A DNA stretch of 64,000 nt from positions 100,339 to 164,338 of the forward strand of contig JBEIPA010000012.1 in the NCBI GenBank assembly GCA_040377305.1, given 5' to 3'. The notes under the pieces are model-generated. The model was not told the origin of the DNA, ran no database searches, and saw only the letters and a program-made list of their open reading frames with translations. Every line of letters begins with the position of its first letter. Positions within the stretch are counted from its first letter, which is position 1. Source of the DNA: Flavobacteriales bacterium (GTDB taxonomy: Bacteria; Bacteroidota; Bacteroidia; Palsa-965). The position numbers were made by a program, and so were the translations under genes. Positions 1 through 64,000 of the stretch are shown in pieces.

Positions 1-3000
1 GGTGAAGGTGTAATTGTGATTACAATCTGATCGCTTACCGCCGTACAAGTTCCATTACCAGTAGATGTCAGTGTCAGTGTAACTGTTCCTGCAGCGCGCT
101 CGGCAGCTGTTGGAGAGTACACCGCATTCATCGTTGTATTGTTCGGTGCAAAAGTTCCGGCACCACCTGTCCATGCTGCACCTGAAGAAACTGTAAATGC
201 TCCCGAGAGAGTTACGGCAGAGTTGTTTGCACAAACTGTTTGATCAGGACCTGCGTTTACTGTTGGAGCAGGAGTGAAGAAAATTGTCATCTGATCCGTA
301 ACAGCAGTACAGGTTCCGTTACCGGTAGATGTAAGTGTAAGTGTAATACTTCCGCCGGCAATTTCTCCTGCTGTAGGTGTGTAGGTTGCATTCAGTGTCG
401 TGTTATTCGGAGCGAAAGTTCCCAAACCGCCTGACCATGAACCACCGGATGCTACCGTGATTCCACCAGCTAGCGTGGTTACTGCATTGTTCGCACATTT
501 GGTTTGATCAACGCCAGCATTTGCAGTAGGAGCAGCAGAGAAGAAAATCGTCATCTGATCAGTGACCGCATTACATGTTCCGTTCCCGGTTGTAGTCAAC
601 GTGAGTGTAACACTACCAGACGAAATTTCTCCGGCTGTCGGCGTGTATGTTGCATTCAAAGCTGCATTAGAAGGGTTAAACGTTCCAGCGCCTCCCGACC
701 ATGCACCACCTGTTGCAACAGTAACGATTCCTGCGAGCGTCGTACCGGCATTGTTCGCACATTTCGTTTGGTCAGGACCTGCGTTTGCAGTTGGTGAAGG
801 TGTGATCGTAATCAGCACCTGATCGTTCACTGGATTACAGCCACCATTACCTGTAGTTGTTAGCGTGAGTGTAACACTGCCTGCTGCACGTTCCGCCGGA
901 GTCGGCTGGTACGTGGCGTTCATTGTCGTGTTATTCGGTGTGAATGTTCCAGCGCCTCCAGACCATGCCGCACCCGTGGATGTGGTGAATGATCCCGCCA
1001 AAGTCACCAACGAATTGTTTGAGCACACCGTCTGATTCGGTCCTGCATTAACAGTTGGTGCAGGTGTAAAGAAGATCGTCATCTGATCTGTCGTTGCATT
1101 ACATGTACCATTACCGGTTGTGGTAAGCGTGAGTGTCATACTTCCACCGGAAATTTCTCCAGCGGTCGGCGTATAAGTTGCATTCAACGCGTTAGCATTC
1201 GGTGCAAATGTTCCCAGTCCACCGGACCACGTTCCGCCCGTTGCAACGGTTACAGAACCTGCTAGTGTAGTTGCTGCGTTATTCGCGCACTTGGTTTGAT
1301 CCGGACCCGCGTTCGCCGTTGGAGAAGACGTAAAGAAGATCGTGATTTGATCAGTCACCGCGTTACACGTACCGTTTCCGGTGGAAGTCAGTGTGAGTGT
1401 AACGTTACCGGCAGTAATTTCTCCGGCGCTAGGTGTGTAAACTGCGTTCAAGGCTGTTGCAGAAGGATTAAATCCGCCAGCACCACCCGTCCACACGCCA
1501 CCAGTTGCTCCACTTACAGTTCCAGCAAGAGTTGTGGCAGCATTGTTTCCGCACTTGGTTTGATTGGGACCAGCATTTACAACCGGAGAAGGTGTGAAGG
1601 TGATCGTAATATTATCATTGACCGGATTACACAATCCATTTCCTGTGCTTGTTAAAGTAAGGACAACGCTACCGGCAAGTAATTCGCCCGCGGTAGGTGT
1701 GTAAATTGGATTGAGTACGTTGTTCGATGGTGCGTAAGTACCTGCGCCACCTGTCCAAACACCTCCCGTGGCAATTGTAACAGCTCCGCTCAATGTTGTA
1801 TTCGCGTTGTTCCTGCATTTTGTTTGATCGGGACCAGCATTAACTGTTGGAGCCGGAGTAATGGTTAATGTCATTGGATCCGAAACAGGAATACACGCAC
1901 CTGTTGATGTGAGCGTTAATGTTACCGTTCCAACTGCGGCATCACCAGCACTTGGAGTGTACACTGCGTTCAACGTGGTAGCGCTTGGCGTAAATGTTCC
2001 GCTACCGGATGTCGTCCACAGTCCTGTGGTCGTACCACCGGCGACACTACCACTGAGTGTGGCAGTCGTATTCGCACAAATCGTTTGATTAATTCCGGCG
2101 TTGACGGCAATCGGAGCAACGAATTCAGAATAGTATCCGTACCGGCAACCGGAAGTACCTCCGCCATTGACAAGTCCTAATGCAAAAACGTCCAGAGAAT
2201 TCGCAACACGAAACGTGGAATCGACCGGAACTTGAGTTGTATTATAAGTAATACGCGCAGAGCTCCATGTTCCACCAGTGCCTGGAACAACAAGGAAAGA
2301 GGCTGGATTTATGGTTGCCGTACCTGGTCCAACAATTGTAAATGCATTGATAGCAGCAGTGCGGCACAGTAACGTAACATAAAAAGTTTCTGCAGTGGTC
2401 CGCACAAAATTTACGGCTTGAGATCCGGCACAATTTAATGGCGGTAGTATGGCCATTCCCGACTCACATCCAAATCCTGTGACGTGTACGGCATAAATCG
2501 GTTGCGTGGCGTGAATGAATACTGAACTTCCTGCGGGACTTGCTGCTAAATAATCCATGTCAACGCGATAGTATTCTCCAGCGAATAGTGTAACTACAGG
2601 TACAGCTGCTCCATCCAGAAAAATCTGTGTATTGTTTCTGGTTGCAGTGATGATCACACTCTCATCGCCCGTTGCGTTGAGTGAACCTTTAACGGCTACG
2701 TAATCTTCACCAAGAATATTTACCGGAACCAATTGATCCCCCATGAGGTCATAACAACCTCCGGAAGGATTGCGATCGGAATCGTCTTTGAGAGAAACGG
2801 CGACAGGTTTATCGGAAAGCACCACCGCACCAGAAGGATGCGTTGAGGGCTGTTCATAGTTAGCACCGGTCCACGCACACGAATAAGTTTGACCGATATT
2901 AAGTGTCACCGAGAACTGCTGCAACGCCGGATGTCCATCGACAGGAACCGGAGAATAAATGGTAACTACCGTATTGTTCTGAGTCGCAACAATATCAAAA

Positions 3001-3518
3001 GATGCATACGCCTGGTGTGGTGCTGCAAATGTATTGTTGAAGAACGGCGCATGTTTGTGAAGTGGAATGTAAAATTCCTGTCCAAGTCCATTAGGCCCTT
3101 TAAGTACCCAGATGTCGGTATTATTGGTGTTTGCAATTTCGTAGTGACACGTGATGGGCGTTGTAGACGTTATGCGCAACCCCGTATTACAAATAGTATT
3201 TGTAGGACGAGTTTCGAGTTGTGCCTTGCGCGGAGTAAGGTTTACTCGTGTTGATCGGTTGGCAGTTACGTTAACTACAATAGGAACAAACGCACCATTC
3301 GCAGGTTGATCGATTGTAACTGTCGCAGCTGCACCTGCAGAAGAAACAATCAGATAGATTGGTTCACCGCCGGGTGAATTATGCAAATCGGTTACATCCG
3401 GTGGAGCTAACCAGAACTGAGTTCCTTGTTGAGCACTCAGAAACTGAGGTGTCGCTAAAAGTAAAATAGTAAAGTAAAGAGCAAGCGATACCCGGCTAAG
3501 GAAGTAGCGTTTCATCAT
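1..3518 (-). CDS. Giant secreted repeat adhesin, C-terminus beyond the window start. It has a signal peptide, an IgGFc-binding-like N-terminal domain, and at least 8 tandem Ig/PKD-like ~87-aa repeats. It is probably a T9SS or gliding-associated surface protein.
   Basis: Reverse-strand translation from the ATG ATG at ~3518/3515 stays open to position 1. The N-terminus is MMKRYFLSRVSLALYFTILLLATPQFLSAQQGTQFWLAPPDV. The hydrophobic signal plus the GT(Q/E)FW motif is typical of IgGFc-binding N-domains of Bacteroidota CTD proteins. It is followed by repeats of the form ...TPxPTVNAGPDQTKCxNNAxTTLAGxVxxATGGxW(S/T)GGAGTFxPxxxxLNAxYTPTAGExxxGxVTLTLTxTGNGTCxxVxDQ.... The ORF track omits it only because its stop lies outside the window. 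Confidence 0.7.
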   Translation of the reverse strand, partial: MMKRYFLSRVSLALYFTILLLATPQFLSAQQGTQFWLAPPDVTDLHNSPGGEPIYLIVSSAGAAATVTIDQPANGAFVPIVVNVTANRSTRVNLTPRKAQLETRPTNTICNTGLRITSTTPITCHYEIANTNNTDIWVLKGPNGLGQEFYIPLHKHAPFFNNTFAAPHQAYASFDIVATQNNTVVTIYSPVPVDGHPALQQFSVTLNIGQTYSCAWTGANYEQPSTHPSGAVVLSDKPVAVSLKDDSDRNPSGGCYDLMGDQLVPVNILGEDYVAVKGSLNATGDESVIITATRNNTQIFLDGAAVPVVTLFAGEYYRVDMDYLAASPAGSSVFIHATQPIYAVHVTGFGCESGMAILPPLNCAGSQAVNFVRTTAETFYVTLLCRTAAINAFTIVGPGTATINPASFLVVPGTGGTWSSARITYNTTQVPVDSTFRVANSLDVFALGLVNGGGTSGCRYGYYSEFVAPIAVNAGINQTICANTTATLSGSVAGGTTTGLWTTSGSGTFTPSATTLNAVYTPSAGDAAVGTVTLTLTSTGACIPVSDPMTLTITPAPTVNAGPDQTKCRNNANTTLSGAVTIATGGVWTGGAGTYAPSNNVLNPIYTPTAGELLAGSVVLTLTSTGNGLCNPVNDNITITFTPSPVVNAGPNQTKCGNNAATTLAGTVSGATGGVWTGGAGGFNPSATALNAVYTPSAGEITAGNVTLTLTSTGNGTCNAVTDQITIFFTSSPTANAGPDQTKCANNAATTLAGSVTVATGGTWSGGLGTFAPNANALNATYTPTAGEISGGSMTLTLTTTGNGTCNATTDQMTIFFTPAPTVNAGPNQTVCSNNSLVTLAGSFTTSTGAAWSGGAGTFTPNNTTMNATYQPTPAERAAGSVTLTLTTTGNGGCNPVNDQVLITITPSPTANAGPDQTKCANNAGTTLAGIVTVATGGAWSGGAGTFNPSNAALNATYTPTAGEISSGSVTLTLTTTGNGTCNAVTDQMTIFFSAAPTANAGVDQTKCANNAVTTLAGGITVASGGSWSGGLGTFAPNNTTLNATYTPTAGEIAGGSITLTLTSTGNGTCTAVTDQMTIFFTPAPTVNAGPDQTVCANNSAVTLSGAFTVSSGAAWTGGAGTFAPNNTTMNAVYSPTAAERAAGTVTLTLTSTGNGTCTAVSDQIVITITPS
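230..2110 (-). repeat. Eight or more near-identical tandem coding repeats with a period of about 258-264 bp, each encoding one ~87-aa beta-sandwich domain of the adhesin.
   Basis: The motif tgatc(a/g)gg(a/t)cc(t/a)gc(g/a)tt... recurs at about 241, 497, 765, 1030, 1295, 1555, 1813 and 2075. The plus-strand ORFs 240..1655 all translate the same antisense repeat. Confidence 0.8.
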
Positions 3519-4172
3519 AAGTGTAAGATGCCTGGTTAGAAATTCAAAGTGTGTGGACGGACTTTGACGCGAGAAAGTACTTTCAGAATGGTGTGCGAGT
3601 AACTGTTTACTCATATGATCGTGTCTTACGTTTAATCTATTGGTGATCCTGACCATAAACGTCAGGATTTCTTCATGCGCGGTTTTTAAGATGGAGGTGG
3701 GACTAGTTCTACTTAAGCGCAGCACAGAACGTCATAAGATCAGACAGAAAACCCATCCGATTAGTGCGATAGTGCGAAAAAGTGTTTAAAACTGGTGCCG
3801 ACCTGCCAGGTCTTGAGCCTATATACGTGCATTAGGGTGGGAATGTTCAGCGAATATGTGGGGAATACCGTCTTTTCGTCGGCAAAAATCGATCGATTGT
3901 CAAAAAGTCTTGAATTGAATTGACAATTCAGTGATTCCGATTCCGTTAGAACTTCTGTAAATTCATCGTTCTGTAACTTTAACACGCTTGAAGCTTTATA
4001 CCAATGAATGGCTTGCAATTTGCAATCCTGATGTGGTCAATTAATCTTAACTTTGTATCCTATGCTGAAGGCACTGATTTTCAACGTTTTTAAGCTCATT
4101 TCGCGCATTTTCGACAGACCGTCGGAATCTAATTTATCGACTGTACGCATTCGTACTACTCGTAGTAAGCGC

Positions 4173-4955
4173 ATGTTCATGCTCGCAGCGGTCATTGTCC
4201 CTTCCATGTTGATGGCTCAGGTTCCAACAGGAGTTTATCCAAATACAACCGATGCAAACGGGAAGAAGCAAGGTGCGTGGAAGAAGGTTGATGAAAACGG
4301 AACGTGTATCTACGTCGGACAATTCAAAGACGATCAGCCTTACGGTATGTTTACTTACTTCGATACTGAAGGACGGAAGATGACAGAGATGAATTTTCTG
4401 AAGGGTGGAAATGTCGCTTATGCAAAGATGTATTACATCGACGGCAAGGTTCAGGCCGAAGGAAAATATCTCAATCAGAAAAAAGACAGCGTTTGGAATT
4501 TCTATAACGTAGATGGATTATTTCTCTCGACTGAGACATGGGTTAACGGTAAGAAGGAAGGTAAAGTTGTTGTGTATCATCCGGGAACGAAACAGGCAGC
4601 AAGCATTACCATTTTTAAAAATGGTTTGGAAGATGGTGAATACGTTGAATATTATCTCGACGGCCAAATTAAGATGAAGGTGAATTACATCGCGGGGAAT
4701 ATGGAAGGAACGGCAATCTGGTATTTCTCTGACGGTCGCATCAACATTATGGGTGCATACCAGCACGCGGTGAAACATGGTAAGTGGACTTACTATAATT
4801 CAGACGGAACTGTGAAAGGAACAGAGACATGGACGTTTGGAAAACTTACAAGTCAGGAAAATTTAATTAAGCCGGAAGATTTATACAAAACAATAGAGAA
4901 TCCACAAAACCCGAATCATAATCCTGATCCGGGCGGTGGAGGCGGAGGAAATTAG
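4173..4955 (+). CDS. Secreted MORN-variant repeat protein, YwqK-like family.
   Basis: At the internal ATG the N-terminus is MFMLAAVIVPSMLMAQ, which looks like a signal peptide. Repeated G-x-W/Y-x-x-Y/F-x-x-G-x-L/K blocks follow, for example GKKQGAWKKVDENGT, GKKEGKVVVYHPG and KHGKWTYYNSDGT. The protein ends in a Gly tail. Confidence 0.55.
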   Translation: MFMLAAVIVPSMLMAQVPTGVYPNTTDANGKKQGAWKKVDENGTCIYVGQFKDDQPYGMFTYFDTEGRKMTEMNFLKGGNVAYAKMYYIDGKVQAEGKYLNQKKDSVWNFYNVDGLFLSTETWVNGKKEGKVVVYHPGTKQAASITIFKNGLEDGEYVEYYLDGQIKMKVNYIAGNMEGTAIWYFSDGRINIMGAYQHAVKHGKWTYYNSDGTVKGTETWTFGKLTSQENLIKPEDLYKTIENPQNPNHNPDPGGGGGGN

Positions 4956-4957
4956 CA

Positions 4958-6100
4958 GTGAATAGCAAAGGAAAAGTTTTAGTTGCCATGAGCGGTGGGA
5001 TCGATAGTTCGGTAACAGCGCTCATGTTGCATGAAGAGGGGTATGAAGTAATCGGTATTACGATGAAAACCTGGGACTACGCTTCTTCGGGCGGATCGAA
5101 AAAGGAAACGGGTTGCTGCAGTCTTGATTCAATCAACGACGCACGCATGCTTGCAGTTGACAAAGGATTCCCACATTACATTCTCGACATTCGCAGTGAA
5201 TTTGGTGAGCACATCATCAACAACTTCGTAGAAGAATATCTTGCAGGTCGCACACCAAATCCGTGTGTGTTGTGTAATACGCACATCAAGTGGGATGCTT
5301 TGCTGAAGCGTGCCGATCAACTCGGTTGCGATTTCATTGCCACTGGACATTACGCTTCTGTTCGTGAAGTGAATGGTCGTTACGTGATTTCGAAAGGGAA
5401 AGACGCAAACAAAGATCAGTCGTATGTGCTGTGGGGACTTTCGCAAGAAAGTTTGAAGCGCACGATTTTTCCACTAGGCACATTCGAGAAGCCTGTGATT
5501 CGTCAAATGGCGGCTGATGCAGGCTACGGCGATCTTGCAAAGAAAGCAGAGAGCTATGAAATCTGTTTCATTCCTGCGAATGACTATCGCGCATTCTTAA
5601 AACACAAAGTTCCGGGACTCGAAGAAAAAGTCGACGGAGGAAACTTTGTGCGCACAGACGGAACGATCATCGGCAAACACCGCGGATATCCGTTCTACAC
5701 CATTGGTCAGCGTAAAGGTTTGGAAATTGCTTTGGGCGAACCCATGTTTGTGTTGAGCATAGATCCGGATACGAACACAGTCGTGATCGGCACGAAAGAG
5801 GAGCTCGAACGTCAAACGATGTGGGTGCGCGATTACAATCTCGTGAAATACGCATCGCTTCCTGAGAATTTCACAGCGCTTGTAAAAATTCGTTACAAGG
5901 ACGCAGGTGCAATGGCGAACCTCACTGAAGAAGACGGCAAGATCAAAGTTGTTTTCCATTCTCCGGTGACAGGAGTTGCTCCGGGACAATCGGCCGTGTT
6001 TTACGAAGGCGACGATCTCGTAGGTGGTGGATTCATTGATCGCAGAACAGAATTTGTCCCAAACAAATCAAATTCGATCTCGGATAAAGTGAAAGCATGA
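4958..6100 (+). CDS. mnmA: tRNA 2-thiouridine(34) synthase MnmA
   Basis: The N-terminus is MNSKGKVLVAMSGGIDSSV, with a PP-loop SGGxDS. The ~380 aa length and the conserved Cys residues fit the MnmA/TrmU architecture. It appears to use a GTG start. Confidence 0.85.
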   Translation: MNSKGKVLVAMSGGIDSSVTALMLHEEGYEVIGITMKTWDYASSGGSKKETGCCSLDSINDARMLAVDKGFPHYILDIRSEFGEHIINNFVEEYLAGRTPNPCVLCNTHIKWDALLKRADQLGCDFIATGHYASVREVNGRYVISKGKDANKDQSYVLWGLSQESLKRTIFPLGTFEKPVIRQMAADAGYGDLAKKAESYEICFIPANDYRAFLKHKVPGLEEKVDGGNFVRTDGTIIGKHRGYPFYTIGQRKGLEIALGEPMFVLSIDPDTNTVVIGTKEELERQTMWVRDYNLVKYASLPENFTALVKIRYKDAGAMANLTEEDGKIKVVFHSPVTGVAPGQSAVFYEGDDLVGGGFIDRRTEFVPNKSNSISDKVKA

Positions 6101-6834
6101 GAAAACTTTACGACGCATCGTTTCTTAAAATGCTGACTGCAGTTGTTGCAGTTGCATGGATGTGTTCGTTTGGGTCTTGTAAGAATGATGAGCCCGTTGA
6201 CGCTGATATCGGTTATGGATATTTCCCAACCAAAGTCGGTCATTGGGTGATTTACGAAATCGATTCTACCGTTTACGACGACTTCGATGGTGATACTGAT
6301 GTTTACCGCTATCAGGTGAAAGAGATTCTGGAATCGGAGTTTACCGATAACGAAGGAAGACCATCCGTGCGTGTTGAACGCTATCGCCGGAACTATGATT
6401 CTTCTGTTGCGTACGACAGTTTGCCCTGGTATTTGTCACGTGTGTGGTCATTCACGAAAACGACCACAACCGCAGAGAAGTTCGAAGAGAATCAACGTTA
6501 CATTCGTTTAGCGTTTGCTGCTGTCGATGGAAAATCCTGGGATGGCAATGCGTATAACACGATGGGTCAGTGGAATTACAAATACACCGACGTCGATCAG
6601 CCTTATTCGATGGGAGCGTTTGCGTTCGATTCCACGTGTTTGGTTGAACAGAAAAAGGAAATTAATCTCATCAATCACCGGACGTATTACGAACGATACG
6701 CGAAGAATGTGGGTTTGATTGAGAAGAATGTAATTGATGTACACGACACAGGTTTTGCCGCAATGCCTGTGATTAATAGAATTCACGACGGTGTGATTTA
6801 TAATATTACACTGGTAGATTATGGTCCACGTTAA
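6097..6834 (+). CDS. Hypothetical lipoprotein
   Basis: Its ATG overlaps the mnmA stop in an ATGA arrangement. A signal peptide with the lipobox-like FGSC follows. I recognised no conserved catalytic motif. Confidence 0.45.
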   Translation: MRKLYDASFLKMLTAVVAVAWMCSFGSCKNDEPVDADIGYGYFPTKVGHWVIYEIDSTVYDDFDGDTDVYRYQVKEILESEFTDNEGRPSVRVERYRRNYDSSVAYDSLPWYLSRVWSFTKTTTTAEKFEENQRYIRLAFAAVDGKSWDGNAYNTMGQWNYKYTDVDQPYSMGAFAFDSTCLVEQKKEINLINHRTYYERYAKNVGLIEKNVIDVHDTGFAAMPVINRIHDGVIYNITLVDYGPR

Positions 6835-6880
6835 TAACAATGCGCAGTGCTCAGGTGGCAGTGCGCAGTAAATTCAGATT

Positions 6881-8551
6881 ATGAAAAAACTTTTACTCGC
6901 TGCACTTCTCGTCTCATCTTGTTCGTTGTTCGCACAAGCACCAGTGAAATATTGGGTGCAGTTTACCGACAAAGGAAACAACACATTCACAATCGGAAAT
7001 CCTTCCGCTTACTTGTCGCCACGTGCTTTGCAACGCAGAACGAACATGGGAATTGCAATTGACTCCACCGATCTTCCGTGCACTCCTTTGTACGTTGCTG
7101 GTGTTGCCGGAACTGGCGCAACGGTTCAGGCTCAATCGAAATGGCTGAATGGAGTAGTCGTAATTGCCGACAGCACTCAAATGCTTTTGGTGAACGCGCT
7201 GCCGTATGTTGCGAATACGATGTTCGTGAGTTTGCGCACTTCGGGTGGCGAGGATGTGAAGTTTGCTGATGAAACATTCACCCGCGACGAGACTTCAAGT
7301 CAACGTCAGGGCAATGTTGAATCCACGATGCTGAGTTACGGACAGGCATTCGATCAGGCGAATCAGATTGGTGCGGTGTGTTTGCACAATGCAGGTTACA
7401 CCGGCGCAGGTATTGTAATTGCTGTGATCGATGCAGGGTTCCGGGATGTGGATATTCATCCGATGTTCGATTCGTTGAACGACAACGGACAAATTCTCGG
7501 CACATGGGATTTTGTTGCAGGAGACACCAGCGTTTACGAAGACAATACACACGGAGCGATGGTACTTTCCTGCATTGGAGGAAACTTGCCGGGAACTCAC
7601 GTTGGAACTGCACCTCATGCCGATTATTGGTTGCTGCGCAGTGAAGAAGCTGCAACGGAATACATCATCGAAGAATACTGGTGGTCATGTGCTGCGGAAT
7701 ATGCCGATAGCGTTGGAGCAGATCTGATCAATTCATCACTCGGTTACACGCAATTTGATGATCCTGCACAAAATCACATATACGCAGACATGAATGGTGA
7801 CATTGCCCCTTCTACACGCGCAGCTGATTTTGCTGCATCGCGCGGAATTGTTGTACTCAACAGCGCAGGGAACTCCGGACAAAATCCTTGGTTTTATATT
7901 GGTGCGCCTGCTGATGCAGACAGTATCATTTCAGTTGGCGCTGTCGATGTGAACGGAGTAATTGCCGGATTCAGCTCGCACGGACCAACATCAGACGGGC
8001 AAATTAAACCTGATGCGTGTGCACGTGGTGCAAGTGCATCAATTGTGGATCTGGGTGGAACTGTCATGTTCGGTAACGGAACCTCATTCGCTTCACCTGT
8101 TTTGTGCGGAGCCGTTGCTTGTCTGATGCAAGCTCAACCTGCACAGAACAATATGGCAATAGTAGATGCAGTTCGTAATTCCGGCAGCATGTATGCAAAT
8201 CCGGATTCCGCTTACGGTTTCGGCATTCCTGATTTGTGCGCAGCGAATTTGTATCTCTCGGGCAGCACATTTGTTCCCGGTAACGACGACACGATGTTGT
8301 CTGTTGCGCAAAATCCGTTTACCACTTCACTCGGTTTCTCGCTTTATGTTGCAAACGATCAGGACATCGTTGTACGCATGTTCGATATGCAAGGCAAACT
8401 CGTTGTAGAACAATCTATGTTTGCTGCTGGTGGCGCGATTAACTATTACACCGTTCAGGATTTAGGAACGGTTGCTGATGGAGCTTATGTGCTGCAAGTG
8501 ACAACGCTTCAGGAAGTGATGACGAAGAATGTGGTTAAGAATAATCCGTAA
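6881..8551 (+). CDS. S8 family subtilisin-like serine peptidase with a C-terminal T9SS sorting domain.
   Basis: The signal is MKKLLLAALLVSSCSLFAQ. The catalytic triad contexts are present: IAVIDAGF for Asp, HGAMVLSCIGG for His and GTSFASPVLCGAVA for Ser. The C-terminal ~80 aa, ...GAYVLQVTTLQEVMTKNVVKN, looks like a por-secretion CTD. Confidence 0.8.
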   Translation: MKKLLLAALLVSSCSLFAQAPVKYWVQFTDKGNNTFTIGNPSAYLSPRALQRRTNMGIAIDSTDLPCTPLYVAGVAGTGATVQAQSKWLNGVVVIADSTQMLLVNALPYVANTMFVSLRTSGGEDVKFADETFTRDETSSQRQGNVESTMLSYGQAFDQANQIGAVCLHNAGYTGAGIVIAVIDAGFRDVDIHPMFDSLNDNGQILGTWDFVAGDTSVYEDNTHGAMVLSCIGGNLPGTHVGTAPHADYWLLRSEEAATEYIIEEYWWSCAAEYADSVGADLINSSLGYTQFDDPAQNHIYADMNGDIAPSTRAADFAASRGIVVLNSAGNSGQNPWFYIGAPADADSIISVGAVDVNGVIAGFSSHGPTSDGQIKPDACARGASASIVDLGGTVMFGNGTSFASPVLCGAVACLMQAQPAQNNMAIVDAVRNSGSMYANPDSAYGFGIPDLCAANLYLSGSTFVPGNDDTMLSVAQNPFTTSLGFSLYVANDQDIVVRMFDMQGKLVVEQSMFAAGGAINYYTVQDLGTVADGAYVLQVTTLQEVMTKNVVKNNP

Positions 8552-8718
8552 CAGTAGGCAGTAAGCATTAGAGCAGTCCCGAAGTTTATTCGGGATCCTG
8601 ATCGCTTACAGCGCATCAGGGTTGGCAGTCCCCACACAGGAGAGTAAATAGTAGTCCCGCCATGCGAATCAGGATCGTGTAATTGATTGCGTGCACTTCA
8701 GATCCTGCTGCTTAACGA

Positions 8719-9999
8719 TTAAAACGCCGCTGGAGGATCTCCGTAAATAATCTTCAGCTCACTCGGTGCGCCTTTCTCAATGGTTCTGAAGAATCCGGCT
8801 TTGGTTACTTCGTCGAGTTTGTCGTCTTCGATAAAGACAGCAATGGCAACCTGATTGAAGAGTGAAACAGAATAGAAAGCACCACCTGCACCTTGTTCAG
8901 CAAGTGCATCATTCACAAAGTCGAGGAAGTAAGGCGATTCAATTCCATGTTGCGACTGAAAATCCTTCTCGTAGACTTTTCCTTTCAGCGTAAAACGAAC
9001 GGCGTGGGTAGGACTTTCGCCGATTCTTGCGTCACTAACCCCGGATGGTTCGAAGAATCCTTGTGATTTTGTTTCGAGTGAAACCAACATCTCTTCATAC
9101 GGATTGAAAGGATTCAACGTGTCGAACATCAGCGTTGCGAAATAATCATCATAGAAGTCAATGATATCCTGCTGATCGTAAATCGTATTCCAGCGAACAT
9201 CCGATGCGATTGTATCGAACCATTTCTCGTTACTGAAAATTCCGGATGCCCAGAGCTTCTGCAATTCTTCATCGACTTTCGCAGAATTGTACGCCTGGAA
9301 TTCCTGCTGTGGCTCCAATGAAAGCTCAGGAATACTCATCAGCGTATCGGCTTGTTGTTGCGTGAGTCGCATCACACCCATACGATTCACATCAAGATCA
9401 CCAAGGAAATCATCAACCATTCCGGTGTCGCGTTCATTGGTGAAGTATTGAGCGAGATATAAACGAGTGTCTTTGTTCTGATCGGCAAGCATGGTGTTGT
9501 AAGCACAATACATGAAATTGTCAACCGGCCAATCTTCGAAGTAGTACAGCTTGCGCGAATACCACTTCTCGCCGAACTTCTGTTCGAGCAACACCCAACC
9601 GCTGTCATTTCCACCCGGATCATTGGGTAGAAATTTACATTTCACTTCGGAAGGTTTGAGATCTGGATATTTCATTCCGATGGTGTCGACTGCTGCTTTG
9701 TAAACCTCCAGCGGAGACCGACCGTTCAACTGAAGTCCAATCTGCAACAAATCACCGGAAGCGGCTAGCATACGTTTCATTCCGTTCGAGGAATCAACGT
9801 TGTATACCGAAACCAGCGAGTCGAGTTTTGCTCCGGAGTAATTTTTCAGAAATCCGTTACGCTTGAGTTTGTCAACTCCTTCTCGGAAGTAGTCGCGACC
9901 AACAACTTTATCTGAATCGTCTTTTACGTCGTTTGAATCATCACCGCAGGAAACCAAAAAGAGAGCAGGGAAGAGGAGCAGGTAAAAGTAACGCTTCAT
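8719..9999 (-). CDS. Hypothetical lipoprotein of 426 aa
   Basis: Signal plus lipobox LVSCGDD. No recognised domain. Confidence 0.45.
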   Translation of the reverse strand: MKRYFYLLLFPALFLVSCGDDSNDVKDDSDKVVGRDYFREGVDKLKRNGFLKNYSGAKLDSLVSVYNVDSSNGMKRMLAASGDLLQIGLQLNGRSPLEVYKAAVDTIGMKYPDLKPSEVKCKFLPNDPGGNDSGWVLLEQKFGEKWYSRKLYYFEDWPVDNFMYCAYNTMLADQNKDTRLYLAQYFTNERDTGMVDDFLGDLDVNRMGVMRLTQQQADTLMSIPELSLEPQQEFQAYNSAKVDEELQKLWASGIFSNEKWFDTIASDVRWNTIYDQQDIIDFYDDYFATLMFDTLNPFNPYEEMLVSLETKSQGFFEPSGVSDARIGESPTHAVRFTLKGKVYEKDFQSQHGIESPYFLDFVNDALAEQGAGGAFYSVSLFNQVAIAVFIEDDKLDEVTKAGFFRTIEKGAPSELKIIYGDPPAAF

Positions 10000-10004
10000 A
10001 AAAA

Positions 10005-10643
10005 TTATTGAGTTTGATACTGGCTGTAGTAGGTTTCGAATGCATCCATCATATCGCCCCAGGTGAAAATCTTTTGCGATTTATCGGGCACAGGATATGT
10101 TTTCGCAAAACCAGAGAGTGCATTCCATTCGGGACCCGTCATTCCCAATTTTCCGAAAGTGGCCTGCATGGTCTGAATCTTTGTTGCGTCGAAAGGAAGA
10201 GAACGAACGCTGTCCAAGGTCATTGTGCGTTCATGCAATTCTGCATAAGCAGGTGTTGACTTGAATTCATTCATGTGCAGGATGAAGTCGTTGTATGTAA
10301 GTCCTTGCGTTCCTTTCACACGCTCTTCACTCAACCAGCTTGCGAGCAGATTTGGAACGATATACACAAAGTCAAAACTGTCTACACAGTACGCGAGTTC
10401 ATCCAGATCATACGACAACTGCTCAAGTGCGCTATCCGCAGGAATTTTCTTTTTCAGGATGGAGCAATCGTGACGCACAATTACCGGAACACCGTCGGCA
10501 CCCATGATGGTATCAATGAGAATAAACGGCGTATCTACGACCACAACGTTTGGGGCAGAATCCACGCGTTGAACATCTTTAGGCTGATCTTCGTTGCAGG
10601 AAAACGCGAAAACAAGGAATAAGAATACCGGCAGGTACTTCAT
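10005..10643 (-). CDS. Hypothetical lipoprotein of 212 aa, probably in an operon with the preceding gene.
   Basis: Signal plus lipobox FSCNED. It lies 5 bp from the upstream gene. Confidence 0.45.
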   Translation of the reverse strand: MKYLPVFLFLVFAFSCNEDQPKDVQRVDSAPNVVVVDTPFILIDTIMGADGVPVIVRHDCSILKKKIPADSALEQLSYDLDELAYCVDSFDFVYIVPNLLASWLSEERVKGTQGLTYNDFILHMNEFKSTPAYAELHERTMTLDSVRSLPFDATKIQTMQATFGKLGMTGPEWNALSGFAKTYPVPDKSQKIFTWGDMMDAFETYYSQYQTQ

Positions 10644-10815
10644 AGATCAAAAATAACGTATTAGTCCTGATTTTCGTGTATCGCGGCTGTTAATGAAAGT
10701 TGTTGTTGCTCTAAAGCCAGTAAAATCTACCACGAAGTTCACAAAGACACAAAGAAACAACTAACTAAACTTCGTGCCTTTGTGTCCTTAGTGGTGAAAA
10801 TAAGAGCATAGTAGT

Positions 10816-12771
10816 TTAGCCAAGATATTTCTTCCACCAGCTTTGAAAGACGATCAAGCCCCAAATTCTCGCCGCGGAATCTCCCGGATCATTCGAGTGC
10901 AACTGTTTGCGGATATTCTTCACCTCAGCCGGATTGAACAGGTTTTGCTCTTTCAGGAATTTCTCATCGAGCAATTCGTCAATCATTCCGCGTAAATCGC
11001 CGCGAAACCACTTGAGGAGCGGAACTTCGAAGCCTTGTTTCTTGCGGGAGAAAATTTCCGGTGGCAACAAGTCACGACAAGCATCTTTGAGAATGCGCTT
11101 GCGTTCGTGCCGGTTGATTTTGTATTCCGAAGGAAGCGACATCACATATTCAACCAAATTATGATCAAGGAACGGAGAACGAACCTCGAGGCTGTTAAGC
11201 ATGGACATTCGATCGACTTTGACGAGCATGTCGCCTTCGAGGACGAGTTGGAAGTCGGCGCGGAGAACGTCATTGAAGTCTGAACTGTCATTCATTTCTG
11301 AACTCAGAAGAGCGGTTGTCATTTCACCATCGGAATTCAATAGTAATCTGGCGACCTCATTAACCTTCGTGATACCTGCCCATCGCCAATAGCGTTCTTC
11401 GGCTTTCAAAGAGAATCCATTGGCAAACTTGCGCAGCTGTCGTATAGTATTTCCGGTTTTACTGTTTCTTGAAGCCGGCATCACGTTCCATAGAAATTTG
11501 CCTGCACGTATAAGAGTTTCGCGACCACCCGGATTTCTTGCAAGATATTCAGCCGCATGCTTATTGTAGCCCGCGAAAAGTTCATCTGCACCGTCACCTG
11601 AAAGTGCGACTGTTACATGCTTTCTGGTTTCGCGTGCCAGGATATTTACAGCAAGAGCTGATGAATCTGCAAATGGCTCATCCAGATTTTTCAGGTAGGA
11701 ATGCAGGGAATCGAGCAAATCATTGTTCGTCAAAGAGAATACATGATGCTTCGATCTAATATGTTTCGCAACAAGTTCAGCATAATGGGTTTCATCGAAA
11801 TATTTTTCATCCGCATATCCGATGGAAAATGTTTCGAGATTATCTTTCTGCTTTGCTGCGAAAGCCGATACAATGGATGAGTCAACTCCACCGCTTAGAA
11901 AGGAGCCGATAGGTACATCGGAAATAAGCCGACGCTCAACTGCCGTCTCTATTTTGGCGCGGACCGCAGTTCGTGCAGCTTCATATTCTTTCGGTGTTGA
12001 ACGCGTCTTGCAGCGATCCGGAATGTAATACCACGAAGGCTTTTGAAATTGTGTTGTGGAATCTGCAGGATGATAGGTCATCTGCCAACCCGGGGAAAAA
12101 ATTCTGATCGAATTGTTGAGTGTTGCAGGCCCGGGTAAATAGTTCAGATGCAAATAGGACTGCAATTCCTCTGCATTGAAGTGCACAGGAAATCCCATCG
12201 CATATAACGCTTTTGGTTCGGAGGCGAATGCGATAACATCCGGAAGTTGATTGAAAGACCCATCTAACCTTTGGAGACGGTAATCTTCCTGTCTTTGAAA
12301 CTTTCCCAATCCTGCGGCAGCGGTGTATAATGGTTTTTCGCCAAATCGGTCACGTGCAATGAACAACGAACCGTCTATATTATCATACACCGCAAACGCA
12401 AAAAAACCATTCAGTTTATTCAAACACGCTTTACCTTCCTTCGCATACAACGTCAACAACACCTCCGTATCACTCTCACTCCGGAACACAAATCCTTCTT
12501 TCTCCAACTCAGCGCGCAATTCTTTGTAATTGAAAATTTCTCCGTTGAACACAATCGTGTATCGCCCATCACTGGATGTGAACGGTTGTGCAGCTGCATC
12601 AGAAGTGTCAATGATTGCGAGTCGTGTGTGACCGAGTGCTACGTTGCCGTGACGGAATACACCACTTCCATCCGGGCCGCGGTGGTGCAAAGATTTCACC
12701 GCATCATCGATCTTATCGAGATACTTTCGACCCTCTTCTGTAAAAGCAAGTATGCCTGTTATTCCACACAT
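10816..12771 (-). CDS. asnB: Asparagine synthase (glutamine-hydrolysing)
   Basis: The internal ATG gives an N-terminal MCGITG, where Cys2 is the glutamine amidotransferase nucleophile. The PP-loop SFLSGGVDSS is present and the length is ~650 aa. Confidence 0.85.
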   Translation of the reverse strand: MCGITGILAFTEEGRKYLDKIDDAVKSLHHRGPDGSGVFRHGNVALGHTRLAIIDTSDAAAQPFTSSDGRYTIVFNGEIFNYKELRAELEKEGFVFRSESDTEVLLTLYAKEGKACLNKLNGFFAFAVYDNIDGSLFIARDRFGEKPLYTAAAGLGKFQRQEDYRLQRLDGSFNQLPDVIAFASEPKALYAMGFPVHFNAEELQSYLHLNYLPGPATLNNSIRIFSPGWQMTYHPADSTTQFQKPSWYYIPDRCKTRSTPKEYEAARTAVRAKIETAVERRLISDVPIGSFLSGGVDSSIVSAFAAKQKDNLETFSIGYADEKYFDETHYAELVAKHIRSKHHVFSLTNNDLLDSLHSYLKNLDEPFADSSALAVNILARETRKHVTVALSGDGADELFAGYNKHAAEYLARNPGGRETLIRAGKFLWNVMPASRNSKTGNTIRQLRKFANGFSLKAEERYWRWAGITKVNEVARLLLNSDGEMTTALLSSEMNDSSDFNDVLRADFQLVLEGDMLVKVDRMSMLNSLEVRSPFLDHNLVEYVMSLPSEYKINRHERKRILKDACRDLLPPEIFSRKKQGFEVPLLKWFRGDLRGMIDELLDEKFLKEQNLFNPAEVKNIRKQLHSNDPGDSAARIWGLIVFQSWWKKYLG

Positions 12772-12936
12772 ATATTTAAACACATAGGATCATAGAAACA
12801 TAGCTTGTTAGAAGGAGTTCCGGTGAGCCGGAACTATACATAGTACACATGAATATTTTCTCTTGTGAACTATGTACCGGACAGAAAACAAAGTACGTTG
12901 GTCCGACTTTTTAATTTTTCTATGATACTATGTGGT

Positions 12937-13311
12937 TCATTTTATAGCGATCATGGAAATTTCTACCAGAACATCCAACGGCAATCTCGAAACTTCAACC
13001 GTTTCTCTCGCAGGCGGATCACTTTTGAAACGTGCTCCGTAAATTCCGTTCACCGTTTGAAAATCGTTGAAGTCTTTCAGGAAGATGGTTGTCTTCACCA
13101 CATTCGTGAAATCCATTCCGGCCTCGTTGAGAATTCCTTGCAGGTTGTTCATCACATTCTCGGCCTGGCCTTCAATCGTTGTTGGAATATCTCCGGATTG
13201 AGGATGCTTTCCAACTTGTCCGGAAATGAAGAGCATGTTGCCGTGCATCACCGCGTGACTGTATGGGCCGATGGGAGCGGGGGCGTTTTTAGAGGTAATT
13301 ATTTTTTTCAT
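12937..13311 (-). CDS. ridA: RidA family protein (YjgF/TdcF endoribonuclease L-PSP family).
   Basis: MKKIITSKNAPAPIGPYSHAV...ARETVEVSRLPLDVLVEISMIA, ~125 aa, with the typical RidA conservation. Confidence 0.8.
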   Translation of the reverse strand: MKKIITSKNAPAPIGPYSHAVMHGNMLFISGQVGKHPQSGDIPTTIEGQAENVMNNLQGILNEAGMDFTNVVKTTIFLKDFNDFQTVNGIYGARFKSDPPARETVEVSRLPLDVLVEISMIAIK

Positions 13312-13335
13312 AGTTGTGTGCTTGATGCAAATATA

Positions 13336-13493
13336 GAACATTCGACCCCTTCGGGGTCGGGGTGCCTCGCGTGTAATTTTTTCTATTCACATTAAACCCT
13401 TTCAGGGTTTCTTATCGAACGACGCTGAAGGCGTCGAATGTGAATAGAAAAAACGTGCGTGACACGACCCCGACCCCTAAGGGGTCGAATGTC
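13336..13493. repeat. Nested imperfect palindrome of ~158 bp (MITE-like, cruciform-capable element). It lies between the CPBP stop and the ridA start.
   Basis: The outer arms are gaacattcgaccccttcggggtcggggtg and cacgaccccgacccctaaggggtcgaatgtc. The inner perfect 17-bp arms are ttttttctattcacatt and aatgtgaatagaaaaaa. Two central local hairpins, aaaccctttcagggttt and cgacgctgaaggcgtcg, sit between them. The right arm overlaps the CPBP stop codon. Confidence 0.6.
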
Positions 13494-14283
13494 ATTTCCG
13501 CCACAACGCCATCAAATCCATCGTAATCGCAACCGAGTAATGAATCATGATTCCTAAAATCACCGAGCGACTCTTCAGACTTAAGGTGCCCAAAACAATT
13601 CCGGCAATGATTGCTCCTATTGTTTCCGGCATTGGTTTTCCGAAGTGAATCATGCAGTACGGAATCATCATCACGAAAATGCTCATGTACCCAAATGATT
13701 TTCGTGTGCCGAGTGTGATGAATCCACGGAAGAAAAATTCGAGTGATGCGAATTGTACGAAGTACATAATTTCCCAAATGATGAAGTTGGGCCACATCGA
13801 TTCCCCGGGAACCATCTTGTAGAATGGATAACGCGACTGAAAGCTGGTTGTGCCGGAACAGAAATACACGAGCGGAATCATGACACCGAGCATGATGGCA
13901 TACAACTGCCAACCTTGCATGGAATTTTTGAATGTTAATCCCATATCACTCAACTTCTGTTTGAAGAAGAAGCGTGTGATGATTGCCGGCACCACGAAAT
14001 ACACGAAGATGATCATGCCCGACCACCAGCACAGTGTATGGAGTCGTGCATCGGGACCGTTATTCATGAAGTTGCCGAAAACGTTGGCAGCGTGCGTAAG
14101 ATTCCAGCTCTTGAGAACTCCAAGTACGAAGGTGGTGCTTCCCCAATACTCGGTGATCGATAATCCAAGTGCGGTCCACAAGAGAATGACCAACGTGCGC
14201 GTATGATCTTTCTTTGTAGGAGGATCAGCGAGCCACAATTCGTTTTCTTGTGTCCAGACTTTTTTGAGAATTGCTATCGGCAT
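13492..14283 (-). CDS. CPBP family intramembrane glutamic endopeptidase (CAAX protease/Abi-like).
   Basis: A polytopic membrane protein carrying the EExxxR-type motif (SLEFFFRG), the FxxxH motif (MIHFGKP) and HYSVA. Confidence 0.7.
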   Translation of the reverse strand: MPIAILKKVWTQENELWLADPPTKKDHTRTLVILLWTALGLSITEYWGSTTFVLGVLKSWNLTHAANVFGNFMNNGPDARLHTLCWWSGMIIFVYFVVPAIITRFFFKQKLSDMGLTFKNSMQGWQLYAIMLGVMIPLVYFCSGTTSFQSRYPFYKMVPGESMWPNFIIWEIMYFVQFASLEFFFRGFITLGTRKSFGYMSIFVMMIPYCMIHFGKPMPETIGAIIAGIVLGTLSLKSRSVILGIMIHYSVAITMDLMALWRK

Positions 14284-14444
14284 GAGTGGTAATTTAAAAA
14301 ACTCCCGACAAGATCCGTGTTCCTCTGTATTATCAGTTTTTTTCTGTGTTCCATTTTCAGTTGACTTGTAATGATAATGAAGCGAAACTCATTTTAACAC
14401 GGATCAAAACGGATTTAACGGATGAACACTGATTTGCCTTCTTG

Positions 14445-15458
14445 TTATATTGGAAAACGAGCCATGGGAGCAACGTGCATATCTGCAAACACGCCTTTCT
14501 CAAACTGAAAATGTCCGGCCATTGCAATCATGGCAGCATTGTCTGTGCAATAAGCGAATGGTGGAATGCAAACCTGTACGTTCATTTCTTGTCCGAGTGA
14601 AAGAGCCGCTTTTCTCAATCCTGAATTTGCAGAAACTCCACCGGCGAGCGCTATGCATTTTACTTTTTTATCAGCAACCACTTTCTTCAGTTTGCTGATC
14701 AGGTGGCGAATGATACTGGCCTGCACACTCGCACAAATGTTGTTCATGTTTTCTTCCACGAATTTCGGATTCACCGCTGTTTGATCGCGAACGAAATACA
14801 ATACAGATGTTTTTAATCCGCTGAAGCTGTACCCGTAATTCGGAATCTGTGCTTCGGGGAACTTAAACGATGTTGCGTCACCCATCTGTGCATTGCGATC
14901 AACTAACGGTCCTCCCGGATAAGGCAATCCTAGAATCTTCGCTGTCTTATCGAATGCTTCTCCTGCGGCATCATCTTGTGTTTCTCCCAATACTTCGTAT
15001 GTAAAAGGATCACTCACCAACACGAGTTGTGTATGTCCTCCCGAAACGGTTAAACACACAAATGGAAATTCTGGTTTCGCTCTTGGTGTTTCATCCTCAA
15101 TGAAGTGCGCAAGAATATGCGCTTGCATGTGATTAACTGCTATGAGCGGTTTATCCAACGCGTGTGCAAATCCTTTCGCGAATGATGAGCCCACGAGAAG
15201 TGAACCCATGAGTCCGGGACCTTGTGTGAATGCAATTCCATCAATGTCGTTAACACTTTTTCCGGATTTTTTTAACGCTTCATTTACCACGGGAATGATG
15301 TTCTCCTGGTGCGCACGCGAAGCTAATTCGGGAATTACCCCACCCCATTGCTTATGAATTTCCTGTCCGGCCACAATATTGGCAAGCAGTTTGCCGCTAT
15401 CAATTACGGCTGCAGCGGTATCGTCGCACGAAGACTCAATGCCCAGAATAACAGCCAT
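14445..15458 (-). CDS. tsaD: tRNA N6-adenosine threonylcarbamoyltransferase TsaD
   Basis: MAVILGIESSCDDTAAAV... The Kae1/TsaD N-terminus and metal-binding His pair HMQAH are present. Length 337 aa. Confidence 0.9.
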   Translation of the reverse strand: MAVILGIESSCDDTAAAVIDSGKLLANIVAGQEIHKQWGGVIPELASRAHQENIIPVVNEALKKSGKSVNDIDGIAFTQGPGLMGSLLVGSSFAKGFAHALDKPLIAVNHMQAHILAHFIEDETPRAKPEFPFVCLTVSGGHTQLVLVSDPFTYEVLGETQDDAAGEAFDKTAKILGLPYPGGPLVDRNAQMGDATSFKFPEAQIPNYGYSFSGLKTSVLYFVRDQTAVNPKFVEENMNNICASVQASIIRHLISKLKKVVADKKVKCIALAGGVSANSGLRKAALSLGQEMNVQVCIPPFAYCTDNAAMIAMAGHFQFEKGVFADMHVAPMARFPI

Positions 15459-15479
15459 TTATTGCGTATTTTTGTAGTA

Positions 15480-18400
15480 ATGTCGGCAATTAAGGAGAAG
15501 GTTCGCAAAATTACCAAAAAGCTGCTCAAGTTTCTGGGTTGGACGACGGGTATTCTTGTGGTTTTGTTGGTGATTGCGTATTTCGCCTTTCGGAGTCCGA
15601 AGGTGCAAACCTGGGTTGCTCAAAAGCTGAGTAATTACCTTGCCGATGAGCTTAAGACGAAGATCACAGTTGGTGGGGTCGATATTAAGTTTTTTACCTC
15701 CATTGAATTAGAAGAACTCTACGTTGAAGATCAACACGGTGATACGTTGCTGCTGGCTCCGTCATTCACTGTTGATCTCAGTCTTTTCAATTTCAGTGAT
15801 CAGCATGTAAGCATCGATGCTATTACACTTACTGATGCGAACATTGCGCTCAAGAAATACGAAGGTGATACCGGTTTGAATTACCGATTCATTATGATGT
15901 ATTTTAAGAATACTGACACGACCAAGGTGGTTGATGAAGAAGCGGAATGGGAAGTGGCACTCGGAAAGATCGCTCTCGAGAATTGTACGTTCTCCTACAT
16001 CGATACCCGTTTTAGTGATGTTGATCGTGGAATGGATTTTGAAAATATTCTGGTGACAGAAATTTATACTACGTTGGAGCGCATTGAGCCAATGGGAGAT
16101 TCTACATCGGTTTATTTATCGGAATTACGAGCGAAGGAACAATGTGGTTTGAACATTGAGCACCTCGAATCGCGGGTAATGATTGCGGATACGTTTATCA
16201 AAATGAACGACCTTATAATTCAGACCCCCGGATCGGATATTAAAGGGTGGATGGGTTTTCATTTCGAATCGTTTGATGATATCGAAGACGATTTCATTCA
16301 CAAAGTGAAAATGGACGGCCATTTTTCAGAGTCTGTTGTGGAGATGGGCGATGTTGCATACTTCTCACCCGTGATGCTTGGGATACAGAAGAAAGTTTTG
16401 CTCACCGCGGATATTTCCGGGACAGTAGAGAAACTGAAGACGAAGAATGTCGATCTGCGTTTCGGTAAAAGTTCACGTCTTGCCGGAAATTTCTCGTTTG
16501 ATGGATTGCCGGATATTGAAAGCACCGATATGCACTTCAAATTCAAGGACGCTACAACGAATTTCGAAGACTTAAGTGGAATTCCTGTTGCGCCGTTTAA
16601 TGATACTTCCTTCCTCGACGTTCCTGATCGCATCGCATTGCTTGGAAATATGTCGTTCACGGGCACTGTCGAAGGATTCATGCACGATTTTGTTGCACAT
16701 GGAAAGCTGAAGACGGGCCAAGGGAATCTTGTACTCCAGAATCTTGTGATGAGTCAGGACAGCACTGCTGATGATTACACGTGGGAAGGAATTCTTTCTG
16801 CGGAGGAATTCAACATCGGTACTTATCTCGGAGTACCAGACATGGGCCGCATCACCGGAACTGCGAACATCATTGGATATGGAACCGATGTTCCTTCCAT
16901 TGTTGCATCGATGAATGCCAACTTCTCGGCGTTTGAGTATTACGGTTATCGCTACTCGAACATCGTGGTGACGGAAGGACAGTTGGCGAAGGAAGTCTTC
17001 GAAGGCGTGGTCGATATGGACGATCCGAATGTTGGATTGCATTACGATGGGTATGTCGACTTCAAAAATCAGAACGATCCAATTCTGGAATTCTATGCCA
17101 AGATTGATTCAGCGAATGTGGGTGCTCTCGGTTTTGCGGATACATCTCTGGGTTTGATTGTGTCCTCCGAAATGTACTTCGATATGCATGGTAGTAACAT
17201 CGACAACCTCGATGGAACAATTACGCTGAACAACATTGACTTCACCAAACTTGGAAAGAATTATCACTTGACAACCATGGTGTTGTCGTCGACTTTCACT
17301 GGTCAATCATCGCGCGTTCTTGCATTCTCTTCCGACTTCGTAAATGCGAGAATGGAAGGACAGTTTGAAGTGATGGAAGTGGGGCACGCATTTACCGATG
17401 TGATGTCAGCATATCTGCCGGCCTATTTCCCTCCACATGCTGTTGATCCGAAGAAGAAAGAAACGCTCCAGAAATTTACATTAACGGCGAACTTTCTCCG
17501 GAACACAGATGCAATTAAGGCATTCGTCCCTGAACTCATGATTGCTCCCGGCACCTTCCTGCAAATGGGACTTGATCAGTCGACGCGCTCATTAAACCTA
17601 AACGTTTTCAAGTGCGATAGTTTGTTCTATGGTGCTTATGAAATCTACAATTTTCAGCAGGCTCGTGTGGATGGAACGCACGGCGCAGCAGATTTGAAAA
17701 TTAATTTGGAAAGAGTGCAGGTAAACGATTCCACCGGATTCGATAATATTTCTCTTCACTCACAAGCCAGCAGTAATACACTTACTACTGATTTGTTCTG
17801 GCAGAATGAAACGGAGAAAGCAAATATGGGCAAGCTACGAACGGTTGCCACTTTCGAAACGCAGAAAAGTTTGAGTGTTAAGATTGAAGAAGGTACTTTC
17901 TCTTTCAACGATACAACGTGGAATGCTGATCCGAATGGAATAATCAGAAAAGATTCGTCGTCGTGGACGTTTAAGAATGTCAATTTTCAGAGTGGGGCGC
18001 AGTACATCATGGTGAATGGTCGCGTATCTGAAAATCCTAAGGATTTGCTTACCGTTCATTTCAACGATTTTGATCTTGATGGCCTGAACTTCTTTCTAAG
18101 TGCGAGTGGTGTCACGATTGGAGGAAACATATCTGGTGACGTTAACTTATCGAACTTATATCATGCGCCGAAATTTGATGGAGATGTAGAATTGAAGAAA
18201 ATAAAGCTGAATAACGAGAAACTTGGAAATGGTACAGCAAAAGCAATTTATCATCCCGAAGTTCAGGGAATAGAAATTGACTTGATATTATCGAATGGCG
18301 CTCAGGATTTAGAAACCGGCGGAGTGATTAATAACATTGCGATGACCGGTTACTATTATCCGCAGAGAAAGGAAGAGAGTCTGGATCTGGTGGTAAAACT

Positions 18401-20096
18401 TCGGCAAATGCCGTTAGGTTTGATCAAGCCTGTCCTTGCTGATTATTGTTCTATGGTAGTTGGGCACGTAGGTGGTAAAGTCGATATCAAAGGAAGTTTT
18501 GAAAAACCCCGGTTGAACGGTGATTTAGCTTTATCGATTGGGAAGGTAAAAGTTGATTACCTGGGAATTGAGTTGACGCATAAGCCTGCGCAGACACTTT
18601 TGGTTCGGGAGAACAGGTTTGAGTTTGACAATTTCAAAGTTTCAGACAACCAACGCGATACTGCAATTATCAACGGTCAGCTGTTTCACGACAACTTCAC
18701 CAATTTCCAGTTTGATATGTTCTTTGAGTTCAATCACTTCATGGTGCTGAATACAACCGAGAAGGACAATGAAGATTACTTCGGACGTGTTTTTGCTACG
18801 GGTTACATGGATTTGTTCGGTTACGCTGATAAGAAGATCACAATGAATATCACCGCGCAAACAGGAGGTCTCTTGTTACAGAACGGCAATTTCATTTCTT
18901 CCGATTTCAATATTCCGATGAGCACAACAAGTGAGGCCGGAGACAATGAATTCATTGAGTTTATAGACGAGGATGAGGTGATTGATTCAACAAACATCCC
19001 TGCGAAGAAAGTGTTCAAAGACAACGGAATTGAGTTGAACATGAATCTCTCCGTCGACAACAACACTTTAGTGCGTGTGATCTTTGATGAAACGGTAGGG
19101 GATGAACTTTCTGCAAGAGGAAAAGGTGAGTTCACCATGCAGATCAAACCGACTGGTGAGTTTACGATGAAGGGTGCATATGAAATTGAACGTGGAGATT
19201 ACATGTTCACACTCAAGAACATTGTGTATGCACCGTTTGAACTTGTCAATGGAGGAATCATTACCTGGAACGGGGATCCGGCTGACGCGCGTATTGACGC
19301 CGATGCTATTTACTATGCCAATGCTTCTGTGGAACCTTTCTTCCCATACGACACAACAACGGCAGCATATCAACAGAACTATCCGGTGAACGTAATCATG
19401 CACCTGGATGGTCAGCTCACAAATCCGGGCTTGTCCTTCGATATTGAATTGCCGACAGCCGATCCGAACATTCAGGAAACGGTTCGCAGCTACACACAAT
19501 CGGAATTGGAAATGAACCGACAAGTTCTTTCACTAATGGTATTGAACAGTTTCATGACTCCTGCCGAGTTCCGCGATGGAAGTGATGGCAATAGTGCGGG
19601 AGGAGCTGCCGGTACAACGCTACTCAGTAATTTCGTTTCTGGAACATTGAACAACTGGTTATCACAAATCAGTGAAAACACAAACGTGAAGTTCAAGTAC
19701 CGACCGAACGATGATATGAGTTTGCAGGAATTGAGACTTGCACTGGGGACTCAGCTCCTGAACAACAGGCTAACTTTCGACGTGGCAGGCTCTCTGCAGA
19801 ACGCGAACCAAACTCAGGTGCAGGGTGGATATAACCAGTACGTCGACGTAAACGTAGAGTATAAGGTAACAAAAGACGGACAAGTACGCCTGCGCGCATT
19901 CAACCGAGGAAATGAACAGTCTGCAATTACGCAAGGAGCCAACCATACGCAAGGTGCGGGCGTCTTCTATAGGGAAGATTTTGAAACATTTAAAGAGCTA
20001 ATGGATCGTTACCGGGCGAACTGGAACAAGCCTGCGAATAATGAAGAGAAGAAGAAGCAGGAAGAGCAACAGGTTCCTGATCCTAACGCCAATTAG
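15480..20096 (+). CDS. tamB: Translocation/assembly module TamB domain-containing protein (AsmA-like).
   Basis: About 1538 aa counted from the internal ATG. The N-terminal TM anchor is LLKFLGWTTGILVVLLVIAYFAF. It has a long beta-rich body and a TamB-like C-terminal region. It is divergent from tsaD, which is a common Bacteroidota arrangement. The ORF-track start at 15348 would overlap tsaD. Confidence 0.7.
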   Translation: MSAIKEKVRKITKKLLKFLGWTTGILVVLLVIAYFAFRSPKVQTWVAQKLSNYLADELKTKITVGGVDIKFFTSIELEELYVEDQHGDTLLLAPSFTVDLSLFNFSDQHVSIDAITLTDANIALKKYEGDTGLNYRFIMMYFKNTDTTKVVDEEAEWEVALGKIALENCTFSYIDTRFSDVDRGMDFENILVTEIYTTLERIEPMGDSTSVYLSELRAKEQCGLNIEHLESRVMIADTFIKMNDLIIQTPGSDIKGWMGFHFESFDDIEDDFIHKVKMDGHFSESVVEMGDVAYFSPVMLGIQKKVLLTADISGTVEKLKTKNVDLRFGKSSRLAGNFSFDGLPDIESTDMHFKFKDATTNFEDLSGIPVAPFNDTSFLDVPDRIALLGNMSFTGTVEGFMHDFVAHGKLKTGQGNLVLQNLVMSQDSTADDYTWEGILSAEEFNIGTYLGVPDMGRITGTANIIGYGTDVPSIVASMNANFSAFEYYGYRYSNIVVTEGQLAKEVFEGVVDMDDPNVGLHYDGYVDFKNQNDPILEFYAKIDSANVGALGFADTSLGLIVSSEMYFDMHGSNIDNLDGTITLNNIDFTKLGKNYHLTTMVLSSTFTGQSSRVLAFSSDFVNARMEGQFEVMEVGHAFTDVMSAYLPAYFPPHAVDPKKKETLQKFTLTANFLRNTDAIKAFVPELMIAPGTFLQMGLDQSTRSLNLNVFKCDSLFYGAYEIYNFQQARVDGTHGAADLKINLERVQVNDSTGFDNISLHSQASSNTLTTDLFWQNETEKANMGKLRTVATFETQKSLSVKIEEGTFSFNDTTWNADPNGIIRKDSSSWTFKNVNFQSGAQYIMVNGRVSENPKDLLTVHFNDFDLDGLNFFLSASGVTIGGNISGDVNLSNLYHAPKFDGDVELKKIKLNNEKLGNGTAKAIYHPEVQGIEIDLILSNGAQDLETGGVINNIAMTGYYYPQRKEESLDLVVKLRQMPLGLIKPVLADYCSMVVGHVGGKVDIKGSFEKPRLNGDLALSIGKVKVDYLGIELTHKPAQTLLVRENRFEFDNFKVSDNQRDTAIINGQLFHDNFTNFQFDMFFEFNHFMVLNTTEKDNEDYFGRVFATGYMDLFGYADKKITMNITAQTGGLLLQNGNFISSDFNIPMSTTSEAGDNEFIEFIDEDEVIDSTNIPAKKVFKDNGIELNMNLSVDNNTLVRVIFDETVGDELSARGKGEFTMQIKPTGEFTMKGAYEIERGDYMFTLKNIVYAPFELVNGGIITWNGDPADARIDADAIYYANASVEPFFPYDTTTAAYQQNYPVNVIMHLDGQLTNPGLSFDIELPTADPNIQETVRSYTQSELEMNRQVLSLMVLNSFMTPAEFRDGSDGNSAGGAAGTTLLSNFVSGTLNNWLSQISENTNVKFKYRPNDDMSLQELRLALGTQLLNNRLTFDVAGSLQNANQTQVQGGYNQYVDVNVEYKVTKDGQVRLRAFNRGNEQSAITQGANHTQGAGVFYREDFETFKELMDRYRANWNKPANNEEKKKQEEQQVPDPNAN

Positions 20097-20130
20097 TGGA
20101 ACTGACGCAATTTGTTTTTTTATAGTTCAG

Positions 20131-21048
20131 ATGAAAACAAAATCCAATTTCCTTTTCGTATCAGGTCTGCTTTGTTTAACGGTATTCTTTGCCTGCAACC
20201 GACATACAACTTCAACTGCTGATAGTTTTCAAGGACCTGTAGAAGGAGATACAGTTGCGTATTTTCCCACAATGAATTCAAAGTTGCGTGAAGATTCAGT
20301 GCTAAGAACGGATGCTTACTATTATCGCATCAATCGGGTGAAGCGCGAAGAGATTACTGATGAGGACTCGAAAGAAGTGAATGAGTATGATCGTTTCGGC
20401 AATATGCTCCGCCAGGTTCACTACCTCGATGGAGAAATGTTCTGGAAAAATGTTGACGTGTATAACCGCTTCGGAAATCACACATTGGGTGTGCACACGT
20501 TCTATGACAACGGACTACCGGATAACATTTACACAACAAAAAGTCAATTCGAACCGGATGCATCCGGATTAGGTCAGCGCATTGTACGAACCGATATGGC
20601 CTGTGATGATACCAATGGAGATTTGGATAAGGACTATGCATACACCTTCACGTACAAGGGAGATCTTGTTGACGTAGAAACCCGTTTCGTTGATGGGAAG
20701 TGTACGGAGAAGGTCTATCACACGTACAATGCTTCGAACAAATTACAACAAGACCTGATCATTGAGTTCACCACCGAAGGACCTGATACTACAATCTGTA
20801 CGTACACTTACGATGCGCAGGGAAGAGAAGTTAATTGGTCGGAAACATCACACGGAGTTTTACTGAACGATCATCGCACAGAATATAATAGCGATGGACG
20901 CACTGCAAAATACTCAAGCCTGAACTACGAGCCGTACCTCACAATTACGTTTGAGTATTTCTATCTGAAAAACGGATTGGTAAGCCACGTTGTTACAACG
21001 TACAACGGGAAAGCTACAACAGCGAAGTATAGGTACTCTTATTACTAG
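20131..21048 (+). CDS. Hypothetical lipoprotein with degenerate YD-like repeats.
   Basis: At the internal ATG the signal is MKTKSNFLFVSGLLCLTVFFAC. Y-x-Y-D/N-x-x-G-R/K-like units recur, for example YTYDAQGREV, YEYDRFGN and YNSDGRTAKY. The ORF-track start at 20041 overlaps the tamB end. Confidence 0.45.
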   Translation: MKTKSNFLFVSGLLCLTVFFACNRHTTSTADSFQGPVEGDTVAYFPTMNSKLREDSVLRTDAYYYRINRVKREEITDEDSKEVNEYDRFGNMLRQVHYLDGEMFWKNVDVYNRFGNHTLGVHTFYDNGLPDNIYTTKSQFEPDASGLGQRIVRTDMACDDTNGDLDKDYAYTFTYKGDLVDVETRFVDGKCTEKVYHTYNASNKLQQDLIIEFTTEGPDTTICTYTYDAQGREVNWSETSHGVLLNDHRTEYNSDGRTAKYSSLNYEPYLTITFEYFYLKNGLVSHVVTTYNGKATTAKYRYSYY

Positions 21049-21054
21049 AGCGCA

Positions 21055-22653
21055 CTACTTCTTCTTATCCTGCTCAATCCTACGGTTTAACACATTCCTC
21101 AATCCATGCGGATCCACACGCTTGCCGATGATCTTTTTGTTCTTGTCCATCAGGTACAGTGTTGGAGTAGAGAAGACGTCGTAATAGAATTTTGCATTCC
21201 CTAATTCCTGTGCATTCTTCGCGTGAACATCTTTCCACGTGTGTTTGTGCTCCTTGATGTAAGTTCTCCAGGTTGCATCTCTGTTCAATGGATCGTGCTC
21301 CGATAAAACAGCATACACTTCGATAGAAACACCGGCGGCCTTGAGTGAGTCGTAATAAATTTTCAATTCCGGAATTTCCACTTTGCAGTGACTGCAGGTC
21401 GGATCCCAGAAAATAACAATGGTATAGTCCGCGTTAATTTTTGCCAGCTCTACAACGCGCTCGTTTGAATCCAGGAAGAACAAATTAACCGCCTGAGAGC
21501 CGATGAGTGTATATCTCAGTTTATTCGCGCGATCTACAATTTTCTTGTTGATTTCCTCTGTGAGCCACCATGCCTTGCGCTTCACGTGATTGCTGTCTAC
21601 AATGGCAACAAACACCGCATCGAAGCCCATAATTTTTGACGATTCAAAGTGGTAGGTGAGATAGCTCAGCGTATAACGGTACAAATCGTCAGATTGCTCT
21701 GTTTGTTTGAGCAACCAATTCATATTCACTCCAAGTGTATCCGGGTGCTGAGGAACGACTTTCTCTACCCAGAATTTCATTTTGTTGTAGTAGACCGGAG
21801 TGCGCAACAAACGCTCGTCTGTCCAGTCCATGCCATCCCAATAATGATTGCGGTAATTCCAATAATTGAATGTACTGTCAATAGTGCCATCAGCTTTGCG
21901 CGGACATTTATCATAAGGAACTGTTTCCGGCTCTTCCATGAACTTCAACACCTTCGTCATGAACATATCAGGATATTTCTTCTGATAATCTTTCTTGTAC
22001 TGCTTTACTGCACTGTCAATTCCAGTGATCTTCTTGGTCATCAATGCCACTGAATCCTTGTTGCCACTTGCTTTCGCTTTATCCAAAGCCTGACGGTATG
22101 GTTCAACTTTCATTCCCTGCTCATTCATGAAACGCTGATGCTCGTAGAATGCAACATTCTCTTTCGATCCCTCAACTTTGATCGTCTCAACAATTTTCAA
22201 AGTATCAGGAACATCAACTTTGAATTTCTGTTCTTCTGCAAGAATAATTTCGAAGTGACGCTTGCTCGGCAATACAACCAGGTAAATTCCTCCCGGTGCT
22301 GCAGAGTCGGCCTGAAATACACAATTGCCTTTTGCATCTATGTCGGCCGTGTCGAGTACACGGTTTTGATTCGCATAATAATGTGCAAGCAGAACTTTAC
22401 CAGATGTGAGCTGATTGAAGTGGAGAGTAAGCGCAAGATTCTGCTGCTTCGGACTTACCGGATAATGTTTGCCGGGAGCATTTCCAACTGGCTTCTGCAA
22501 CGCAGGATCTTCCGGAGAAACTTTAGCTGCAGGTTTAGCTGGAGATGCAGGAACCGGAACCGGTTTAGGAGGAGCAGGTTTTGGCGTTGGTGTTTGTGCA
22601 ATCAAACCCACGCTTAATACAATTGCAGATGCAACAAGGAAAAGGTGCTTCAT
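21055..22653 (-). CDS. TlpA/ResA-like thiol-disulfide oxidoreductase (thioredoxin fold) with a long N-terminal domain.
   Basis: The signal peptide is MKHLFLVASAIVLSVG, followed by a Pro-rich linker. The C-terminal thioredoxin fold carries a C-x-x-C active site, WDPTCSHCK. Confidence 0.7.
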   Translation of the reverse strand: MKHLFLVASAIVLSVGLIAQTPTPKPAPPKPVPVPASPAKPAAKVSPEDPALQKPVGNAPGKHYPVSPKQQNLALTLHFNQLTSGKVLLAHYYANQNRVLDTADIDAKGNCVFQADSAAPGGIYLVVLPSKRHFEIILAEEQKFKVDVPDTLKIVETIKVEGSKENVAFYEHQRFMNEQGMKVEPYRQALDKAKASGNKDSVALMTKKITGIDSAVKQYKKDYQKKYPDMFMTKVLKFMEEPETVPYDKCPRKADGTIDSTFNYWNYRNHYWDGMDWTDERLLRTPVYYNKMKFWVEKVVPQHPDTLGVNMNWLLKQTEQSDDLYRYTLSYLTYHFESSKIMGFDAVFVAIVDSNHVKRKAWWLTEEINKKIVDRANKLRYTLIGSQAVNLFFLDSNERVVELAKINADYTIVIFWDPTCSHCKVEIPELKIYYDSLKAAGVSIEVYAVLSEHDPLNRDATWRTYIKEHKHTWKDVHAKNAQELGNAKFYYDVFSTPTLYLMDKNKKIIGKRVDPHGLRNVLNRRIEQDKKK

Positions 22654-22707
22654 AAGTCCGGTAAAAATAAAGTATTTGCCTGCCGAATGCCTCAAAAACC
22701 AGACCAA

Positions 22708-23913
22708 TTAACGGTTTTTAGCGAGGCGCAGAACATTTTTTCTGACACTCAAGTAATTGAATATCAGGAAAAAGGCTAGGAGGCATACAGCGAGCAGGAG
22801 AATTTTCAGGTCAATTCCATTCTGTAAAGAGAAGCCTCTATCCTTGGCAATTCCTTTTGCAGCGAGCTTGATGAAGTAAACCCCGAACATGCCGGCAGTG
22901 ATTAACCCGGTGAACAGCACGAAGTAGTACTTCATGTACGTTGCAATCAATTTGCGCGGACTATATCCGATGAAAACCAACGTTTGAATTTCATACGAAG
23001 ACTTCGCAATGACAAGCTGCGAATACAAAATGAAAACCATCAGTGCGAGGAAAATGATGATGGTTCCAATCACAACACAAATGCTCATGATTGTATTCAG
23101 CACGGAATTCAACATGGAGTTACGCAAACTCTCCTGACTTGTTTCGTAACCGTTCTCTTCGAAGTAGTCAATGAGCTGTGAAGTTGCGGGACCATCACTT
23201 TTGATGATAACGCGACTGGATGCGCTTGTTCCCGGATCTATGTCAGCGTATTCCTTATTCGCATAGTCCATGAACGCCTGAGGAACGAGTATCGTGTTAA
23301 GACGCTCCGATAAACCGACAATCTTACCCTGATAGTTTACTTTGCCGTCGGGTGTTGTTAATGTAATGTTGAATTCCAGAATCCCAACCATGTTCTCCGG
23401 AATTGGTGGCATATTCTGCGTTGGCGCAAATCCAAAATTGTACAGATTGATGTAGTTTTTCGGAATAAGAATTGGAATGACAGTTGAACCTGGAGTCCAT
23501 TTCCATTTATCTGATGCAACATCAACAAATCCATCAGGAACAGCTTCAAAAAATGCCTGTGAATTTCCACTTAATCCCGGAAGTCCTTCCATCCCGGAAA
23601 TGGATCCACTCACTTCAAAGTGACTCGCTGTAAGCGGAGCAACATCGACAACACCTTGAATGGATTTCAGTTGTGTTATTTCTTCTGCATCAAAACCTTT
23701 TTGTCCACCGAACAACGTATTGATGACGCTTACCTGTTTGTTGATCGTGAAATATTGTGCCGCATTCAGATCGCTGTTGCCATTGATTACTTTGTCGAAG
23801 TCAATGTACAACTGCAGTGAACTCAGCAACAAGATAATTCCTGCCATAGATCCCGCAACTCCTGCAATGAGGAAGGACAATTTCTGATGAGAGAACAACA
23901 GCTTCCGTACCAT
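22708..23913 (-). CDS. FtsX-like ABC transporter permease
   Basis: One N-terminal TM, a large extracytoplasmic domain and three C-terminal TM helices give the FtsX/MacB-type architecture. The ATG overlaps the stop of the upstream ATPase gene by 1 nt. Confidence 0.7.
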   Translation of the reverse strand: MVRKLLFSHQKLSFLIAGVAGSMAGIILLLSSLQLYIDFDKVINGNSDLNAAQYFTINKQVSVINTLFGGQKGFDAEEITQLKSIQGVVDVAPLTASHFEVSGSISGMEGLPGLSGNSQAFFEAVPDGFVDVASDKWKWTPGSTVIPILIPKNYINLYNFGFAPTQNMPPIPENMVGILEFNITLTTPDGKVNYQGKIVGLSERLNTILVPQAFMDYANKEYADIDPGTSASSRVIIKSDGPATSQLIDYFEENGYETSQESLRNSMLNSVLNTIMSICVVIGTIIIFLALMVFILYSQLVIAKSSYEIQTLVFIGYSPRKLIATYMKYYFVLFTGLITAGMFGVYFIKLAAKGIAKDRGFSLQNGIDLKILLLAVCLLAFFLIFNYLSVRKNVLRLAKNR

Positions 23914-24554
23914 CAGATTGAAATTTTGGTGGTGAATGGAAACAGATCATTCGGACCAAGACTCGTCATGAGTAATCCGGCGTTGTTCTTTTTGCAGCGA
24001 TCCATCACGAGCTCTACCACTTTGCGTGAGTTGTTGTCGTCGAGATGACTGAATGGTTCGTCTAGCAGCAAATAAGAAAATGGTTGCGCCATTGCACGAA
24101 TTAATGCAACGCGTTGTTGTTGTCCGAGAGAAAGTTTTCCGCAAGGTGCATCCATGCGATGATCAACACCGAGATGTTTCGCCATCTCGCGGATTTCACT
24201 TTCGCTAACAGACGGATTCAGATCGTTCTTCAAAATCACATTCTGCATCGCAGTGAGCGAAGGAAACAAACGCAGATCCTGAAACACAACTGAAATTTTA
24301 TCGCGACGGATTTCTCCCCATTTCTCGACATCGAAAGTGCGGATGTCATCGTTGTCCATGAACACGTGACCATCGTAATCGCGGCGCACGCCATAGAGAA
24401 TGGAAAGCAATGTCGTTTTTCCGGTTCCGGATGGAGCTTCGGCAATGGTAAACGTGCTGCAGTCAATGTCAACGTCTTTTCTCCACAAAGAATATTCCGA
24501 CAGAGGGCTGTCAGCTAAAGGAATGGGAATGACATTGTCGAGACGAAACTTCAC
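23913..24554 (-). CDS. ABC transporter ATP-binding protein
   Basis: Walker A APSGTGKTT, the signature LSLGQQQRV, and Walker B LLLDEPFSHLD. It is short at 213 aa. A GTG start overlaps the upstream gene stop by 4 nt. Confidence 0.8.
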   Translation of the reverse strand: MKFRLDNVIPIPLADSPLSEYSLWRKDVDIDCSTFTIAEAPSGTGKTTLLSILYGVRRDYDGHVFMDNDDIRTFDVEKWGEIRRDKISVVFQDLRLFPSLTAMQNVILKNDLNPSVSESEIREMAKHLGVDHRMDAPCGKLSLGQQQRVALIRAMAQPFSYLLLDEPFSHLDDNNSRKVVELVMDRCKKNNAGLLMTSLGPNDLFPFTTKISI

Positions 24555-26140
24555 TTGGGCTGCAGAAATTGAATGATGCGCATGAGTGAATTGTCTTGTC
24601 CGTCTTTCATCACAAAACGAAATGTGGAAGTCGTTGGCGTTGATTCGTAACGCACCGTTTTCAGAATTCCTGATAGCGCAACATAACCCGCAAGATCTGC
24701 AGCATCCAGCAAGGGAGATTCAGGAGCGAGCAGGAGAGGAGGTAAATGTTCTTTTTCGAAATCCATATACAGCGCGAATGACTGCAATGGAATTTGTTTC
24801 GCGTACGTATCCGGAAGTTTACCGCTGAGCTTAGTTTCTTTCGCAAGCGTTTCTGCCGTGAGATAATCATTGGTGATCACCATCTGAGTAGGAGTGATGG
24901 CCGCATACACAACGAGTTCAACGCCGGGCGCCGCCCAGAAATTTTCTCCCATTTTCTTCATGCCGATCATGGTCAGGACATCTGTCGCTTCATTCGCATC
25001 CGTTATTCCCATTGCGATTGTCGTTACGGGAACTTCGATGGAAATTCCTTCCAGCATATTTGACATCATATCAGCAGCAATTCCATCGAGTGGTCCCATC
25101 ATGGCGCTCATTTCCTGCTGTACACGGGGATCGGTCGTCACAATGTTTTTGTAGTCGGAAACAGCAACAACAACACTTCCGGTAAAGAGTTTAGCCATCT
25201 GATCATTCGTCAAGCCGAGTGAACCGGTCAGCATATCAACGTTCTGTTGCATTGCAGGATCTGTGCCGGCTGAACCAAGAAGATTTTTCACATCCAGATT
25301 CAACGACAGAAACAGCAGCGGATCTTTTGTTCCCAACGCAGCAAGATCACTCGCCGGAGGACCAGCAGCTTTGAAGATTGACGGTTGCGTAGATTTTGGC
25401 GCAACATATTCCGTAACAATTTCATCCTGCTCAAAGCGAAGAAAGAACTGACTGTTTCCTTCTGCCATGCCAATCATTGCAAGCGGAGAAGTTTCCTGAT
25501 TAAGTACTTTCAAACGTTCGTTGTTCGTCCACAAACCCGCATCAAACTTCTTCGCGTTGAAATTCGAAAAGGATGTGTCTTCTTTGATCGATTCTTTTGC
25601 TGTTTGACCGAACAGTTCTTCCGTGTATGCGCGAACGTCTACTTCGCTGGTAGAAATGAATAAAGCCGCCTCCTTGTTCCATGCAATACCACGATTATCA
25701 TCAATGTCGATGTAATTGCAGGAGCCAATATCTTCCACCGTACGATCAGGAAACATCTTCGAAGCGAAATCGGTAAAGTCGCCTTTGTCTTGAACAGAGA
25801 CAACGAGTGCAGAAACAGTTCCGCCTTTTTCTTTCTCAACGAAGCCGTAGAAATTCTGAATCGGATCAATGCCCGTCGACAGAGGATCAGTCATGATGTT
25901 CACCAAAAAATCCGGAATGTCGTTCACTGCATCCTGTGCGGGCTTCAGCGACTCGAGTTTCGACAAATCAACCTTCGAAGCAATTTCAAGATTGTGAATC
26001 GAGAACACCGCAGAAGCTTCTTTCGGAATATACTTCAGGTGCGCATCGTCTGTATGAGAGTTAAACCAGAACCACGCGAATACAGCTACGCCGGCTATCA
26101 AGATACCGGAGAACAACAGAATCTTTGATGTCTTACTCAT
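24551..26140 (-). CDS. Membrane-anchored hypothetical protein of 529 aa, first gene of the ABC/FtsX operon.
   Basis: N-terminal TM ILLFSGILIAGVAVFAWFWF. No recognised motif. It is tightly coupled to the downstream ATPase and permease. Confidence 0.5.
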   Translation of the reverse strand: MSKTSKILLFSGILIAGVAVFAWFWFNSHTDDAHLKYIPKEASAVFSIHNLEIASKVDLSKLESLKPAQDAVNDIPDFLVNIMTDPLSTGIDPIQNFYGFVEKEKGGTVSALVVSVQDKGDFTDFASKMFPDRTVEDIGSCNYIDIDDNRGIAWNKEAALFISTSEVDVRAYTEELFGQTAKESIKEDTSFSNFNAKKFDAGLWTNNERLKVLNQETSPLAMIGMAEGNSQFFLRFEQDEIVTEYVAPKSTQPSIFKAAGPPASDLAALGTKDPLLFLSLNLDVKNLLGSAGTDPAMQQNVDMLTGSLGLTNDQMAKLFTGSVVVAVSDYKNIVTTDPRVQQEMSAMMGPLDGIAADMMSNMLEGISIEVPVTTIAMGITDANEATDVLTMIGMKKMGENFWAAPGVELVVYAAITPTQMVITNDYLTAETLAKETKLSGKLPDTYAKQIPLQSFALYMDFEKEHLPPLLLAPESPLLDAADLAGYVALSGILKTVRYESTPTTSTFRFVMKDGQDNSLMRIIQFLQPK

Positions 26141-26143
26141 GAT

Positions 26144-27430
26144 TTAATTTCTTTTATGCTGTGATGGTCCTTTGTTGTTTCCACCACCACCACGTGGGGA
26201 GTCTTTCGAACCGGGTTTGCGTCCACGACCGGAGAATTTCTTGTTTCCGCCTTTTCCTCCACCACCGCCAGAACGACTTGCACTATTGTAAACCGGAGTT
26301 TCTCCAAGCTCAGCCGGAACAACGCCTTTGGTTACTTCATATCCAATCAACTTCTCAATGCTACCGAACTTGCGCATATCATCCGGTGAAACGAATGTTA
26401 CTGCTTCGCCTTTTGTTTCAGCACGTGCAGTTCGTCCAACGCGGTGAATGTAATCTTCTCCGTCTGCCGGCACATCGTAATTGATGACCATGCTGATATT
26501 CTCAATATCGATTCCGCGTGAAAGCACGTCTGTAGCTACGAGAATTTGCAGTTGACGGTTTCTAAACTTCAAAAGAACTTCTTCGCGTTCATTTTGTTCG
26601 AGATCGGAATGAATAGCTGCGATGTTTAATCCCAGTTTCTTCAGTTCTTTCTCCATGTTCTTCACATTCTGCTTTGTCGACGAGAAAATGATGACGCTCA
26701 CCAATGCAGTATCTTTCAGAATATGCATAAGCACCGGAACTTTCTGCGCATCGTAAACACAATAAGCTGTCTGTTTAATTCCGGCTGCAGGTTTTGAAAT
26801 TGCAATGTTCACCTCTGCTGGATTTCTCAGCAACGTATTGGCCATCTGACGAATGCGTGAAGGCATGGTCGCAGAAAACAAAACGGTTTGCTTGTCCTTC
26901 GGAAGAAATCCGTTAATGCGCATAATGTCTTCGAAGAATCCCATGTCGAGCATACGATCGGCTTCGTCCAGAATTAAAGTGTTCAGTCCTGCAGTGTTGA
27001 CGTAACCAAGATTCAGGTGAGAAAGCAAACGTCCGGGAGTGGCAATGATGATATCGCATCCTGTTGTCAGTGCTTTCTTCTCGCGATCGAAATCTTCGCC
27101 TTTTCCTCCGCCGTAAACAGCAATACTGCTGATGCCGCAATAGTAGGCGAATCCTGTCAAGGCCTGATCGATCTGCAAAGCAAGTTCGCGTGTCGGAGCC
27201 ACAATCAAAGCCTGGATTCCGTTACGGTCGCCACGCAGAATTTTATTCATGAGTGGCAACAAGTACGCAGCCGTTTTTCCGGTTCCTGTTTGAGCGCAAC
27301 CAATAAGATCGCGGTTCTCTATGAGATAGGGTATTGCTAATTCCTGAATGGGTGTAGCCTGTGTGTAACCCATCGCATCAATGCCATCAAGCACTGAATC
27401 GTCCAGGTCAAAGTCGTGAAATAATTGCAT
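26144..27430 (-). CDS. rhlE: DEAD-box ATP-dependent RNA helicase
   Basis: Q-motif, AQTGTGKT, DEAD, SAT and HRVGRTARA are present. The C-terminal tail is rich in Gly, Arg and Lys. Confidence 0.9.
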   Translation of the reverse strand: MQLFHDFDLDDSVLDGIDAMGYTQATPIQELAIPYLIENRDLIGCAQTGTGKTAAYLLPLMNKILRGDRNGIQALIVAPTRELALQIDQALTGFAYYCGISSIAVYGGGKGEDFDREKKALTTGCDIIIATPGRLLSHLNLGYVNTAGLNTLILDEADRMLDMGFFEDIMRINGFLPKDKQTVLFSATMPSRIRQMANTLLRNPAEVNIAISKPAAGIKQTAYCVYDAQKVPVLMHILKDTALVSVIIFSSTKQNVKNMEKELKKLGLNIAAIHSDLEQNEREEVLLKFRNRQLQILVATDVLSRGIDIENISMVINYDVPADGEDYIHRVGRTARAETKGEAVTFVSPDDMRKFGSIEKLIGYEVTKGVVPAELGETPVYNSASRSGGGGGKGGNKKFSGRGRKPGSKDSPRGGGGNNKGPSQHKRN

Positions 27431-27655
27431 TATGTTTTATGTACTCGGTATTAGGGGATTCGGAATCCGGGTTGTTTTTCGCGTGCATCCCGAAAACTGA
27501 TGGGAGAGAAGAAAACAACCGGAATTACTCCGAATCACGTCTCGCAGCACTGGCATGAAGATACTAAACAAAATGCCTGTTTTGGGTAGATATTCACTTA
27601 AATATTGTATGCTTTTGTTGAGATTATTTACATTAGGCGAATAATACTCACATGT

Positions 27656-28726
27656 ATGATTCAATCACTTTTGGTTCGAGGTTTAAATGGAAAATTTGAT
27701 TTGGATCTTAAATTCAATGAGGATATAAACTTACTTACAGGTAAGAACGGATCAAGCAAAACCACCTTGCTTAAACTTATTTGGTTTTTAAACGGTGGGC
27801 AATTAAGCCACTTGCTGAATGAGGTGAATTTTGTTTACGCAGAAATCACTACTTCAAAATACAAGGCCGTTATTGAGAGGGAGTCGGACAAAGGAGTTGT
27901 AAAGTTTCAGCTTAATGACCAAAATCCACAAACTTTCGCCGAAGATCAGGCTCGTCGTTCTGGTTGGATGTTGCCAACTCGATTAAGACGCAGTGCTCAA
28001 GAGTTTAATCAATTTTCAGTACCAACCATTTTCTTTCCAACCTTCAGAAGAATTGAAGGTGGTTTTACAATGGATGGTGCGCGATCTGAGGGGCCGTATG
28101 ATACAAGTATGATTAAAACAGCACTTACCCAGTTGTCAAACTCTCTATCAAAGAATAATCAGAGGTTTGTAGCATCAATATCTACAGATGATTTGGTTTC
28201 ACTAATAACCAAAGAGTATGCTGCTATTACACAGATTATAAATACAATTCAGCAGCGGCATTCGGAGTTAATTATTAATAAAATAAAATCTCGAATTGAG
28301 AACGCTGATGCTCTATTAGAATCTATCCAGAAGGAAATTGAAGAAACAGAAAAGACCAGGCTAGATTTGTTTAAACCCTTCACTGTATTGGCTGAACTTG
28401 TAAAAAGCATTTTCCAGTACAAAGGTATTGCTCTAAGTACTCAGACGTTAGGCGAGGTGGGGGATGCTATTGCGTCAGATAAATTATCAGCTGGTGAGAA
28501 ACAAATGTTGAGTTTTTTGTGTTATAATACTTTCACAAAAAACTCGTCGATTTTTATTGATGAGCCGGAGTTAAGTTTGCATCCTGATTGGCAGCGAATG
28601 TTAGTTCCAACATTGTTGGATCAGGGAAATAACAATCAATTTTTTATGGCGACGCATAGTCCTTTCATTTATGCGAAGTATCCCGACAAAGAGATAATGT
28701 TAGGAAACGATCGAGGTGGAAATTAG
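27656..28726 (+). CDS. ABC-type (AAA_21/AAA_15/OLD-like) ATPase, AriA-like.
   Basis: N-terminal Walker A LLTGKNGSSKTTLLK. A central predicted coiled-coil insertion: NTIQQRHSELIINKIKSRIENADALLESIQKEIEETEKTR. ABC signature LSAGEKQML. Walker B/D-loop IFIDEPELSLHPD. H-loop MATHSP. The ORF-track start at 27605 is a TTG; the first in-frame ATG gives MIQSLLVRGLNGKF. Confidence 0.7.
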   Translation: MIQSLLVRGLNGKFDLDLKFNEDINLLTGKNGSSKTTLLKLIWFLNGGQLSHLLNEVNFVYAEITTSKYKAVIERESDKGVVKFQLNDQNPQTFAEDQARRSGWMLPTRLRRSAQEFNQFSVPTIFFPTFRRIEGGFTMDGARSEGPYDTSMIKTALTQLSNSLSKNNQRFVASISTDDLVSLITKEYAAITQIINTIQQRHSELIINKIKSRIENADALLESIQKEIEETEKTRLDLFKPFTVLAELVKSIFQYKGIALSTQTLGEVGDAIASDKLSAGEKQMLSFLCYNTFTKNSSIFIDEPELSLHPDWQRMLVPTLLDQGNNNQFFMATHSPFIYAKYPDKEIMLGNDRGGN

Positions 28727-28730
28727 AGTT

Positions 28731-29462
28731 ATGGAGATACATTTAACGGTTGAGGAACTCGTACAATACCTTAAAAGATCATCGCTAACGACCATCCTCG
28801 TAGAAGGTAAGGACGATACAATTATATATCGATGGATTGAGGAGGAAGTAGGAATTTCCAAGGTGAATTTTCTGCCATGTGGGGGACGAAATAATTTACT
28901 TCAAGTCTTTGAAAGACGAAGCGAATTTTCTCAAATAAGAACTGTATTTATTGCAGATCAAGATGCATATGTGTATTCTTCTCCTCCGGCACGGTACTCT
29001 GAAATCATTTGGACCGCAGGGTACTCTGTAGAGAATGACCTTTATCAAGGGCGTAGGATAGAAGGAATAATGACGACTAGGGAAGCAGAAGACTTTCAGA
29101 AGGCGCTTGAGAACTTTATACGATATTATGGTTTTGAAGTAGAACAACTTCGGAATAATAATGACTATGACTTAAGTGTTCATCCGTATCATGCGTTGCT
29201 GCCTACACATGATTTGAATCAGGATTTCTTGGATATTAAAGGTTTTGTCGAGCCGAAGCAGGAAACAATTAAGTACTTATTGGACGATTATGATCGACTA
29301 CTGCGCGGGAAATCACTATTCGGACTCCTCGTTCGCTTTTTGAGTGCCCCTCAAAGAGCGGCAAAGTTTAGTAAGATGGCTCTGTGCGAGTTGTGTTACC
29401 GGATGGCAAATAATGGTAATATTGCTCGTATCGTGTCAGAGGTTAATCGCAGAATTGCTTAA
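28731..29462 (+). CDS. DUF4435/TOPRIM-like putative nuclease, AriB-like.
   Basis: ILVEGKDD is a Toprim glutamate motif of the EGxxD type, and FIADQDAY is a Dx(D) motif. An alternative GTG start at 28716 overlaps the ATPase gene by 11 nt. The gene begins 5 nt after, or overlapping, the ATPase stop. Confidence 0.55.
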   Translation: MEIHLTVEELVQYLKRSSLTTILVEGKDDTIIYRWIEEEVGISKVNFLPCGGRNNLLQVFERRSEFSQIRTVFIADQDAYVYSSPPARYSEIIWTAGYSVENDLYQGRRIEGIMTTREAEDFQKALENFIRYYGFEVEQLRNNNDYDLSVHPYHALLPTHDLNQDFLDIKGFVEPKQETIKYLLDDYDRLLRGKSLFGLLVRFLSAPQRAAKFSKMALCELCYRMANNGNIARIVSEVNRRIA

Positions 29463-29541
29463 AATACACGGATGCACAGTTGATGCCGATTCTGCTCAGA
29501 ATTAGCGAACTTAGCCATAACCTTAATCGTACAACAAACCT

Positions 29542-30324
29542 GTGATAGAAAAATACGACCAGATCGGAGTTGGATATAACACCACACGCAAGGTAGATCA
29601 TTACCTGCTGGGTCGTATGATTCACTTCCTGAGAGCAGAAAATACAGGAACGTATCTCGACATCGGATGCGGAACCGGAAACTATACCATTGAATTCAGC
29701 AAACGCGGCGTTCACATGGTGGGCATTGATCCATCGGAAGCGATGTTGAGTATTGCTCGTTCACGCACCAGTACTGTTGAATGGAAGAACGGGAAAGCCG
29801 AGAACATTCCGATGGAAGATGAAAGTGTTGACGGAATTCTGGCTGTGCTCACAACTCATCATTGGACAAATCAGGATAAAGGTTATGCAGATCTTGGTCG
29901 TGTGATGAAGAAAGGAGCGCGACTCGTCATCTTCACTGCAACGCCTGAACAAATGCGGGGCTATTGGCTAAACCATTATTTCCCGACCATGATTCGCGAT
30001 TCGGGAAAACACATGTTGCCCTTTGAAACAATCGAAGCAACACTGAAGAAAGCCGGATTCACAAGCGTGACTTCCGAAAAATATATGGTTACAAACGACT
30101 TACAGGATTTATTCCTTCAGTCGGGCAAACATAATCCGGCGAGTTACCTCGATGAAAATGTCCGTCGCGGAATTTCTTCTTTCGCCACTGCAAAAAATCC
30201 GGATGAGGTAAGCAGCGGACTCAACCAGCTTCGTGAAGACATCGCGACAGGCAAGATTGAAGAGGTGATGAAGAAGTATGAAAGTGAAGTAGGGGATTAT
30301 CTTTTCGTGGCAGCGCAGAAATAA
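29542..30324 (+). CDS. Class I SAM-dependent methyltransferase, small-molecule Methyltransf_11-like.
   Basis: Motif I LDIGCGTGNYT, an acidic post-I residue, and motif II/III DGILAVLTTHHW. No DNA-MTase DPPY/NPPY motif. GTG start. Confidence 0.75.
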   Translation: MIEKYDQIGVGYNTTRKVDHYLLGRMIHFLRAENTGTYLDIGCGTGNYTIEFSKRGVHMVGIDPSEAMLSIARSRTSTVEWKNGKAENIPMEDESVDGILAVLTTHHWTNQDKGYADLGRVMKKGARLVIFTATPEQMRGYWLNHYFPTMIRDSGKHMLPFETIEATLKKAGFTSVTSEKYMVTNDLQDLFLQSGKHNPASYLDENVRRGISSFATAKNPDEVSSGLNQLREDIATGKIEEVMKKYESEVGDYLFVAAQK

Positions 30325-30533
30325 TGTGCTAATGGGTTAATGTGCTAATGGGTTAATGTGCTAGTGTGTTAAAGTCGCAGTAACCAGACTTGTTCTAGTT
30401 CATCCCAGATTGCAATACAAATGGGATCCATTTCAGGGGGATTCCCATCGAGCAAGATAAGTTGATAGTGTTGTACTAATATATGGCCCATCGTTGGTTT
30501 AGCACATTAACCCATTAGCAAATTAGCACATTA
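30323..30533. mobile_element. MITE-like element of ~210 bp with ~35-bp inverted arms. The arms are built from alternating taatgtgc/taatgggt octamers. It sits between two convergent genes.
   Basis: The left arm is taatgtgctaatgggttaatgtgctaatgggttaatgtgcta. The right arm is tagcacattaacccattagcaaattagcacatta, its reverse complement. Both ends abut TAA or TTA stop codons, consistent with TA flanks. Confidence 0.5.
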
Positions 30534-31013
30534 TTTTTTCTGTTCCAGATTAATCTCTGTTACGAAATCTCCGCACACAAACCGAAACTTGTTCTGACCC
30601 CAACGATAAGCTGAAACCGTGTGTTCGTTGGTGAATGAGAATTTCGTTTCTCCACCTTTTGCTTTCTTACTGCTCTTTGTCGACATAACAGGAGTGAAAA
30701 TGTGGACAGCAACCATATTGGCGCTGTCCTTGTTTTCATATTGTTCGCTCACGTGAACTTCACCGATCGATGGTTCGTAACCCACGTTCGTTTTCATCGT
30801 GCCCGTAATGGTGTATGAAATCTTCGCAGTCGTGTTGAGTAAGTTGAGATTATTCTCCACGATTTTCACGGTGAAAGACTCAATCTTTATGTTGGGATTT
30901 TTCGTCCACCAACCGAGCTTGTGCACTTCTTTCACTTCGGTCTTAGCTTTCTTCGGGCCAAAACATCCGCAAAAAAAGGAAACAAGAAAAACGGCAACTA
31001 CGAAATATCTCAT
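30531..31013 (-). CDS. Hypothetical lipoprotein of 160 aa, immediately downstream of flotillin.
   Basis: Signal plus lipobox FFCGCFG. Confidence 0.45.
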   Translation of the reverse strand: MRYFVVAVFLVSFFCGCFGPKKAKTEVKEVHKLGWWTKNPNIKIESFTVKIVENNLNLLNTTAKISYTITGTMKTNVGYEPSIGEVHVSEQYENKDSANMVAVHIFTPVMSTKSSKKAKGGETKFSFTNEHTVSAYRWGQNKFRFVCGDFVTEINLEQKK

Positions 31014-31019
31014 GTCAGA

Positions 31020-32981
31020 TTACTTTTTTGTTGGTGGTGGATTGGTTGGAGATTCTGGAGGCTGAGGCATATCCGTCTTCTCGCTACCCATTTTGCGCGT
31101 AACGTCTTCCAGCAATTTCAATCCAAGCAAACCGCTAATTGGTCCGTTTGGTCCACCGGAGTCTCCGTTTCCGCCGGTGATAAGTACTTCAGGAATAATC
31201 TTGATACGATCGCGACCAATAGCTTCAGTAATCTTGAGTTGGGTGAAATTATCTCCGCCCATCGCAGTTACTGCAAGCTTATATGACTCAGCAGATGATT
31301 TACCAATTGCGAGAATTTTTTCCGCTTCGGCATTACCCGTTACGGTGATTTTTTCTGCTTCTGCATTCGCGAGTGCTTTTACTTTTTCTGCTTCTGCGTT
31401 TGCAATAACTTTTGTTTGTTCAGCAACAGCGATCGAAGTTACTTTCACACGTTCTGCTTCCGCATTCGCGCCGATCTTCACACTTGTCGCTTCACCTTCT
31501 GCTTTCTTAACCGCTGCATCCGCAACACGATTAGCAATCAATACGCCCTGGTCTGCTTTTACAATTTCCTTCTGAATGTCTGCAATCGCAGTTTCTTTCT
31601 CGAGTGCCTGACGCGTCATTTCCGCACGCTTCTGCGTTTCGTATGTCGTGTTCTGTTCTTCAGCAATCTTACGATCGGTAAGTGTTTTCATCAGTTCATC
31701 TGGCGGATTGATATCACCAATGAGCGTATCTACACCATTTACGTTGTATTGTTCAAGTACGTGACCGATGTGTTCACGGGCAGATGTCTGGCGTTCTTTA
31801 CGTGATGTTAGGAATGTAATTACATCCGAATCCTGAGCCGAGTTGCGGAAGTAGTTTCCGATTGTTGGCTCGAGTACCTGACTCACAAGGTTATTCATGT
31901 TTCCGAAACGTGCAATTACTTTCGGCGCTTCCGCTGTAGGGATGTGAATGATCTGCGATACATCGAGGTTGAATGAGAAACCATCTCTCGAGCGTACAGT
32001 GATCGTAGAAAGATGCTTATCGAGTTGGTGTGACTCCGAACGTGCAGCTGCCCAGTTGAGGACGAGGTTGGTTGTAGGAACCAATTCTACTTTCATGATG
32101 TATGGATTCACCGGATATTTTCCCGGACCGTAAGGCTCGCCCCACACACCTTTTTCTCCTTTGGAAACGATGTTGCCATGTTTGAATTCCGCACCACTCA
32201 GATCTTTTCCTTCTGTGCCGGTGTAAGAAATGACAACACCAACGTGACCGATAGGAATCTCCGTCATCTTCACCTGTTCAATCTGAATGAACCAAGGGTT
32301 GAGATAATACGAACCAGCGAGTACGACCTGCGGCTGCAAACCTTTGTTGCCACCGTTGCGCAGGAACGCATCTGCATCCTGGAAGTTGTTGTGTCCTTCA
32401 ACCTGTTGACCGGCGATGTTGCCTTCTGAAATCGGTTTACCGTCGAGCGTCGTAACAACACCAACCATGTTTTCGGAGATGGCGGTCATTCCGTAAATCA
32501 ATACATCAAACAAGTGCGTATTGATACGATATGTTCCTGATGTAAGAATGGCAGACTGACGACCTTTTCTTCCACCGTTACGGATAAATGCTTCTGCATT
32601 CTGAAAAGAATCGCTATCGACTTTGCGTGAAAGAATGTTTCCGGTTTCGAGTTCGGCACCATCTTTCGCAACGAACAACCCAATTTTTCCTTCCGGAATA
32701 ATGGTGAATGGTTGTTGTTTGATTTCATATTGCCAAACCCACAGCCAGAAATAAATTCCCGGTGCCAGTGTTTGTGCCTGGAAACCTGCTTCTCCGTTCG
32801 CTGCAATGATTCGTCCGGGAGGCAATTCTTTGTTAGGTCCAAAGAGCACGAATTTTTTGGTGACCAAACCGATTCTGTCTTCAGGAATAATAATGATTCC
32901 CAGAATGCGGAAAATTACTTTGTACAATACAATGCACAACAGAAGGGCAAATGCCCACCAATAATCGAGAAAAAATTGCAT
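31020..32981 (-). CDS. Flotillin family (SPFH/band-7) protein with an internally duplicated N-terminal region.
   Basis: N-terminal TM. The SPFH region carries a C-terminal flotillin-type Ala/Glu repeat tract: ANAEAERVKV..ANAEAEKVKALANAEAEKITVTGNAEAEK. An N-terminal ~55-aa segment is duplicated, ...FQNAEAFIRNGGRKG... versus ...FQDADAFLRNGGNKG.... Confidence 0.7.
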   Translation of the reverse strand: MQFFLDYWWAFALLLCIVLYKVIFRILGIIIIPEDRIGLVTKKFVLFGPNKELPPGRIIAANGEAGFQAQTLAPGIYFWLWVWQYEIKQQPFTIIPEGKIGLFVAKDGAELETGNILSRKVDSDSFQNAEAFIRNGGRKGRQSAILTSGTYRINTHLFDVLIYGMTAISENMVGVVTTLDGKPISEGNIAGQQVEGHNNFQDADAFLRNGGNKGLQPQVVLAGSYYLNPWFIQIEQVKMTEIPIGHVGVVISYTGTEGKDLSGAEFKHGNIVSKGEKGVWGEPYGPGKYPVNPYIMKVELVPTTNLVLNWAAARSESHQLDKHLSTITVRSRDGFSFNLDVSQIIHIPTAEAPKVIARFGNMNNLVSQVLEPTIGNYFRNSAQDSDVITFLTSRKERQTSAREHIGHVLEQYNVNGVDTLIGDINPPDELMKTLTDRKIAEEQNTTYETQKRAEMTRQALEKETAIADIQKEIVKADQGVLIANRVADAAVKKAEGEATSVKIGANAEAERVKVTSIAVAEQTKVIANAEAEKVKALANAEAEKITVTGNAEAEKILAIGKSSAESYKLAVTAMGGDNFTQLKITEAIGRDRIKIIPEVLITGGNGDSGGPNGPISGLLGLKLLEDVTRKMGSEKTDMPQPPESPTNPPPTKK

Positions 32982-33095
32982 CACAGCGTTTGAGGATAGG
33001 GTGAAATCAAATGTAGATAAACGCGAAAGTTGCCAGTGAAAAGGGAGGCTGAATAGTTACTAACACGAAATCGCTTTTGTTAGTAAATAGATGGA

Positions 33096-35066
33096 TTAAA
33101 CGCGAATCCCAATCACCAACACATCATCCGTCTGCTCTATTTCACCCTTCCAGAAGGTGAACGTGTCGTTGAGTGACTTTTCAATGTCGACACAAGACGC
33201 ATCTGCAGAATCAGAGAGGAGATTTTCCAGCGCTTTGTATCGGAATTTTTTCCCTTGTGGGCCGCCGAACTGATCAGCGAAACCATCCGTGTACAGCACA
33301 ATCAGATCACCTTTTTCTAACTGAAATTCACTGGTCATGAATGGCGATCCGGGCAAACCTGATTTACCAACCGGCATTTTGTTGGTGTTGAGTGAAATTG
33401 CCGTCCGATTACGAACAACAAGTGGACGATTGTTCGAAGCGCTGTAACAAAGCGTGTGCGGATTTTCTCTTTCGAAGCGCATGAGTATTCCGTCCATGCC
33501 TTCATTCGTTTGATCATCTGTTAAGCGCTCAGTAAGTCGCATGCGTACAAAATCCAGAATCTCTCCCGGCTCAGTGATTTTCCGATCGCTGATTGCTTCA
33601 TTCATGAATGAGATGTTGAGCAAACTCACAAATGCTCCCGGTACACCGTGGCCCGTACTGTCGCAACAAGCTAAGTACGTGTAGTTGCCATTGGTAGCAG
33701 TGAAATAGAAATCTCCGCTCACAATGTCTTTTGGACGGTAGAAGATGAAACTATCCGGAAACAAATTGTTCCACCGTTCTGTTGTTGGCAAAAGTGCACG
33801 TTGAATACGATCAGCAACAACAATTGAAGATTCGATTTCTTTATTCTTAACTGCGAGCAATTTGTTTTGTGCAGAAATCTGCTGTTCCGATTTTTGTTTG
33901 TTCCTGTAACTCCGAACTGCAATCAGCAACAACAGTAGAAAAAGCGTTCCGATTCCAACACTTGACCACGTGTAGATTTTCTGTCGGCGGATATCTTCGT
34001 CCTGAATCAGTTTCAATCTTTCCTGTTCAGCACGTTCTTGTGCTTGTTGTTCTTCAAAATCTGCTTTGAGTTGCTGGCGTGTTGCAATTTTTACCGCGTC
34101 CTGGTTGCGAAGAATGTCGTCTTGTTCTTTGTAGAGGACGTGCATGCGTAATGCATCTGCTGTCATTCCGGTTGCCGCATATACTTCGTACATAAGAAAA
34201 GCCGCATTTCGGATGCTGGATGGAAACTGAATGTCTACCGCATGTTGTAGTGCCAGTTTGCCGAAATAGATCGCAGAATCAGTGTTGTCCTGCTTTCGTT
34301 GAACAGTTGCAAGGTGGTAAGCAGAAAGTGAAATCGCTTCTGCATCCAGACTTTGTTCAGCAAAACAAAATGCATCCCGGAAGTATAATTGTGCGGTTCG
34401 ATAATCTCTTCGGGTAAAGTAAACTTGCCCGATTCGGCAGGAAGCTTCTGCTTTTCCAGCCCGAGCATCATCCAATGTAAAAAAGTTGAGTGCAGAATTG
34501 AAATGGTTGAGTGCTTGTTCCTGATTGTCGGTTTTCAGTGCGAGATCGCCCAGCAACACGTGGCAGTGCCCGAGAGCATTATTGTCTTCAGTGCTAAGTC
34601 CTTGGTTAAATGATTTTGCTGCGTCTAAAGCGGCTTCGGTTTCTCCGATTTCATTGTAGAGTGTTGCTATATTCAGATAAGCGCTGGAACTGCTTCCTGA
34701 ATCGGCGAACTTCACAAACGCTTCAATACTGCGCTGATAGAGGAGAATGGCATCGTAGTAATTGCCTTTTTTCTGATTGATGAAAGCAGCATTGTTGAGT
34801 AGCGCATTGTAGGATTCGTAGTAGAGAGAATCCATGTTAGTGGTATCAAGCAATGCTACTTCCAATCCAAGTTCAGTATACTTTAATGCACTGTCTGGTG
34901 AGAGGTAATAGAACGCTCTGCCAATGTTAGCGAGGGCTTCCATTTTGCATTGCACAGTCGAACAATCGCTCAACTTCGACTTCAAAGAATCGATCGGATC
35001 ACCCTGTGCGTTTGCATGCAGATTAAGCAATAACAGTATGAAAACCAGAAGCGGGGGGAAACGCAT
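33096..35066 (-). CDS. TPR-repeat, single-TM, PP2C/SpoIIE-family serine/threonine phosphatase.
   Basis: Signal peptide, N-terminal TPR-like repeats, a TM helix WSSVGIGTLFLLLLLIAV, and a C-terminal SpoIIE/PPM domain with GDFYF, CCDSTGHGVPGA and DGFADQ. Confidence 0.8.
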   Translation of the reverse strand: MRFPPLLVFILLLLNLHANAQGDPIDSLKSKLSDCSTVQCKMEALANIGRAFYYLSPDSALKYTELGLEVALLDTTNMDSLYYESYNALLNNAAFINQKKGNYYDAILLYQRSIEAFVKFADSGSSSSAYLNIATLYNEIGETEAALDAAKSFNQGLSTEDNNALGHCHVLLGDLALKTDNQEQALNHFNSALNFFTLDDARAGKAEASCRIGQVYFTRRDYRTAQLYFRDAFCFAEQSLDAEAISLSAYHLATVQRKQDNTDSAIYFGKLALQHAVDIQFPSSIRNAAFLMYEVYAATGMTADALRMHVLYKEQDDILRNQDAVKIATRQQLKADFEEQQAQERAEQERLKLIQDEDIRRQKIYTWSSVGIGTLFLLLLLIAVRSYRNKQKSEQQISAQNKLLAVKNKEIESSIVVADRIQRALLPTTERWNNLFPDSFIFYRPKDIVSGDFYFTATNGNYTYLACCDSTGHGVPGAFVSLLNISFMNEAISDRKITEPGEILDFVRMRLTERLTDDQTNEGMDGILMRFERENPHTLCYSASNNRPLVVRNRTAISLNTNKMPVGKSGLPGSPFMTSEFQLEKGDLIVLYTDGFADQFGGPQGKKFRYKALENLLSDSADASCVDIEKSLNDTFTFWKGEIEQTDDVLVIGIRV

Positions 35067-35133
35067 GCACCAAATTAACGAAAAGTCATACGTATTGATC
35101 AACAAAGCACAGGATTGGAATTATGGGTCCTGC

Positions 35134-36252
35134 TTAATTTGAAGGATATTCCACGAGGATGATATTGCCAGTGGTACCGGCAGTCGAGGTGTTTGACCAA
35201 TGAATTTCAGATATCATTTTCGACTTATAGTGATACGATTCCGCACTTGTATTTGGTTGATCATTTGGGTATCGGTAATCGTATAGTTCGAGTTGTGTTC
35301 TTTCAGCGAGTTTGTTGTTGCTATTATACGTGTACACGGTGTGTGAATATCGCGCGTTATTGTATTGAATATGTTCTTTTAACCGTCCACCTTGATCATA
35401 CACGAGCTCGTCTGAAATGATTGTTGTATAATGGTGAGAGAAGGAGAGTACATTGGTCAGACGGCCCTCGGAATATGAATACTGAATGGAAGCCAGAAGA
35501 AGAACATTGTCATGCACAAGGCGTTGTGTATGCTTATGCTGTTTATTGATTTCGGAGAGAACGCTGTTCCAGTCACGTAAATATGTTTCCAGAGAATCGA
35601 TTGGTGCAGAATTGTACATATACTCTCCGGTCAGACGCTTGTCTTCATCATATTTCATTTGCAAAGTCGTTGTGTCAAATTTCTGGAGACTGTACGAATG
35701 GACGGGTTTCGATTTTACAATCCGGTCCAGTCGTCCGTCAGAATGCCAGGTATAGCTCCAATGCGTCCACACGGTATCGCCATAATGAGTTCGATGCGTA
35801 TAAATGTCTTTTACTTTCCCTTGCTCGTCAAGATGCCAATTTTCCTGCACGAAGTAGTGTCCAACGAAGTTGCAAAAGCTTGCATCGACCATATAATTTC
35901 TTTCAATCAGGGTGTCATTTACACGATAGAAGTTATTACCAGGGTCCGTTTGCTCAGATGGTGGATAGATATCAATTCCAGTTGTCGTTTGGGTTTCGAA
36001 TAAATACGATAGCTGCACTTCGTTGTAACAGAAATGGCGCTTACCATCTTCCGCTTTTAGTTTGTAACTGGAGTCAGGTTCGGGAACACGTCCCATTGCA
36101 ATCTCTAAGGGAAACGTGGGATCTATTGTCTGGTAACTCACTTCTCCATCCAACTTGATCCTGAAGGACACGGGAACAATCACATCCTGAGCAGATCCGG
36201 CTGTTGCTATCACTATAAAAAGAGGAAGAAGCGTGGTGCGTAGGTAATACAT
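35134..36252 (-). CDS. Hypothetical secreted protein with degenerate YD-like repeats, a distant paralog of 20131..21048.
   Basis: At the internal ATG the signal is MYYLRTTLLPLFIVIATAGSAQD. Repeats include YTYNSNNKL, YDQGGRLKEH and YSYSEGRLT. Confidence 0.45.
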   Translation of the reverse strand: MYYLRTTLLPLFIVIATAGSAQDVIVPVSFRIKLDGEVSYQTIDPTFPLEIAMGRVPEPDSSYKLKAEDGKRHFCYNEVQLSYLFETQTTTGIDIYPPSEQTDPGNNFYRVNDTLIERNYMVDASFCNFVGHYFVQENWHLDEQGKVKDIYTHRTHYGDTVWTHWSYTWHSDGRLDRIVKSKPVHSYSLQKFDTTTLQMKYDEDKRLTGEYMYNSAPIDSLETYLRDWNSVLSEINKQHKHTQRLVHDNVLLLASIQYSYSEGRLTNVLSFSHHYTTIISDELVYDQGGRLKEHIQYNNARYSHTVYTYNSNNKLAERTQLELYDYRYPNDQPNTSAESYHYKSKMISEIHWSNTSTAGTTGNIILVEYPSN

Positions 36253-36371
36253 AGTCAATGTTACATCATTACAGATGCTCATTGCATGTGGATTTCATAA
36301 GTGGTCAAAAAAAAGCGACCATTTCTGATCGCTCTTGTTTTTGACTGCCTACTGCCTGACTGCACGACAGC

Positions 36372-37619
36372 CTACTGATGCGCTGCTATCGTCTCTCCCT
36401 GATACTGTCCGGAAGTTAATTTCTCACGAATCTTAGAGAATGCGTCAATAGTATAATTCACGTCTTCAATGGTGTGAACCGCGGTTGGGATCAAGCGAAG
36501 AATGATCTGTCCTTTCGGAATTACCGGGTAAACTACCATTGAACAGAATATGTTATAGTTCTCGCGAAGGTCAAGAATCAGATTGGTAGCTTCCGGAATA
36601 GAACCATTCAGGTAAACAGGTGTTACCGGTGTAGTTGCTGTTCCGATGTTGAAGCCTTGATCCTTCAGTCCTTTCTGAAGTGCGTGAACGATCTTCCAGA
36701 GATTAGCACGCAGGTGCTTTTCAGAATTCAGAAGTTCAAGACGCTTCAGCAATCCGTGAACGAGTGGAAGTGGAAGTGATTTCGCGAAAATCTGTGAACG
36801 CATATTATAACGGAGGTATTCTACAACGTTCTCCGTTGAAGAAATATATCCACCGATCAATGCGAACGATTTTGCGAATGTTCCGAAGTAAATATCAATT
36901 CCGTCCTGACAACCTTGTTCTTCACCGGTTCCGCCTCCAGTTGGTCCCATCGTACCGCAACCGTGTGCATCATCGACGAATAAACGGAAATTGAATTTCT
37001 TTTTCAGTTCAACAATTCCTTTCAGGTTGCCCTGGTTGCCGCTCATTCCGAAAACACCTTCAGTGATCACGAGGATTGCTCCACCGGTAACTTCTGTAAG
37101 TTTTGTTGCCCGTTCCAGTTGCTTCTCCAGGGAAACCATGTCGTTGTGCGGATACACAAAACGCTTGCCCATGTGCAGACGTACACCGTCGATTATACAT
37201 GCGTGCGATTCTGCATCATATACAATTACATCGTGGCGGTCAACGAGACAATCAATTGCAGAGACCATTGCCTGGTAACCGAAGTTGCACAGAATGGTAT
37301 CTTCTTTCTTCACCAGTGCCGATAAACCTGCTTCGAGTTCCTCGTGAATGTTCGAGTTCCCCGACATCATGCGTGCGCCCATTGGAGCGGCGAGACCGTA
37401 TTTTGCTGCACCTTCTACGTCAGCCTTGCGAACTTCCGGGTGGTTAGCCAACCCGAGGTAGTTGTTCAGACTCCAGTTCAGGCGCTCGCGTCCGCGAAAC
37501 ACCATGCGTGGACCTATATCTCCTTCGAGTTTCGGGAATGTAAAATACCCATGCGATTCTTTTGCATGCTGTCCAAGCGGTCCGCGGTTCTCACGGATTT
37601 TATCAAAAAGGTCTTTCAT
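36372..37619 (-). CDS. PLP-dependent alpha-oxoamine synthase family acyltransferase. It could be a BioF, Kbl or serine-palmitoyltransferase-like enzyme.
   Basis: Class-II aminotransferase fold. The PLP-lysine context is GTFAKSFALIGGY and the length is ~415 aa. Sequence alone cannot separate BioF, Kbl and SPT. Confidence 0.75.
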   Translation of the reverse strand: MKDLFDKIRENRGPLGQHAKESHGYFTFPKLEGDIGPRMVFRGRERLNWSLNNYLGLANHPEVRKADVEGAAKYGLAAPMGARMMSGNSNIHEELEAGLSALVKKEDTILCNFGYQAMVSAIDCLVDRHDVIVYDAESHACIIDGVRLHMGKRFVYPHNDMVSLEKQLERATKLTEVTGGAILVITEGVFGMSGNQGNLKGIVELKKKFNFRLFVDDAHGCGTMGPTGGGTGEEQGCQDGIDIYFGTFAKSFALIGGYISSTENVVEYLRYNMRSQIFAKSLPLPLVHGLLKRLELLNSEKHLRANLWKIVHALQKGLKDQGFNIGTATTPVTPVYLNGSIPEATNLILDLRENYNIFCSMVVYPVIPKGQIILRLIPTAVHTIEDVNYTIDAFSKIREKLTSGQYQGETIAAHQ

Positions 37620-37689
37620 AATAGGCTGAGGTGAATGTGAATGAGTGCAAAAATACCAATTTCTACCTTAATTGACGACAGTATTTTAA

Positions 37690-37724
37690 CCACAAAGGCG
37701 CGAAGCCGCAAAGGCACGCAAAGG
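37690..37724. repeat. Left 35-bp inverted-repeat arm flanking the GxxExxY gene.
   Basis: ccacaaaggcgcgaagccgcaaaggcacgcaaagg abuts the gene stop. It is the reverse complement of the arm at 38118..38151 with 1-2 mismatches. Confidence 0.7.
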
Positions 37725-38111
37725 TTAAAGTCCGTTGACAAACCGACGTATACCTTCCTTCATTCTTGGAACATGAAAGTTCAGAATAAAACCGAGTCTT
37801 TTCTCTGAAAGTTTTAAGTAGGAAATCACTTGTGCCTCATAAACAGGGTGCAAATCCGTGACAGCTTTTAACTCAAGTACGATTTCATCTTCAACCAGAA
37901 TATCAATTGCATAACTAGCTTCTAATTCTTTGCCTTTATAAAACAATGGAACATAAACCTGACATCTTGCGTTGATTCCTTGTGATTTTAATTCTTCGAA
38001 GAGACAGTGCTCGTATACACTCTCGAGTAATCCCGGGCCCATGGTTTTGTGAACTTCCATTGCACATGCGATTACTTTATATGATAAATCATTTATTTGT
38101 TGTGAGGTCAT
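37725..38111 (-). CDS. GxxExxY protein, a small PD-(D/E)xK-like family member.
   Basis: MTSQQINDLSYKVIACAMEVHKTMGPGLLESVYE carries the family GxxExxY motif. ~128 aa. The ORF-track start is an upstream alternative codon. Confidence 0.7.
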   Translation of the reverse strand: MTSQQINDLSYKVIACAMEVHKTMGPGLLESVYEHCLFEELKSQGINARCQVYVPLFYKGKELEASYAIDILVEDEIVLELKAVTDLHPVYEAQVISYLKLSEKRLGFILNFHVPRMKEGIRRFVNGL

Positions 38112-38117
38112 AATTTT

Positions 38118-38151
38118 CTTTGCGCGCCTTTGCGGCTTCGCGCCTTTGTAG
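38118..38151. repeat. Right inverted-repeat arm flanking the GxxExxY gene.
   Basis: ctttgcgcgcctttgcggcttcgcgcctttgtag lies 6 nt upstream of the gene ATG. Confidence 0.7.
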
Positions 38152-38175
38152 TTAATTGAAAAATGTTTGATGGAA

Positions 38176-38209
38176 GTAAAAAAGGACCGAAAGCCTAAGC
38201 CCCCGGTCC
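38176..38209 (-). terminator. Rho-independent terminator of ssb
   Basis: On the minus strand, ggaccgggggcttaggctttcggtcc followed by uuuuuuac, ~24 nt after the ssb stop. Confidence 0.6.
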
Positions 38210-38232
38210 TCAACCATGGCATCGGTTATTAT

Positions 38233-38589
38233 TTAAGCTTCCGCTTCTTGTTTTGGTTTTCCACCAAGGAGAAGAATATCAGTAGCCACAATTTCCGTGA
38301 TCCATTTTTTCTCACCTTTTGCATCGGTGTAATCACGGGTGTGAAGTCTTCCGCAGATAGCAACCTGGTTGCCTTTGTGCAGGTATTTCTCTGCAATGTT
38401 TGCGAGACCATCCCAGGCAGTGACGTTCACCCATTCGGTGGATTCGACACGTTTGCCCGCTTCATTCACATACGCCTCGTTTGCTGCGACAGAGAAACGC
38501 GCATTTTTCTTTCCTGATTCGAAGGTTTTGATCTCAGGATTTTTCCCGAGGTGACCGATAATCTGAACTCGATTTGTTAAAGCACTCAT
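38233..38589 (-). CDS. ssb: Single-stranded DNA-binding protein (short form without a canonical acidic tail).
   Basis: MSALTNRVQIIGHLGKNPEIKTFESGKKNARFSVA...WVNVTAWDGLAN gives an OB-fold SSB signature. ~118 aa. Confidence 0.75.
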   Translation of the reverse strand: MSALTNRVQIIGHLGKNPEIKTFESGKKNARFSVAANEAYVNEAGKRVESTEWVNVTAWDGLANIAEKYLHKGNQVAICGRLHTRDYTDAKGEKKWITEIVATDILLLGGKPKQEAEA

Positions 38590-38665
38590 AGTTAAACTGG
38601 ATTTGAAAAAATTAAACAATTGAAAAATTAACTGGTAAAAAAACTGATATACGTAATTGGTATTC

Positions 38666-39034
38666 TTATGCTGCATTCATCTGCGGGGCTTTACCCGAAT
38701 CGAGGAGCACGATATTGCTCGCTACGATTACTTCCTTAGTTCTGATTTTTCCCTTGCGGGTTTTGAATTCCTGTGTGACTACATTGCCAATGAGCAATAT
38801 TTTCTTGCCCTTGTGCAGGTGGCGTCCCGCACTGTCTGCAAGTTTATCCCACGATACAACGCGGAACCATTTTGTGGATGGTTGAAATTGCGGCTTCGGA
38901 TCACACGCATCGTTCGGTGTAACATTCATCGCGAAAAAATTCGCCATGCGCTTTCCGTTGCCAGCGGTCTTGACCACAGGCTGCGTTCCTAAACACACAT
39001 ACATTTTCACGTGATTGTTCTTCGGAGTTTTCAT
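38666..39034 (-). CDS. SSB-like OB-fold protein, second tandem paralog.
   Basis: VCLGTQPVVKTAGNGKRMANFFA...WFRVVSWDKLADSAGRHLHKGKKILLIGNV follows the same SSB pattern. 122 aa. Confidence 0.55.
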   Translation of the reverse strand: MKTPKNNHVKMYVCLGTQPVVKTAGNGKRMANFFAMNVTPNDACDPKPQFQPSTKWFRVVSWDKLADSAGRHLHKGKKILLIGNVVTQEFKTRKGKIRTKEVIVASNIVLLDSGKAPQMNAA

Positions 39035-39512
39035 AAGTACATTTTGATTTTAAAGATTAAACTGTTGTTGATTTCGATATTGACTTGACGTCGCTTGCAT
39101 ATATAGACTTCCATAGCAGACTGCCTACTGCACTACTGCATGACAGCCTACTGGAAGAGATTTTTCAAAGAACACCGCAAAGGTTAAACACGCATTCCGA
39201 ATTAGTCGGGAGTTAAACGTTTGTAGTCGACTGTAAGTATTTGTAAACGTTTGTAAACGGATATAGTATTGAAAAACAACTATATATGATGGCAGTGTAT
39301 ATTCTGTCGATCGAGCGATTTTAGCCGATTGAAGGCGATTTTCAAGCTTCGACGTTCAGCAATCGGGCGAAAAAACGAGTAGGATGTCGGTCAATATCTG
39401 CCTTGCATTCAGGTTAGCGAAGAATAGTTACAGGTTATCCAATGGTGCTGTCCGAATGCAGAAGTCATGATTCAGTTTGGTTATATTTGATCAGAACAAA
39501 GCACGAAGAACT

Positions 39513-41111
39513 ATGATGAGTATCTCCATTAACGGGGAATCCATCAGTGTTCCGGATTTCTCGGGGGAGGAAATTGCAGTTCTGAAAAAGTACTTCGAGT
39601 ACAACAAGCGCTATCAGGAAGAACTTCAGCTTGAGTTTCAGACGAAGCTAAAAGACCACCCCGTTTTCGGACCAATGATGGCTTCGATGACGCCCGAAAT
39701 GCAGCAGGCACAGCAAGCACGCTCGCTGGAATTACAACGCGCTGCTATTTACGATGGTAAGTGGGAAGACTACGCTACGGATCTGCTCGCGCAAGGTCGT
39801 ATGTATGCGCGGATGAACATTAAGTACACCGACTGGTACGAGCTGATCAAAATGGCGAAAGTCGCGATCGTACCATTGATCAAACGGGATTTCGTTAACG
39901 ACACATTAGAAGCGATTGATTTCTACGATGGTTTGTGCAAGTTCACCGACTATGCGATGTATGGAATTGCGGAAGCGTATTTCCAGGAGAAGAACCAGAT
40001 GATCCGTGATGGTGAAGAGCGCTATCGCATCATTTTTGAAAACTCAAAAGATCACATTCTTTTGCTCGATGCGAAGGGTGTAATTATTACAGTCAATCAT
40101 ACCGCACATCACTATTCAATTAACGCTTTAGTCGGGCGTGCAATTACGGACTTTCATGGAGCAGATAATAAGGAGGCGGTACAAAAAGCTCTTGATTTCG
40201 TTCACGATCGTAAAACAAGCGACATTTTTGAATCTGCAGTAGAAACAAACGATGGCGTTGTTTTCTACAGAAGCACGCTGAGTCCGGTGCTCGACGCGCA
40301 GGGAAATCTCCAAAACATCGTGATGATTTCGCGTGATGTTACTGAACTCAAAATGACGGAGCTTGAATTGTACAATCTCAACCTTACGCTTGAGAAAAAA
40401 GTAGCTCTGCGTACGGAAGAACTCGCTGCAATCAACAAGGAATTGGAATCCTTTACCTATTCTGTATCGCACGATTTGAGAAGTCCCCTACGAGCAATTA
40501 ACGGATTTTCGGAAATTCTTAAACGCGAACTCGGCACGGACCTGACAGCAGACACAGCCGATTGTCTTCAGGAAATTCTTATGAATACTAAGAAGATGGG
40601 TCAACTCATCGATAATCTTCTGGAGTTTTCCCGACTCGGTAAGCGACCAATGCAGAAGGCGCGTATCGATATGAATGAATTATTTAATACCGTTGTCGAT
40701 GATTGCCGCAAATCTAATCCGCATGCAACGTTTCACATCAAGGAAATTGCAGAAACAACAGGAGATCGCGATATGCTGAAGCAAGTGGTGATCAATATTG
40801 TGTCGAATGCGGTAAAGTATTCCTCCAAAAATCCAAAGCCACGCATAGAAATTGGTAGTGAACAGAAAAACGGAAGCACGATTTATTACGTAAATGATAA
40901 CGGAGCCGGATTTAATATGCGTTATTACGATAAGTTATTCGGCGTTTTTCAGCGACTACACGGAGCTGACGAGTTTGAAGGAATAGGTGTAGGACTTGCA
41001 ATCGTTCAACGAGTTGTGTCTAAACATGCGGGAAAAGTTTGGGCCGAAGCAGAGGAAAATAATGGAGCAACATTCTATTTCTCATTACCCGATGAGGAAG
41101 TAACTGTATAG
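39513..41111 (+). CDS. Cytoplasmic PAS-domain sensor histidine kinase
   Basis: H-box SHDLRSPLRAINGFSEIL. HATPase N-, G1- and G2-boxes are present. No TM segment. The ORF-track start is a TTG 36 nt upstream. Confidence 0.85.
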   Translation: MMSISINGESISVPDFSGEEIAVLKKYFEYNKRYQEELQLEFQTKLKDHPVFGPMMASMTPEMQQAQQARSLELQRAAIYDGKWEDYATDLLAQGRMYARMNIKYTDWYELIKMAKVAIVPLIKRDFVNDTLEAIDFYDGLCKFTDYAMYGIAEAYFQEKNQMIRDGEERYRIIFENSKDHILLLDAKGVIITVNHTAHHYSINALVGRAITDFHGADNKEAVQKALDFVHDRKTSDIFESAVETNDGVVFYRSTLSPVLDAQGNLQNIVMISRDVTELKMTELELYNLNLTLEKKVALRTEELAAINKELESFTYSVSHDLRSPLRAINGFSEILKRELGTDLTADTADCLQEILMNTKKMGQLIDNLLEFSRLGKRPMQKARIDMNELFNTVVDDCRKSNPHATFHIKEIAETTGDRDMLKQVVINIVSNAVKYSSKNPKPRIEIGSEQKNGSTIYYVNDNGAGFNMRYYDKLFGVFQRLHGADEFEGIGVGLAIVQRVVSKHAGKVWAEAEENNGATFYFSLPDEEVTV

Positions 41112-41114
41112 CCT

Positions 41115-41555
41115 ATGAACCAAGCTGTAGAAATATTACTGGTAGAAGATAATCCATCGGACGCGAAACTGACTATTCGTGCATTACAAAAGAATAATCT
41201 CTGTAACAACGTAATACATGTAAGTGATGGAGCGGAAGCACTCGACTTCATATTCGCTCGTGGTAAGTTTAATGACCGATCGGTCGAGAACAAACCGAAA
41301 ATTGTTTTACTCGATCTCAAAATGCCAAAGGTCGATGGACTTGAAGTTCTGAAAGCCATAAAAGCGGATGAGCGCACAAAAAATATTCCGGTGATCGTAA
41401 TGACATCTTCCAAAGAAGATAGCGATATCAATCAGGCTTATTCTTACGGTGTAAACAGTTACGTTGTAAAGCCGGTTGGATTCGAAAATTTCTCGAAAGC
41501 CGTAGTCGAACTTGGAATGTACTGGATGCTTGTAAATCAGGAACCGAAACAGTAA
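41115..41555 (+). CDS. Single-domain response regulator (CheY/Rcp1-like receiver).
   Basis: [10 protein letters not shown], phospho-acceptor context VLLDLKMP, and the conserved Thr/Lys region. Confidence 0.85.
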
Positions 41556-43022
41556 ATGGTGCAACTGCAGGACAAATTGAAAATTTTAATGTTGGAGGAT
41601 TCTCCCTCTGATGCGCGGTTGATTCAGCACGCGATGAAACACGATGGACTGGAGTTTGAAGCGAAGCTGGTCGACAACAGAGACGCATTTATTTCTGCGC
41701 TGAGGGAATTTCGCCCGCAACTGGTTTTAAGCGATCACAGTTTACCTAGTTTTACATCAACAGAGGCTTTGGAGATTTCCAAGCGACTGACCCCGGAAAC
41801 CCCTTTCATTCTGGTAACAGGAACAGTTTCGGAAGAATTTGCTGTTGAGGTGATAAAAGCAGGGGCTGCTGATTACGTACTCAAGCATAATTTATCCCGA
41901 CTTACTGTTTCCATCCTGTCGGCAATCAGTCAGCAGCACGATCGTGTGAGACTGAAAGAAAGTGAAGAGCAATTCCAGTATACCATCGATGGAATGATTG
42001 AAGGCGTGCAGATTGTCGGTTTCGATTACCGCTATTTGTACGTCAACAATATTGTGGCGCTTCAGGCTAAACGGCGCAAGGACGAACTGATTGGTCGCAC
42101 CATGATGGAAATGTTTCCGGGGATTGACCAAACTGAAATGTTCAGGCAGTTGCGTTACTCCATGGTTGAACGTGCGTACGTGGAGATGGAAAATGAATTC
42201 AATTTTCCGGATGGCAGTAAAGCCTGGTTCAAACTAACCATGCAACCCGCTCCTCAGGGTGTTCTGATTCTTTCCCGCGACGTTTCTGATCAGAAAAAAT
42301 TCATCACGTTGCTGGAGAACCAAAACCATCGCATCAAAAAAATGAATTCTGTTCTTGATCGGTTTCTGTACAGTGTATCGCATGAGTTTCGCACACCGAT
42401 CTGCAACGGATTGGGTCTGATCAATCTTGCACGCGCAACCAACACCGAAAGCGACAAGCAGGATATTCTCAATAAACTGGAATTCACCATCCGCAATCTC
42501 GATGATATGCTGCAGAATATTGGCGTGTTCTCAGATATATCCCGACTGGAACTCAGCAGCAAGGAAACAGATATACAGGAGGTCTTTCATGAATGTACGG
42601 AGCAGGCTAAGATTCAGGGAGGGACGCACGAAGTTGAAGTTACCTTAGATGTAAACCAGAATGCGCCGCTGATTTGCGACCGCACACGACTCTTTGTCAT
42701 CCTACGAAATCTAGTGTCAAACTCAATAAAGTTCCGAGATCTACGGAAGCAACATCAGTATGTAACAGTAACCGTAACGGTAGATCAGGTGAACGTCAAG
42801 ATTGAGGTCAAAGACAACGGACGCGGAATCAAAGAAGAATACCTCGACAAAATCTTCGACGTGTTTTACAAAGTAAACAGCACCAGCGAAGGTAGCGGAC
42901 TAGGGCTTTTCATGGTTCGTGAAATCGCAGAAGCTATGGGAGGGAAGTTTACCGTGGAGTCGCGCTACGAATCTGGAACGATTTTTCGGATTGAGTTTCC
43001 GAATGGGAAGGTGAATCGTTAG
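41556..43022 (+). CDS. Hybrid protein: receiver domain, PAS domain and histidine kinase.
   Basis: N-terminal receiver ILMLEDSPSD...VLSDHSLP. PAS region. H-box SHEFRTPI. C-terminal HATPase with GSGLGLF. Confidence 0.85.
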   Translation: MVQLQDKLKILMLEDSPSDARLIQHAMKHDGLEFEAKLVDNRDAFISALREFRPQLVLSDHSLPSFTSTEALEISKRLTPETPFILVTGTVSEEFAVEVIKAGAADYVLKHNLSRLTVSILSAISQQHDRVRLKESEEQFQYTIDGMIEGVQIVGFDYRYLYVNNIVALQAKRRKDELIGRTMMEMFPGIDQTEMFRQLRYSMVERAYVEMENEFNFPDGSKAWFKLTMQPAPQGVLILSRDVSDQKKFITLLENQNHRIKKMNSVLDRFLYSVSHEFRTPICNGLGLINLARATNTESDKQDILNKLEFTIRNLDDMLQNIGVFSDISRLELSSKETDIQEVFHECTEQAKIQGGTHEVEVTLDVNQNAPLICDRTRLFVILRNLVSNSIKFRDLRKQHQYVTVTVTVDQVNVKIEVKDNGRGIKEEYLDKIFDVFYKVNSTSEGSGLGLFMVREIAEAMGGKFTVESRYESGTIFRIEFPNGKVNR

Positions 43023-43149
43023 AGATCAATTCGGCGCCCGTTTTCATTCTCGCTTGTTGGCGCAAAGCATCGCTTTTCCTCCCGATTAGACATGTTCTGA
43101 TTCGTGCTAGGTTGACTTTGCTATATTTGAATTCACCTTAATTCACACG

Positions 43150-44133
43150 ATGATGAAACTTACCCAAATTGTCTTCTTCCTGATATTTACCTGTGGAGTT
43201 TTACATGCTCAGGTTGACAAGGACAGCTGCAAAGATCATTCGTTGATTACACGTTATCCCGGTGCAGTTATAGAGTATTGTGATCTGCAGGTTTACAAAG
43301 AGTATCGGATTGCCACAGGAGCAGAAACGGGTTACAAGAAGATTGATGATTGGACTAATACTGCCGGAAAATCTACACGTATTTATTATTCCATTAAAGG
43401 AGATAGAACGGTTTCCGAGGTGTATAAGAATTATCTCGACGCTTTGGCGAAGGGTGGATTCACACTGATGGCGAACAGACTTCATTCCGACAGAAATGTT
43501 TCCAGTGAAGTTGGTGGTGCAACATGGCTCTCTACATTTTACAGTGCGAATCCATTTCCCACGAATGTTGGAATTCGTATCAACCAAGGTTCGGGTACAT
43601 CTGGTGGTACATTCTACATTGCCGGGAATCTAAATTCTCCGAATGGCAAAGTATATGTTGTTGTATCCGGCAAACAGTATACCGACAAAGAGGTCGTGGT
43701 ACTTCTGGATGTGATTGAAGAAGGAAATGCAGAGACCGATCTTATTAAGGTTGACGCAGAATACATGACAAAACAGTTGAATGAAACCGGGAGGGTGGCC
43801 TTGCAAGGCATTCAGTTTGACTTCAACGCGGCTACCATTAAACCGGAGTCAGAGCCATTGCTGGATGAGATAGCGAAAGTGATGAAGGCTAATCCGACGT
43901 TTAAAATTTATGTGGTTGGGCACACTGACATGAAAGGCGATCTGAAGTATAACATGGATCTTTCGGCACAACGCGCTGCCGCCGTGGTCAAATATCTCGT
44001 TGATAAACACAAGATTGATCCGCTGCGTTTGTCAGCCCAAGGTGTGGGACCACTTTCTCCGGTTGCAACGAACGAAACAGAAGAAGGCCGTACTAAAAAC
44101 AGACGGGTAGAGTTGGTCTTGATTTCAAAATAA
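43150..44133 (+). CDS. OmpA family protein, with a secreted N-terminal domain plus a C-terminal OmpA-like peptidoglycan-binding domain.
   Basis: Signal peptide. The C-terminus reads FDFNAATIKPES...VVGHTDMKGDLKYNMDLSAQRAAAV...RTKNRRVELV. Confidence 0.8.
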   Translation: MMKLTQIVFFLIFTCGVLHAQVDKDSCKDHSLITRYPGAVIEYCDLQVYKEYRIATGAETGYKKIDDWTNTAGKSTRIYYSIKGDRTVSEVYKNYLDALAKGGFTLMANRLHSDRNVSSEVGGATWLSTFYSANPFPTNVGIRINQGSGTSGGTFYIAGNLNSPNGKVYVVVSGKQYTDKEVVVLLDVIEEGNAETDLIKVDAEYMTKQLNETGRVALQGIQFDFNAATIKPESEPLLDEIAKVMKANPTFKIYVVGHTDMKGDLKYNMDLSAQRAAAVVKYLVDKHKIDPLRLSAQGVGPLSPVATNETEEGRTKNRRVELVLISK

Positions 44134-44330
44134 TTATTTGTGCTACACGTTTTCGGGGCAACCTCCGGTCTCCACACATTTCTGTGAAAGCCGAAGCTAG
44201 CATGGATTTAGCATCAGAACTACCCAGTTATTTGCTCAATTTGACCAGCTATCTAGCGACTGACAACGGTCAGTAATGGTACGCAAACGATTTCGTATCT
44301 TTATGACTCACGATTCCGCTAAATCTGTCA

Positions 44331-45143
44331 ATGAAAACCACTTTTCGCTTCGCCGTCCTTGCTGCGATTATCGCAAGCTTCACTTTTGGGTGTAAACCTG
44401 ATCCAGTTGATCCGGAACCAACGCCAGTAAATCCAACGAACCCGAATAGTCCGAACATTCCTACGGGAAATGCAATCGGGATTTCATTCGAAAATTTTGT
44501 GGGCTCTGATGTGATGCTGACTGATGACGTTGTGCGTTACCAAAACCTGAATGGCGATTCATTCAGCGTTGAAACATTCAAATACTACGTCAGCAATATT
44601 TCATTCACAGATAATCTGGGTAACACCTGGTACGAAAATGAAAGCTACCATCTGATCAATGCAGAGGATACGGCTTCACTCGTCATTTACATCGACAGCA
44701 TGCCTGCAGGAACATACACATCCATGAACTTCATGATTGGTGTCGACAGTGCACGCAATGTTTCAGGTGCGCAGGTTGGGGCACTCGATCCGGCGAATGG
44801 AATGTTCTGGACCTGGAATTCGGGTTACATCATGGCGATGTATGAAGGACATTCTCCAAGCTCAACTGCTTCATTCGGATTGATGATTTTTCACGTGGCT
44901 GGATTCACTGGTCAGTATGCCGGTCAACGTTGGGTTGCACCTTCATTCGGTGCAAACACTGCAACTGTAGATGCGAGCAACGTTCCGCTCATTCACATGA
45001 AAGCAGATCTCAACGAATGGTTCCAAAGTCCAAGTGTTGTAGATTTCTCTTCAATGAATGTTGAGAACGTGGCTGGTCCCGCAACTGCAATGCTCGCCGA
45101 CAACTTTGCCGATATGTTCACGGTGCTCGGAATCGACAACTAA
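44331..45143 (+). CDS. Periplasmic lipoprotein, possibly an MbnP-like metal-binding partner of the downstream di-heme enzyme.
   Basis: Lipobox FTFGCKPDP. ~270 aa. Its stop overlaps the start of the di-heme peroxidase gene. The family assignment is by context only. Confidence 0.4.
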   Translation: MKTTFRFAVLAAIIASFTFGCKPDPVDPEPTPVNPTNPNSPNIPTGNAIGISFENFVGSDVMLTDDVVRYQNLNGDSFSVETFKYYVSNISFTDNLGNTWYENESYHLINAEDTASLVIYIDSMPAGTYTSMNFMIGVDSARNVSGAQVGALDPANGMFWTWNSGYIMAMYEGHSPSSTASFGLMIFHVAGFTGQYAGQRWVAPSFGANTATVDASNVPLIHMKADLNEWFQSPSVVDFSSMNVENVAGPATAMLADNFADMFTVLGIDN

Positions 45144-46195
45144 TGAAGCGACTTGGAATCATAGCAGCGATTTGTGCTTTGCCGGTGATGATTGTTATGT
45201 TCATCGGTAGCTGTACAACTGATCCTGAAATTCCGGATACGCTGGATGAGGAAGACGTAAAGTTTCGCATCCCGCAAGGATTTCCAACTCCGAATTACGA
45301 CTTCGCGCTGAATCCAATCACACTCGATGGATTCAAACTCGGACGAAAACTTTTTTACGATCCAAAGCTTTCACGCGACAATACGATCTCTTGCGGATTC
45401 TGTCACCAACAATCTGGCGCATTTGCGCACATCAATCACCAGGTTAGTCATGGCATTGATGGATTGCTCGGCACACGCAACGCTCCGGGCTTATGGAATC
45501 TCGCCTGGAACGACAAGTTCATGTGGGATGGTGGAATTCCTCATCTTGAATTGCAGCCACTCGGACCTATTGACAATCCGGTTGAAATGGATCAGGATCT
45601 TGCGGCTTTGCTTTTAGAATTAGCTGCTGATCCGGAATATCCTGCATTATTTGAAGCAGCATTTGGTACGGACACGATCACCACGCAACGAATGACAAAA
45701 GCCATCACGCAGTTTCAGGGTCTGATGATTTCCGACAACAGCAAATACGATCAGGTTCAACGCGGAGAAGCAACATTCACACAACAAGAATCGTATGGAC
45801 TGGCAACGTTTCGTAGCAAGTGTGCGTCTTGTCATACAGAACCCTTGTTCACCGATCGTTCGTTCCACAACAACGGTTTAAGACCGGAACCCACGATTAT
45901 GGATGCAGGACGAATGATGATCACAGCAGATCCGAGCGATTCTATGAAATTCAAAACACCATCGTTACGAAACATTGCAATCACGGCACCGTATATGCAT
46001 GATGGAAGGTATGAGACGCTAATGGAGTGCATGAATCATTACAGCGGAGGAAATTTATACCAGAGCGCAACATTGGATCCGGCTTTGAGCGCAGGAATTC
46101 CATTGACAGCTCAGGAGAAATCAGATTTGATTGCGTTTCTAGGCACTTTGACAGATTACACGTTTATTAGTGATCCGAAATTTGCCGAACAGTAA
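45143..46195 (+). CDS. Di-heme cytochrome c peroxidase family protein (CCP/MauG/MbnH-like).
   Basis: Two CxxCH heme motifs, CGFCH and CASCH. Signal peptide. ~350 aa. Confidence 0.8.
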   Translation: MKRLGIIAAICALPVMIVMFIGSCTTDPEIPDTLDEEDVKFRIPQGFPTPNYDFALNPITLDGFKLGRKLFYDPKLSRDNTISCGFCHQQSGAFAHINHQVSHGIDGLLGTRNAPGLWNLAWNDKFMWDGGIPHLELQPLGPIDNPVEMDQDLAALLLELAADPEYPALFEAAFGTDTITTQRMTKAITQFQGLMISDNSKYDQVQRGEATFTQQESYGLATFRSKCASCHTEPLFTDRSFHNNGLRPEPTIMDAGRMMITADPSDSMKFKTPSLRNIAITAPYMHDGRYETLMECMNHYSGGNLYQSATLDPALSAGIPLTAQEKSDLIAFLGTLTDYTFISDPKFAEQ

Positions 46196-46233
46196 ATCAG
46201 TCGGCAGTCAAGCAGTCTGGCAGTCGGCAGTCA

Positions 46234-46668
46234 ATGGAAATTTCGATAGCTAAGAGAAGCATGAAAAATTCAGTGGTCATTTTCTTTGTTCTCATTCTCA
46301 CTTTGGGAATGACTTCGTGTGAAAAAGATCCTGAAACAGTGCCTGAAGGAACGGTGCGACTTTTCATCAATGTCAATCACCATGGTTTACCAATTGCGAA
46401 TGCACGTGTGTTCCGCAAAGAAGGCGCAACAACCTGGCCTGGTACCGATACTACATTATACGATCAGGTTTATCAGGTAGACGCGAGCGGAAATCTAACG
46501 ATCGCTATTGGTAACGGCACGAAACAGTTTGTCTTGTATGCTGTTGGCGTCGATCCTTCCTGGGACTCAACAGGAACTACATTTGTACACGGCTACCAGT
46601 TTTACAACATTGTGACTGGAATCGGGGAGAGCAAGGATATTACTTCGGAGATTGGAGTTTCTGAGTAA
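46234..46668 (+). CDS. Hypothetical small lipoprotein
   Basis: Signal plus lipobox MTSCEKDP. 144 aa. A solo copy of the gcaaagg repeat lies immediately downstream. Confidence 0.4.
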   Translation: MEISIAKRSMKNSVVIFFVLILTLGMTSCEKDPETVPEGTVRLFINVNHHGLPIANARVFRKEGATTWPGTDTTLYDQVYQVDASGNLTIAIGNGTKQFVLYAVGVDPSWDSTGTTFVHGYQFYNIVTGIGESKDITSEIGVSE

Positions 46669-46786
46669 TCTTTGCGTTGCCTTTGCGTCTCTGCGCCTTT
46701 GCGGTTGAAAAGAAGAACGCCGATTTTCGTTATGCAGCTAGCACCTAACACAATCTGCATATCGGCACATTATTTCCGGGTATTGT

Positions 46787-47491
46787 TCATGGAAAAATTA
46801 TGATTCTCGTCTGCACTCCAATCCGATCATAAACATCTTCCACATCCACATTCTGCATCGATATACATCCCCATGTAATATCCTGTTCATCATCTCCCGG
46901 CCACGTTCCATACCAGCCGTGAATGCCGATTCCTCCACCGAGATCGGTTGTCTTTAGCGGCATCAAACCTTTCTTATTCGCAGCTACAATCTGGTCGTAC
47001 TGACTTTTCGTGATGAGTTCTTTCTCAAGTCCGGCTTTCGCATCTGCATTGTTCGGATAGTTCAGGCGCATCCAACGATTTCCTAAGTAAGGATTCGCGC
47101 CAGTGAACGGTCCGACTGTTTTCTCAATGATGCGGTAATCGCCTTCCGGAGTTCGGTTGTCGCCTTGCTGCTGTTTGTGACCGATGGGTTCCTGTCCAAG
47201 TCCGATGATGTACGTTTTCTGCAACACGCCTTTGTAGTACAACTGCATTCTGTATTTGCTTTTGTAAGCGATGAGCAGCGTGTCTTCCTTCTTCAGTGAA
47301 TCGGGTAGGGCAGGAAGGACTTTCTCCGTACTTGCATACGTTCCGGCAACAGTTCCTTCAACGTAGCTCAGTGATTTTGCAGGAAAGCTTCGGATGTACG
47401 TTTGCGCTCCTGATGGCAAAAACGGGAATACCACCAGAAAAAGGATGGTGATTACCACAAAGGCTACGAGGACTTTCTTCCAGCGTTTCAT
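46787..47491 (-). CDS. L,D-transpeptidase family protein (YkuD domain).
   Basis: N-terminal TM. The catalytic His/Cys context is GIHGWYG...GCISM. Confidence 0.75.
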   Translation of the reverse strand: MKRWKKVLVAFVVITILFLVVFPFLPSGAQTYIRSFPAKSLSYVEGTVAGTYASTEKVLPALPDSLKKEDTLLIAYKSKYRMQLYYKGVLQKTYIIGLGQEPIGHKQQQGDNRTPEGDYRIIEKTVGPFTGANPYLGNRWMRLNYPNNADAKAGLEKELITKSQYDQIVAANKKGLMPLKTTDLGGGIGIHGWYGTWPGDDEQDITWGCISMQNVDVEDVYDRIGVQTRIIIFP

Positions 47492-47579
47492 AGAATGAAA
47501 ATACTCTGGTCACACTGTACTATTGCTGGCTCCGAATAACTGTCTGGAATCCGTGAAGAAGTGTTCTGTTCTTCGGTTT

Positions 47580-47752
47580 GTCTGCGACGCTTTACACGGC
47601 GGCACAGCGAAACGGAGAGGCATTACGAATTCTAAGCCCACGCGTAACGGCTTCAGACGATCGCAATAGCGATCCTCTGTTTCTCGTGGGTTAAGAATAG
47701 AAAACAATTGGCTCCGTAGCGCTGTGTCGCCGTGTAAAGCCAGCGCAGCGAG
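47580..47752. repeat. GC-rich nested palindromic element of ~170 bp. It lies in the ldt 5' region and the FAH 3' region.
   Basis: The outer arms are gacgctttacacggcggcacagcg and cgctgtgtcgccgtgtaaagc. Three helices are nested inside: acggag/ctccgt, cccacg/cgtggg, and gatcgcaatagcgatc. Confidence 0.55.
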
Positions 47753-47753
47753 T

Positions 47754-48365
47754 CTATTTGATCAGAAAGTCGAAATGCTTCCTGCCTTCCATATATCCTT
47801 CAAGCCGGTCTCCAATCTTCACCGGACCAACCCCTGCTGGCGTACCGGTATAAATGAGATCGCCCATGCGTAAGGTCACAAACGTGGAGATGTATGATAC
47901 GAGCGCGTCGAACGTAAAAATCAGATCGCGTGTATTGCCTTGCTGAACGGTTTTTCCATTCAGATCAAGATGAAAGTCGATTGCATTCCTGTCTTTCAGC
48001 GAATCAACAGAAACGAATTCGCCAATAGGTGCAGAGTTGTCGAATGCTTTTGCTTTTTCCCAGGGCAAACCTTTTTTCTTACACTCGGCTTGAATATCGC
48101 GTGCCGTGAAATCAATTCCCAAGCCGATTTCATTGTAGTATCGGCTTGCAAACTGCGGCTCGATGTGTTTCCCTACTTTACAAATCTTCAGCACAACTTC
48201 AATTTCATGGTGCAGATCTTTGGTAAATGGAGGATAGAAGAAAGGTGCATTCTCTTTCAGCAACGCAGTATCCGGCTTCATGAAGATCACGGGTTCTTCC
48301 GGCACCGGAGAGTTCATCTCTTTTGCGTGTTCGCTGTAATTGCGGCCTATGCAGATAATTTTCAT
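47754..48365 (-). CDS. Fumarylacetoacetate hydrolase (FAH) family protein
   Basis: The internal ATG gives MKIICIGRNYSEHAKEMNSPVPEEPVIFMKP, a typical FAH/2-keto-4-pentenoate hydratase-like start. Confidence 0.75.
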   Translation of the reverse strand: MKIICIGRNYSEHAKEMNSPVPEEPVIFMKPDTALLKENAPFFYPPFTKDLHHEIEVVLKICKVGKHIEPQFASRYYNEIGLGIDFTARDIQAECKKKGLPWEKAKAFDNSAPIGEFVSVDSLKDRNAIDFHLDLNGKTVQQGNTRDLIFTFDALVSYISTFVTLRMGDLIYTGTPAGVGPVKIGDRLEGYMEGRKHFDFLIK

Positions 48366-48397
48366 CGAAACTTTTTTTAATCGCTTTGCGATTGCTT

Positions 48398-48493
48398 CAC
48401 CACGGCGGCACGGCGAGCACGGCAATTTATTTTTTGTGCGTCCTATATAATCCAAAAAAAAAACTTGCGCCGTGCTCGCCGTGACGCCGTGGT
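48398..48493. repeat. GC-rich ~26-bp inverted repeat with a ~42-nt AT-rich spacer, related to the 47.6-kb element.
   Basis: caccacggcggcacggcgagcacggc ... gccgtgctcgccgtgacgccgtggt. Confidence 0.55.
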
Positions 48494-48507
48494 AGAGCAG
48501 GCTACAG

Positions 48508-49278
48508 TTACTTCTTGCGCATCTCGAGACGAATCTTCGTAATCACCTTCTTCGTGTAAAGCGGAAAATCTCCATCCATCATCCAGGAAAAATACGAAGG
48601 CTCTTTCTCGAACACTTCTGTAACTGCTTTGCCCGTGTGCTTTCCGAAATTAAACACCGGGATATTCTTGTCGTTATACACGATGCGACCCATAAGATCG
48701 ACATTGCGGGTGTGAGCGGAGAATTCTGAAAGGAAATTCACATCCTTCTTCAGATCATCGTAGCGTTGAACCTGTGCTTCGAGAATTTCGTACGTCGCAG
48801 TCGTATCTGCTTCGGCCGAATGGGCGTTCTCCAACGGTTTTCCGCAATAGAACTTGTACGCTGCAACGAGTGTACGCTGTTCCATTTTGTGAAAAATATT
48901 CTGCACGTCAATCAACTTACGATTCGACACATCGAATTCAATTTCCGCACGCAGAAATTCTTCGGCAAGCAACGGAAAGTCGAATTTGTTCGAATTATAT
49001 CCGGCGAGATCACATCCTTCCAGGAAAGCGTAGAGCATGGGTGCGGCCGTTTTGAAAGTAGGTGCGTCTTTCACATCTTCATCGGTGATGTGGTGAATTG
49101 CAGTGGTCTCTGCAGGAATAGGTCTTCCCGGATTGATCTTCATGCATTTTGAATCGCGATCTCCGTTCGGATGCAATTTCAGAATCGCGATTTCAATAAT
49201 ACGATCCGATGCAACGTTCACACCTGTTGTTTCAAGGTCGACGAATGCAAGCGGACGTGTAAGTTGTAGGTTGGTCAT
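48508..49278 (-). CDS. DEDDh 3'-5' exonuclease (DnaQ-like) with a C-terminal extension.
   Basis: Exo I motif FVDLETTG. The downstream motifs contain H and D residues in the expected positions. Confidence 0.75.
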   Translation of the reverse strand: MTNLQLTRPLAFVDLETTGVNVASDRIIEIAILKLHPNGDRDSKCMKINPGRPIPAETTAIHHITDEDVKDAPTFKTAAPMLYAFLEGCDLAGYNSNKFDFPLLAEEFLRAEIEFDVSNRKLIDVQNIFHKMEQRTLVAAYKFYCGKPLENAHSAEADTTATYEILEAQVQRYDDLKKDVNFLSEFSAHTRNVDLMGRIVYNDKNIPVFNFGKHTGKAVTEVFEKEPSYFSWMMDGDFPLYTKKVITKIRLEMRKK

Positions 49279-49280
49279 AA

Positions 49281-50102
49281 TCAGGAGAAATATTTTTGGA
49301 TGATAGGTAGCAGAGTTTCGTGTATTGCCGGAGTTCCGCAGAGCAATTCTTTTTTGCCGATTACTTCATTTTCATTAGAGAAATCGGTGCAATAGCCGCC
49401 TGCTTCGGTGATAAGAATAATTCCTGCCGCAACATCCCAGGGAGCAAGTCCGTATTCATAAAATGCATCGAATCGACCGCAAGCTGTCCACGCCATATCG
49501 GTTGCTGCAGAACCCGGGCGACGAATCCCGCGTGATGAGCGCTGCAATTCTCCGAAGAGCGCAACGTACTTATCATGCATTCCAGCTTCCATGTAGGGAA
49601 AACCAGTTGCGAGTAAGGAACGTTTTAGCTCTTTGGTTTTAGAAACTTCAATGGCTTGTCCGTTCTTCCAGGCTCCGCCGTCTTTCCACGCATAGAAACA
49701 CTCGTCCATGTTGATTTCGTAAATCACTCCAAGAATCGGAGTCATGCCATCGGCCAGCGCAACACTCACTGCATAACACGGAACACCGTGAATGAAATTC
49801 GTTGTGCCATCGAGCGGATCAATAATCCAGTTGAAGCGTTTTCCTTTCGGACGATCAGAATTTTCCTCGGCAATAAATCCTGCTTCCGGAAAAATATGGG
49901 AAAGCTGTTTCACCAATTCGTCTTCCGCAGCACGATCAACAAACGAAACAAGGTTGTTGAAGTCTTTCTCTTCAACCTGGTTCGATTTGAAATTCTTTCG
50001 TTGCTCCTTGATAGCACGACCTACACGAATACAAGCGACCTGAACTTTTTCGCAAAGAAGCTCGAGATCAGGAAATCCTTTGTTGTCATCAAACAAATTC
50101 AT
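49281..50102 (-). CDS. Inositol monophosphatase family protein
   Basis: WIIDPLDGTTNFIHG matches the IMPase metal-binding motif. Confidence 0.8.
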   Translation of the reverse strand: MNLFDDNKGFPDLELLCEKVQVACIRVGRAIKEQRKNFKSNQVEEKDFNNLVSFVDRAAEDELVKQLSHIFPEAGFIAEENSDRPKGKRFNWIIDPLDGTTNFIHGVPCYAVSVALADGMTPILGVIYEINMDECFYAWKDGGAWKNGQAIEVSKTKELKRSLLATGFPYMEAGMHDKYVALFGELQRSSRGIRRPGSAATDMAWTACGRFDAFYEYGLAPWDVAAGIILITEAGGYCTDFSNENEVIGKKELLCGTPAIHETLLPIIQKYFS

Positions 50103-50116
50103 TGTTCAGTATGCAG

Positions 50117-51379
50117 TTAGCTGACAGGATTAGTGACTGGTTCTTCTGGTACAGCTTCCGTGTTTCGTTTTGCAGGTGGCGGATCTTGCTTTCGCTTCTT
50201 CGTCCAGATTGCGAGTGCAACACCGAGTGCGACCAAACCCAAGGCAATGAATTCCGCCTGGGTTACACGGAAGCCTCCGATGGTGAATAGTGTTGTGTTT
50301 ACACGAATCAATTCAATGGTGAAACGTTCAATTCCGTTGAAGATGAGATAAAGTGCGAACAATAAGCCCGGAGTAAGAATGCGTTTGCGCAAAGCCCAGA
50401 AAATTCCGAACAAGCCAATGCACATGATTGCTTCGTAAAGTGGAGTAGGGAACACGGGCTCAACCAAGCGAATGTTCTCCGGTTCTGTAAACATCATTTT
50501 GAGTTGCCATTCAGCGCCTTGGTATTTCGGATCAAGGTCATTCGGAATCATTGTTCCGTTTACGTTGTTTGGATAATCGTATTTCCAGAACCAATCCGGA
50601 GCCCAACTGAGCCAGCCTGGTTTCTCCGCATTGTTAACGATACCCCAGTCTCCATCTCCCGAAACCTGGCAGCCTAAACGGCCAACACCGTAGGCAAGAA
50701 ACAATCCCGGAGCGCAGGCGTCAATGACATGCAGAATATTCATTCCTTTTTTTCTTGCGAAGACAATCACCGCGATACTTCCGCAGATCAATCCGCCATA
50801 CATGGTGAGTCCGGAAAATGAGAACAACATGCTTCCCGGATTTTCAAGGAAGCTTCCGAAGTTTTCAAGAATGTGAAACACCTTTGCACCTGCGAATCCG
50901 AACAACGCAGCAATCAATGTCATGGATCCAACGTGTTCTGCCGCTGTAATTTCTATTTGTTTCTCTTCCGGTTTTTTCTTTGCTACACGCTGATTGCGCA
51001 AATAGAAATAAACATAGAAAGCAACGGCCGTTATGATGCCCCAAATGAGACTTCCTTGTGGAGATAGTGTCCAGCCTCGTGGATCTTCCGCAAAGTTGTC
51101 GTAGTCGACAAATGATCCGATAAGTTTCCATCCCAGTAAGAAGCCGAGAACACATTGAGAAAGGATTTCACCTTGCGTGTACGGTACGTTGATCTGAACC
51201 GTCTTGTGTGAAAGTGGCAGAAATCCTTCACGCGACTTTCTTCTCAGTTCGCGTCCAAAGAAAAATGCGCACAATAGGAAGGAGATTGCGACGAAGAATC
51301 CAAAGCTTTGCAGGAGTTTGAGGTGAATGATATCCCACCCGAACAAATCTTTTACTGCATCATAAATGGTTGCGTACAT
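50117..51379 (-). CDS. lgt: Prolipoprotein diacylglyceryl transferase with a C-terminal extension.
   Basis: Polytopic membrane protein. The Lgt signature-like motifs are MYGGLICG, VFPTPLYEA and NGIERFTIELIR. Confidence 0.7.
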   Translation of the reverse strand: MYATIYDAVKDLFGWDIIHLKLLQSFGFFVAISFLLCAFFFGRELRRKSREGFLPLSHKTVQINVPYTQGEILSQCVLGFLLGWKLIGSFVDYDNFAEDPRGWTLSPQGSLIWGIITAVAFYVYFYLRNQRVAKKKPEEKQIEITAAEHVGSMTLIAALFGFAGAKVFHILENFGSFLENPGSMLFSFSGLTMYGGLICGSIAVIVFARKKGMNILHVIDACAPGLFLAYGVGRLGCQVSGDGDWGIVNNAEKPGWLSWAPDWFWKYDYPNNVNGTMIPNDLDPKYQGAEWQLKMMFTEPENIRLVEPVFPTPLYEAIMCIGLFGIFWALRKRILTPGLLFALYLIFNGIERFTIELIRVNTTLFTIGGFRVTQAEFIALGLVALGVALAIWTKKRKQDPPPAKRNTEAVPEEPVTNPVS

Positions 51380-51388
51380 AAATGCGTT

Positions 51389-52783
51389 TTAAGCCATCGC
51401 TTCCACTTCAGAAACGACGGTTTTGTCATCCCGATAGCTATCGGGATGAGCGTGGTCGAATGCTGATAAGGCCATGGGTGCGGAAGTATAAATATTTTCT
51501 GCGGAGAGATTCTCCAATGTAAATTCGGTCAATTGATTTACTAAAGCAGTGTCGTATGGAACAGACACACGGATGTAATTGTCGGTATATCCAAACATCA
51601 TCCCGTTCTTGTTTTCTTCTTCAAACAAAACGGTGCGCGTTGTTCCCTGAAACTGATTGTAAAATGCACGCAGTTTCTTCACAGAAAGTGTTCGCAACAT
51701 TTTATTTCTCTTCTTTCGTTCTGCAATAGGAACAACGCCTTCGAGCGTAATTGCATCTGTATTGTCGCGCTCTGAATAAGTGAACACATGCAGGTAAGAA
51801 ATATCCAGTTCGTTCAGAAAGTTGTACGTGTCAAGGAAATCTTCTTCTGTTTCTCCCGGGAAGCCAACAATTACATCAACGCCAATACAACAATGGGGCA
51901 TGAGCGATTTAATTGTTGCCACACGTTCGACATACAATTCGCGCAAGTAACGGCGACGCATGGCTTTCAGCATTTTGTTCGAGCCTGATTGCAGCGGAAT
52001 ATGAAAATGTGGAACGAATTTGTTTGACATCGAAACAAACGCTATGATCTCATTGGTCAGCAAATTCGGTTCTATGGAAGAAATCCGGAAACGTTCAATT
52101 CCTTCAACCTGATCCAGTTCCTGAATGAGTTCGAAGAAATTCTCTTCACGCGTTTTTCCTCCGTGCAGTCCTTTTCCGAAGTCGCCGAGATTAACTCCCG
52201 TGAGTACAACTTCTTTTGCACCGGCTTCTGCAATCTTAAATGCGTTGGCAATCACATTCTGAACACTGTCTGAACGACTTTTCCCTCTCGCGAGAGGAAT
52301 AGTACAAAAGCTGCACGTATAATCGCAACCATCCTGCACTTTAAGGAATGTGCGTGTGCGATCGCCCGAGGACCATGCACTCACGAATGTATCTGCATCA
52401 GCAACATCGCAGGAATGAACGAAAGCGTGTTCTGCTTTTCCTTGTAATTGATCGACGTACTGCGGAATGTTGAATTTTTCTGTCGCACCGAGCACGAGAT
52501 CTACTCCCGGAATTGCTGCGATTTCTTGTGGCTTGAGCTGAGCGTAGCATCCAATAATTGCAACACAAGCTTCGGGAGAAACCGCTAAGGCATCACGAAC
52601 GATTTTGCGGCACTCGCGGTCTGCATTTTCAGTTACCGAGCAGGTGTTGATCACGAACAAATCGGCTCCTTCATGAAACTCCTTGCGCGCATAGCCATTT
52701 TCCTTCAGTTGACGGGCAATTGCCGACGTTTCTGAGAAGTTGAGCTTGCAGCCGAGGGTGTGGAAGGCGACGGTTCGGGACAT
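51389..52783 (-). CDS. mtaB: Radical-SAM methylthiotransferase, MtaB-like (tRNA t6A37 methylthiotransferase).
   Basis: From the internal ATG: MSRTVAFHTLGCKLNF. Radical SAM CDYTCSFC. The TRAM-like C-terminus is present. The ORF-track TTG start would translate a dispersed repeat. Confidence 0.8.
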   Translation of the reverse strand: MSRTVAFHTLGCKLNFSETSAIARQLKENGYARKEFHEGADLFVINTCSVTENADRECRKIVRDALAVSPEACVAIIGCYAQLKPQEIAAIPGVDLVLGATEKFNIPQYVDQLQGKAEHAFVHSCDVADADTFVSAWSSGDRTRTFLKVQDGCDYTCSFCTIPLARGKSRSDSVQNVIANAFKIAEAGAKEVVLTGVNLGDFGKGLHGGKTREENFFELIQELDQVEGIERFRISSIEPNLLTNEIIAFVSMSNKFVPHFHIPLQSGSNKMLKAMRRRYLRELYVERVATIKSLMPHCCIGVDVIVGFPGETEEDFLDTYNFLNELDISYLHVFTYSERDNTDAITLEGVVPIAERKKRNKMLRTLSVKKLRAFYNQFQGTTRTVLFEEENKNGMMFGYTDNYIRVSVPYDTALVNQLTEFTLENLSAENIYTSAPMALSAFDHAHPDSYRDDKTVVSEVEAMA

Positions 52784-52802
52784 GAGGCGCAAAGATACTA
52801 AA

Positions 52803-52955
52803 CAGTAGGCAGTTGGGCAGTAGTGCAGTTGGCAGTATATAGTGAGATTCGTTAGAAAATGTGAAGGTTTCAATCGAATCGGTCAGATCCGTGAGGACAA
52901 CATTTTTTGACTGCCAACTGCCCTACTGCTTACTGCCTACTGATGTTGAAAACCG
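52803..52955. repeat. Inverted pair of the dispersed ctgcctactgc-family repeat, ~34-bp arms with a ~80-bp spacer.
   Basis: cagtaggcagttgggcagtagtgcagttggcagt ... gactgccaactgccctactgcttactgcctactgatg. Confidence 0.6.
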
Positions 52956-53086
52956 TGTTCAAAACCACACTTTTCATTCCAGATACCGCCCTTCGATTCT
53001 ACCTAAACTTGTTCAACAATAAGTTTCTTAGGAATTCCAGTCGTAACAGTCAGGATTCGTGAATTAAAAAGATGAAAATAATTACA

Positions 53087-54739
53087 ATGAGTAAACTGTA
53101 TTTTCTCCCTGTGGTTTTGGTGGTTTCGGTGTCTGTGTATTTTGCATCGTGTGGTGGTGGAGAATCAAAGCATCACGACACGAGTCAGGTATTTCGTTTC
53201 AATGAACTGGGCGACGTAACTTCTCTCGATCCTGCAATGTCGGGTTCGTTTGAGAACAACTGGGCGGTGAATCAGCTTTTTAACGGATTGGTTGAGATGG
53301 ATGCAAATCTTGAAGTGCATCCTTGCATAGCAAAGTCATGGTCGATCAGTGACGATGGTTTGACGTATACGTTCTCATTGAATCAGAACATTTATTTCCA
53401 CGACGATCCGCAATTCCCCAACGGAAAAGGTCGCACGGTAACCGCTTCTGATTTTGTGTATAGTTTCAGTCGTTTGTTTGATGCAACTGTTTCGAATGCG
53501 TCGACACTCATGGATGCATTTGCAGAAAAAAATAGTTCGTTCGATCATGGAATGGAAGCACCGAATGATTCAACGCTGGTGATTCATCTTGAATATCCGT
53601 TCAAGCCATTCATCGGGATTCTCACCATGAAGTATTTTTCTGTTGTTCCGAAAGAAGTGGTTCAGTTTTACGGACAGGATTTCGATGTTCACCCAATTGG
53701 AACAGGTCCGTTCAAGCTGAAGAACTGGGAAGATGAAACACGACTTGATCTGGAGAGAAATCCGAATTACTTCAAGAAGGATGAGCAGGGAAATCAGTTG
53801 CCATATCTCGATATTGTTTCGGTGACTTTCATTGAAGACGCTGATGCTGCATTCCTGCAATTGCTTTCCGGCGATCTGGATATGCTTTCCGGTGTCGACG
53901 CAATCAACAAAGAGAAAACCTTGAAGTCGGATGGAACTTTGTCGGATGATCTCCAGGATAAATTTGTTTTGCAAAGTGCACCTTTCCTGAAGACAGATTA
54001 CATCGGCATCAATGTCGATCCGGCATACACCGGTAAAACGAGTCCGTTGCAGAATAAACTCGTTCGTCAGGCAATCAACTACGCCATCAATCGCGATCAG
54101 ATTGTGCGTTACCGCCGAAACAATTTGGGAACACCTGCAACTCAGGGATTCACTCCGCCGAGTATGCATGCGTTCGATGCTTCTTTACTGAAAGGATACA
54201 AATACGATCCGGACAAAGCGCGCGAGTTGCTCGAGATGGCAAACTTCCCCGGTGGAAAAGGATTGCCAACGATCAAACTCAGTATTGCTGCGAGTTATGC
54301 GGATATCGCTGATGAAATTGTGCACCAGCTCAATGAACTCGGAATTCCAGCCGAAGTAGAATTGATGGATGCAGGCTCGCTCACCACAGAAGTTGCAGAA
54401 GGACGCATCATGGCTTTTCGTAAATCGTGGATTGGCGATTACCCTGATCCGGAGAACTTCATGTCGCTTTTCTACAGCAAACATTGGTCGCCTGCCGGAG
54501 TAAATTACACGCATTTCTCCAGCACCGAATTCGATCGTTTGTACGAAAAGTGTCTCTCTGAGCAAAGTGATTCTGTCCGCAGCGATCTTTTTCTGCGTAT
54601 GGAGCAAATTCTCGTTGAAGAAGCTCCAGTTGTTCCTTTGTATTACGATCAGGTTGTGCGACTTGTAGCGAAAAATGTGACTGGATTGGCTGTAGATCCG
54701 ATGAATCTAATTAATCTGGAACGGGTTAAGAAAAATTGA
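53087..54739 (+). CDS. ABC transporter substrate-binding lipoprotein, family 5 (peptide/oligopeptide type).
   Basis: The internal ATG gives MSKLYFLPVVLVVSVSVYFASCGG, a lipobox. Length and conservation fit SBP_bac_5. Confidence 0.75.
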   Translation: MSKLYFLPVVLVVSVSVYFASCGGGESKHHDTSQVFRFNELGDVTSLDPAMSGSFENNWAVNQLFNGLVEMDANLEVHPCIAKSWSISDDGLTYTFSLNQNIYFHDDPQFPNGKGRTVTASDFVYSFSRLFDATVSNASTLMDAFAEKNSSFDHGMEAPNDSTLVIHLEYPFKPFIGILTMKYFSVVPKEVVQFYGQDFDVHPIGTGPFKLKNWEDETRLDLERNPNYFKKDEQGNQLPYLDIVSVTFIEDADAAFLQLLSGDLDMLSGVDAINKEKTLKSDGTLSDDLQDKFVLQSAPFLKTDYIGINVDPAYTGKTSPLQNKLVRQAINYAINRDQIVRYRRNNLGTPATQGFTPPSMHAFDASLLKGYKYDPDKARELLEMANFPGGKGLPTIKLSIAASYADIADEIVHQLNELGIPAEVELMDAGSLTTEVAEGRIMAFRKSWIGDYPDPENFMSLFYSKHWSPAGVNYTHFSSTEFDRLYEKCLSEQSDSVRSDLFLRMEQILVEEAPVVPLYYDQVVRLVAKNVTGLAVDPMNLINLERVKKN

Positions 54740-54814
54740 TTTCTAATCTGCGAAATCTGCGCATCTGCGGCGGATAGAAGCCATGATCTTTAGGGAAAAG
54801 GTGTAAATTTCAGT

Positions 54815-55324
54815 ATGCGTTGGCTAATAATTTTTGTTTTGGGCATGTGGTGTGTCAATGCACATGGGGTCGAACTTTCTATTTCTGTAAATAGTTCGGG
54901 AGAAACAAAATCATGTGTTACAGGTCGCTTTCACGGCATTCTCATTGTCCAACAATTTCGTTGGTTGGAATGGCGGAATGTTGATACGGTTGGAATTAAT
55001 CAACAGTGGAGTGACAGTTGTATTTTGGGTACCGTATTTCTGCATAGTGGAGAAAATCAAATTCGATTAGTGGGGATTCCAACCAACCCATATATGGAAT
55101 CGTACAAATCAGCTATCTCTGCAATAACGACTTCCACTGTTTGCAACTTTGATGGCAAATGCAACCACATCGGATTTACAGTCAAGACAATCTGGGAGAT
55201 AAGAGACCAGGACGGTGTTCTATTGAGAACAGGATTCTCCAGTATCGTGAATACAGACGGACTGCCAAAAGGCGGATACTTCTTGTATTATGACAACAAG
55301 CGTTCAGAGTTCTTCAAGCAGTAG
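54815..55324 (+). CDS. Hypothetical secreted protein of 169 aa
   Basis: The N-terminal hydrophobic segment MRWLIIFVLGMWCVNAHG looks like a signal. No domain recognised. Confidence 0.35.
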   Translation: MRWLIIFVLGMWCVNAHGVELSISVNSSGETKSCVTGRFHGILIVQQFRWLEWRNVDTVGINQQWSDSCILGTVFLHSGENQIRLVGIPTNPYMESYKSAISAITTSTVCNFDGKCNHIGFTVKTIWEIRDQDGVLLRTGFSSIVNTDGLPKGGYFLYYDNKRSEFFKQ

Positions 55325-55530
55325 TAATTCGTTCAAAACCCGTGAAAACTCACCTTTTTCGGCGGTGGATAATCACTCCAAAACCCTATTTTTGATCTCC
55401 TTAAATCAGCCCTCGGTACGTCTGAAATCCTGAAGCAAGAAATTGTTTCTGACTACTCGGTCTGACAATGGAGAATCAAAAATTGAGAGCCACAAATCAT
55501 AACTATTAAATCTTAAATCATAATTGTACC

Positions 55531-56415
55531 ATGGGCGTTTTAGTCGGCAAAAATTCGAAAGTAATTGTACAAGGTTTCACTGGAACTGAAGGTACTTTTC
55601 ACGCAACTCAGATGATTGAGTTCGGAACTAATGTTGTTGGTGGTGTTACACCGGGCAAAAGCGGACAAACGCATTTGGATCGTCCTGTGTTCAACACAGT
55701 TGCTGATGCAGTTGCGAAAACTGGCGCTGATGTTTCTATCATTTTCGTTCCACCGGCTTTTGCTGCTGACGGAATTATGGAAGCTGCGAACGCTGGAATC
55801 AAAGTGATTGTTTGTATCACGGAAGGAATTCCTGTGAAAGACATGGTGCAGGTGAAAGAATACCTGAAAGGTCGTGAGTGCCGCTTGATCGGACCGAACT
55901 GCCCGGGTGTTATTACTGCAGACGAAGCGAAAGTTGGTATTATGCCAGGATTCGTTTTCAAAAAAGGAAATATCGGAATCGTGTCGAAGTCGGGCACGTT
56001 GACATACGAAGCAGCTGACCAGATTGTGAAAGCTGGATTGGGAGTTACAACTGCAATCGGAATCGGTGGAGATCCTATTATCGGAACAACAACGAAAGAA
56101 GCAGTTGAATTGCTGATGAACGATCCGGAGACACACGGAATTGTGATGATCGGTGAGATCGGTGGCGGACTCGAAGCAGAAGCGGCTCGTTGGATCAAGG
56201 CAAACGGAAATAAGAAGCCGGTTGTTGGATTCATCGCAGGCAAAACAGCTCCGAAAGGAAGAACAATGGGTCACGCCGGAGCAATCGTTGGTGGTGCAGA
56301 AGATACAGCAGATGCTAAAATGGCAATCCTGCGTGAGTGCGGAATTCACGTTGTGGATTCACCAGCTACTATTGGGAAGACCATGGCGAAAGTGCTTGGG
56401 AAAGTAACTGCTTAG
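55531..56415 (+). CDS. sucD: Succinate--CoA ligase subunit alpha
   Basis: [48 protein letters not shown] is the canonical SucD N-terminus. Confidence 0.9.
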
Positions 56416-56467
56416 ATCAACTCAAGATTTATTTGAAGCCTGACTGCGAAAGTAGTTGGGTTTTTTT

Positions 56468-56522
56468 GTTCCGCCTCCGGCGGTTTGCCACAGATTCGCA
56501 GATTACGCTGATGGCTCAGATT
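56468..56522. repeat. Left inverted-repeat arm of the lipoprotein cassette (37 bp perfect match, 55 bp counting the extension).
   Basis: gttccgcctccggcggtttgccacagattcgcagatt, then acgctgatggctcagatt. It contains the ccgcc-tcc-ggcgg hairpin, which may double as a weak sucD terminator. Confidence 0.75.
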
Positions 56523-56523
56523 T

Positions 56524-56922
56524 TTATTTTCCTTTCTGAAGTATTCTTTCCAGCGATTGTTCCTCAGTCAGATAAACAATTGAATCCATTTCGGAGACAC
56601 TGACAACATAAACGGATGTATCATTCTTACCATAAAAATTCAGATACTGGCCTCCGCATGTACGTATCGAATCTTCAAGTCTAAATGCCCATAGAGCGCC
56701 TTGTGCATTGGCTTTTTTGCTGGTTATCTTAATGGATTTCGGGTAGAGTGATTCTAGGTAAGTGCAACTTGTTCCGGTCCACACGACTGAATCCAGATTT
56801 GAAATATCATAGTCTGTGTAGTATTCAGGAGAGATCGATGGACTGCAGTGGTGTTTATTTTCCGATGTCGGATCACCACACGCGATAGCTGCAAAAATTA
56901 ACAGAAGGAAAAAGTATCGCAT
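56524..56922 (-). CDS. Hypothetical small lipoprotein of 132 aa, bracketed by the 46-bp inverted repeats.
   Basis: Signal plus lipobox AIACGDPTS. Cys-containing. Confidence 0.45.
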   Translation of the reverse strand: MRYFFLLLIFAAIACGDPTSENKHHCSPSISPEYYTDYDISNLDSVVWTGTSCTYLESLYPKSIKITSKKANAQGALWAFRLEDSIRTCGGQYLNFYGKNDTSVYVVSVSEMDSIVYLTEEQSLERILQKGK

Positions 56923-56971
56923 TGAACTTGCCTTTCGTTAAAGTTAGTAATTCACAAATCATAATTAGCGC

Positions 56972-57017
56972 AATCTGAGCAATCTGCGAATCTGTGGCAA
57001 ACCGCCGGAGGCGGAAC
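56972..57017. repeat. Right inverted-repeat arm of the lipoprotein cassette.
   Basis: aatctgagcaatctgcgaatctgtggcaaaccgccggaggcggaac is the reverse complement of the left arm except for a 9-bp indel. It is built of tandem aatctgNgN 9-mers. Confidence 0.75.
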
Positions 57018-57103
57018 AAAGCCTCGATCTTGACTAAAAATTTTAGTTTTCCAAGCACGCCACTTTTTTGCAGTCTACTTTTGTAACATCAACTACGAAA
57101 GTT

Positions 57104-58759
57104 ATGCTCGCTTCACTCCATATCCAGAATTACGCCCTCATCGATTCAGCAGAAATTGAACTCGGTCCGGGCCTGACAATTATCACCGGCGAAACAGGTG
57201 CAGGAAAATCCATTCTGCTCGGCGCACTCGGATTGCTACTCGGTGATCGTGCTGATTCTTCATTGCTGTTCGATAAATCGCGCAAGTGCGTAGTGGAAGG
57301 AAAGTTCACGGTCGGGAAATTCGGACTGAAGAAATTCTTCGAGGACAATGATCTCGATTACTCCGATGAAACGATTATTCGTCGCGAATTTACTTCTGAG
57401 GGAAAATCACGTGCGTTTGTGAACGACACACCGGTAACGATTTCTTTCCTGAAACAGATTTCTCCACGCTTGCTTGATGTGCATTCTCAGCATGAAACAT
57501 TGACGCTGACGAATTCCAATTTCCAGCTTTCTGCCTTGGATGCAATAGCAGGAAACGACAAACTGAATGTCGAATACAGCGAACGTTTCAAGCGTTACAA
57601 GAAATCGCTTTCTGCACTGGAAGCTTTGAAGGATATCGAAGCGCAGTCGAAGAAAGATCTCGATTACTTCACATTCCAGTTTGAGGAGCTTGACACAATG
57701 CAACTCAAAGAACTCGAGCAGGATGAACTGGAATCGGAACTCAAGACGCTTGAGAATGCAGAAACCATCAAGAGCGGACTGGCAAAATCGTTTGGAGCGC
57801 TGAATGGAGGCGAAGAGAATCTGGTTGCAGGAATTAACGCGGTGAAGATTTCCATGAATCAGCTTTCGAAGTACAATCCGAAAGTGGCGGCGCTTTCCGG
57901 GCGACTCAACAGTGTGTTGATAGAACTGCAGGACATCTCTGCCGAAACCGAACAGCTCGAAGAAGAAATTGTGTACGACCCGAAGCGCATTGCATTGGTG
58001 AACGAGCGTCTCGATGCGATTTACCGTTTGCAGCAGAAGCACGGTGTGAGTACAATCACCGAACTTATTGTTTTGTGCGATGAACTGCGTGAGAAGATTG
58101 ATTCCATTGCTTCTCTCGACGCGCAATTGATCTTCGCAGAGAAAGAACTGAATGAATCACTCGTTCTGGTGCGCGAAACAGGGGAGAAGCTCACAGCAAA
58201 ACGGGAAGAGTCGGCACCAAAGCTGTCGAAGGAAATCAAGGCTATGCTTGGTGAACTCGGAATGCCGGCTGCTCAGTTGAAAGTGGAAATGGAAACAACT
58301 GCAGATCCGCTTAATTCCGGATTCGACAAAGTTCAGTTCATGTTCACTGCAAATAAAGGTTCGGACTTGCAGCCAATTAGTAAAGTTGCCTCGGGCGGAG
58401 AGTTGTCGAGACTGATGTTGTCACTGAAAGCTATGCTCTCGAAAGGAGCTTCCCTGCCAACCATCATATTCGACGAAATCGACACAGGAATATCGGGCGA
58501 CATCGCCGCGAAAGCCGGTGGCATCATGCACAAGATGGGCGCGAACATGCAAGTGATTACGATCACACATTTACCTCAGGTTGCAAGCAAAGGCGACACA
58601 CATCTGTTCGTGTATAAGGAAGAAGTCGGCAAGAAAACAGTGAGTTGCATCAAACAATTGACCGACAAGCAACGCATTGAAGAAATCGCGAAGATGTTGA
58701 GTGCAGGGAAACCGGGAGAGGCGGCGAGGGAGAATGCGAAGGAGTTGTTGTCGAATTGA
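57104..58759 (+). CDS. recN: DNA repair protein RecN
   Basis: From the internal ATG: MLASLHIQNYALIDSAEIELGPGLTIITGETGAGKSIL. The SMC-like coiled coil is present, with a C-terminal signature and Walker B. Confidence 0.9.
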   Translation: MLASLHIQNYALIDSAEIELGPGLTIITGETGAGKSILLGALGLLLGDRADSSLLFDKSRKCVVEGKFTVGKFGLKKFFEDNDLDYSDETIIRREFTSEGKSRAFVNDTPVTISFLKQISPRLLDVHSQHETLTLTNSNFQLSALDAIAGNDKLNVEYSERFKRYKKSLSALEALKDIEAQSKKDLDYFTFQFEELDTMQLKELEQDELESELKTLENAETIKSGLAKSFGALNGGEENLVAGINAVKISMNQLSKYNPKVAALSGRLNSVLIELQDISAETEQLEEEIVYDPKRIALVNERLDAIYRLQQKHGVSTITELIVLCDELREKIDSIASLDAQLIFAEKELNESLVLVRETGEKLTAKREESAPKLSKEIKAMLGELGMPAAQLKVEMETTADPLNSGFDKVQFMFTANKGSDLQPISKVASGGELSRLMLSLKAMLSKGASLPTIIFDEIDTGISGDIAAKAGGIMHKMGANMQVITITHLPQVASKGDTHLFVYKEEVGKKTVSCIKQLTDKQRIEEIAKMLSAGKPGEAARENAKELLSN

Positions 58760-58786
58760 ATTTACTAAAAGTGGCGACTTTTAAAT

Positions 58787-59332
58787 TCAATATTTGGCTG
58801 CAACTGAATCTTGATTCGCATAGTTGATCAACATTTTAGTGACAGTCTCTGATTTTGAGCCAGCTCCGATAGAAGTCATCTTGTAGGTTGCAAATTCCTC
58901 TTTGGTCATTATGTTTTTATAGCCAAATGTTTTGCGATAGTCTTCGGCTATATTGACAACTCGCCTCTGGCACTTCACAGGAATAGAATCATGAAGGAAA
59001 ATCGAGTCTTTAGTGATTTGTTTCTGTCTCCGTTTAGGATCGGCTAAGTCTTTAGCACTGTTGCTTTTTGTTTTGCTTTTAATTTCCTCCTGAACTTTAT
59101 TGGTCCCCTTAATCACCTCCTGCGTTCTCTTGTCGGCTTCTTTTTCATTTGGAGTTTGACTCCTCGAGGTTTCAAGCTGCTGTTGTGCCTTTTCCTGATC
59201 CTTAATACAACGCTGATTTCCGTGTTGGACAGAATCAAGATTGTAGATGGCTACTACGTCACTTTTGTTACTCTCAGTATATGCAGCGCCACAGATGATA
59301 GTAACGAATAAAATTGGGATCAGTTGTTTCAT
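58787..59332 (-). CDS. Hypothetical secreted protein of 181 aa
   Basis: Signal peptide. A charged central region rich in Lys and Glu. Confidence 0.4.
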   Translation of the reverse strand: MKQLIPILFVTIICGAAYTESNKSDVVAIYNLDSVQHGNQRCIKDQEKAQQQLETSRSQTPNEKEADKRTQEVIKGTNKVQEEIKSKTKSNSAKDLADPKRRQKQITKDSIFLHDSIPVKCQRRVVNIAEDYRKTFGYKNIMTKEEFATYKMTSIGAGSKSETVTKMLINYANQDSVAAKY

Positions 59333-60312
59333 TGTTTCAGTTTTTCCGCAATCGCTTTATTCAGATCAATAAACTCTACTTCCTGAGAATTCAGATGTTT
59401 CACCGCATCCTTTTGATCAAACGTCACAGGGCATCTGTTTTCAGAACATACTTGTGCTATGCGCAGATCTAAGGAATAAACTAAAGGAGCCATAAGGTCC
59501 GTTTCAATTTTATCCCGTTCAAATTCCGCAAGTTCCTCGAACGCCAATATATTATCTTCAAGCGCCGCAATTTCCTGGTTACGTATTCTTAAAATGCGTT
59601 CACTCGAAGCGGGGCCTAGGGAATCCAGTTCCTTCTTTTTAGTGTCTAACTGCGATTTCATTCTCCTTATAGCCCGCGCTGAAAGTGTATCGTATGAATT
59701 AAGACTATCGTTGACCACTTTATAACCTTGAACCATTTTAAGCAAGGAGTCATAGTTGCAAATTCCCACTCTTTTTTTTCCAACTGATTTAGACGGACTC
59801 TTCATTTCCCCTAGTACGTCTTTGTTTATATCGACGTAAGAGAACTTTTTATCAAGTCTTGCTCCTTTTAAGATATCAAATTCGATATAGCCATTGCAAC
59901 GGTTTTTTTCACAAGCTACGAGAACTGCCCGGTGCCACTTCTGCTGAATGGGAGTAAATTTCATTGTTTGAAGCTCCAGTGCCGAGTCGGTTGCTAATTT
60001 TATAAATGCATCATATTGTGACTGTATTGTATCCAATTCGACCTTCAATTCCATTAAAAGTCGTGCATCTGCATGTAGAGCTTTTGCAGAGTCAAGTTTT
60101 TGTTGCTTTTTAGTGTAATCCATCTGAATAGCCATTGCTCTATTTTGCGCCTGAATCTGGTAATCGGTCATCACCGTTATAAGATTCTTGTATTCTGGCA
60201 AAAGATTTAATATAGAATCAGTATTTACAACTGCAATTCGGATTTTCTGCGCGAATACTTCAACAGAAGCGAACAACAATAGAAAAAGTAGAATGTTACG
60301 TGTATGAATCAT
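59329..60312 (-). CDS. OmpH/Skp-like periplasmic chaperone family protein, a tandem two-domain form.
   Basis: Signal peptide. Two Skp-like segments, KIRIAVVNTDSILNLLPEYK and RVGICNYDSLLKMVQGYK. The C-terminus EVEFIDLNKAIAEKL is shared with the next gene. Confidence 0.5.
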   Translation of the reverse strand: MIHTRNILLFLLLFASVEVFAQKIRIAVVNTDSILNLLPEYKNLITVMTDYQIQAQNRAMAIQMDYTKKQQKLDSAKALHADARLLMELKVELDTIQSQYDAFIKLATDSALELQTMKFTPIQQKWHRAVLVACEKNRCNGYIEFDILKGARLDKKFSYVDINKDVLGEMKSPSKSVGKKRVGICNYDSLLKMVQGYKVVNDSLNSYDTLSARAIRRMKSQLDTKKKELDSLGPASSERILRIRNQEIAALEDNILAFEELAEFERDKIETDLMAPLVYSLDLRIAQVCSENRCPVTFDQKDAVKHLNSQEVEFIDLNKAIAEKLKQ

Positions 60313-61271
60313 AGTCGGGATATTTTTTTGCTAATCGCCACATTCAAATCAATAAACTCCGCTTCCTCTGGTTTCCACAACGCGTGTGCATCTGCATATT
60401 CATACGAACGGTAGCAACCTGCACTCAGGTGAACTTCTTTCAGCGCCTTGTAGAATTTCATTTTGTAGGTTGAGACACGCGCCGAATCTTTTATGTCGAG
60501 CGCATACAAAGTATTTCCGCGATAGGTATCGTACTCGTCCTGCAGTTTCGCAATTTCTTCTTCGCGTTTGGTGATTTGTTTCTTCGAAAGAGTAGGGCGG
60601 AGGGAATCGAGTTCATGCTGCTTTTCTGCGATCGGTTCGTACTTGCCGGAAAGAGTCAACGCAAAATGTGAACGTTCAGTTTTGATTGAATCGGCATAGA
60701 CCAAATATCCCGGCATGGTGCGCAACAGGGAATCCATATTGTAAATACCAATCTTCGCGAGTTTTGGTTTTACACCCATCGCACGCGCAATGTCGTTCGT
60801 GATGTCGATCATCAACATCTGATCGGTCGGACAAATCATTTCTGAGTTGTCGGCTGACTCACGCGTTTGTTTGACGCCGCGCGCTTTTCCGATGCTGTCT
60901 GCAACAAGATCTACTTTCTTGTATGTAGGCTGAAGAAGCTGATACTGCTTTACAATGTTTTGCTCTTCTGCAAGTGAATCTTTATTCAGAGCAGCAACTT
61001 CTTTTTTCGCGGCTTCACTATTCGTGGTGAGCAGGCGATCCATAGCAGGAACCTGTTGTTCGCGAATCGCATGCAACTTCTCATGACTTTTCGCGATCGA
61101 TTCGTATTTCGGCTTTGCTTCCGGGAATTGAATGGCAATGGAATCGCGGGTGTAGAAGGCGATGCGGCATTGGTCATCGGAAATAGCATGCGGAGGAGGT
61201 GTAGTCCCTTGCGAAAAAATCGTACTTGACGAGAGGCAAAAAAATAGCATCAATAGATAGTCTAGCCTCAC
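60309..61271 (-). CDS. OmpH/Skp-like periplasmic chaperone family protein, a tandem paralog of the previous gene.
   Basis: Same two-segment organisation, with IAFYTRDSIAIQFPEAK and KIGIYNMDSLLRTMPGY. The C-terminus is EAEFIDLNVAISKKI. The start is either GTG at 61271 or ATG at 61250. Confidence 0.5.
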   Translation of the reverse strand: MRLDYLLMLFFCLSSSTIFSQGTTPPPHAISDDQCRIAFYTRDSIAIQFPEAKPKYESIAKSHEKLHAIREQQVPAMDRLLTTNSEAAKKEVAALNKDSLAEEQNIVKQYQLLQPTYKKVDLVADSIGKARGVKQTRESADNSEMICPTDQMLMIDITNDIARAMGVKPKLAKIGIYNMDSLLRTMPGYLVYADSIKTERSHFALTLSGKYEPIAEKQHELDSLRPTLSKKQITKREEEIAKLQDEYDTYRGNTLYALDIKDSARVSTYKMKFYKALKEVHLSAGCYRSYEYADAHALWKPEEAEFIDLNVAISKKISRL

Positions 61272-61570
61272 CGTATCTTGTATTTATTCTTGCGTGGATT
61301 TTGCCGTGTATCCCAAATCATTAGACGCTGCACGTAGTTGCCAGAAACGTGATAATAAAGAAGGTTGTGCGGCGTGATTAACGCTTCATGTACGTTTCGA
61401 AACTTGGTTTTCCGAAACATGCGTGGATGCTCAATAAGATGGTGAATTGTTCTTTCTGTTGCGCGAACGAAAATGCCCACCTCTCTTTCGGACCACTTTT
61501 CCAGTAGATAGCTTATCACCATGTTGTAGTCTCTGATCGCACGATCGGACCAAACTACTTCTTCAACCAC
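61268..61570 (-). CDS. Type II toxin-antitoxin system RelE/ParE family toxin
   Basis: 100 aa. VVWSDRAIRDYNMVISYLLEKWSEREV...HHLIEHPRMFRKT is a ParE/RelE-like pattern. Its GTG start overlaps the antitoxin gene by 16 nt. Confidence 0.65.
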   Translation of the reverse strand: MVEEVVWSDRAIRDYNMVISYLLEKWSEREVGIFVRATERTIHHLIEHPRMFRKTKFRNVHEALITPHNLLYYHVSGNYVQRLMIWDTRQNPRKNKYKIR

Positions 61571-61788
61571 TTTTTATACTTTTTCATTACCTCCGAATGA
61601 GGGGTAACGCGTCCTGCTTTTACATCTCTTAATCCTTCTTCAATACCTCTCTTCACAAAGTCTGGAGTTTCCTCTTCCCAGCTATCTGCACCGGTGTCGA
61701 AAATAGATTGGATATAATTGATGATGTTTTTGTCCTCGGTTTCTAGAATCCGCTTCGCCAACATTTCCTTCTGTTCTGACTTTTTCAT
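61555..61788 (-). CDS. Putative antitoxin / addiction module component
   Basis: 77 aa. It lies directly upstream of the toxin and overlaps it. The C-terminal VKAGRVTPHSEVMKKY motif is typical of Bacteroidota addiction-module antitoxins. Confidence 0.5.
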   Translation of the reverse strand: MKKSEQKEMLAKRILETEDKNIINYIQSIFDTGADSWEEETPDFVKRGIEEGLRDVKAGRVTPHSEVMKKYKKWLKK

Positions 61789-61836
61789 GTACTAAAAATA
61801 ATCAATTTCATTAAAAAACACCAGTGCTATGCACCT

Positions 61837-62361
61837 TCACTTCAATTCCATTTCATCCAACACTAATCCCGTAACATCCCTTGACAACATAGCTTCTTTC
61901 GAAGCCCGTAAAATAGCAACCGCTTCTTTCTTCTCATAAATTTTCGGATAGCCTTGCTGCTTAGCAACCATTTCAGCACTTTCCTGAATCACCGCTATTT
62001 CCTCCGCCCGGAAGGTAGAGTCAATTATATGATATTCGTCGTCGCTAACTTGTTTGTATTCGAGGTAAGCACTATCGATTTGTGCTCGTTGCTTTTGACG
62101 TAAGGATTTGACAAGTGGAGTATCCTTGGTAGTGTCAATAGGATTACCACACGCTGTTGTGGTCCCCATATTTTTTATATTCTGTAGTTGCCTTTCTACT
62201 CCTTTTCTGTACATCGCCAAACTATCCTGATGTTCCTTATGCAAAGGCATAAACGGCAATATCGAATCCGCGACGTAATATGCAATCTGATTTTGACTCT
62301 GCTGTGCTGTTAGAGCGAGCGTAAAACAACATGTAATCAACGTGGCGATCAAAAATCTCAT
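61837..62361 (-). CDS. OmpH/Skp-like periplasmic protein (single domain).
   Basis: Signal peptide followed by an IAYYVADSIL segment and coiled-coil character. 174 aa. Confidence 0.45.
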   Translation of the reverse strand: MRFLIATLITCCFTLALTAQQSQNQIAYYVADSILPFMPLHKEHQDSLAMYRKGVERQLQNIKNMGTTTACGNPIDTTKDTPLVKSLRQKQRAQIDSAYLEYKQVSDDEYHIIDSTFRAEEIAVIQESAEMVAKQQGYPKIYEKKEAVAILRASKEAMLSRDVTGLVLDEMELK

Positions 62362-62473
62362 TCAGTCATATTTATACCTCTAAAAATAAGCAAATTACGT
62401 ACCGTATTTGCTCCCGTCTCCCATCTCCGAACTCCCGTCTTTTTTCCGATATTTGACCACCTAAAACGGACTT

Positions 62474-63292
62474 ATGTCAAACAATCTTCTCAAAGGAAAA
62501 CGCGGAATCATTTCCGGAGCACTCGATGCGAATTCAATTGCCTGGAAAGTGGCTGAAAAATGTCATGCTGAAGGCGCGCAAATCACACTAACGAATGCAC
62601 CTATCGCTATGCGTATGGGTGAAATCAATAAGCTCGCAGAAGCTACGAGCGCAAAAATATTTCCTGCAGACGCAACGAACATGGACGAGCTCAAAGCTTT
62701 GTTCGAAGGTTCAATGGATCACATGGGCGGAAAAATTGATTTCGTTCTGCACTCAATCGGTATGTCGGCGAACATTCGCAAGAATATTCCTTACACAGCG
62801 CTCAACAACGATTTCTACATGAAGTCAATTGACGTGAGCGCAATGTCGTTTCACAAGATGATGAACGTGGCGTACAACATGGATGCAATGAACGACTGGG
62901 GTTCTATCGTGGCCCTTACATACATCGCGGCGCAACGTACGTATCCATTCTATACCGACATGGCAGATGCAAAAGCAATGCTCGAGTCAATTGCACGTGG
63001 ATTCGGATATCACTACGGTAAGAAAAACAAAGTGCGAGTGAATACGATTTCACAGTCGCCAACGAAAACAACAGCGGGCAGCGGCATCAAAGGTTTCGGA
63101 GATTTCTTCGATTACGCGCAAGAAATTTCTCCACTCGGAAATGCAAGCGCAGAAGCATGTGCTGATTACTGTGTGATGATGTTCTCAGACATGACTCGCA
63201 TGGTAACAATGCAGAATCTGTATCACGATGGTGGATATTCTAATACCGGGGTGAGCAGCGAGATTTTGCAGAAGCTCGGTATTCAGGCCTGA
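62474..63292 (+). CDS. fabI: Enoyl-[acyl-carrier-protein] reductase (NADH), FabI
   Basis: LLKGKRGIISGALDANSIAW. The catalytic Tyr/Lys region is present. 272 aa. Confidence 0.85.
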   Translation: MSNNLLKGKRGIISGALDANSIAWKVAEKCHAEGAQITLTNAPIAMRMGEINKLAEATSAKIFPADATNMDELKALFEGSMDHMGGKIDFVLHSIGMSANIRKNIPYTALNNDFYMKSIDVSAMSFHKMMNVAYNMDAMNDWGSIVALTYIAAQRTYPFYTDMADAKAMLESIARGFGYHYGKKNKVRVNTISQSPTKTTAGSGIKGFGDFFDYAQEISPLGNASAEACADYCVMMFSDMTRMVTMQNLYHDGGYSNTGVSSEILQKLGIQA

Positions 63293-63320
63293 TTCGCGAT
63301 TTGAAAATTTGAAAGATTTG

Positions 63321-63366
63321 AAAATTCGAGGTTCATTAATTGGGCTTCGAATTTTCTTTTGTACCG
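63321..63366 (+). terminator. Rho-independent terminator of fabI
   Basis: gaaaattcga-(17-nt loop)-tcgaattttc followed by ttttg. Confidence 0.55.
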
Positions 63367-63400
63367 TACGCTTTATTCGAATTTTCAAATTTTCGAATGT

Positions 63401-64000
63401 CTACTGCGATTTGAGTAGCAACACATCCTTACTCATCTCGCCCTGCGGACCAATGTCAAACACTGTCAACGACTCAATCTTCGTTGCACAACCAGGCGCG
63501 TCTATCGTCATCACATATTTTCCGGGAGGAAGCGCAAGCGTGTAGCGTCCTGATTTTCCATTCGGACGATACGAACCATATTCTTCCTGCGTTTCAGTTT
63601 TCGTAACGGAAATCATGATGTCTGCATACGCAACAGAAGGATCGGGAACCGTGATTTGTCCGGTGATCAAAGTGAAATAGTTTGCCTGCACTTCATTGAA
63701 CACAACACGCCAGATGTCGAGATCACCAACGCCACCTTCACGCACTGTTGAAATGTATGCAACGCGATTCGCTTCCGTATAACAGATCGACATGTTGTTC
63801 TCCGTGTTGTTGATTGGGAAGCCAATATTTTTCGGTGTGCTGAATGTGTTGTTCTCCGAATCCCAGATAGTGTAGAACAAATCGTAACCACCCATGCTGT
63901 TGTGACCTTCCGAAGAGAAGTACAAAGTTTTTCCATCGGGAGCCATGTACGGAAAGTCTTCTCCCCACTGTGTGTTCAGAACTGCTCCGAGATTTTGTGC
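63401..64000 (-). CDS. WD40-like beta-propeller (PD40/TolB-like) repeat protein, C-terminal part only. Its 5' end lies beyond the window.
   Basis: PYMAPDGKTLYFSSEGHNSMGGYDLFY is a PD40 repeat. The reading frame stays open upstream to the window end. Confidence 0.6.
   Translation of the reverse strand, partial: AQNLGAVLNTQWGEDFPYMAPDGKTLYFSSEGHNSMGGYDLFYTIWDSENNTFSTPKNIGFPINNTENNMSICYTEANRVAYISTVREGGVGDLDIWRVVFNEVQANYFTLITGQITVPDPSVAYADIMISVTKTETQEEYGSYRPNGKSGRYTLALPPGKYVMTIDAPGCATKIESLTVFDIGPQGEMSKDVLLLKSQ

Follow-up and report, generated by a model that had tools for sequence, protein, structure and literature searches.

PARIS (AriA/AriB) is class 4 of the OLD family, and 11 clades of it have been published. 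To our knowledge, mechanistic work on PARIS has so far been confined to a single E. coli system. In the reference member, the AriA/AriB pair of a P4-like satellite of E. coli B185 (PDB entries 8UX9 and 8V45-8V49), anti-phage activity is set off by an anti-restriction protein of the phage, upon which AriB is released and tRNA is cleaved; the IS2 bundle of AriA and residues F230, F234, F238 and Y304 build an AriA6:AriB3 propeller, an architecture that is not known to define the family, and residues K60, K64, F137 and E285 of AriB serve the cleavage of tRNA-Lys. PARIS loci are detected as adjacent genes whose products reach at least 32 bits with the AAA_15 profile or at least 27 bits with AAA_21, together with at least 27 bits with DUF4435 (Rousset et al. 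2022, PMC9122126).

The locus described here lies in a 64,000-nt stretch of DNA (the window) from a Flavobacteriales bacterium (assembly GCA_040377305.1, contig JBEIPA010000012.1, positions 100,339-164,338 of the forward strand). As in E. coli PARIS, two adjacent and co-oriented genes, the ATPase gene coming first, encode an AAA_15/AAA_21 ABC ATPase and a DUF4435 Toprim protein:

27585..29486, no strand assigned: inserted cassette of 1,902 bp, delimited by blastn against the empty-site locus L082, by junction alignments and by the GC profile.
27656..28726, + strand: gene 1, AriA-like ABC ATPase of 356 aa; the mechanical ORF, from TTG 27605, has 373 aa.
28731..29462, + strand: gene 2, AriB-like DUF4435/Toprim protein and predicted nuclease, 243 aa from the ATG; the alternative start GTG 28716 gives 248 aa.

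The pair is picked out by the detection rule given above: gene 1 scores 71.2 bits against AAA_21 (E = 2e-19) and 68.2 bits against AAA_15 (E = 1.3e-18), and gene 2 reaches 33.2 bits with DUF4435 (E = 5.8e-8). All three scores exceed the gathering cut-offs, so that the motif pattern is not due to chance; the DUF4435 match covers only positions 6-121 of a 238-position profile. AriB is the sole PADLOC model matched by gene 2, as by each of its 50 sampled relatives, and the metal-binding and Walker residues are kept (see below); on these three grounds we assign the pair to the PARIS type. We consider it likely that the segment 27585-29486 was acquired horizontally and constitutes a self-contained anti-phage module of two genes, of this type and as such a member of OLD class 4.

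Gene 1 is likely to start at ATG 27656, since an independent gene call on a public contig uses this codon and the resulting length fits that of the homologues; its stop codon is the TAG at 28724-28726. The four ABC ATPase motifs and the predicted coiled-coil insertion read in this gene by the initial annotation are all present (residue numbers refer to the 356-aa form and conservation to the family alignment A2, which comprises 46 sequences):

27740..27766, + strand: Walker A motif GKNGSSKTT, residues 29-37; G29, N31, G32, K35, T36 and T37 are invariant in A2, K35 corresponding to AriA K39.
28184..28417, + strand: coiled-coil hairpin, helices 177-212 and 217-254, from the AlphaFold2 secondary structure; the coiled coil and IS2 bundle of AriA are together longer.
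28484..28510, + strand: ABC signature LSAGEKQML, residues 277-285; L277-L285 are invariant in A2 and aligned to AriA LSSGERQLL.
28556..28588, + strand: Walker B and D-loop IDEPELSLHPD, residues 301-311; D302-H309 and D311 are invariant in A2, E303 corresponding to the catalytic E393 of AriA.
28649..28663, + strand: H-loop ATHSP, residues 332-336; A332-P336 are invariant in A2 and aligned to AriA CTHSP.

Almost all residues of the four motifs are thus invariant in A2, as is an FPxFR motif that maps to AriA, and the complete ABC catalytic set of AriA (K35, E303, signature and H-loop) is kept. In the AlphaFold model, the coiled-coil insertion appears as a two-helix hairpin spanning residues 177-254; variable, arginine-rich loops of low confidence are found in the ATPase family where AriA has its trigger-sensing region, as judged from the alignment and the model. 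AriA came out as the best match of gene 1 among solved structures in a sequence search (E = 7e-15), and the family profile likewise gave AriA (E = 3.8e-25) before PtuA (E = 5.7e-12) and GajA (E = 3.5e-7). Against NCBIfam, gene 1 gave far sub-threshold matches only.

Gene 2 is separated from the stop codon of gene 1 by a 4-nt spacer if translation starts at ATG 28731, and overlaps gene 1 by 11 nt if GTG 28716 is used, as initially described. The glutamate and acidic motifs first pointed out in its product, EGKDD and ADQD, are accompanied by two further conserved motifs (family alignment A1, 50 relatives):

28803..28817, + strand: Toprim glutamate motif EGKDD, residues 25-29; E25 and D29 are invariant in the 50 relatives and correspond to AriB E26 and D30 (hhalign and residue map).
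28953..28964, + strand: Toprim DxD motif ADQD, residues 75-78; D76 and D78 are invariant in A1 and correspond to AriB D88 and E90.
29031..29039, + strand: second acidic cluster E101-N102-D103, invariant in A1; E101 corresponds to AriB E122.
29304..29312, + strand: C-terminal domain motif R192-G193-K194, corresponding to AriB RGH, with R192 and G193 invariant and K194 conserved to at least 90%.

Each of the five acidic residues that bind metal in AriB (E26, D30, D88, E90 and E122) has a counterpart in gene 2 (E25, D29, D76, D78 and E101), and all five counterparts are invariant in the 50 relatives. Homology extends beyond the Toprim core, since the RGK motif corresponds to the RGH of AriB and is collinear with the AriB proteins of both E. 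coli and Pseudoalteromonas. The structural model of gene 2 displays the E...DxD geometry within a Toprim fold. Its top fold match is AriB, followed by OLD Toprim domains; the nearest solved structures are AriA for gene 1 and, for gene 2, AriB including its non-Toprim C-terminal domain. At the sequence level, gene 2 and characterised AriB are only distantly related. Indeed, hhalign against a canonical AriB gave E = 1.8e-4 and a probability of 48%, over the Toprim half only, and neither the single sequence nor a profile of 50 sequences matched any PDB sequence at E up to 10. Because direct sequence matching failed, we drew the link between gene 2 and AriB from the Pfam and PADLOC profiles, from the fold and from a bridging canonical AriB encoded by a Pseudoalteromonas plasmid. 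DUF4435 is matched at about the gathering level in only 29 of the 50 relatives, and NCBIfam holds no family for gene 2. Note that two family members of ~695 aa, suspected of being ATPase-nuclease fusions, are actually tandem DUF4435 duplications, in which the C-terminal repeat is unrecognised; an S1/OB RNA-binding domain suspected in them found no Pfam support.

The two genes are strictly paired: of 80 related loci, drawn from at least seven phyla, 79 have a gene 1 homologue immediately 5' of the gene 2 homologue, and the remaining one is truncated by a contig edge. The clade to which they belong, hereafter the compact clade, comprises, when clustered at 50% identity, at least about 440 clusters in many phyla, has Mucilaginibacter jinjuensis and Flavobacterium branchiophilum among its cultured carriers, and is patchily distributed in Chloroflexota, Poribacteria, Planctomycetota, Acidobacteriota, Verrucomicrobiota, Desulfobacterota and Proteobacteria. 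The suggestion of a compact Bacteroidota variant therefore holds as regards size and fails as regards taxonomic restriction, since the same clade occurs in these seven other phyla. When 441 neighbour proteins of 58 loci were clustered in search of a third gene, none was found linked to the pair across phyla: the largest clusters were nearly all confined to one lineage and mostly metabolic, and two small clusters, with 7 and 5 members, were shared by two phyla, neither of them adjoining the pair. A type III R-M methylase stands beside the cassette in eight Poribacteria loci. No carriers of the compact pair were found in phage collections, and plasmid collections yielded two partial matches only, indicating that the compact type is rare on plasmids. 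A literature search for PARIS in surveys of Bacteroidota returned only mentions of the city.

The boundaries of the insertion are well defined. The blastn match to the empty-site locus ends at 27584 and restarts at 29487. In the closest relatives, the methyltransferase gene directly adjoins the DEAD-helicase gene, the pair is missing, and ~36 bp of intergenic region stand where the window has the insert, as recognized from the junction alignments; the GC content is 0.37-0.39 in the insert versus 0.44-0.48 in the flanks. The strict pairing, the empty site in relatives and the low GC content of the insert identify the pair as a mobile accessory unit. By contrast, the small accessory islet that the initial annotation had seen around it, extending over the methyltransferase to flotillin, had to be abandoned: the order flotillin, 160-aa protein, methyltransferase, DEAD helicase, DUF4836, ABC is found without the pair in relatives that share 85-93% identity in the DEAD helicase, which makes the methyltransferase and flotillin core genes. 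Only the 1.9-kb two-gene block is inserted, and the methyltransferase, the 160-aa protein and flotillin all belong to the core. The DEAD helicase adjoining the cassette is a divergent core gene, which also occurs without the pair.

Of the hallmarks of transposition, neither terminal inverted repeats, nor a target-site duplication, nor an integrase was found at the ends of the insert; the cassette contains no mobility genes, and no recognisable defence island surrounds it in the window. A sigma-70 promoter scan gave 7 sites against 6.4 expected by chance, with a tool that does not cover Bacteroidota promoters, and a terminator scan gave no terminator-like site 3' of gene 2. Taken together, the profile searches, the predicted structure of gene 2 and the absence of the pair from the nearest relatives all agree with the initial proposal of a compact PARIS-type pair; gene 2 matches DUF4435 and is not predicted to adopt an unrelated fold, and the pair is not a syntenic core of the whole family.

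We also considered whether the pair could be a different defence system that combines an AAA_15/21 ABC ATPase with a nuclease, namely Septu, AbiL, MADS3-4 or a DNA-cutting split class 1/2 OLD, a reading to which we give only a small chance. It draws on gene 1, whose best-scoring model in PADLOC is PtuA (E = 4.4e-26), with AriA close behind (E = 2.1e-24), and which also matches mad3 (E = 8.5e-15) and ATPase-Toprim models. PtuA-PtuB, of Septu and retron-associated systems, has an HNH partner, whereas the partner here is of the Toprim/DUF4435 type, and neither Pfam (E up to 1) nor PADLOC gave an HNH match for gene 2; moreover, PtuA is longer (about 465-550 aa), and its E-values with the gene 1 profile are 13 orders of magnitude weaker than those of AriA. 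AbiL (AbiLi ATPase and AbiLii RloB) and MADS3-4 belong to the same ATPase tree (PMC11464382). They likewise consist of two genes, for an AAA_15/21 ATPase and a Toprim-related partner, but, at E up to 1, gene 2 matches neither RloB (PF13707) nor DUF4276 (PF14103) in Pfam, and PADLOC gave no match to AbiL or mad4 for gene 2 and its 50 relatives. With regard to MADS, the mad3 match of gene 1 is weaker than those to AriA and PtuA, and the weak match of the downstream methyltransferase to mad2 (E = 2.8e-17) covers only positions 279-416 of a 492-position profile, i.e. the generic SAM-binding domain. As this methyltransferase is syntenic core, occurs without the pair and is never found beside the pair elsewhere (80 loci), a MADS-like or R-M-like link between the two was rejected.

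The class 1/2 OLD proteins (P2 Old, the OLD proteins of Thermus scotoductus and Burkholderia pseudomallei, and Gabija GajA) carry the ATPase and Toprim parts in one polypeptide, class 2 being paired with a UvrD-like helicase, and the known substrate of OLD is DNA; here, the two ORFs are separated by a stop codon. Gene 2 does reach 18.7 bits with OLD-like_TOPRIM, under the cut-off of 23.2 bits, and OLD Toprim domains rank second among its fold matches, but the fold alignment with OLD and GajA is limited to the Toprim core (~130 residues), whereas that with AriB extends over 217 residues including the C-terminal domain. The split OLD nuclease that had been offered as an alternative label is acceptable only in the broad sense in which PARIS itself is an OLD class.

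It is quite improbable that the cassette is a selfish toxin-antitoxin pair, with the nuclease as toxin and the ATPase as antitoxin, which would act by post-segregational killing and possess no dedicated phage sensor. Such a view is encouraged by database wording (AriA was named 'antitoxin' by the PDB depositors, and the Pfam entry for AAA_21 speaks of a putative AbiEii toxin of type IV TA systems) as well as by the insertion of a minimal two-gene unit alone among core genes. However, AriB is reported to be only modestly toxic by itself and to depend on AriA for its activation, which sets it apart from classical TA pairs (PMC11464382). In addition, the ATPase family retains the full ATP-hydrolysis machinery, along with variable loops at the trigger-sensing position of AriA, which would be expected of a sensor and are not needed by a simple antitoxin. 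Finally, a housekeeping role, in which a Rad50/SMC/RecF-like ATPase and a Toprim nuclease would serve DNA repair, the maintenance of the chromosome or the cell cycle in the manner of Cran1, an archaeal ATPase of the OLD family, is very unlikely indeed, given that the pair is missing from the nearest relatives at an otherwise identical locus, is patchily spread over phyla, has a foreign base composition and shows no linked DNA-repair genes (neighbour clustering, 58 loci), and that both proteins have immune proteins as their closest characterised homologues.

As a PARIS-type module, the cassette has in common with the E. coli system the Walker A lysine, the Walker B glutamate, the signature, the FPxFR motif, the H-loop, the five acidic residues and the RG[HK] motif, as well as its nature of accessory, horizontally moved cassette. 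From homology with E. coli PARIS, we infer that the AriA-like ATPase would form a head-to-tail dimer with two ATP sites at its centre and keep the gene 2 product, a putative AriB-like two-metal Toprim nuclease, inactive. A phage-encoded protein would then bind the ATPase in an ATP-dependent manner, and the freed nuclease would dimerise and cut host RNA, most likely tRNA, so that translation would stop and the infection abort.

The locus also departs from E. coli PARIS in several respects. It is chromosomal and set among core genes, whereas E. coli PARIS resides in a phage satellite, and identity between the two systems is 17-24%. As initially noted, both proteins are shorter than their E. coli counterparts: the ATPase has 356 aa versus 464 aa for AriA, and the nuclease-type protein 243 aa versus about 305-316 aa for AriB. 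In the ATPase, the region around IS1 counts 56 residues versus 100 in AriA (AriA 104-203), that around IS2 counts 70 versus 100 (AriA 204-303) and forms the hairpin of the AlphaFold model instead of a helical bundle, and the positions aligned with the aromatic inter-dimer (hexamer) contacts F230, F234, F238 and Y304 of AriA are non-aromatic. Gene 2 is devoid of four AriB insertions, including the 7-residue one that bears the anticodon-loop lysines K60 and K64 (the tRNA "tweezers") and is missing from all 50 relatives; neither the AriB dimer residues (F137 is replaced by T116 and E285 by G229) nor the AriA-contact residue R31 are kept.

Since the compact clade is without several elements of E. 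coli PARIS, its stoichiometry, trigger and RNA target may differ. The much shorter IS1 and IS2 regions and the missing aromatic contacts suggest that the complex may be a simple dimer-based one rather than an AriA6:AriB3 propeller, and the missing tweezers and known dimer interface suggest that the nuclease may act on an RNA or site other than the anticodon stem of tRNA-Lys. Likewise, the triggers of the clade may be unrelated to Ocr-like DNA mimics. That the compact clade is a mechanistically distinct "minimal PARIS", with another complex, another RNA target or site and other triggers, is therefore a possibility that we put forward tentatively and with some doubt.

The locus provides a clean and well-bounded case in which an uncultured Bacteroidota lineage acquired PARIS, as a 1.9-kb insert whose empty site is preserved in sister genomes; it is otherwise an ordinary defence cassette of the known PARIS family. 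Its relatives further outline a large clade of compact PARIS, lying at the edge of the Pfam DUF4435 model. Surveys based on the original Pfam rule may undercount this clade, because only about 58% of its sampled members would pass. As a natural deletion variant, in which much of AriA IS1/IS2 and the tRNA-gripping loop of AriB are missing, the compact clade could reveal which PARIS elements are indispensable to sensing, to sequestration and to the choice of target.

The cassette, a 1,902-bp insert (27585-29486), carries two genes, one for an AriA-like ABC ATPase (gene 1) and one for an AriB-like DUF4435/Toprim nuclease (gene 2); AriA and AriB form the anti-phage system PARIS, class 4 of the OLD family, whose reference member is that of E. 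coli B185. Both open reading frames proposed in the initial annotation exist on the forward strand:

27605, + strand: TTG opening the longest gene 1 reading frame, 373 aa (ORF listing)
27656, + strand: ATG, probable start of gene 1, giving 356 aa (public gene call, homologue lengths)
28724-28726, + strand: TAG stop of gene 1
28731-29462, + strand: gene 2, from its ATG, 243 aa

The ATG at 27656 is likely the true start of gene 1: a public contig of identical sequence, annotated independently, begins the gene there as well, and most homologues have 353-358 aa, in agreement with the 356-aa model. The positions of the gene 1 stop and the gene 2 ATG therefore leave a 4-nt spacer, while an alternative GTG at 28716 would make gene 2 overlap gene 1 by 11 nt, which is the junction initially described. 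The motifs reported earlier were likewise recovered, namely GKNGSSKTT, LSAGEKQML, IDEPELSLHPD and ATHSP in gene 1 (residues nearly all invariant in the family alignment of 46 relatives) and EGKDD and ADQD in gene 2 (whose invariant residues among 50 relatives include E25, D29, D76, D78, E101-N102-D103 and R192-G193).

Searches against Pfam and PADLOC gave matches to AAA_15, AAA_21, DUF4435, AriA and AriB. Gene 1 scored 71.2 bits with AAA_21 and 68.2 bits with AAA_15, and gene 2 scored 33.2 bits with DUF4435 (cut-off 27), its OLD-like_TOPRIM match being sub-threshold. The locus is accordingly picked out by the published PARIS detection rule: adjacent genes, one with at least 32 bits for AAA_15 or at least 27 bits for AAA_21, the other with at least 27 bits for DUF4435 (PMC9122126). 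In PADLOC, gene 2 matched AriB only (E = 2.9e-9), and gene 1 scored nearly equally on PtuA (E = 4.4e-26) and AriA (E = 2.1e-24). All 50 sampled gene 2 relatives match AriB and no other PADLOC model; only 29 of the 50 attain roughly the gathering level of Pfam DUF4435, so the compact clade lies at the edge of that model. No NCBIfam family was found for gene 2. The clade is already recognised by existing models, and public records label its members 'AAA family ATPase' and 'DUF4435 domain-containing protein'.

Among solved structures, the best match of gene 1 as a single sequence was AriA, from PARIS cryo-EM entries (E = 7e-15); its family profile gave AriA at E = 3.8e-25, PtuA at E = 5.7e-12 and GajA at E = 3.5e-7, a large margin for AriA as judged by profile scores. 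No PDB sequence was matched by gene 2, either as a single sequence or as a family profile. AlphaFold2 models of both proteins were built from family alignments (gene 1, pLDDT 81, pTM 0.79; gene 2, pLDDT 91, pTM 0.87), and Foldseek with the gene 2 model ranked two AriB chains first and second (E = 2.2e-6 and 3.8e-5), followed by class 2 OLD Toprim regions. As AriA and AriB head these comparisons, each protein separately picks out its own PARIS counterpart by a clear margin. The detection rule, the PADLOC AriB match and the AriA/AriB structure matches agree with the earlier proposal of a PARIS-type ATPase paired with a DUF4435 protein, and the locus is a real defence cassette of the PARIS type (class 4 OLD), from a compact clade.

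For residue-level mapping, E. coli AriB 5-298 and AriA 5-446 were aligned to the family alignments, bridged by a pair of canonical length (460 aa and 310 aa) that a Pseudoalteromonas plasmid carries. The AriB metal-binding residues E26, D30, D88, E90 and E122 (PMC11464382) align with gene 2 E25, D29, D76, D78 and E101, and the C-terminal RGH motif with R192-G193-K194. AriA K39 and E393 correspond to gene 1 K35 and E303, and an FPxFR motif is common to both ATPases. Comparison of the gene 2 family with canonical AriB by hhalign gave E = 1.8e-4, over the Toprim half only. Judging from these alignments, both proteins keep a complete catalytic machinery.

Gene 1 and gene 2 are strictly paired. A one-genome-per-species scan yielded 203 gene 2 relatives, and in 79 of the best 80 of these loci a gene 1 homologue (37-57% identity) lies directly upstream, its end separated from the gene 2 homologue by anything from a few bases to a few tens of bases; at the sole unpaired locus, the gene 2 homologue begins 139 bases from the contig end. 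These 80 loci come from Bacteroidota, Chloroflexota (Caldilineaceae), Poribacteria, Planctomycetota, Acidobacteriota, Verrucomicrobiota, Desulfobacterota and Proteobacteria, and at none of them is the window's methyltransferase, DEAD helicase or flotillin beside the pair. When 441 neighbouring proteins from 58 loci were clustered, the largest clusters were nearly all single-lineage, and two small clusters, with 7 and 5 members, covered two phyla, neither abutting the pair; the representatives were mostly metabolic (ROK kinase, CHAD, epimerase, sugar-isomerase-type TIM barrels, GH88, Ldh_2). When 1.84 billion cluster representatives were searched exhaustively by profile, 781 matched at E <=1e-3, including 441 at E <=1e-30, and the best 150 of the 781 are nearly all 240-265 aa long; this marks out the compact form as a discrete, sizeable clade.

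Some loci have features of their own. The sole recurring defence-type neighbour is a type III R-M methylase (N6_N4_Mtase + TypeIII_RM_meth) ~110 bp downstream of the cassette at 8 Poribacteria loci (e.g. L024:10838-12766). In Poribacteria, a conserved 559-aa protein without a Pfam match lies directly upstream of the pair (median gap 44 bp). A metagenomic contig with Poribacteria-like neighbours (L091:1515-7179) carries several ATPase/DUF4435 cassettes in series; the 692-aa protein P0362 encoded there has two compact DUF4435 domains in tandem, with partly degenerate catalytic motifs, and a repeated ~60-aa C-terminal domain not recognised by Pfam. P0362 may represent two nuclease units joined covalently as a pseudo-dimer; P0361 is similar.

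The cassette is accessory and inserted. The flanking DEAD-box helicase has its nearest orthologues (85-93% identity) in related uncultured Bacteroidota, on contigs where the order flotillin, 160-aa protein, methyltransferase, divergent DEAD helicase, DUF4836, ABC transporter is conserved; there the pair is absent from this locus, so that the presence/absence comparison proposed in the initial annotation favours a mobile accessory module, and merely ~140-235 bp separate methyltransferase and helicase. Homology to the nearest relative (L082) ends at 27584 and restarts at 29487, 1,902 bp standing for ~36 bp of its intergenic region, and the GC content of the block is 0.37-0.39 versus 0.44-0.48 on either flank. 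Terminal inverted repeats, a target-site duplication and an integrase were looked for at the ends of the insert and none was found. Over 29542-32984, the relatives L082-L087 keep the methyltransferase (class I SAM, UbiE/Methyltransf_11), 160-aa protein and Band_7/flotillin in order without the cassette. The 'accessory islet' of the initial annotation is thus disproved, because methyltransferase and flotillin are core genes.

After the insertion, only ~55 bp of native sequence remain ahead of the methyltransferase, and nothing resembling a terminator was found 3' of gene 2, so transcription from the cassette may now extend through the methyltransferase. A 206-bp element (30325-30530; single copy in the 64-kb window) separates the methyltransferase gene from the convergent 160-aa gene; its terminal inverted repeats of ~45 nt are made up of tandem copies of the 16-mer TGTGCTAATGGGTTAA, and its fold is predicted at -71.7 kcal/mol. 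It falls within a stretch that does not align to L082 or L086 (~30357-30497), so what was taken for a MITE-like element is indeed a small insertion, distinct from the PARIS cassette. Upstream of the helicase and outside the insert, 27457-27533 contains an inverted repeat (27464-27478/27512-27526, 87% complementary) and two terminator-like hairpins; the region is partly conserved in L082 and may serve the helicase gene as a structured 5' leader. Across window 1-64000, no tRNA or tmRNA gene was found, and no Rfam family reached its gathering threshold.

The compact pair occupies a conserved chromosomal position amid metabolic genes in ~20 Poribacteria species (L024-L081) and ~10 Caldilineaceae (L019-L072), which suggests long vertical retention after acquisition. 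This conservation, together with the example of an archaeal OLD ATPase that does not act in defence, leaves some room for a housekeeping role; such a role is nevertheless unlikely, since sister genomes have an empty site, the GC of the cassette is foreign and the pair is patchily distributed. That the pair is purely a toxin-antitoxin addiction unit is likewise an improbable reading. Assignment to Septu, AbiL, MADS or a single-chain OLD system fails, as their defining partner domains are not matched and the AriA/AriB match margins speak against them.

As a PARIS system, the pair would work by steps modelled on E. coli: the Toprim nuclease would be sequestered by an ATPase dimer or higher oligomer (PMC11464382, PMC12409363), a phage protein would bind the ATPase in an ATP-dependent manner and free the nuclease, and the freed nuclease would dimerise and cut a tRNA, leading to translation arrest and abortion of the infection. 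By alignment, the size gap relative to the E. coli proteins is localised. The 100 residues around IS1 of AriA (104-203), IS1 being a putative trigger-recognition element, have a 56-residue counterpart in gene 1, and the 100 around IS2 (204-303) one of 70. IS2 converts the coiled coil of AriA to a helical bundle and, with F230/F234/F238/Y304, forms the trimer of dimers (PMC11464382); by contrast, the gene 1 model has only a two-helix hairpin (177-212, 217-254), and none of the four positions is aromatic. Gene 2 lacks four insertions of E. coli AriB, and the one bearing K60/K64, which hold the anticodon loop of the tRNA in an AF3 model and are needed for defence (PMC12409363), is missing from all 50 gene 2 relatives. 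Neither the AriB dimer residues F137 and E285 nor the AriA-contact residue R31 is conserved, while R28 is conservatively replaced by K27. It is because of these differences, in the IS1/IS2 regions, the AriB insertions and the contact residues, that our confidence is graded: the pair very probably belongs to the PARIS families and is likely to act in defence, and it is at best a tentative analogy that the complex would again be 6:3, the target tRNA-Lys and the trigger Ocr-like, as in E. coli. The features in which the pair differs belong to one characterised member and not to the definition of the PARIS family, and sensing surfaces differ among PARIS clades (Burman et al., PMC11464382). One point that could raise the interest of the compact clade is that its missing insertions may alter assembly and target.

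Follow-up and report, generated by a model that had tools for sequence, protein, structure and literature searches.

Most GxxExxY nuclease genes are bracketed by a conserved palindrome, in at least six phyla, and may form a nuclease-plus-palindrome module

Introduction

Among the described systems that combine an enzyme gene with short repeats, the RAYT-REPIN system comes closest to the arrangement reported here. According to two sources (bioRxiv 10.1101/2022.05.22.493013 and PMC5581495), inverted copies of a short palindromic repeat lie on both sides of the enzyme gene in this system, many further copies are found without the gene, as hairpin doublets and singles, there is no target-site duplication, and the enzyme is vertically inherited under purifying selection. 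REPs and RAYTs also show an asymmetry, in that the gene predicts the repeat arms while the arms only weakly predict the gene. All of these features recur at our locus and in its family. On the other hand, our enzyme belongs to the PD-(D/E)xK fold, unlike the IS200/IS605-like HUH/Y1 transposases, its arms consist of CRCNRAGR units repeated every 8 nt, with TTNAC at the end instead of a GTAG or CGTC tag, and the gene usually lies inside a single palindrome, not next to REPINs. In addition, GxxExxY proteins probably have more than one paralogue per genome, judging from the family size and from two genes in one of our loci (L074), whereas RAYTs are typically single-copy. To our knowledge, RAYTs are HUH enzymes, and we know of no PD-(D/E)xK equivalent.

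The ORF-bearing intervening sequences (IVSs) of 23S rRNA in Coxiella and Leptospira are also similar. The Coxiella IVS is 428–444 nt long, has a 28-bp terminal stem, a folding energy of -143 kcal/mol and an internal ORF, and is excised by RNase III; apparently it was acquired horizontally and then maintained vertically (PMC4990558), a history that resembles the one proposed here. Both elements have ~430–470 nt with a terminal stem of ~28–38 bp around a small ORF, and our cassette has a comparable predicted folding energy of -151 kcal/mol. The differences are that the cassette lies between protein genes and not in the 23S rRNA helices 9, 25 or 45, that its ORF encodes a GxxExxY nuclease and not a protein of the four-helix-bundle S23p family, and that its arm sequence is conserved across phyla. 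MITEs and insertion sequences share with it the terminal inverted repeats tight on a single ORF and the short derivatives consisting of the two ends only, but here there is no target-site duplication, there are no near-identical copies and no known transposase family, and the element has stayed long at one locus. Overall, RAYT-REPIN, ORF-bearing rRNA IVSs and IS/MITE pairs each fail on at least one defining feature. In hok-type fold-back mRNAs, the 5' and 3' ends pair over a long range, so that the ORF of a protein that may be harmful is enclosed and its translation would be limited. The 5' and 3' arms of our cassette are likewise predicted to pair around a nuclease ORF; however, the cassette lacks an antisense RNA and a small hydrophobic toxin, and its arms show no wobble signature that would indicate selection on RNA.

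Results

The cassette and its immediate context

In the window, i.e., the whole 64-kb stretch of DNA that was analysed, an inverted-repeat search has revealed two 38-nt arms at 37686–37723 and 38118–38155, which are 95% complementary and have 394 nt between them. The original prediction, made from the letters of the sequence, had described a GxxExxY gene of ~128 aa tightly enclosed by near-identical inverted repeats, and both the repeats and their close fit to the gene are borne out. The 35-mer named there occurs at 37690–37724 with 0 mismatches and at 38117–38151 of the minus strand with 3 mismatches, and at no third place in the window. None of 100 shuffled windows contained a match to it, so that a chance origin of the inverted repeat can be ruled out.

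Between the arms lies the GxxExxY (PDDEXK_3) gene, at 37725–38111 on the minus strand, with 128 aa plus stop (ATG at 38109–38111, stop at 37725–37727). The upstream (5') arm (38118–38155, minus strand) reads TTAAC-TACAAAGG-CGCGAAGC-CGCAAAGG-CGCGCAAAG on the gene strand, ends 6 nt before the ATG and shows 1 mismatch to the family consensus TTNACCRCNRAGNCRCNRAGNCRCNRAG. The downstream (3') arm (37686–37723, minus strand) reads CTTTGCGTG-CCTTTGCG-GCTTCGCG-CCTTTGTG-GTTAA, begins 1 nt past the stop codon and has 0 mismatches to the consensus. Palindrome and gene together make a unit of ~470 bp, which is called the cassette below.

The neighbours are all on the minus strand, in the order of two ssb genes, an intrinsic terminator, the cassette, and a kbl-like aminotransferase gene. 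The terminator (38182–38211, minus strand) is that of the upstream ssb; it separates ssb from the cassette and is kept in all orthologues. A candidate promoter box TATTTTTG (37648–37655, minus strand), located 28 nt upstream of the kbl-like gene, fits the Bacteroidota -7 promoter box, and it is also present in a relative that lacks the cassette (L145, see below). We infer from this fit that the box is a promoter, and the cassette would then be placed between the ssb terminator and the kbl-like gene's own promoter. A sigma-70 promoter scan, which does not cover Bacteroidota promoters, found nothing, and no conserved TAnnTTTG box was seen by eye upstream of the 5' arm in six orthologues. There is no rRNA or Rfam match in the window at the gathering threshold, the only sub-threshold Rfam match being CrcZ (14 bits, E=0.18).

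Several known identities have been considered for the palindrome and rejected. The outer TTAA is not a target-site duplication, as TTNAC is part of the palindrome itself and the two arms cease to be complementary 3 nt beyond AC/GT. An intrinsic terminator does not fit, since, whichever strand is read, T-rich sequence precedes the palindrome and A-rich sequence follows it, which is the reverse of a terminator, and the ssb terminator is a separate hairpin. An integron gene cassette is excluded by arms on both sides of the ORF, by ends unlike the attC RYYYAAC/GTTRRRY, and by the absence of an integrase among the genes neighbouring the cassette. Finally, it is not a 23S rRNA intervening sequence proper, as it sits between ssb and the kbl-like gene and not in a 23S rRNA helix.

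The GxxExxY protein

The ORF matches PF13366 with an E-value of 2.4e-41 and 141.2 bits (cut-off 22), and TIGR04256 with an E-value of 1e-42 and 145.2 bits (cut-off 35). In Pfam and NCBIfam it has no matches besides PDDEXK_3 and GxxExxY, and none to an HUH (Y1) transposase. In an alignment of 29 sequences, G27, E30, Y33, D70, E80 and K82 are invariant, and these residues make up the GxxExxY motif and the D...ExK catalytic residues. The predicted fold is restriction-endonuclease-like and matches restriction-type nucleases and Hjc-like resolvases, while no solved homologue was found by sequence. The invariant catalytic residues (E, D, E and K), together with the dN/dS values of 0.04–0.15 given below, make the enzyme active-looking. 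No match was obtained in PADLOC, PHROGs or GenBank phages, and a known defence or phage protein family has been rejected on this ground. The family is large (19,223 clusters at 50% identity for TIGR04256 / PF13366), and PDDEXK_3 is entered as 'Unknown' in the classification paper.

Orthologous cassettes, selection and an empty site

By exact-protein look-up we have collected six orthologous cassettes, i.e., the source contig (L001) and five more, whose proteins are 86% (L139), 82% (L140), 78% (L002), 69% (L003) and 64% (L141, which is the same as L142) identical to that of the window at the amino-acid level. All of them lie directly downstream of ssb and its terminator, the arms are present in 6/6, and the orientation of the cassette is the same in 7/7 contigs. 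Two further loci, L143 and L158, have another gene upstream of the cassette and are hence uninformative on the ssb-kbl site.

The orthologous genes have dS values above 1, i.e., their synonymous sites are saturated (identity at 4-fold sites 0.14–0.48), and their dN/dS of 0.04–0.15 indicates strong purifying selection. The arms show an identity of 0.77–0.94 between orthologues, which is the same as that of codon positions 1+2. Since the arms have kept this level of identity while synonymous sites are saturated, they are functional sequence, not relics.

The two arms have also changed in a coordinated manner. The arm alignments (A3 and A4) are ungapped and registered by hand; in a MAFFT alignment of full cassettes, the 3' arms of L003 and L141 are one base out of register. 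In A4, 96.3% of the cells pair, compared with 91.2 ± 1.1 in shuffles, and 8/37 pairs are changed on both sides versus 4.4 ± 1.2 in shuffles (only 1/500 as high) and about 0–2 in slid controls. For example, unit 2 of the arm is CGCGAAGC in the window, CGCTAAGC in L140, CGCGAAGG in L002 and CGCAGAGG in L003, each time in both arms, and a 1-nt insertion common to L003 and L141 is likewise found in both arms. One G-U stem pair persists in three orthologues.

The original prediction had called for empty sites to be sought in relatives, and we do have one. In the outgroup L145, the ssb-ssb-terminator-kbl synteny is kept, and a 244-nt AT-rich spacer contains neither the GxxExxY gene nor the arms; its Kbl is 85% identical, versus 93–99% for the cassette carriers. 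With both components in 6/6 orthologues and neither in the outgroup, the gene and the arms have been gained or lost together, and in this sense the cassette proposed in the prediction holds as one unit. A scan of metagenomes with SSB gave no further empty sites, its single close match ending just past the ssb terminator.

The other part of that proposal, i.e., that the cassette is selfish, finds no support, and neither does recent mobility. The cassette has stayed at one locus through synonymous saturation, its gene is under a dN/dS of 0.04–0.15, and there is no target-site duplication. Moreover, a protein that is identical on 9 contigs has one and the same location in each of them, and the best non-syntenic relatives are only about 60% identical.

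The same arms around GxxExxY genes in other phyla

We have examined 80 GxxExxY loci, 44–62% identical to the query, from a scan of species-representative genomes. They belong to Bacteroidota, Ignavibacteriota, Verrucomicrobiota, Planctomycetota, Cloacimonadota and Hydrogenedentota. For each locus, the 150 nt on either side of the gene were compared for a reverse-complementary pair, and 57 of the 80 loci have such a flanking pair above the 99th percentile of shuffled controls, so the arrangement, for which a search beyond the window had been suggested at the outset, is not a local oddity. The same arm arrangement is present around most GxxExxY genes, in at least six phyla.

The arms have a common consensus, TTNAC-(CRCNRAGR)x3, with inverted copies on both sides of the gene and a conserved repeat of 28–38 bases. 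The logo of 77 arms reads TT-N-A-C, then CRCNRAGR, CRCNRAGR and CRCNRAG, followed by AT-rich sequence; its TT, A, C and purine spacer positions reach 86–96%, and none of them was imposed by the search pattern. Compared with this externally derived consensus, the two arms of the window have 0 and 1 mismatch. We count 129 occurrences of the three-unit motif in 533 kb versus 0–3 in shuffles, and 105/129 of them are within 200 nt of a GxxExxY gene, while there are 0 in 210 kb of loci that were not chosen for GxxExxY. In an unbiased scan of 747 kb for ORFs tightly bracketed by any inverted repeat, 34 of the 35 ORFs found are GxxExxY genes, and no other bracketed ORF is seen in the ~480 kb of bacterial DNA flanking GxxExxY genes. 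On the other hand, in a Treponema record the flanking inverted repeat has only 12 nt and a different sequence.

The 3' arm lies within 12 nt of the stop codon in 32/57 loci. In Bacteroides finegoldii, the order is radA, then the cassette, which begins with TTCACC-ACAGAGGA and ends, after the gene, with CTCTGTGGTGAA, and then the next gene. In Sphingomonas parapaucimobilis, the cassette lies inside the essential fab operon, following fabD, with a 5' arm TTTTCAC-GCGAAGG-CGCGAGGA-CGCGAAG that runs directly into the ATG, and it is followed by fabG-acpP-fabF. Besides this fabD-fabG case, a cassette is found within a DegT polysaccharide operon, and no promoters are visible in either. Overall, GxxExxY genes are co-oriented with their upstream gene in 61/71 cases (86%), compared with 115/180 control pairs (64%; p=4e-4).

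In a 20-locus alignment, 90.5% of the cells of the two arms pair versus 84.4 ± 0.8 in shuffles, with 0/500 as high. The family-wide covariation is therefore significant but modest. Because it is modest, most of the complementarity arises from both arms being inverted instances of one consensus, to which locus-specific matching is added.

Arms without the gene

Elsewhere in the window, the repeat recurs once each as a bare hairpin, a solo copy and a relic. The bare hairpin (10726–10798) consists of TCTACC-ACGAAGTT-CACAAAGA-CACAAAG, a 15-nt loop, and CTTCGTG-CCTTTGTG-TCCTTAGTGGTGAA, with no gene inside. The solo copy, which the prediction had placed near 46677–46712, is a 3'-type arm at 46670–46709 on the plus strand; it is made of CTTTGCG units ending in GCGGTTGAA, has 1 mismatch to the family consensus (46681–46708), and starts 1 nt past the stop codon of the ORF 46234–46668. 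The recurrence of the core near 39170 has turned out to be the exact 13-mer CGCAAAGGTTAAA at 39176–39188 (0.01 expected by chance), within a one-unit relic ACACCGCAAAGGTTAAAC (39172–39189, plus strand). This 13-mer is in common with 37717–37729 of the cassette, i.e., the inner end of the 3' arm plus the first 5 bases beyond it.

At the GxxExxY loci there are 55 complementary pairs, of which 30 enclose 380–559 nt, corresponding to the gene, 10 enclose less than 60 nt and 8 enclose 60–199 nt. Two loci with seemingly 'reversed polarity' (L011 and L040) are in fact genes lying between two complete short hairpins, and tandem hairpin arrays are found around the gene in L026 and L147. Among the bare hairpins, 10/49 (20%) lie between divergent genes.

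A search of viral contigs (IMG/VR) with the strict 28-nt consensus has given at least 120 stretches with arms. In 1.12 Mb of this viral DNA there are at least 160 strict arm sites, including 92 bare hairpins and 57 solo copies. An HMM search found no GxxExxY gene in the 1.12 Mb around the strict sites, while the positive control was recovered in 27/27 cases. Some viral arms are positioned tightly around unrelated small ORFs (L222 at 872–1228 and 9204–9542, and L209 at 3032–3476), for which a Pfam search gave no convincing match. As the arms bracket unrelated small ORFs in these phage-like contigs, they are not exclusive to the GxxExxY gene. The GxxExxY gene is thus a strong predictor of the arms, while the arms are a weak predictor of the gene.

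The window also contains several other classes of 8-nt-periodic palindromes with a TTNAC-type end. An FAA-hydrolase gene has a pair of such hairpins at its sides, and an ORFan, for which no homologue was found in any of our searches, is enclosed by another palindrome.

Discussion

The best reading of these results is that the nuclease and the palindrome form a long-lived module of a widespread type. In this reading, which we favour tentatively and with less than even confidence, the cassette would be a vertically inherited nuclease-plus-palindrome module, analogous to RAYT-REPIN, in which the nuclease acts on the arms, probably paired in DNA. The GxxExxY gene would fill the loop of a long palindrome whose arms are inverted copies of TTNAC plus three or four 8-nt CRCNRAGR units, and the nuclease may recognise these arms in the paired state, as a hairpin or cruciform. 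It could thus be an element-derived enzyme, inherited vertically and binding or cutting its own flanking palindromic repeat family, and hairpins and solo copies lacking the gene are dispersed over genomes and phage-like contigs. The conservation of the arm sequence across phyla, not just of pairing, points to a sequence-reading factor, and the GxxExxY protein alone invariably accompanies the arms in bacterial chromosomes. To bind a 28–38-bp site, a protein of 128 aa would have to form an array or an oligomer. On the other hand, protein recognition alone is insufficient to explain the unit-specific coordinated changes, which need base pairing or gene conversion. Since the unit leaves no space for an internal promoter and the gene is usually co-oriented with its upstream gene, expression probably comes from transcription that enters through the upstream arm, and the stem beside the start codon might damp translation as a secondary effect.

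The co-orientation and the tight fit to start and stop suit an RNA-level role equally well. If the element were similar to an rRNA IVS or to hok, the arms would be transcribed with the ORF and a stem of ~28–38 bp would close the whole cistron. The stem may then hide the start region so that the nuclease is made rarely, or RNase III may cut the stem, free the ORF from a read-through or operon transcript and insulate the host operon. The original prediction had similarly suggested a long-range stem that sequesters the transcript. The stem itself is predicted on thermodynamic grounds, as the cassette RNA is closed by 38 bp with an MFE of -151.3 kcal/mol (z = -7.5), and the geometry is nearly that of the Coxiella 23S IVS (PMC4990558). 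The close spacing of the arms to the ATG (6 nt) and to the stop codon (1 nt), the 3' arm near the stop in 32/57 loci, the 86% co-orientation versus 64% in control pairs, the cassettes in the fabD-fabG and DegT operons without visible promoters, and the G-U pair that persists in three orthologues are all in line with such a role. However, selection on RNA pairing is not reflected in the mismatches, since in two separate tests G-U is not favoured over A-C: on the sense strand there are 69 G-U versus 59 A-C in gene-bearing cassettes, and 43 versus 34 in bare hairpins between co-oriented genes. A stem also needs complementarity alone, yet the arm sequence is conserved across phyla; in the window an intrinsic terminator lies between ssb and the cassette, 20% of the bare hairpins are between divergent genes, and there is no match to an Rfam family. 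Sequestration may occur, and we consider an RNA-level element as the main explanation, the chief rival of the module, to be somewhat unlikely. Another explanation takes the palindromes as a general intergenic element of hosts and phages, independent of the nuclease, into which GxxExxY inserts or inside which it is best tolerated. The at least 160 strict arm sites of the viral contigs, with no GxxExxY gene in the retrieved DNA and some of them around unrelated ORFs, agree with this, and so do the other 8-nt-periodic palindromes of the window around the FAA-hydrolase gene and the ORFan. But the empty site of L145 has no hairpin, no other ORF is bracketed in ~480 kb of bacterial DNA flanking GxxExxY genes, and at least 70% of GxxExxY genes have arms across phyla, an association that a passive passenger would hardly keep up at synonymous saturation. 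We therefore regard this explanation as unlikely. The same empty site bears on the earlier suggestion that the gene was captured between REP-like palindromes: the family is REP-like indeed, with bare hairpins and solo copies, but capture between palindromes that were already there is unlikely in this case, as no palindrome is found at the empty site.

If the arms were terminal inverted repeats, the GxxExxY protein a transposase and the bare hairpins MITEs, the cassette would be an active minimal insertion sequence. The inverted repeats closely flank one nuclease ORF, gene and arms are either both present or both missing, and there are derivatives without the gene. Nevertheless, of 152 elements only 3, 0 and 0 have direct repeats of 3, 4 and 5 nt, respectively, adjoining both ends, the orthologues have remained at one site past synonymous saturation, and the protein that is identical on 9 contigs is at one locus, and the best non-syntenic relatives reach only about 60% identity, so that an active element is very improbable. 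Still less credible, and nearly negligible, is an invertible phase-variable gene, in which the repeats would be recombination sites and flipping would switch a promoterless gene on and off. It would account for 38-bp inverted repeats around a 394-bp segment without an internal promoter, but the orientation is the same in 7/7 contigs, the co-orientation with the upstream gene reaches 86%, and no recombinase was seen by Pfam among the genes called within 3 kb of the cassette.

Returning to the nuclease-plus-palindrome module, we have found no description of the association in the literature on GxxExxY, PF13366, TIGR04256 or the arm sequences by a full-text search that covers few subscription journals. 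The arms are the first testable partner sequence for a large nuclease family without known function or substrate. With such a conserved and selected DNA or RNA partner, whether GxxExxY binds or cuts the arms becomes a direct biochemical question. The arms also represent a cross-phylum intergenic repeat family with an unusual 8-nt periodic build, for which neither an Rfam family nor a paper was found in our search. A wider and more doubtful possibility is that GxxExxY and the TTNAC-(CRCNRAGR)n palindromes constitute a second, HUH-independent system of the REPIN-RAYT kind, in which a PD-(D/E)xK enzyme maintains or moves a population of 8-nt-periodic palindromes in at least six phyla, with vertical inheritance over very long periods and with spill into phage genomes. 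If this is true, it would give a function to ~19,000 protein clusters (50% identity).

The results also matter for genome annotation, as GxxExxY genes sit in essential operons such as fabD-fabG and get mis-started by gene callers. Actually, the gene of the window is itself an example, since gene callers start it at an internal Met and report 111 aa instead of 128 aa.

Arms and arrays around other genes

A second palindrome in the window, at 56465-57020, also brackets an ORF, with arms of 65 nt that are 86% complementary. The arm reads TTTGCC-ACAGATT-CGCAGATT-ACGCTGAT, and this build is a variant of the unit build found in the GxxExxY-cassette arms. The enclosed ORF (56524-56922, minus strand) encodes a lipoprotein-like protein of 132 aa, for which zero homologues were found in a search of 5.8 billion proteins. 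In addition, a solo array, AATCTGCG-AAATCTGCG-CATCTGCG, is located at 54741-54770 and starts 5 nt past the stop of ORF 53072-54739. It is composed of units that are reverse-complementary to the arm units of the 56465-57020 palindrome.

Comparable bracketing may also exist for further families of small 'orphan' genes. At positions 1-300 of L143, a contig whose upstream gene differs from that of the ssb-kbl site, we have observed a four-helix-bundle gene (PF05635, the 23S rRNA IVS protein family) followed by periodic pyrimidine-rich repeats of CCGTCCCCTTTT units; the gene's upstream side lies beyond the locus edge. In the phage-like IMG/VR contig stretch L222, arms with the same consensus as those of the GxxExxY loci occupy many intergenic gaps throughout the locus, and several small ORFs are bracketed by them at arm-to-codon distances of 0-14 nt.

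Other repeats in the window

Other periodic classes are also present. Two mutually complementary octamer arrays, TAATGTGC/TAATGGGT (30308-30373 and 30498-30547), separate two convergent genes, each array starting at the stop codon of its own gene, with 124 nt from one array to the other. The FAA-hydrolase gene (47754-48455, minus strand) has on either side a complete hairpin of the CACGGCG-unit class (47589-47740 and 48393-48499), with ends reading TTCACC-ACGGCGG-CACGGCGA-GCACGGC, an instance of the 'gene between two hairpins' layout of some GxxExxY loci. The GGCAGT/ACTGCC-unit class is found at 52803-52942, 46198-46234, and 39120-39150, as one palindrome with a 73-nt spacer and two solo arrays. 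For ORF 46234-46668, an array of this class lies upstream and a CTTTGCG-class array downstream; since the classes differ, the two are not complementary to each other.

Non-periodic and tandem repeats occur as well, namely a nested palindrome of ~155 nt at 13338-13492 (outer arms 26 nt, 96% complementary; inner arms 32 nt, 84% complementary), and a tandem repeat at 238-791 (264-nt unit, 2.1 copies, 74% matches, TRF score 603).

Duplicated genes and domains

Next to the cassette, two ssb paralogues with ~34% identity to one another are arranged in tandem with an 11-nt overlap (38233-39034), and this pair is kept in every relative examined. Several of the closest GxxExxY family representatives (P0241-P0247 and others) have lengths of 275-295 aa and match in two separate stretches; judging from this, they appear to be tandem-duplicated two-domain proteins.

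Follow-up and report, generated by a model that had tools for sequence, protein, structure and literature searches.

The spacer between sucD and recN, which lies within the 64-kb window (that is, the whole stretch of DNA analyzed in this study), contains a small lipoprotein gene enclosed by the two arms of an inverted repeat, and the neighboring genes also include those for an SBP_bac_5 protein and an OmpH-like protein (Table 1). To the left of the unit stands the terminator-like hairpin of sucD, which is specific for the plus strand because of its G-U pairs, and to the right lies the recN upstream region, followed by the recN ATG at position 57104, in line with the original prediction, which had the sucD terminator and the recN promoter on either side of the unit. 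The borders outside of the arms (TTTTTTT on the left and AAAGCC on the right) are mutually complementary and are not direct repeats, and no target-site duplication was detected at them. Moreover, no transposase was found inside or beside the unit, no recombinase was found among the neighboring genes, and neither rRNA nor any other Rfam family was detected in the 64-kb window.

TABLE 1 Features of the sucD-recN region and of related repeats in the window
Feature	Position	Strand	Description
Nested inverted repeats	13338..13492	none	26-nt arms at 96%, each with palindrome GACCCCTTCGGGGTC; inner repeat 32 nt; between convergent genes
Tandem-unit hairpin, TAATGTGC/TAATGGGT 8-mers	30308..30547	none	Loop 124-142 nt; between two convergent genes
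GxxExxY/PDDEXK_3 sister case	37686..38155	-	Gene 37725-38111; 38-nt 95% inverted repeat of CAAAGGCG-type 8-mers (37686-37723/38118-38155)
Tandem-unit hairpin, CACGGCG-type units	47589..47740	none	Arms 29 nt at 90%, loop 94 nt
Tandem-unit hairpin, CACGGCG units	48393..48499	none	Arms 31 nt at 90%, loop 45 nt
Tandem-unit hairpin, ACTGCCT 7-8-mers	52803..52942	none	Loop 67-73 nt; divergent miaB-like/SBP_bac_5 spacer
Solo third array AATCTGCGAAATCTGCGCATCTGCGGCGG, arm-type 9-nt unit	54745..54773	+	Right-arm orientation; 6 nt past SBP_bac_5 gene stop, 42 nt before ATG 54815
sucD, succinate-CoA ligase alpha	55531..56415	+	Left neighbor; NCBIfam NF004230 E=1e-127
sucD intrinsic-terminator-like hairpin and T-run	56435..56467	+	Terminator scan; hairpin proper 56435-56464
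Left arm	56468..56522	none	Perfect 37-mer 56468-56504; mini-palindrome CCGCCTCCGGCGG 56471-56483; bulge unit 56505-56513; paired unit GCTCAGATT 56514-56522
Lipoprotein gene, 132 aa	56524..56922	-	Signal peptide, lipobox Cys AIAC/GD; very small family, conserved SPxYYTDFDIS motif
Right arm	56972..57017	none	AATCTGAGC 56972-56980; reverse-complement 37-mer 56981-57017; mini-palindrome 57002-57014
Element TTGACTAAAAATTTTAGTTTT	57028..57047	+	Directly outside right arm; kept in all relatives; opens conserved recN upstream region
TAnnTTTG-like -7 box TACTTTTG	57073-57080		recN upstream region; spotted by eye
recN	57104..58759	+	Right neighbor; TIGR00634 E=4e-137

Palindrome arms, enclosed gene, and related repeats in the window

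The 37-mer GTTCCGCCTCCGGCGGTTTGCCACAGATTCGCAGATT occurs on the plus strand in the left arm and on the minus strand in the right arm with 0 mismatches (37 of 37 positions paired), and shuffling revealed that no perfect 37-bp inverted repeat is expected by chance (0 matches in 100 shuffles). When the extra 9-nt unit ACGCTGATG of the left arm loops out, GCTCAGATT pairs with AATCTGAGC beyond it and the pairing reaches a total of 46 bases, as anticipated by the original prediction, which had described a perfect 37-bp repeat extending to about 46 bp with a single 9-bp indel; without gaps, the inverted repeat extends over 65 nt at 86%. The arms had also been expected to consist of 9-nt tandem units plus a small hairpin, and this composition was recovered: TRF detected a period-9 array of 2.9 copies in the right arm (56970-56994), the left arm carries one unit more than the right, and the mini-palindrome CCGCCTCCGGCGG is present once in each. 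Folding of the whole region as RNA retained the long stem, with an MFE of -193 kcal/mol (z = -8.5). Separately, an origin of the repeat from one tandem array split by inversion was considered and rejected, because the non-repetitive GTTCCGCCTCCGGCGGTTTGCC is present in both arms.

No further copy of the 37-mer was found within the 64-kb window, even with ≤3 mismatches allowed. The predicted degenerate three-unit copy in front of another small gene is real, being detected by TRF as a solo array with period 9 and 2.9 copies (54745-54769). Likewise, the same peptide, FRLRRFATDSQI, does appear in two opposite-strand ORFs (56337-56603, plus strand; 56873-57058, minus strand), as had been noticed. 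Such repeats thus pose an annotation risk, since they yield spurious mirrored ORFs and may pass for transposon ends or invertons.

One nucleotide separates the end of the left arm from the stop codon of the enclosed ORF, while the right arm lies 49 nt upstream of its ATG, so the arms enclose the complete 132-aa gene and about 50 bp of upstream sequence, as claimed. The product begins with MRYFFLLLIFAAIAC, directly followed by GD. Its family comprises 4 relatives (E of 2e-14 to 2e-10) found by phmmer among 1.84e9 representatives, while a word-indexed protein search returned the protein itself as the sole match, Pfam and NCBIfam profiles gave no match, and the family alignment found nothing when scanned against genome contigs and metagenome contigs. 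A single-sequence AlphaFold model of the protein had a pLDDT of 35. Compared with the long genes of the window, the annotated frame had the best codon usage of all six by a slight margin (mean ln RSCU of 0.036 versus 0.024 for the next-best), with a low score that it shares with the other small genes of the window, and its GC content was 40.4% versus 44.7% for the window, again similar to that of other small genes here. This composition hints weakly at best at a foreign origin, and we count the ORF as a real gene.

Seven long inverted-repeat loci, defined by arms of ≥20 nt, ≥85% identity, and a spacer of ≤700, were detected in the window, versus 0.05 expected from 40 simulations. All seven are intergenic or overlap just the last codons of genes, and they comprise at least five unrelated arm sequences. 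In addition, TRF revealed more than 20 tandem arrays with periods of 7 to 9 in the window, and at least seven unit families were distinguished within the 64 kb, namely, AATCTGCGA, CAAAGGCG, CACGGCG, TAATGTGC, ACTGCCT, ATTTGAAA, and GCAGTCN, with copy numbers of the tandem units varying between close relatives. A sister locus among them encloses a GxxExxY gene, its arms lying 1 nt from the stop codon and 6 nt from the ATG. GxxExxY genes in the same layout were also found in Bacteroides finegoldii, Bernardetia, Sphingomonas, and Treponema, and genes for the 23S_rRNA_IVP protein (PF05635) were found in tandem-unit hairpins outside rRNA in relative L003, Riemerella, Calothrix, and Nostoc; inverted arrays flank five to six of the nine GxxExxY loci and four of the five IVP loci examined. 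Around these two kinds of gene, the layout of a small ORF within a tandem-unit hairpin was seen in Bacteroidota, Cyanobacteriota, Sphingomonas, and Treponema.

The palindrome is a property of the sucD-recN spacer

Six lineages with a sucD DNA divergence of 8 to 14% were found to have a hairpin in this position. Three of them (the window, L017, and L024) carry the lipoprotein gene in the same position and orientation. In L017, arms of CGCCAAGA units lie 458 nt apart with a lipoprotein-homologous ORF between them (BLASTP E = 6e-19), and in L024, the orthologue P0019 lies together with the sucD terminator between TCAGCTA arms (30 nt at 93%) that are 525 nt apart. The gene is absent from three more lineages that retain a tandem-unit hairpin. 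In L025, CGCCAAGA units form a perfect 25-bp stem that closes an 11-nt loop and immediately precedes the conserved recN element; the arms of L018, which lie 14 nt apart, are degenerate members of the CGCCAAGA family; and in L011, the sucD terminator is enclosed by arms of the TGATGAC/TGATAAC type (23 nt at 96%). L026 also lacks the lipoprotein gene; in its spacer, identical 40-nt palindromes flank a RAYT-like gene whose match to NF047646 (E = 3.5e-17) falls short of the family cutoff. A tblastn search with the RAYT-like protein gave no match in the 64-kb window. A search of metagenomes with the recN-promoter DNA pattern recovered two loci only.

Three unrelated arm families, AATCTGCGA, CGCCAAGA, and TCAGCTA, were recognized at this site, and left arms pair exclusively within their own family, the duplex energies in a cross-pairing matrix ranging from -26 to -90 kcal/mol within families and from -2 to -24 kcal/mol across them. 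The arms thus belong to the site, with pairing being kept while the sequence turns over. L024 and L025 are nearest to each other by sucD (91.8%), yet their arms differ, and this divergence of the arm families from the sucD tree indicates that recombination between lineages is also involved.

The original prediction had implied a mobile cassette, to be checked for absence from some strains with a clean sucD-recN junction. What the gene-less relatives L025, L018, and L011 retain there is the tandem-unit hairpin, and the gene-bearing L017 and L024 have arms unrelated to those of the window. Since gene-less sites keep the hairpin and gene-bearing sites vary the arms, the arms do not travel with the gene, and the palindrome is a property of the sucD-recN spacer and not of the lipoprotein gene. 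The other possibility named in the prediction, a structural or regulatory palindrome, is favored by this evidence, except that the arms are conserved as pairing and not as sequence.

Possible functions and origins of the paired arrays

Considering these results, our tentative interpretation, which we hold with slightly less than even confidence, is that the arms make up the two sides of a long spacer hairpin with the gene in its loop, representing a class of inverted arrays of 7- to 9-nt units whose arms are kept alike, and that the hairpin acts in RNase III-type processing or as an insulating RNA stem. Intergenic arrays of this class would be common in this Bacteroidia lineage and would change fast by unit gain and loss, while the arms of each pair would stay alike via mutual exchange or selection on pairing; unit turnover and arm homogenization together would then account for unrelated arms at the same site, each left arm matching its own right arm. 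Transcription across both arms, whether it starts on the minus strand ahead of the right arm or reads through from sucD, would produce a duplex of about 46 bp closing off a loop of about 440 nt that carries the ORF. A duplex of such length could serve as an RNase III-type substrate, as in 23S rRNA intervening sequences, and the stem may separate the loop RNA from transcripts on either side and determine what becomes of the enclosed message, either through stabilized ends or through occlusion and decay.

Several observations speak against an RNA stem. With transcription from the candidate internal start TATGATTTG, which resembles a Bacteroidetes -7 box and is located past the right arm but before the ATG, the mRNA would lack the 5' arm. 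The G-U strand test was inconsistent between loci: in the GxxExxY sister case, both arm mismatches are G-U on the sense strand of the gene (-73.3 versus -65.5 kcal/mol), whereas locus 47589-47740 favors the strand opposite to its genes, these conflicting signs resting on few mismatches, and the perfect lipoprotein arms offer no mismatch from which a strand could be judged. Moreover, the lipoprotein gene is antisense to both sucD and recN, unlike the GxxExxY and IVP genes, which are co-oriented with their neighbors, and the arm families are at odds with the sucD tree in L024 and L025. Selection on pairing alone also predicts homologous arms with compensatory substitutions rather than wholesale new units; the wholesale replacement of arms points to a DNA-level process, perhaps one needing no function.

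The hairpin reading can be extended to a broader proposal, which is speculative and in our view doubtful, namely, that small accessory ORFs in the loops of fast-evolving intergenic hairpins of 7- to 9-nt units with concerted arms constitute a general cross-phylum module, so far undescribed. Such elements would resemble IVSs but reside outside rRNA, in spacers and operons, and their stem could be an RNase III excision or insulation device or a target for GxxExxY homing into hairpin loops. The ORFs assigned to such a module so far would be the GxxExxY PD-(D/E)XK nuclease, the 23S-IVS four-helix-bundle protein, and the lipoprotein described here. If this were true, "empty" tandem-unit hairpins, and perhaps some classical STRR/heptamer repeats, would be its relics. 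In the open-access literature on GxxExxY, PDDEXK_3, and S23p with repeats, we did not find the layout of an ORF in a tandem-unit hairpin described.

Alternatively, the hairpins might be a neutral by-product, in which 7- to 9-nt units slip, template switching or gene conversion at quasi-palindromes re-perfects the arms, and the hairpins persist by regeneration. The abundance of tandem 7- to 9-mers throughout the window and in relatives, the wholesale replacement of arms between lineages, the extra unit in the left arm, and the existence of degenerate versions (in L018 and in the L011 counterpart of the hairpin at 52803-52942) are all compatible with such a process, and published heptamer arrays, including the convergent pairs of Xanthomonas, likewise have no established function (PMC4692102, PMC4679880). 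Nevertheless, we consider this explanation unlikely, given that the hairpin occupies the same spot in all six lineages despite their sucD divergence, that near-perfect arms (37/37 and 28/30) spanning 440 to 525 nt are far apart for template switching, that the arms precisely abut stop and start codons, and that the recurrent association with particular small ORFs across phyla argues for constraint.

Recombination between the 37-bp arms could also flip the gene on or off relative to outside promoters, as in phase-variable surface proteins of Bacteroidetes. Such an inverton would suit a surface-type lipoprotein tightly enclosed by perfect repeats long enough for homologous recombination, in a loop where no clear promoter was seen by eye, and the arms evolve in concert, which implies that they physically exchange sequence. 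It appears improbable, however, because the orientation of the lipoprotein gene relative to sucD and recN is identical in all three gene-bearing lineages, as is that of the IVP gene across L001, L003, and L004, and because the neighboring genes include no recombinase. In addition, the arm sequence is locus-specific, with no shared repeat motif, and therefore no sequence-specific invertase could serve all of the loci, while hairpins with loops of 11 to 94 nt hold nothing to switch.

Multiple horizontal transfers have been reported for PDDEXK_3 (PMC3424549), which would fit a view of the locus as the relic of a mobile GxxExxY/IVS-type element, the 8- to 9-mer hairpins being internally deleted or cargo-swapped derivatives with termini recognized by the PD-(D/E)XK protein and the lipoprotein gene being cargo. 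An alignment revealed a common terminus at the outer end of many arms, TT(A/C)AC-C(A/G)C and then C.C.AAG-like units, which was seen in GxxExxY arms from four phyla, in the hairpins at 47589 and 48393, in those of L017, L025, and L018, and in the inner part of the lipoprotein arm. Enrichment of the motif in the window is marginal (11 matches versus 6.0 expected, a count of 11 being reached in 4 of 100 shuffles), and solo copies resembling the GxxExxY arm occur at 46682 and 47215. Against this, the likeness of the motif is weak and does not extend to the heptamer arms (L011, L024, and the IVP cases), there are no target duplications, the loop holds no GxxExxY remnant, and the gene is ancestral at the sucD-recN site while the arms change around it, which makes this origin quite improbable.

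A mobile cassette, either MITE- or IS-like with a passenger gene or a REP/REPIN mobilized by a RAYT, would explain terminal inverted repeats around a small accessory gene missing in some relatives, as well as the RAYT-like gene between palindromes in L026, but is largely refuted by the persistence of arms in gene-less relatives, the different arms of gene-bearing ones, borders without a direct repeat, the lack of a second copy in 64 kb, and the failure to find a transposase or RAYT in the window; furthermore, REP families comprise many near-identical copies per genome, whereas here every locus differs. The suggestion that the 9-mer arrays at 54745, 56491, and 56972 are operators, bound by a regulator that would act on the enclosed gene or recN through DNA looping, drew on three arrays of one unit inside 2.3 kb (two in one orientation and one in the opposite) and finds a parallel in the third array just before the recN ATG of L011 and L024, but it is very unlikely, because a separate regulator would be needed for each of the unit families, of which the 64 kb contain at least seven unrelated ones and the site in relatives still others, and because complementarity is conserved and sequence is not. 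Regarding integrons, attC core sites (RYYYAAC...GTTRRRY) lie downstream of an ORF with intI nearby; an integron cassette was rejected here, as the arms flank the ORF rather than follow it, their ends (GTTCCGC...GCGGAAC) have the opposite polarity, and no integrase is present among the neighbors.

To our knowledge, no function has been accepted for the short tandem 7- to 9-mers of bacterial spacers (STRR, TAACTGA, and GGGAATC) in the decades since they became known, and neither the GxxExxY nor the 23S-IVS-protein family, both very widespread, has an established function. The sucD-recN locus links such tandem repeats to small-ORF families at a site that is comparable across relatives, where the arrays come in complementary pairs, pairing outlives complete sequence replacement, and small ORFs sit in the loops. 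A vague repeat phenomenon is thereby turned into testable questions: whether the RNA stem is cut by RNase III, how arm likeness is maintained over 450 nt, and whether GxxExxY proteins act on hairpins.

Comparison with known systems

MITEs and foldback transposons share terminal inverted repeats with the unit described here, and foldback arms are likewise tandem subrepeats around a variable center; unlike them, the present unit has no target duplication and no copies in the 64-kb window, its "empty" sites keep the arms, and orthologous arms differ. The invertons of Bacteroidetes resemble it in having inverted repeats of tens of base pairs around a few hundred base pairs, with surface proteins as typical targets, whereas here there is no shared repeat motif, no recombinase nearby, one orientation in three lineages, and many loops that are too short. 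REP/BIME/REPIN elements are intergenic inverted palindromic doublets that form long hairpins, and the arms studied here also contain a small palindrome; moreover, RAYT genes sit between inverted REPs, similar to the RAYT-like gene with its palindromes in the same spacer of L026. The arms here differ from these elements in being locus-specific and built from tandem units, with no RAYT in the window.

Heptamer arrays (GGGAATC, cyanobacterial STRR-type, and TAACTGA) are alike in construction, being head-to-tail intergenic units of the ~7-nt class near gene ends that also occur as convergent stem-loop pairs, but one unit dominates there, whereas periods of 7, 8, and 9 and no fewer than seven unit families are represented in the window. 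In Xanthomonas, 70 to 75 convergent pairs of GGGAATC arrays are capable of forming stem-loops, and their length varies between species while the pair type is preserved (PMC4692102). TAACTGA arrays occur in Beggiatoaceae, Cyanobacteria, and some Bacteroidetes, and the arms of L011 and L024 are TAACTGA-like (PMC4679880). Neither of these papers (PMC4692102, PMC4679880) describes the enclosure of a whole ORF or the turnover of arms at a fixed orthologous site.

Intervening sequences of 23S rRNA are inserted at helix 9, 25, or 45. The palindrome studied here differs from them in lying between sucD and recN instead of in rRNA, in carrying a lipoprotein gene that is antisense to its neighbors, and in having arms of tandem 9-mers that are replaced between relatives. 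In Coxiella, the terminal inverted repeats of the intervening sequence form a 28-bp stem that is cut by RNase III, with the S23p ORF in the loop (PMC4990558). The resemblance lies in the design common to the Coxiella and Leptospira elements, namely, a segment of ~430 nt whose terminal inverted repeats form a stem of ~28 bp and loop out a small ORF, and it extends to the IVS protein family PF05635, which is also found in tandem-unit hairpins outside rRNA.

The inverted repeat and the gene that it encloses

The locus has recN to its right and, to its left, sucD followed by a terminator-like hairpin, and sequence analysis confirmed the original prediction regarding the arms, the 9-nt units, the enclosed gene and the sucD/recN flanks, with the inverted repeat pairing at 37 of 37 positions (see the table below). 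No such 37-bp repeat was matched in 100 dinucleotide-preserving shuffles. With ACGCTGATG looped out, 56514-56522 pairs with 56972-56980, adding 9 bases and giving 46 paired positions, while extension without gaps gave a match of 65 nt at 86%. Moreover, CCGCCTCCGGCGG is present in each of the two arms, with the left arm ending 1 base from the lipoprotein stop codon and the right arm 49 nt upstream of its ATG. The same peptide had also been reported in two spurious ORFs, and FRLRRFATDSQI was indeed found mirrored there, as a direct result of the inverted repeat.

The enclosed lipoprotein gene is real and comes from a tiny family. Pfam and NCBIfam gave no match to the 132-aa product, and a word-indexed search of 5.8 billion proteins matched it to itself alone; phmmer, run in full over 1.84 billion representatives, revealed four relatives, P0017 to P0020 (E = 2e-14 to 2e-10). 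The alignment indicated that the query and the full-length P0017, P0018 and P0019 have a hydrophobic leader up to a Cys, after which comes Asp, Asn or Gly-Glu, and that the SPxYYTDFDIS motif and further invariant residues are common to all five sequences. P0020, the ORF of the relative L017, is without an in-frame leader, which sits in another reading frame; this orthologue (L017 7036-7400), with its signal-peptide part (MRYIPLTFFTFLLACSS; MRYIPLTFFTFLLACSSLNHNE*) out of frame with the mature part, is either a pseudogene broken by a frameshift or the product of a sequencing error. Judged by codon usage against the window's long genes, the annotated frame was slightly the best of six (mean ln RSCU 0.036 versus 0.024 for the next best), and GC content was 40.4% versus 44.7% for the window, similar to other small genes here. 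A single-sequence structure model of the lipoprotein was uninformative.

Features of the window, sucD-recN spacers of relatives, and similar layouts elsewhere (L handles are contigs or loci of relatives or other organisms)
Feature	Location	Strand	Details
Left arm	56468-56504	+	perfect 37-mer GTTCCGCCTCCGGCGGTTTGCCACAGATTCGCAGATT (sequence)
Extra unit, left arm	56505-56513		ACGCTGATG, looped out in extended pairing
Lipoprotein ORF	56524-56922	-	132 aa, signal peptide and lipobox cysteine (ORF list)
Right arm	56981-57017	-	exact reverse complement of GTTCCGCCTCCGGCGGTTTGCCACAGATTCGCAGATT (sequence)
Period-9 array, right arm	56970-56994		TRF
Period-9 array, separate from arms	54745-54769		TRF
GxxExxY/PDDEXK_3 gene in loop	37725-38111		E = 1.6e-42
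Arms around this gene	37686-38155		38 nt, 95%; 1 nt from stop, 6 nt from ATG
Terminal motif	10786, 37686, 38143, 46696, 48396		alignment A2
sucD-recN spacer	window		arms 46 bp, AATCTGCGA units; lipoprotein gene
sucD-recN spacer	L017		arms TTTTACCGCCAAGACGCCAAGATCGCCAAGA / GTCTTGGCGCTCTTGGCGGT; 458 nt between, minus-strand lipoprotein-homologous ORF
sucD-recN spacer	L024		arms 30 nt, 93%, TCAGCTA heptamers; 525 nt between, orthologue P0019 and sucD terminator
sucD-recN spacer	L025		perfect 25-bp stem, CGCCAAGA units; 11-nt loop, no lipoprotein gene
sucD-recN spacer	L018		degenerate arms, unit family as L025; 14 nt between, no gene
sucD-recN spacer	L011-L013		arms 23 nt, 96%, TGATGAC/TGATAAC units; sucD terminator alone between, no gene
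sucD-recN spacer	L026		identical 40-nt palindromes; REP-associated tyrosine-transposase-like ORF between
23S_rRNA_IVP gene	L003 10486-11118 (also L001, L004)		41-nt inverted repeat, GAATTCGA-type units
GxxExxY, inverted arrays	L033 1140-1611; L034 1169-1619; L036 1117-1717; L037 665-1101; L038 625-1085
GxxExxY, inverted arrays	Bacteroides finegoldii		30 nt, 90%
GxxExxY, inverted arrays	Bernardetia		28 nt, 86%
GxxExxY, inverted arrays	Sphingomonas parapaucimobilis		25 nt, 92%; between fabD and fabG
GxxExxY, inverted arrays	Treponema		16 nt, weaker
GxxExxY, inverted arrays	Prevotella		weaker
Non-rRNA S23p loci	L041 620-1182; L042 558-1099; L043 644-1101		inverted 7-8-mer arrays
S23p arm units	Calothrix; Nostoc		TTAGCTG; GGGAAAA, 31 nt, 94%

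The sucD-recN spacer in relatives

Comparison with contigs of relatives (sucD protein identity of 91-97% and DNA identity of 83-92%) indicated that the arms are a property of the site and not of the lipoprotein gene, because gene-less relatives retain them and because P0017, a family member located elsewhere beside a Fic gene, has an ordinary 14-bp terminator hairpin and no other. The reading as a mobile cassette that carries terminal repeats of its own is thus rejected, considering that gene-bearing relatives have different arms and that, instead of the clean junction proposed for strains without the gene, L025, L018 and L011-L013 still carry a hairpin; no direct target duplication was found, nor any second copy or transposase in the window.

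The L017 ORF matched the lipoprotein at 46% over 72 aa (E = 6e-19), and the gene has an identical position and orientation in three lineages spanning the group; thus, it was most simply ancestral at this site and lost several times. Three mutually incompatible arm families occur here, with left and right arms of one family pairing at -26 to -90 kcal/mol versus -2 to -24 kcal/mol between families, and the complementarity of the arms is retained through sequence replacement. In addition, the arm families are discordant with the sucD tree, in which L024 groups most closely with L025 (91.8%) despite their different arms, so lineages must also have exchanged the spacer or carried arrays that coexisted. 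L024 carries a third array directly before recN, the hairpin of L025 (closest recN, 88%) immediately precedes the conserved recN element, and in L032 yet another array, of AACTGNN units, abuts this element before the contig ends. In every relative's spacer, homology to the window resumes directly after the right arm, at TTGACTAAAAATTTTAGTTTT.

Just upstream of recN (57028-57047), the near-palindromic element (G/T)(G/A)CTAA(A/G)(A)(A/T)TTTTAGTTTT is kept in all relatives (L011, L017, L018, L024, L025, L026 and L032) and is a candidate promoter element or SOS-type regulator site. In the same spacer upstream of recN (80%) in L026, where the transposase-like ORF and the palindrome GCATAGAGCTTCAAGGCCTAAGGCCTTGAAGCTCTATGC on each side of it together occupy 44-88, 197-784 and 822-860, the ORF matched NF047646 below the cut-off (E = 3.5e-17) and had no Pfam match. 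Beside the sucD-recN spacer there is another variable slot, from the SBP_bac_5 gene to sucD, whose small secreted-protein genes show no DNA-level alignment between the window (54815-55324) and L011 (4714-5836).

Tandem-unit hairpins in the window and beyond

An inverted-repeat scan of the window (arms of at least 20 nt, at least 85% identity, spacer of at most 700 nt) revealed seven loci, versus a mean of 0.05 in 40 runs of a second-order Markov simulation. All were intergenic or at most overlapped last codons, with loops of 45 to 476 nt, and six were made of 7-9-nt units that were not constant in sequence between loci, the exception (13338-13492) having a palindrome in its arms. Two of the seven loops hold a complete small gene, namely, the lipoprotein gene and a GxxExxY/PDDEXK_3 gene.

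Two stretches of GCCTTTGC units (46679-46708 and 47215-47238), each a solo copy similar to the GxxExxY arm, lie 8.5-9 kb from it, and this arm family is therefore dispersed locally. A solo array of GCAGTCN units (46190-46234) fills a whole 38-nt spacer from stop codon (46195) to next ATG (46234), like TAACTGA arrays, which are described as abutting start codons. Two CACGGCG-family hairpins (47589-47740 and 48393-48499) lie one on each side of a fumarylacetoacetate-hydrolase-family gene. Positions 1-1884 of the window contain a 264-nt unit repeated seven times in tandem (62-70% identity), presumably part of a repeat-domain protein that continues beyond the left end. In L001, L003, L004, L006, L007 and L014, GTCTCANG-type octamer arrays occur 100-330 nt downstream of sucD, beside the rsmF end, and their unit number and order vary among close relatives, indicating fast slippage; L005 instead has long arrays of the 19-20-nt unit GGGTCCGCACCCTTGGAGG.

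The same layout was detected beyond the lineage. The 23S_rRNA_IVP gene of relatives, which encodes the four-helix-bundle protein (S23p) of 23S rRNA intervening sequences (IVS), lies between rpmI and infC inside the infC-rpmI-rplT operon. In a plasmid collection, GxxExxY genes of several taxa were bracketed by inverted arrays of ∼8-nt units; the annotated cases are co-oriented with their housekeeping neighbors and fill the spacer (ssb/aminotransferase, radA/FAD protein, ade/manC and fabD/fabG). Moreover, inverted heptamer arrays enclose S23p genes of Riemerella, in its suf operon, and of Calothrix and Nostoc, on plasmids, where the arms are STRR-type heptamers. From the window simulation rate, ∼5e-4 inverted repeats of such quality are expected by chance per 700-nt stretch.

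The outer ends of many 8-9-mer arms resembled one another across loci and phyla, with C.C.AAG-like units coming after TT(A/C)AC-C(A/G)C (alignment A2, comparing, for instance, window CACAGATTCGCAGATT with B. finegoldii CACAGAGGACGCAGAGGA). This terminal motif also occurs in the L017, L025 and L018 hairpins and in the inner part of the window arm, and its enrichment in the window was marginal (11 matches where 6.0 are expected, a count that 4 of 100 shuffles also reached). Should the motif be real, GxxExxY-type elements could have left these hairpins behind as relics.

Possible role of the stem and known systems

At this locus a gene occupies the loop of a hairpin that is tied to the site and whose arms co-vary; the function of this structure we infer. 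That the arms form a site-bound, self-matching hairpin is highly probable. More tentatively, and by analogy, an RNA stem might close off the ORF and an RNase III-type cut define its message; this is our preferred reading of the function, although we consider it somewhat less likely than not. With both arms in one transcript, the ORF would be closed into a loop; since RNase III cuts perfect duplexes of 37-46 bp, the stem would be a substrate for such an enzyme, detaching and defining the enclosed message as in IVS. The predicted minus-strand RNA fold retains the long stem (MFE of -193 kcal/mol, z = -8.5). The IVS precedent would favor this role, as do the tight fit of arms to ORF ends in several cases and the G-U pattern of GxxExxY arms, which favors the sense strand; against it stand a possible start site in the inner flank of the right arm and an inconsistent G-U strand test. 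Alternatively, slippage and exchange between arms at the DNA level could run without any function, and the wholesale replacement of arms speaks for such a process and against an RNA role.

Tandem TAACTGA heptamers are known from cyanobacteria, from Beggiatoaceae and from a small number of Bacteroidetes (PMC4679880), and Xanthomonas has 70-75 GGGAATC array pairs in convergent orientation, with stem-loops possible (PMC4692102); the role of such arrays is an open question (also 10.1101/2022.06.06.494920). PDDEXK_3 is listed as a family whose function is unknown and which has undergone multiple transfers (PMC3424549). In open-access text, no paper was found on inverted tandem arrays that surround small ORFs outside rRNA, or on arm turnover at an orthologous site. 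In the Coxiella 23S IVS, a 28-bp stem that is cut by RNase III encloses an ORF for S23p (PMC4990558). The window locus shares this anatomy, with terminal inverted repeats that form a long stem and the ORF in its loop, and it belongs to a variant of the tandem-repeat and IVS themes that is abundant and has apparently not been described.
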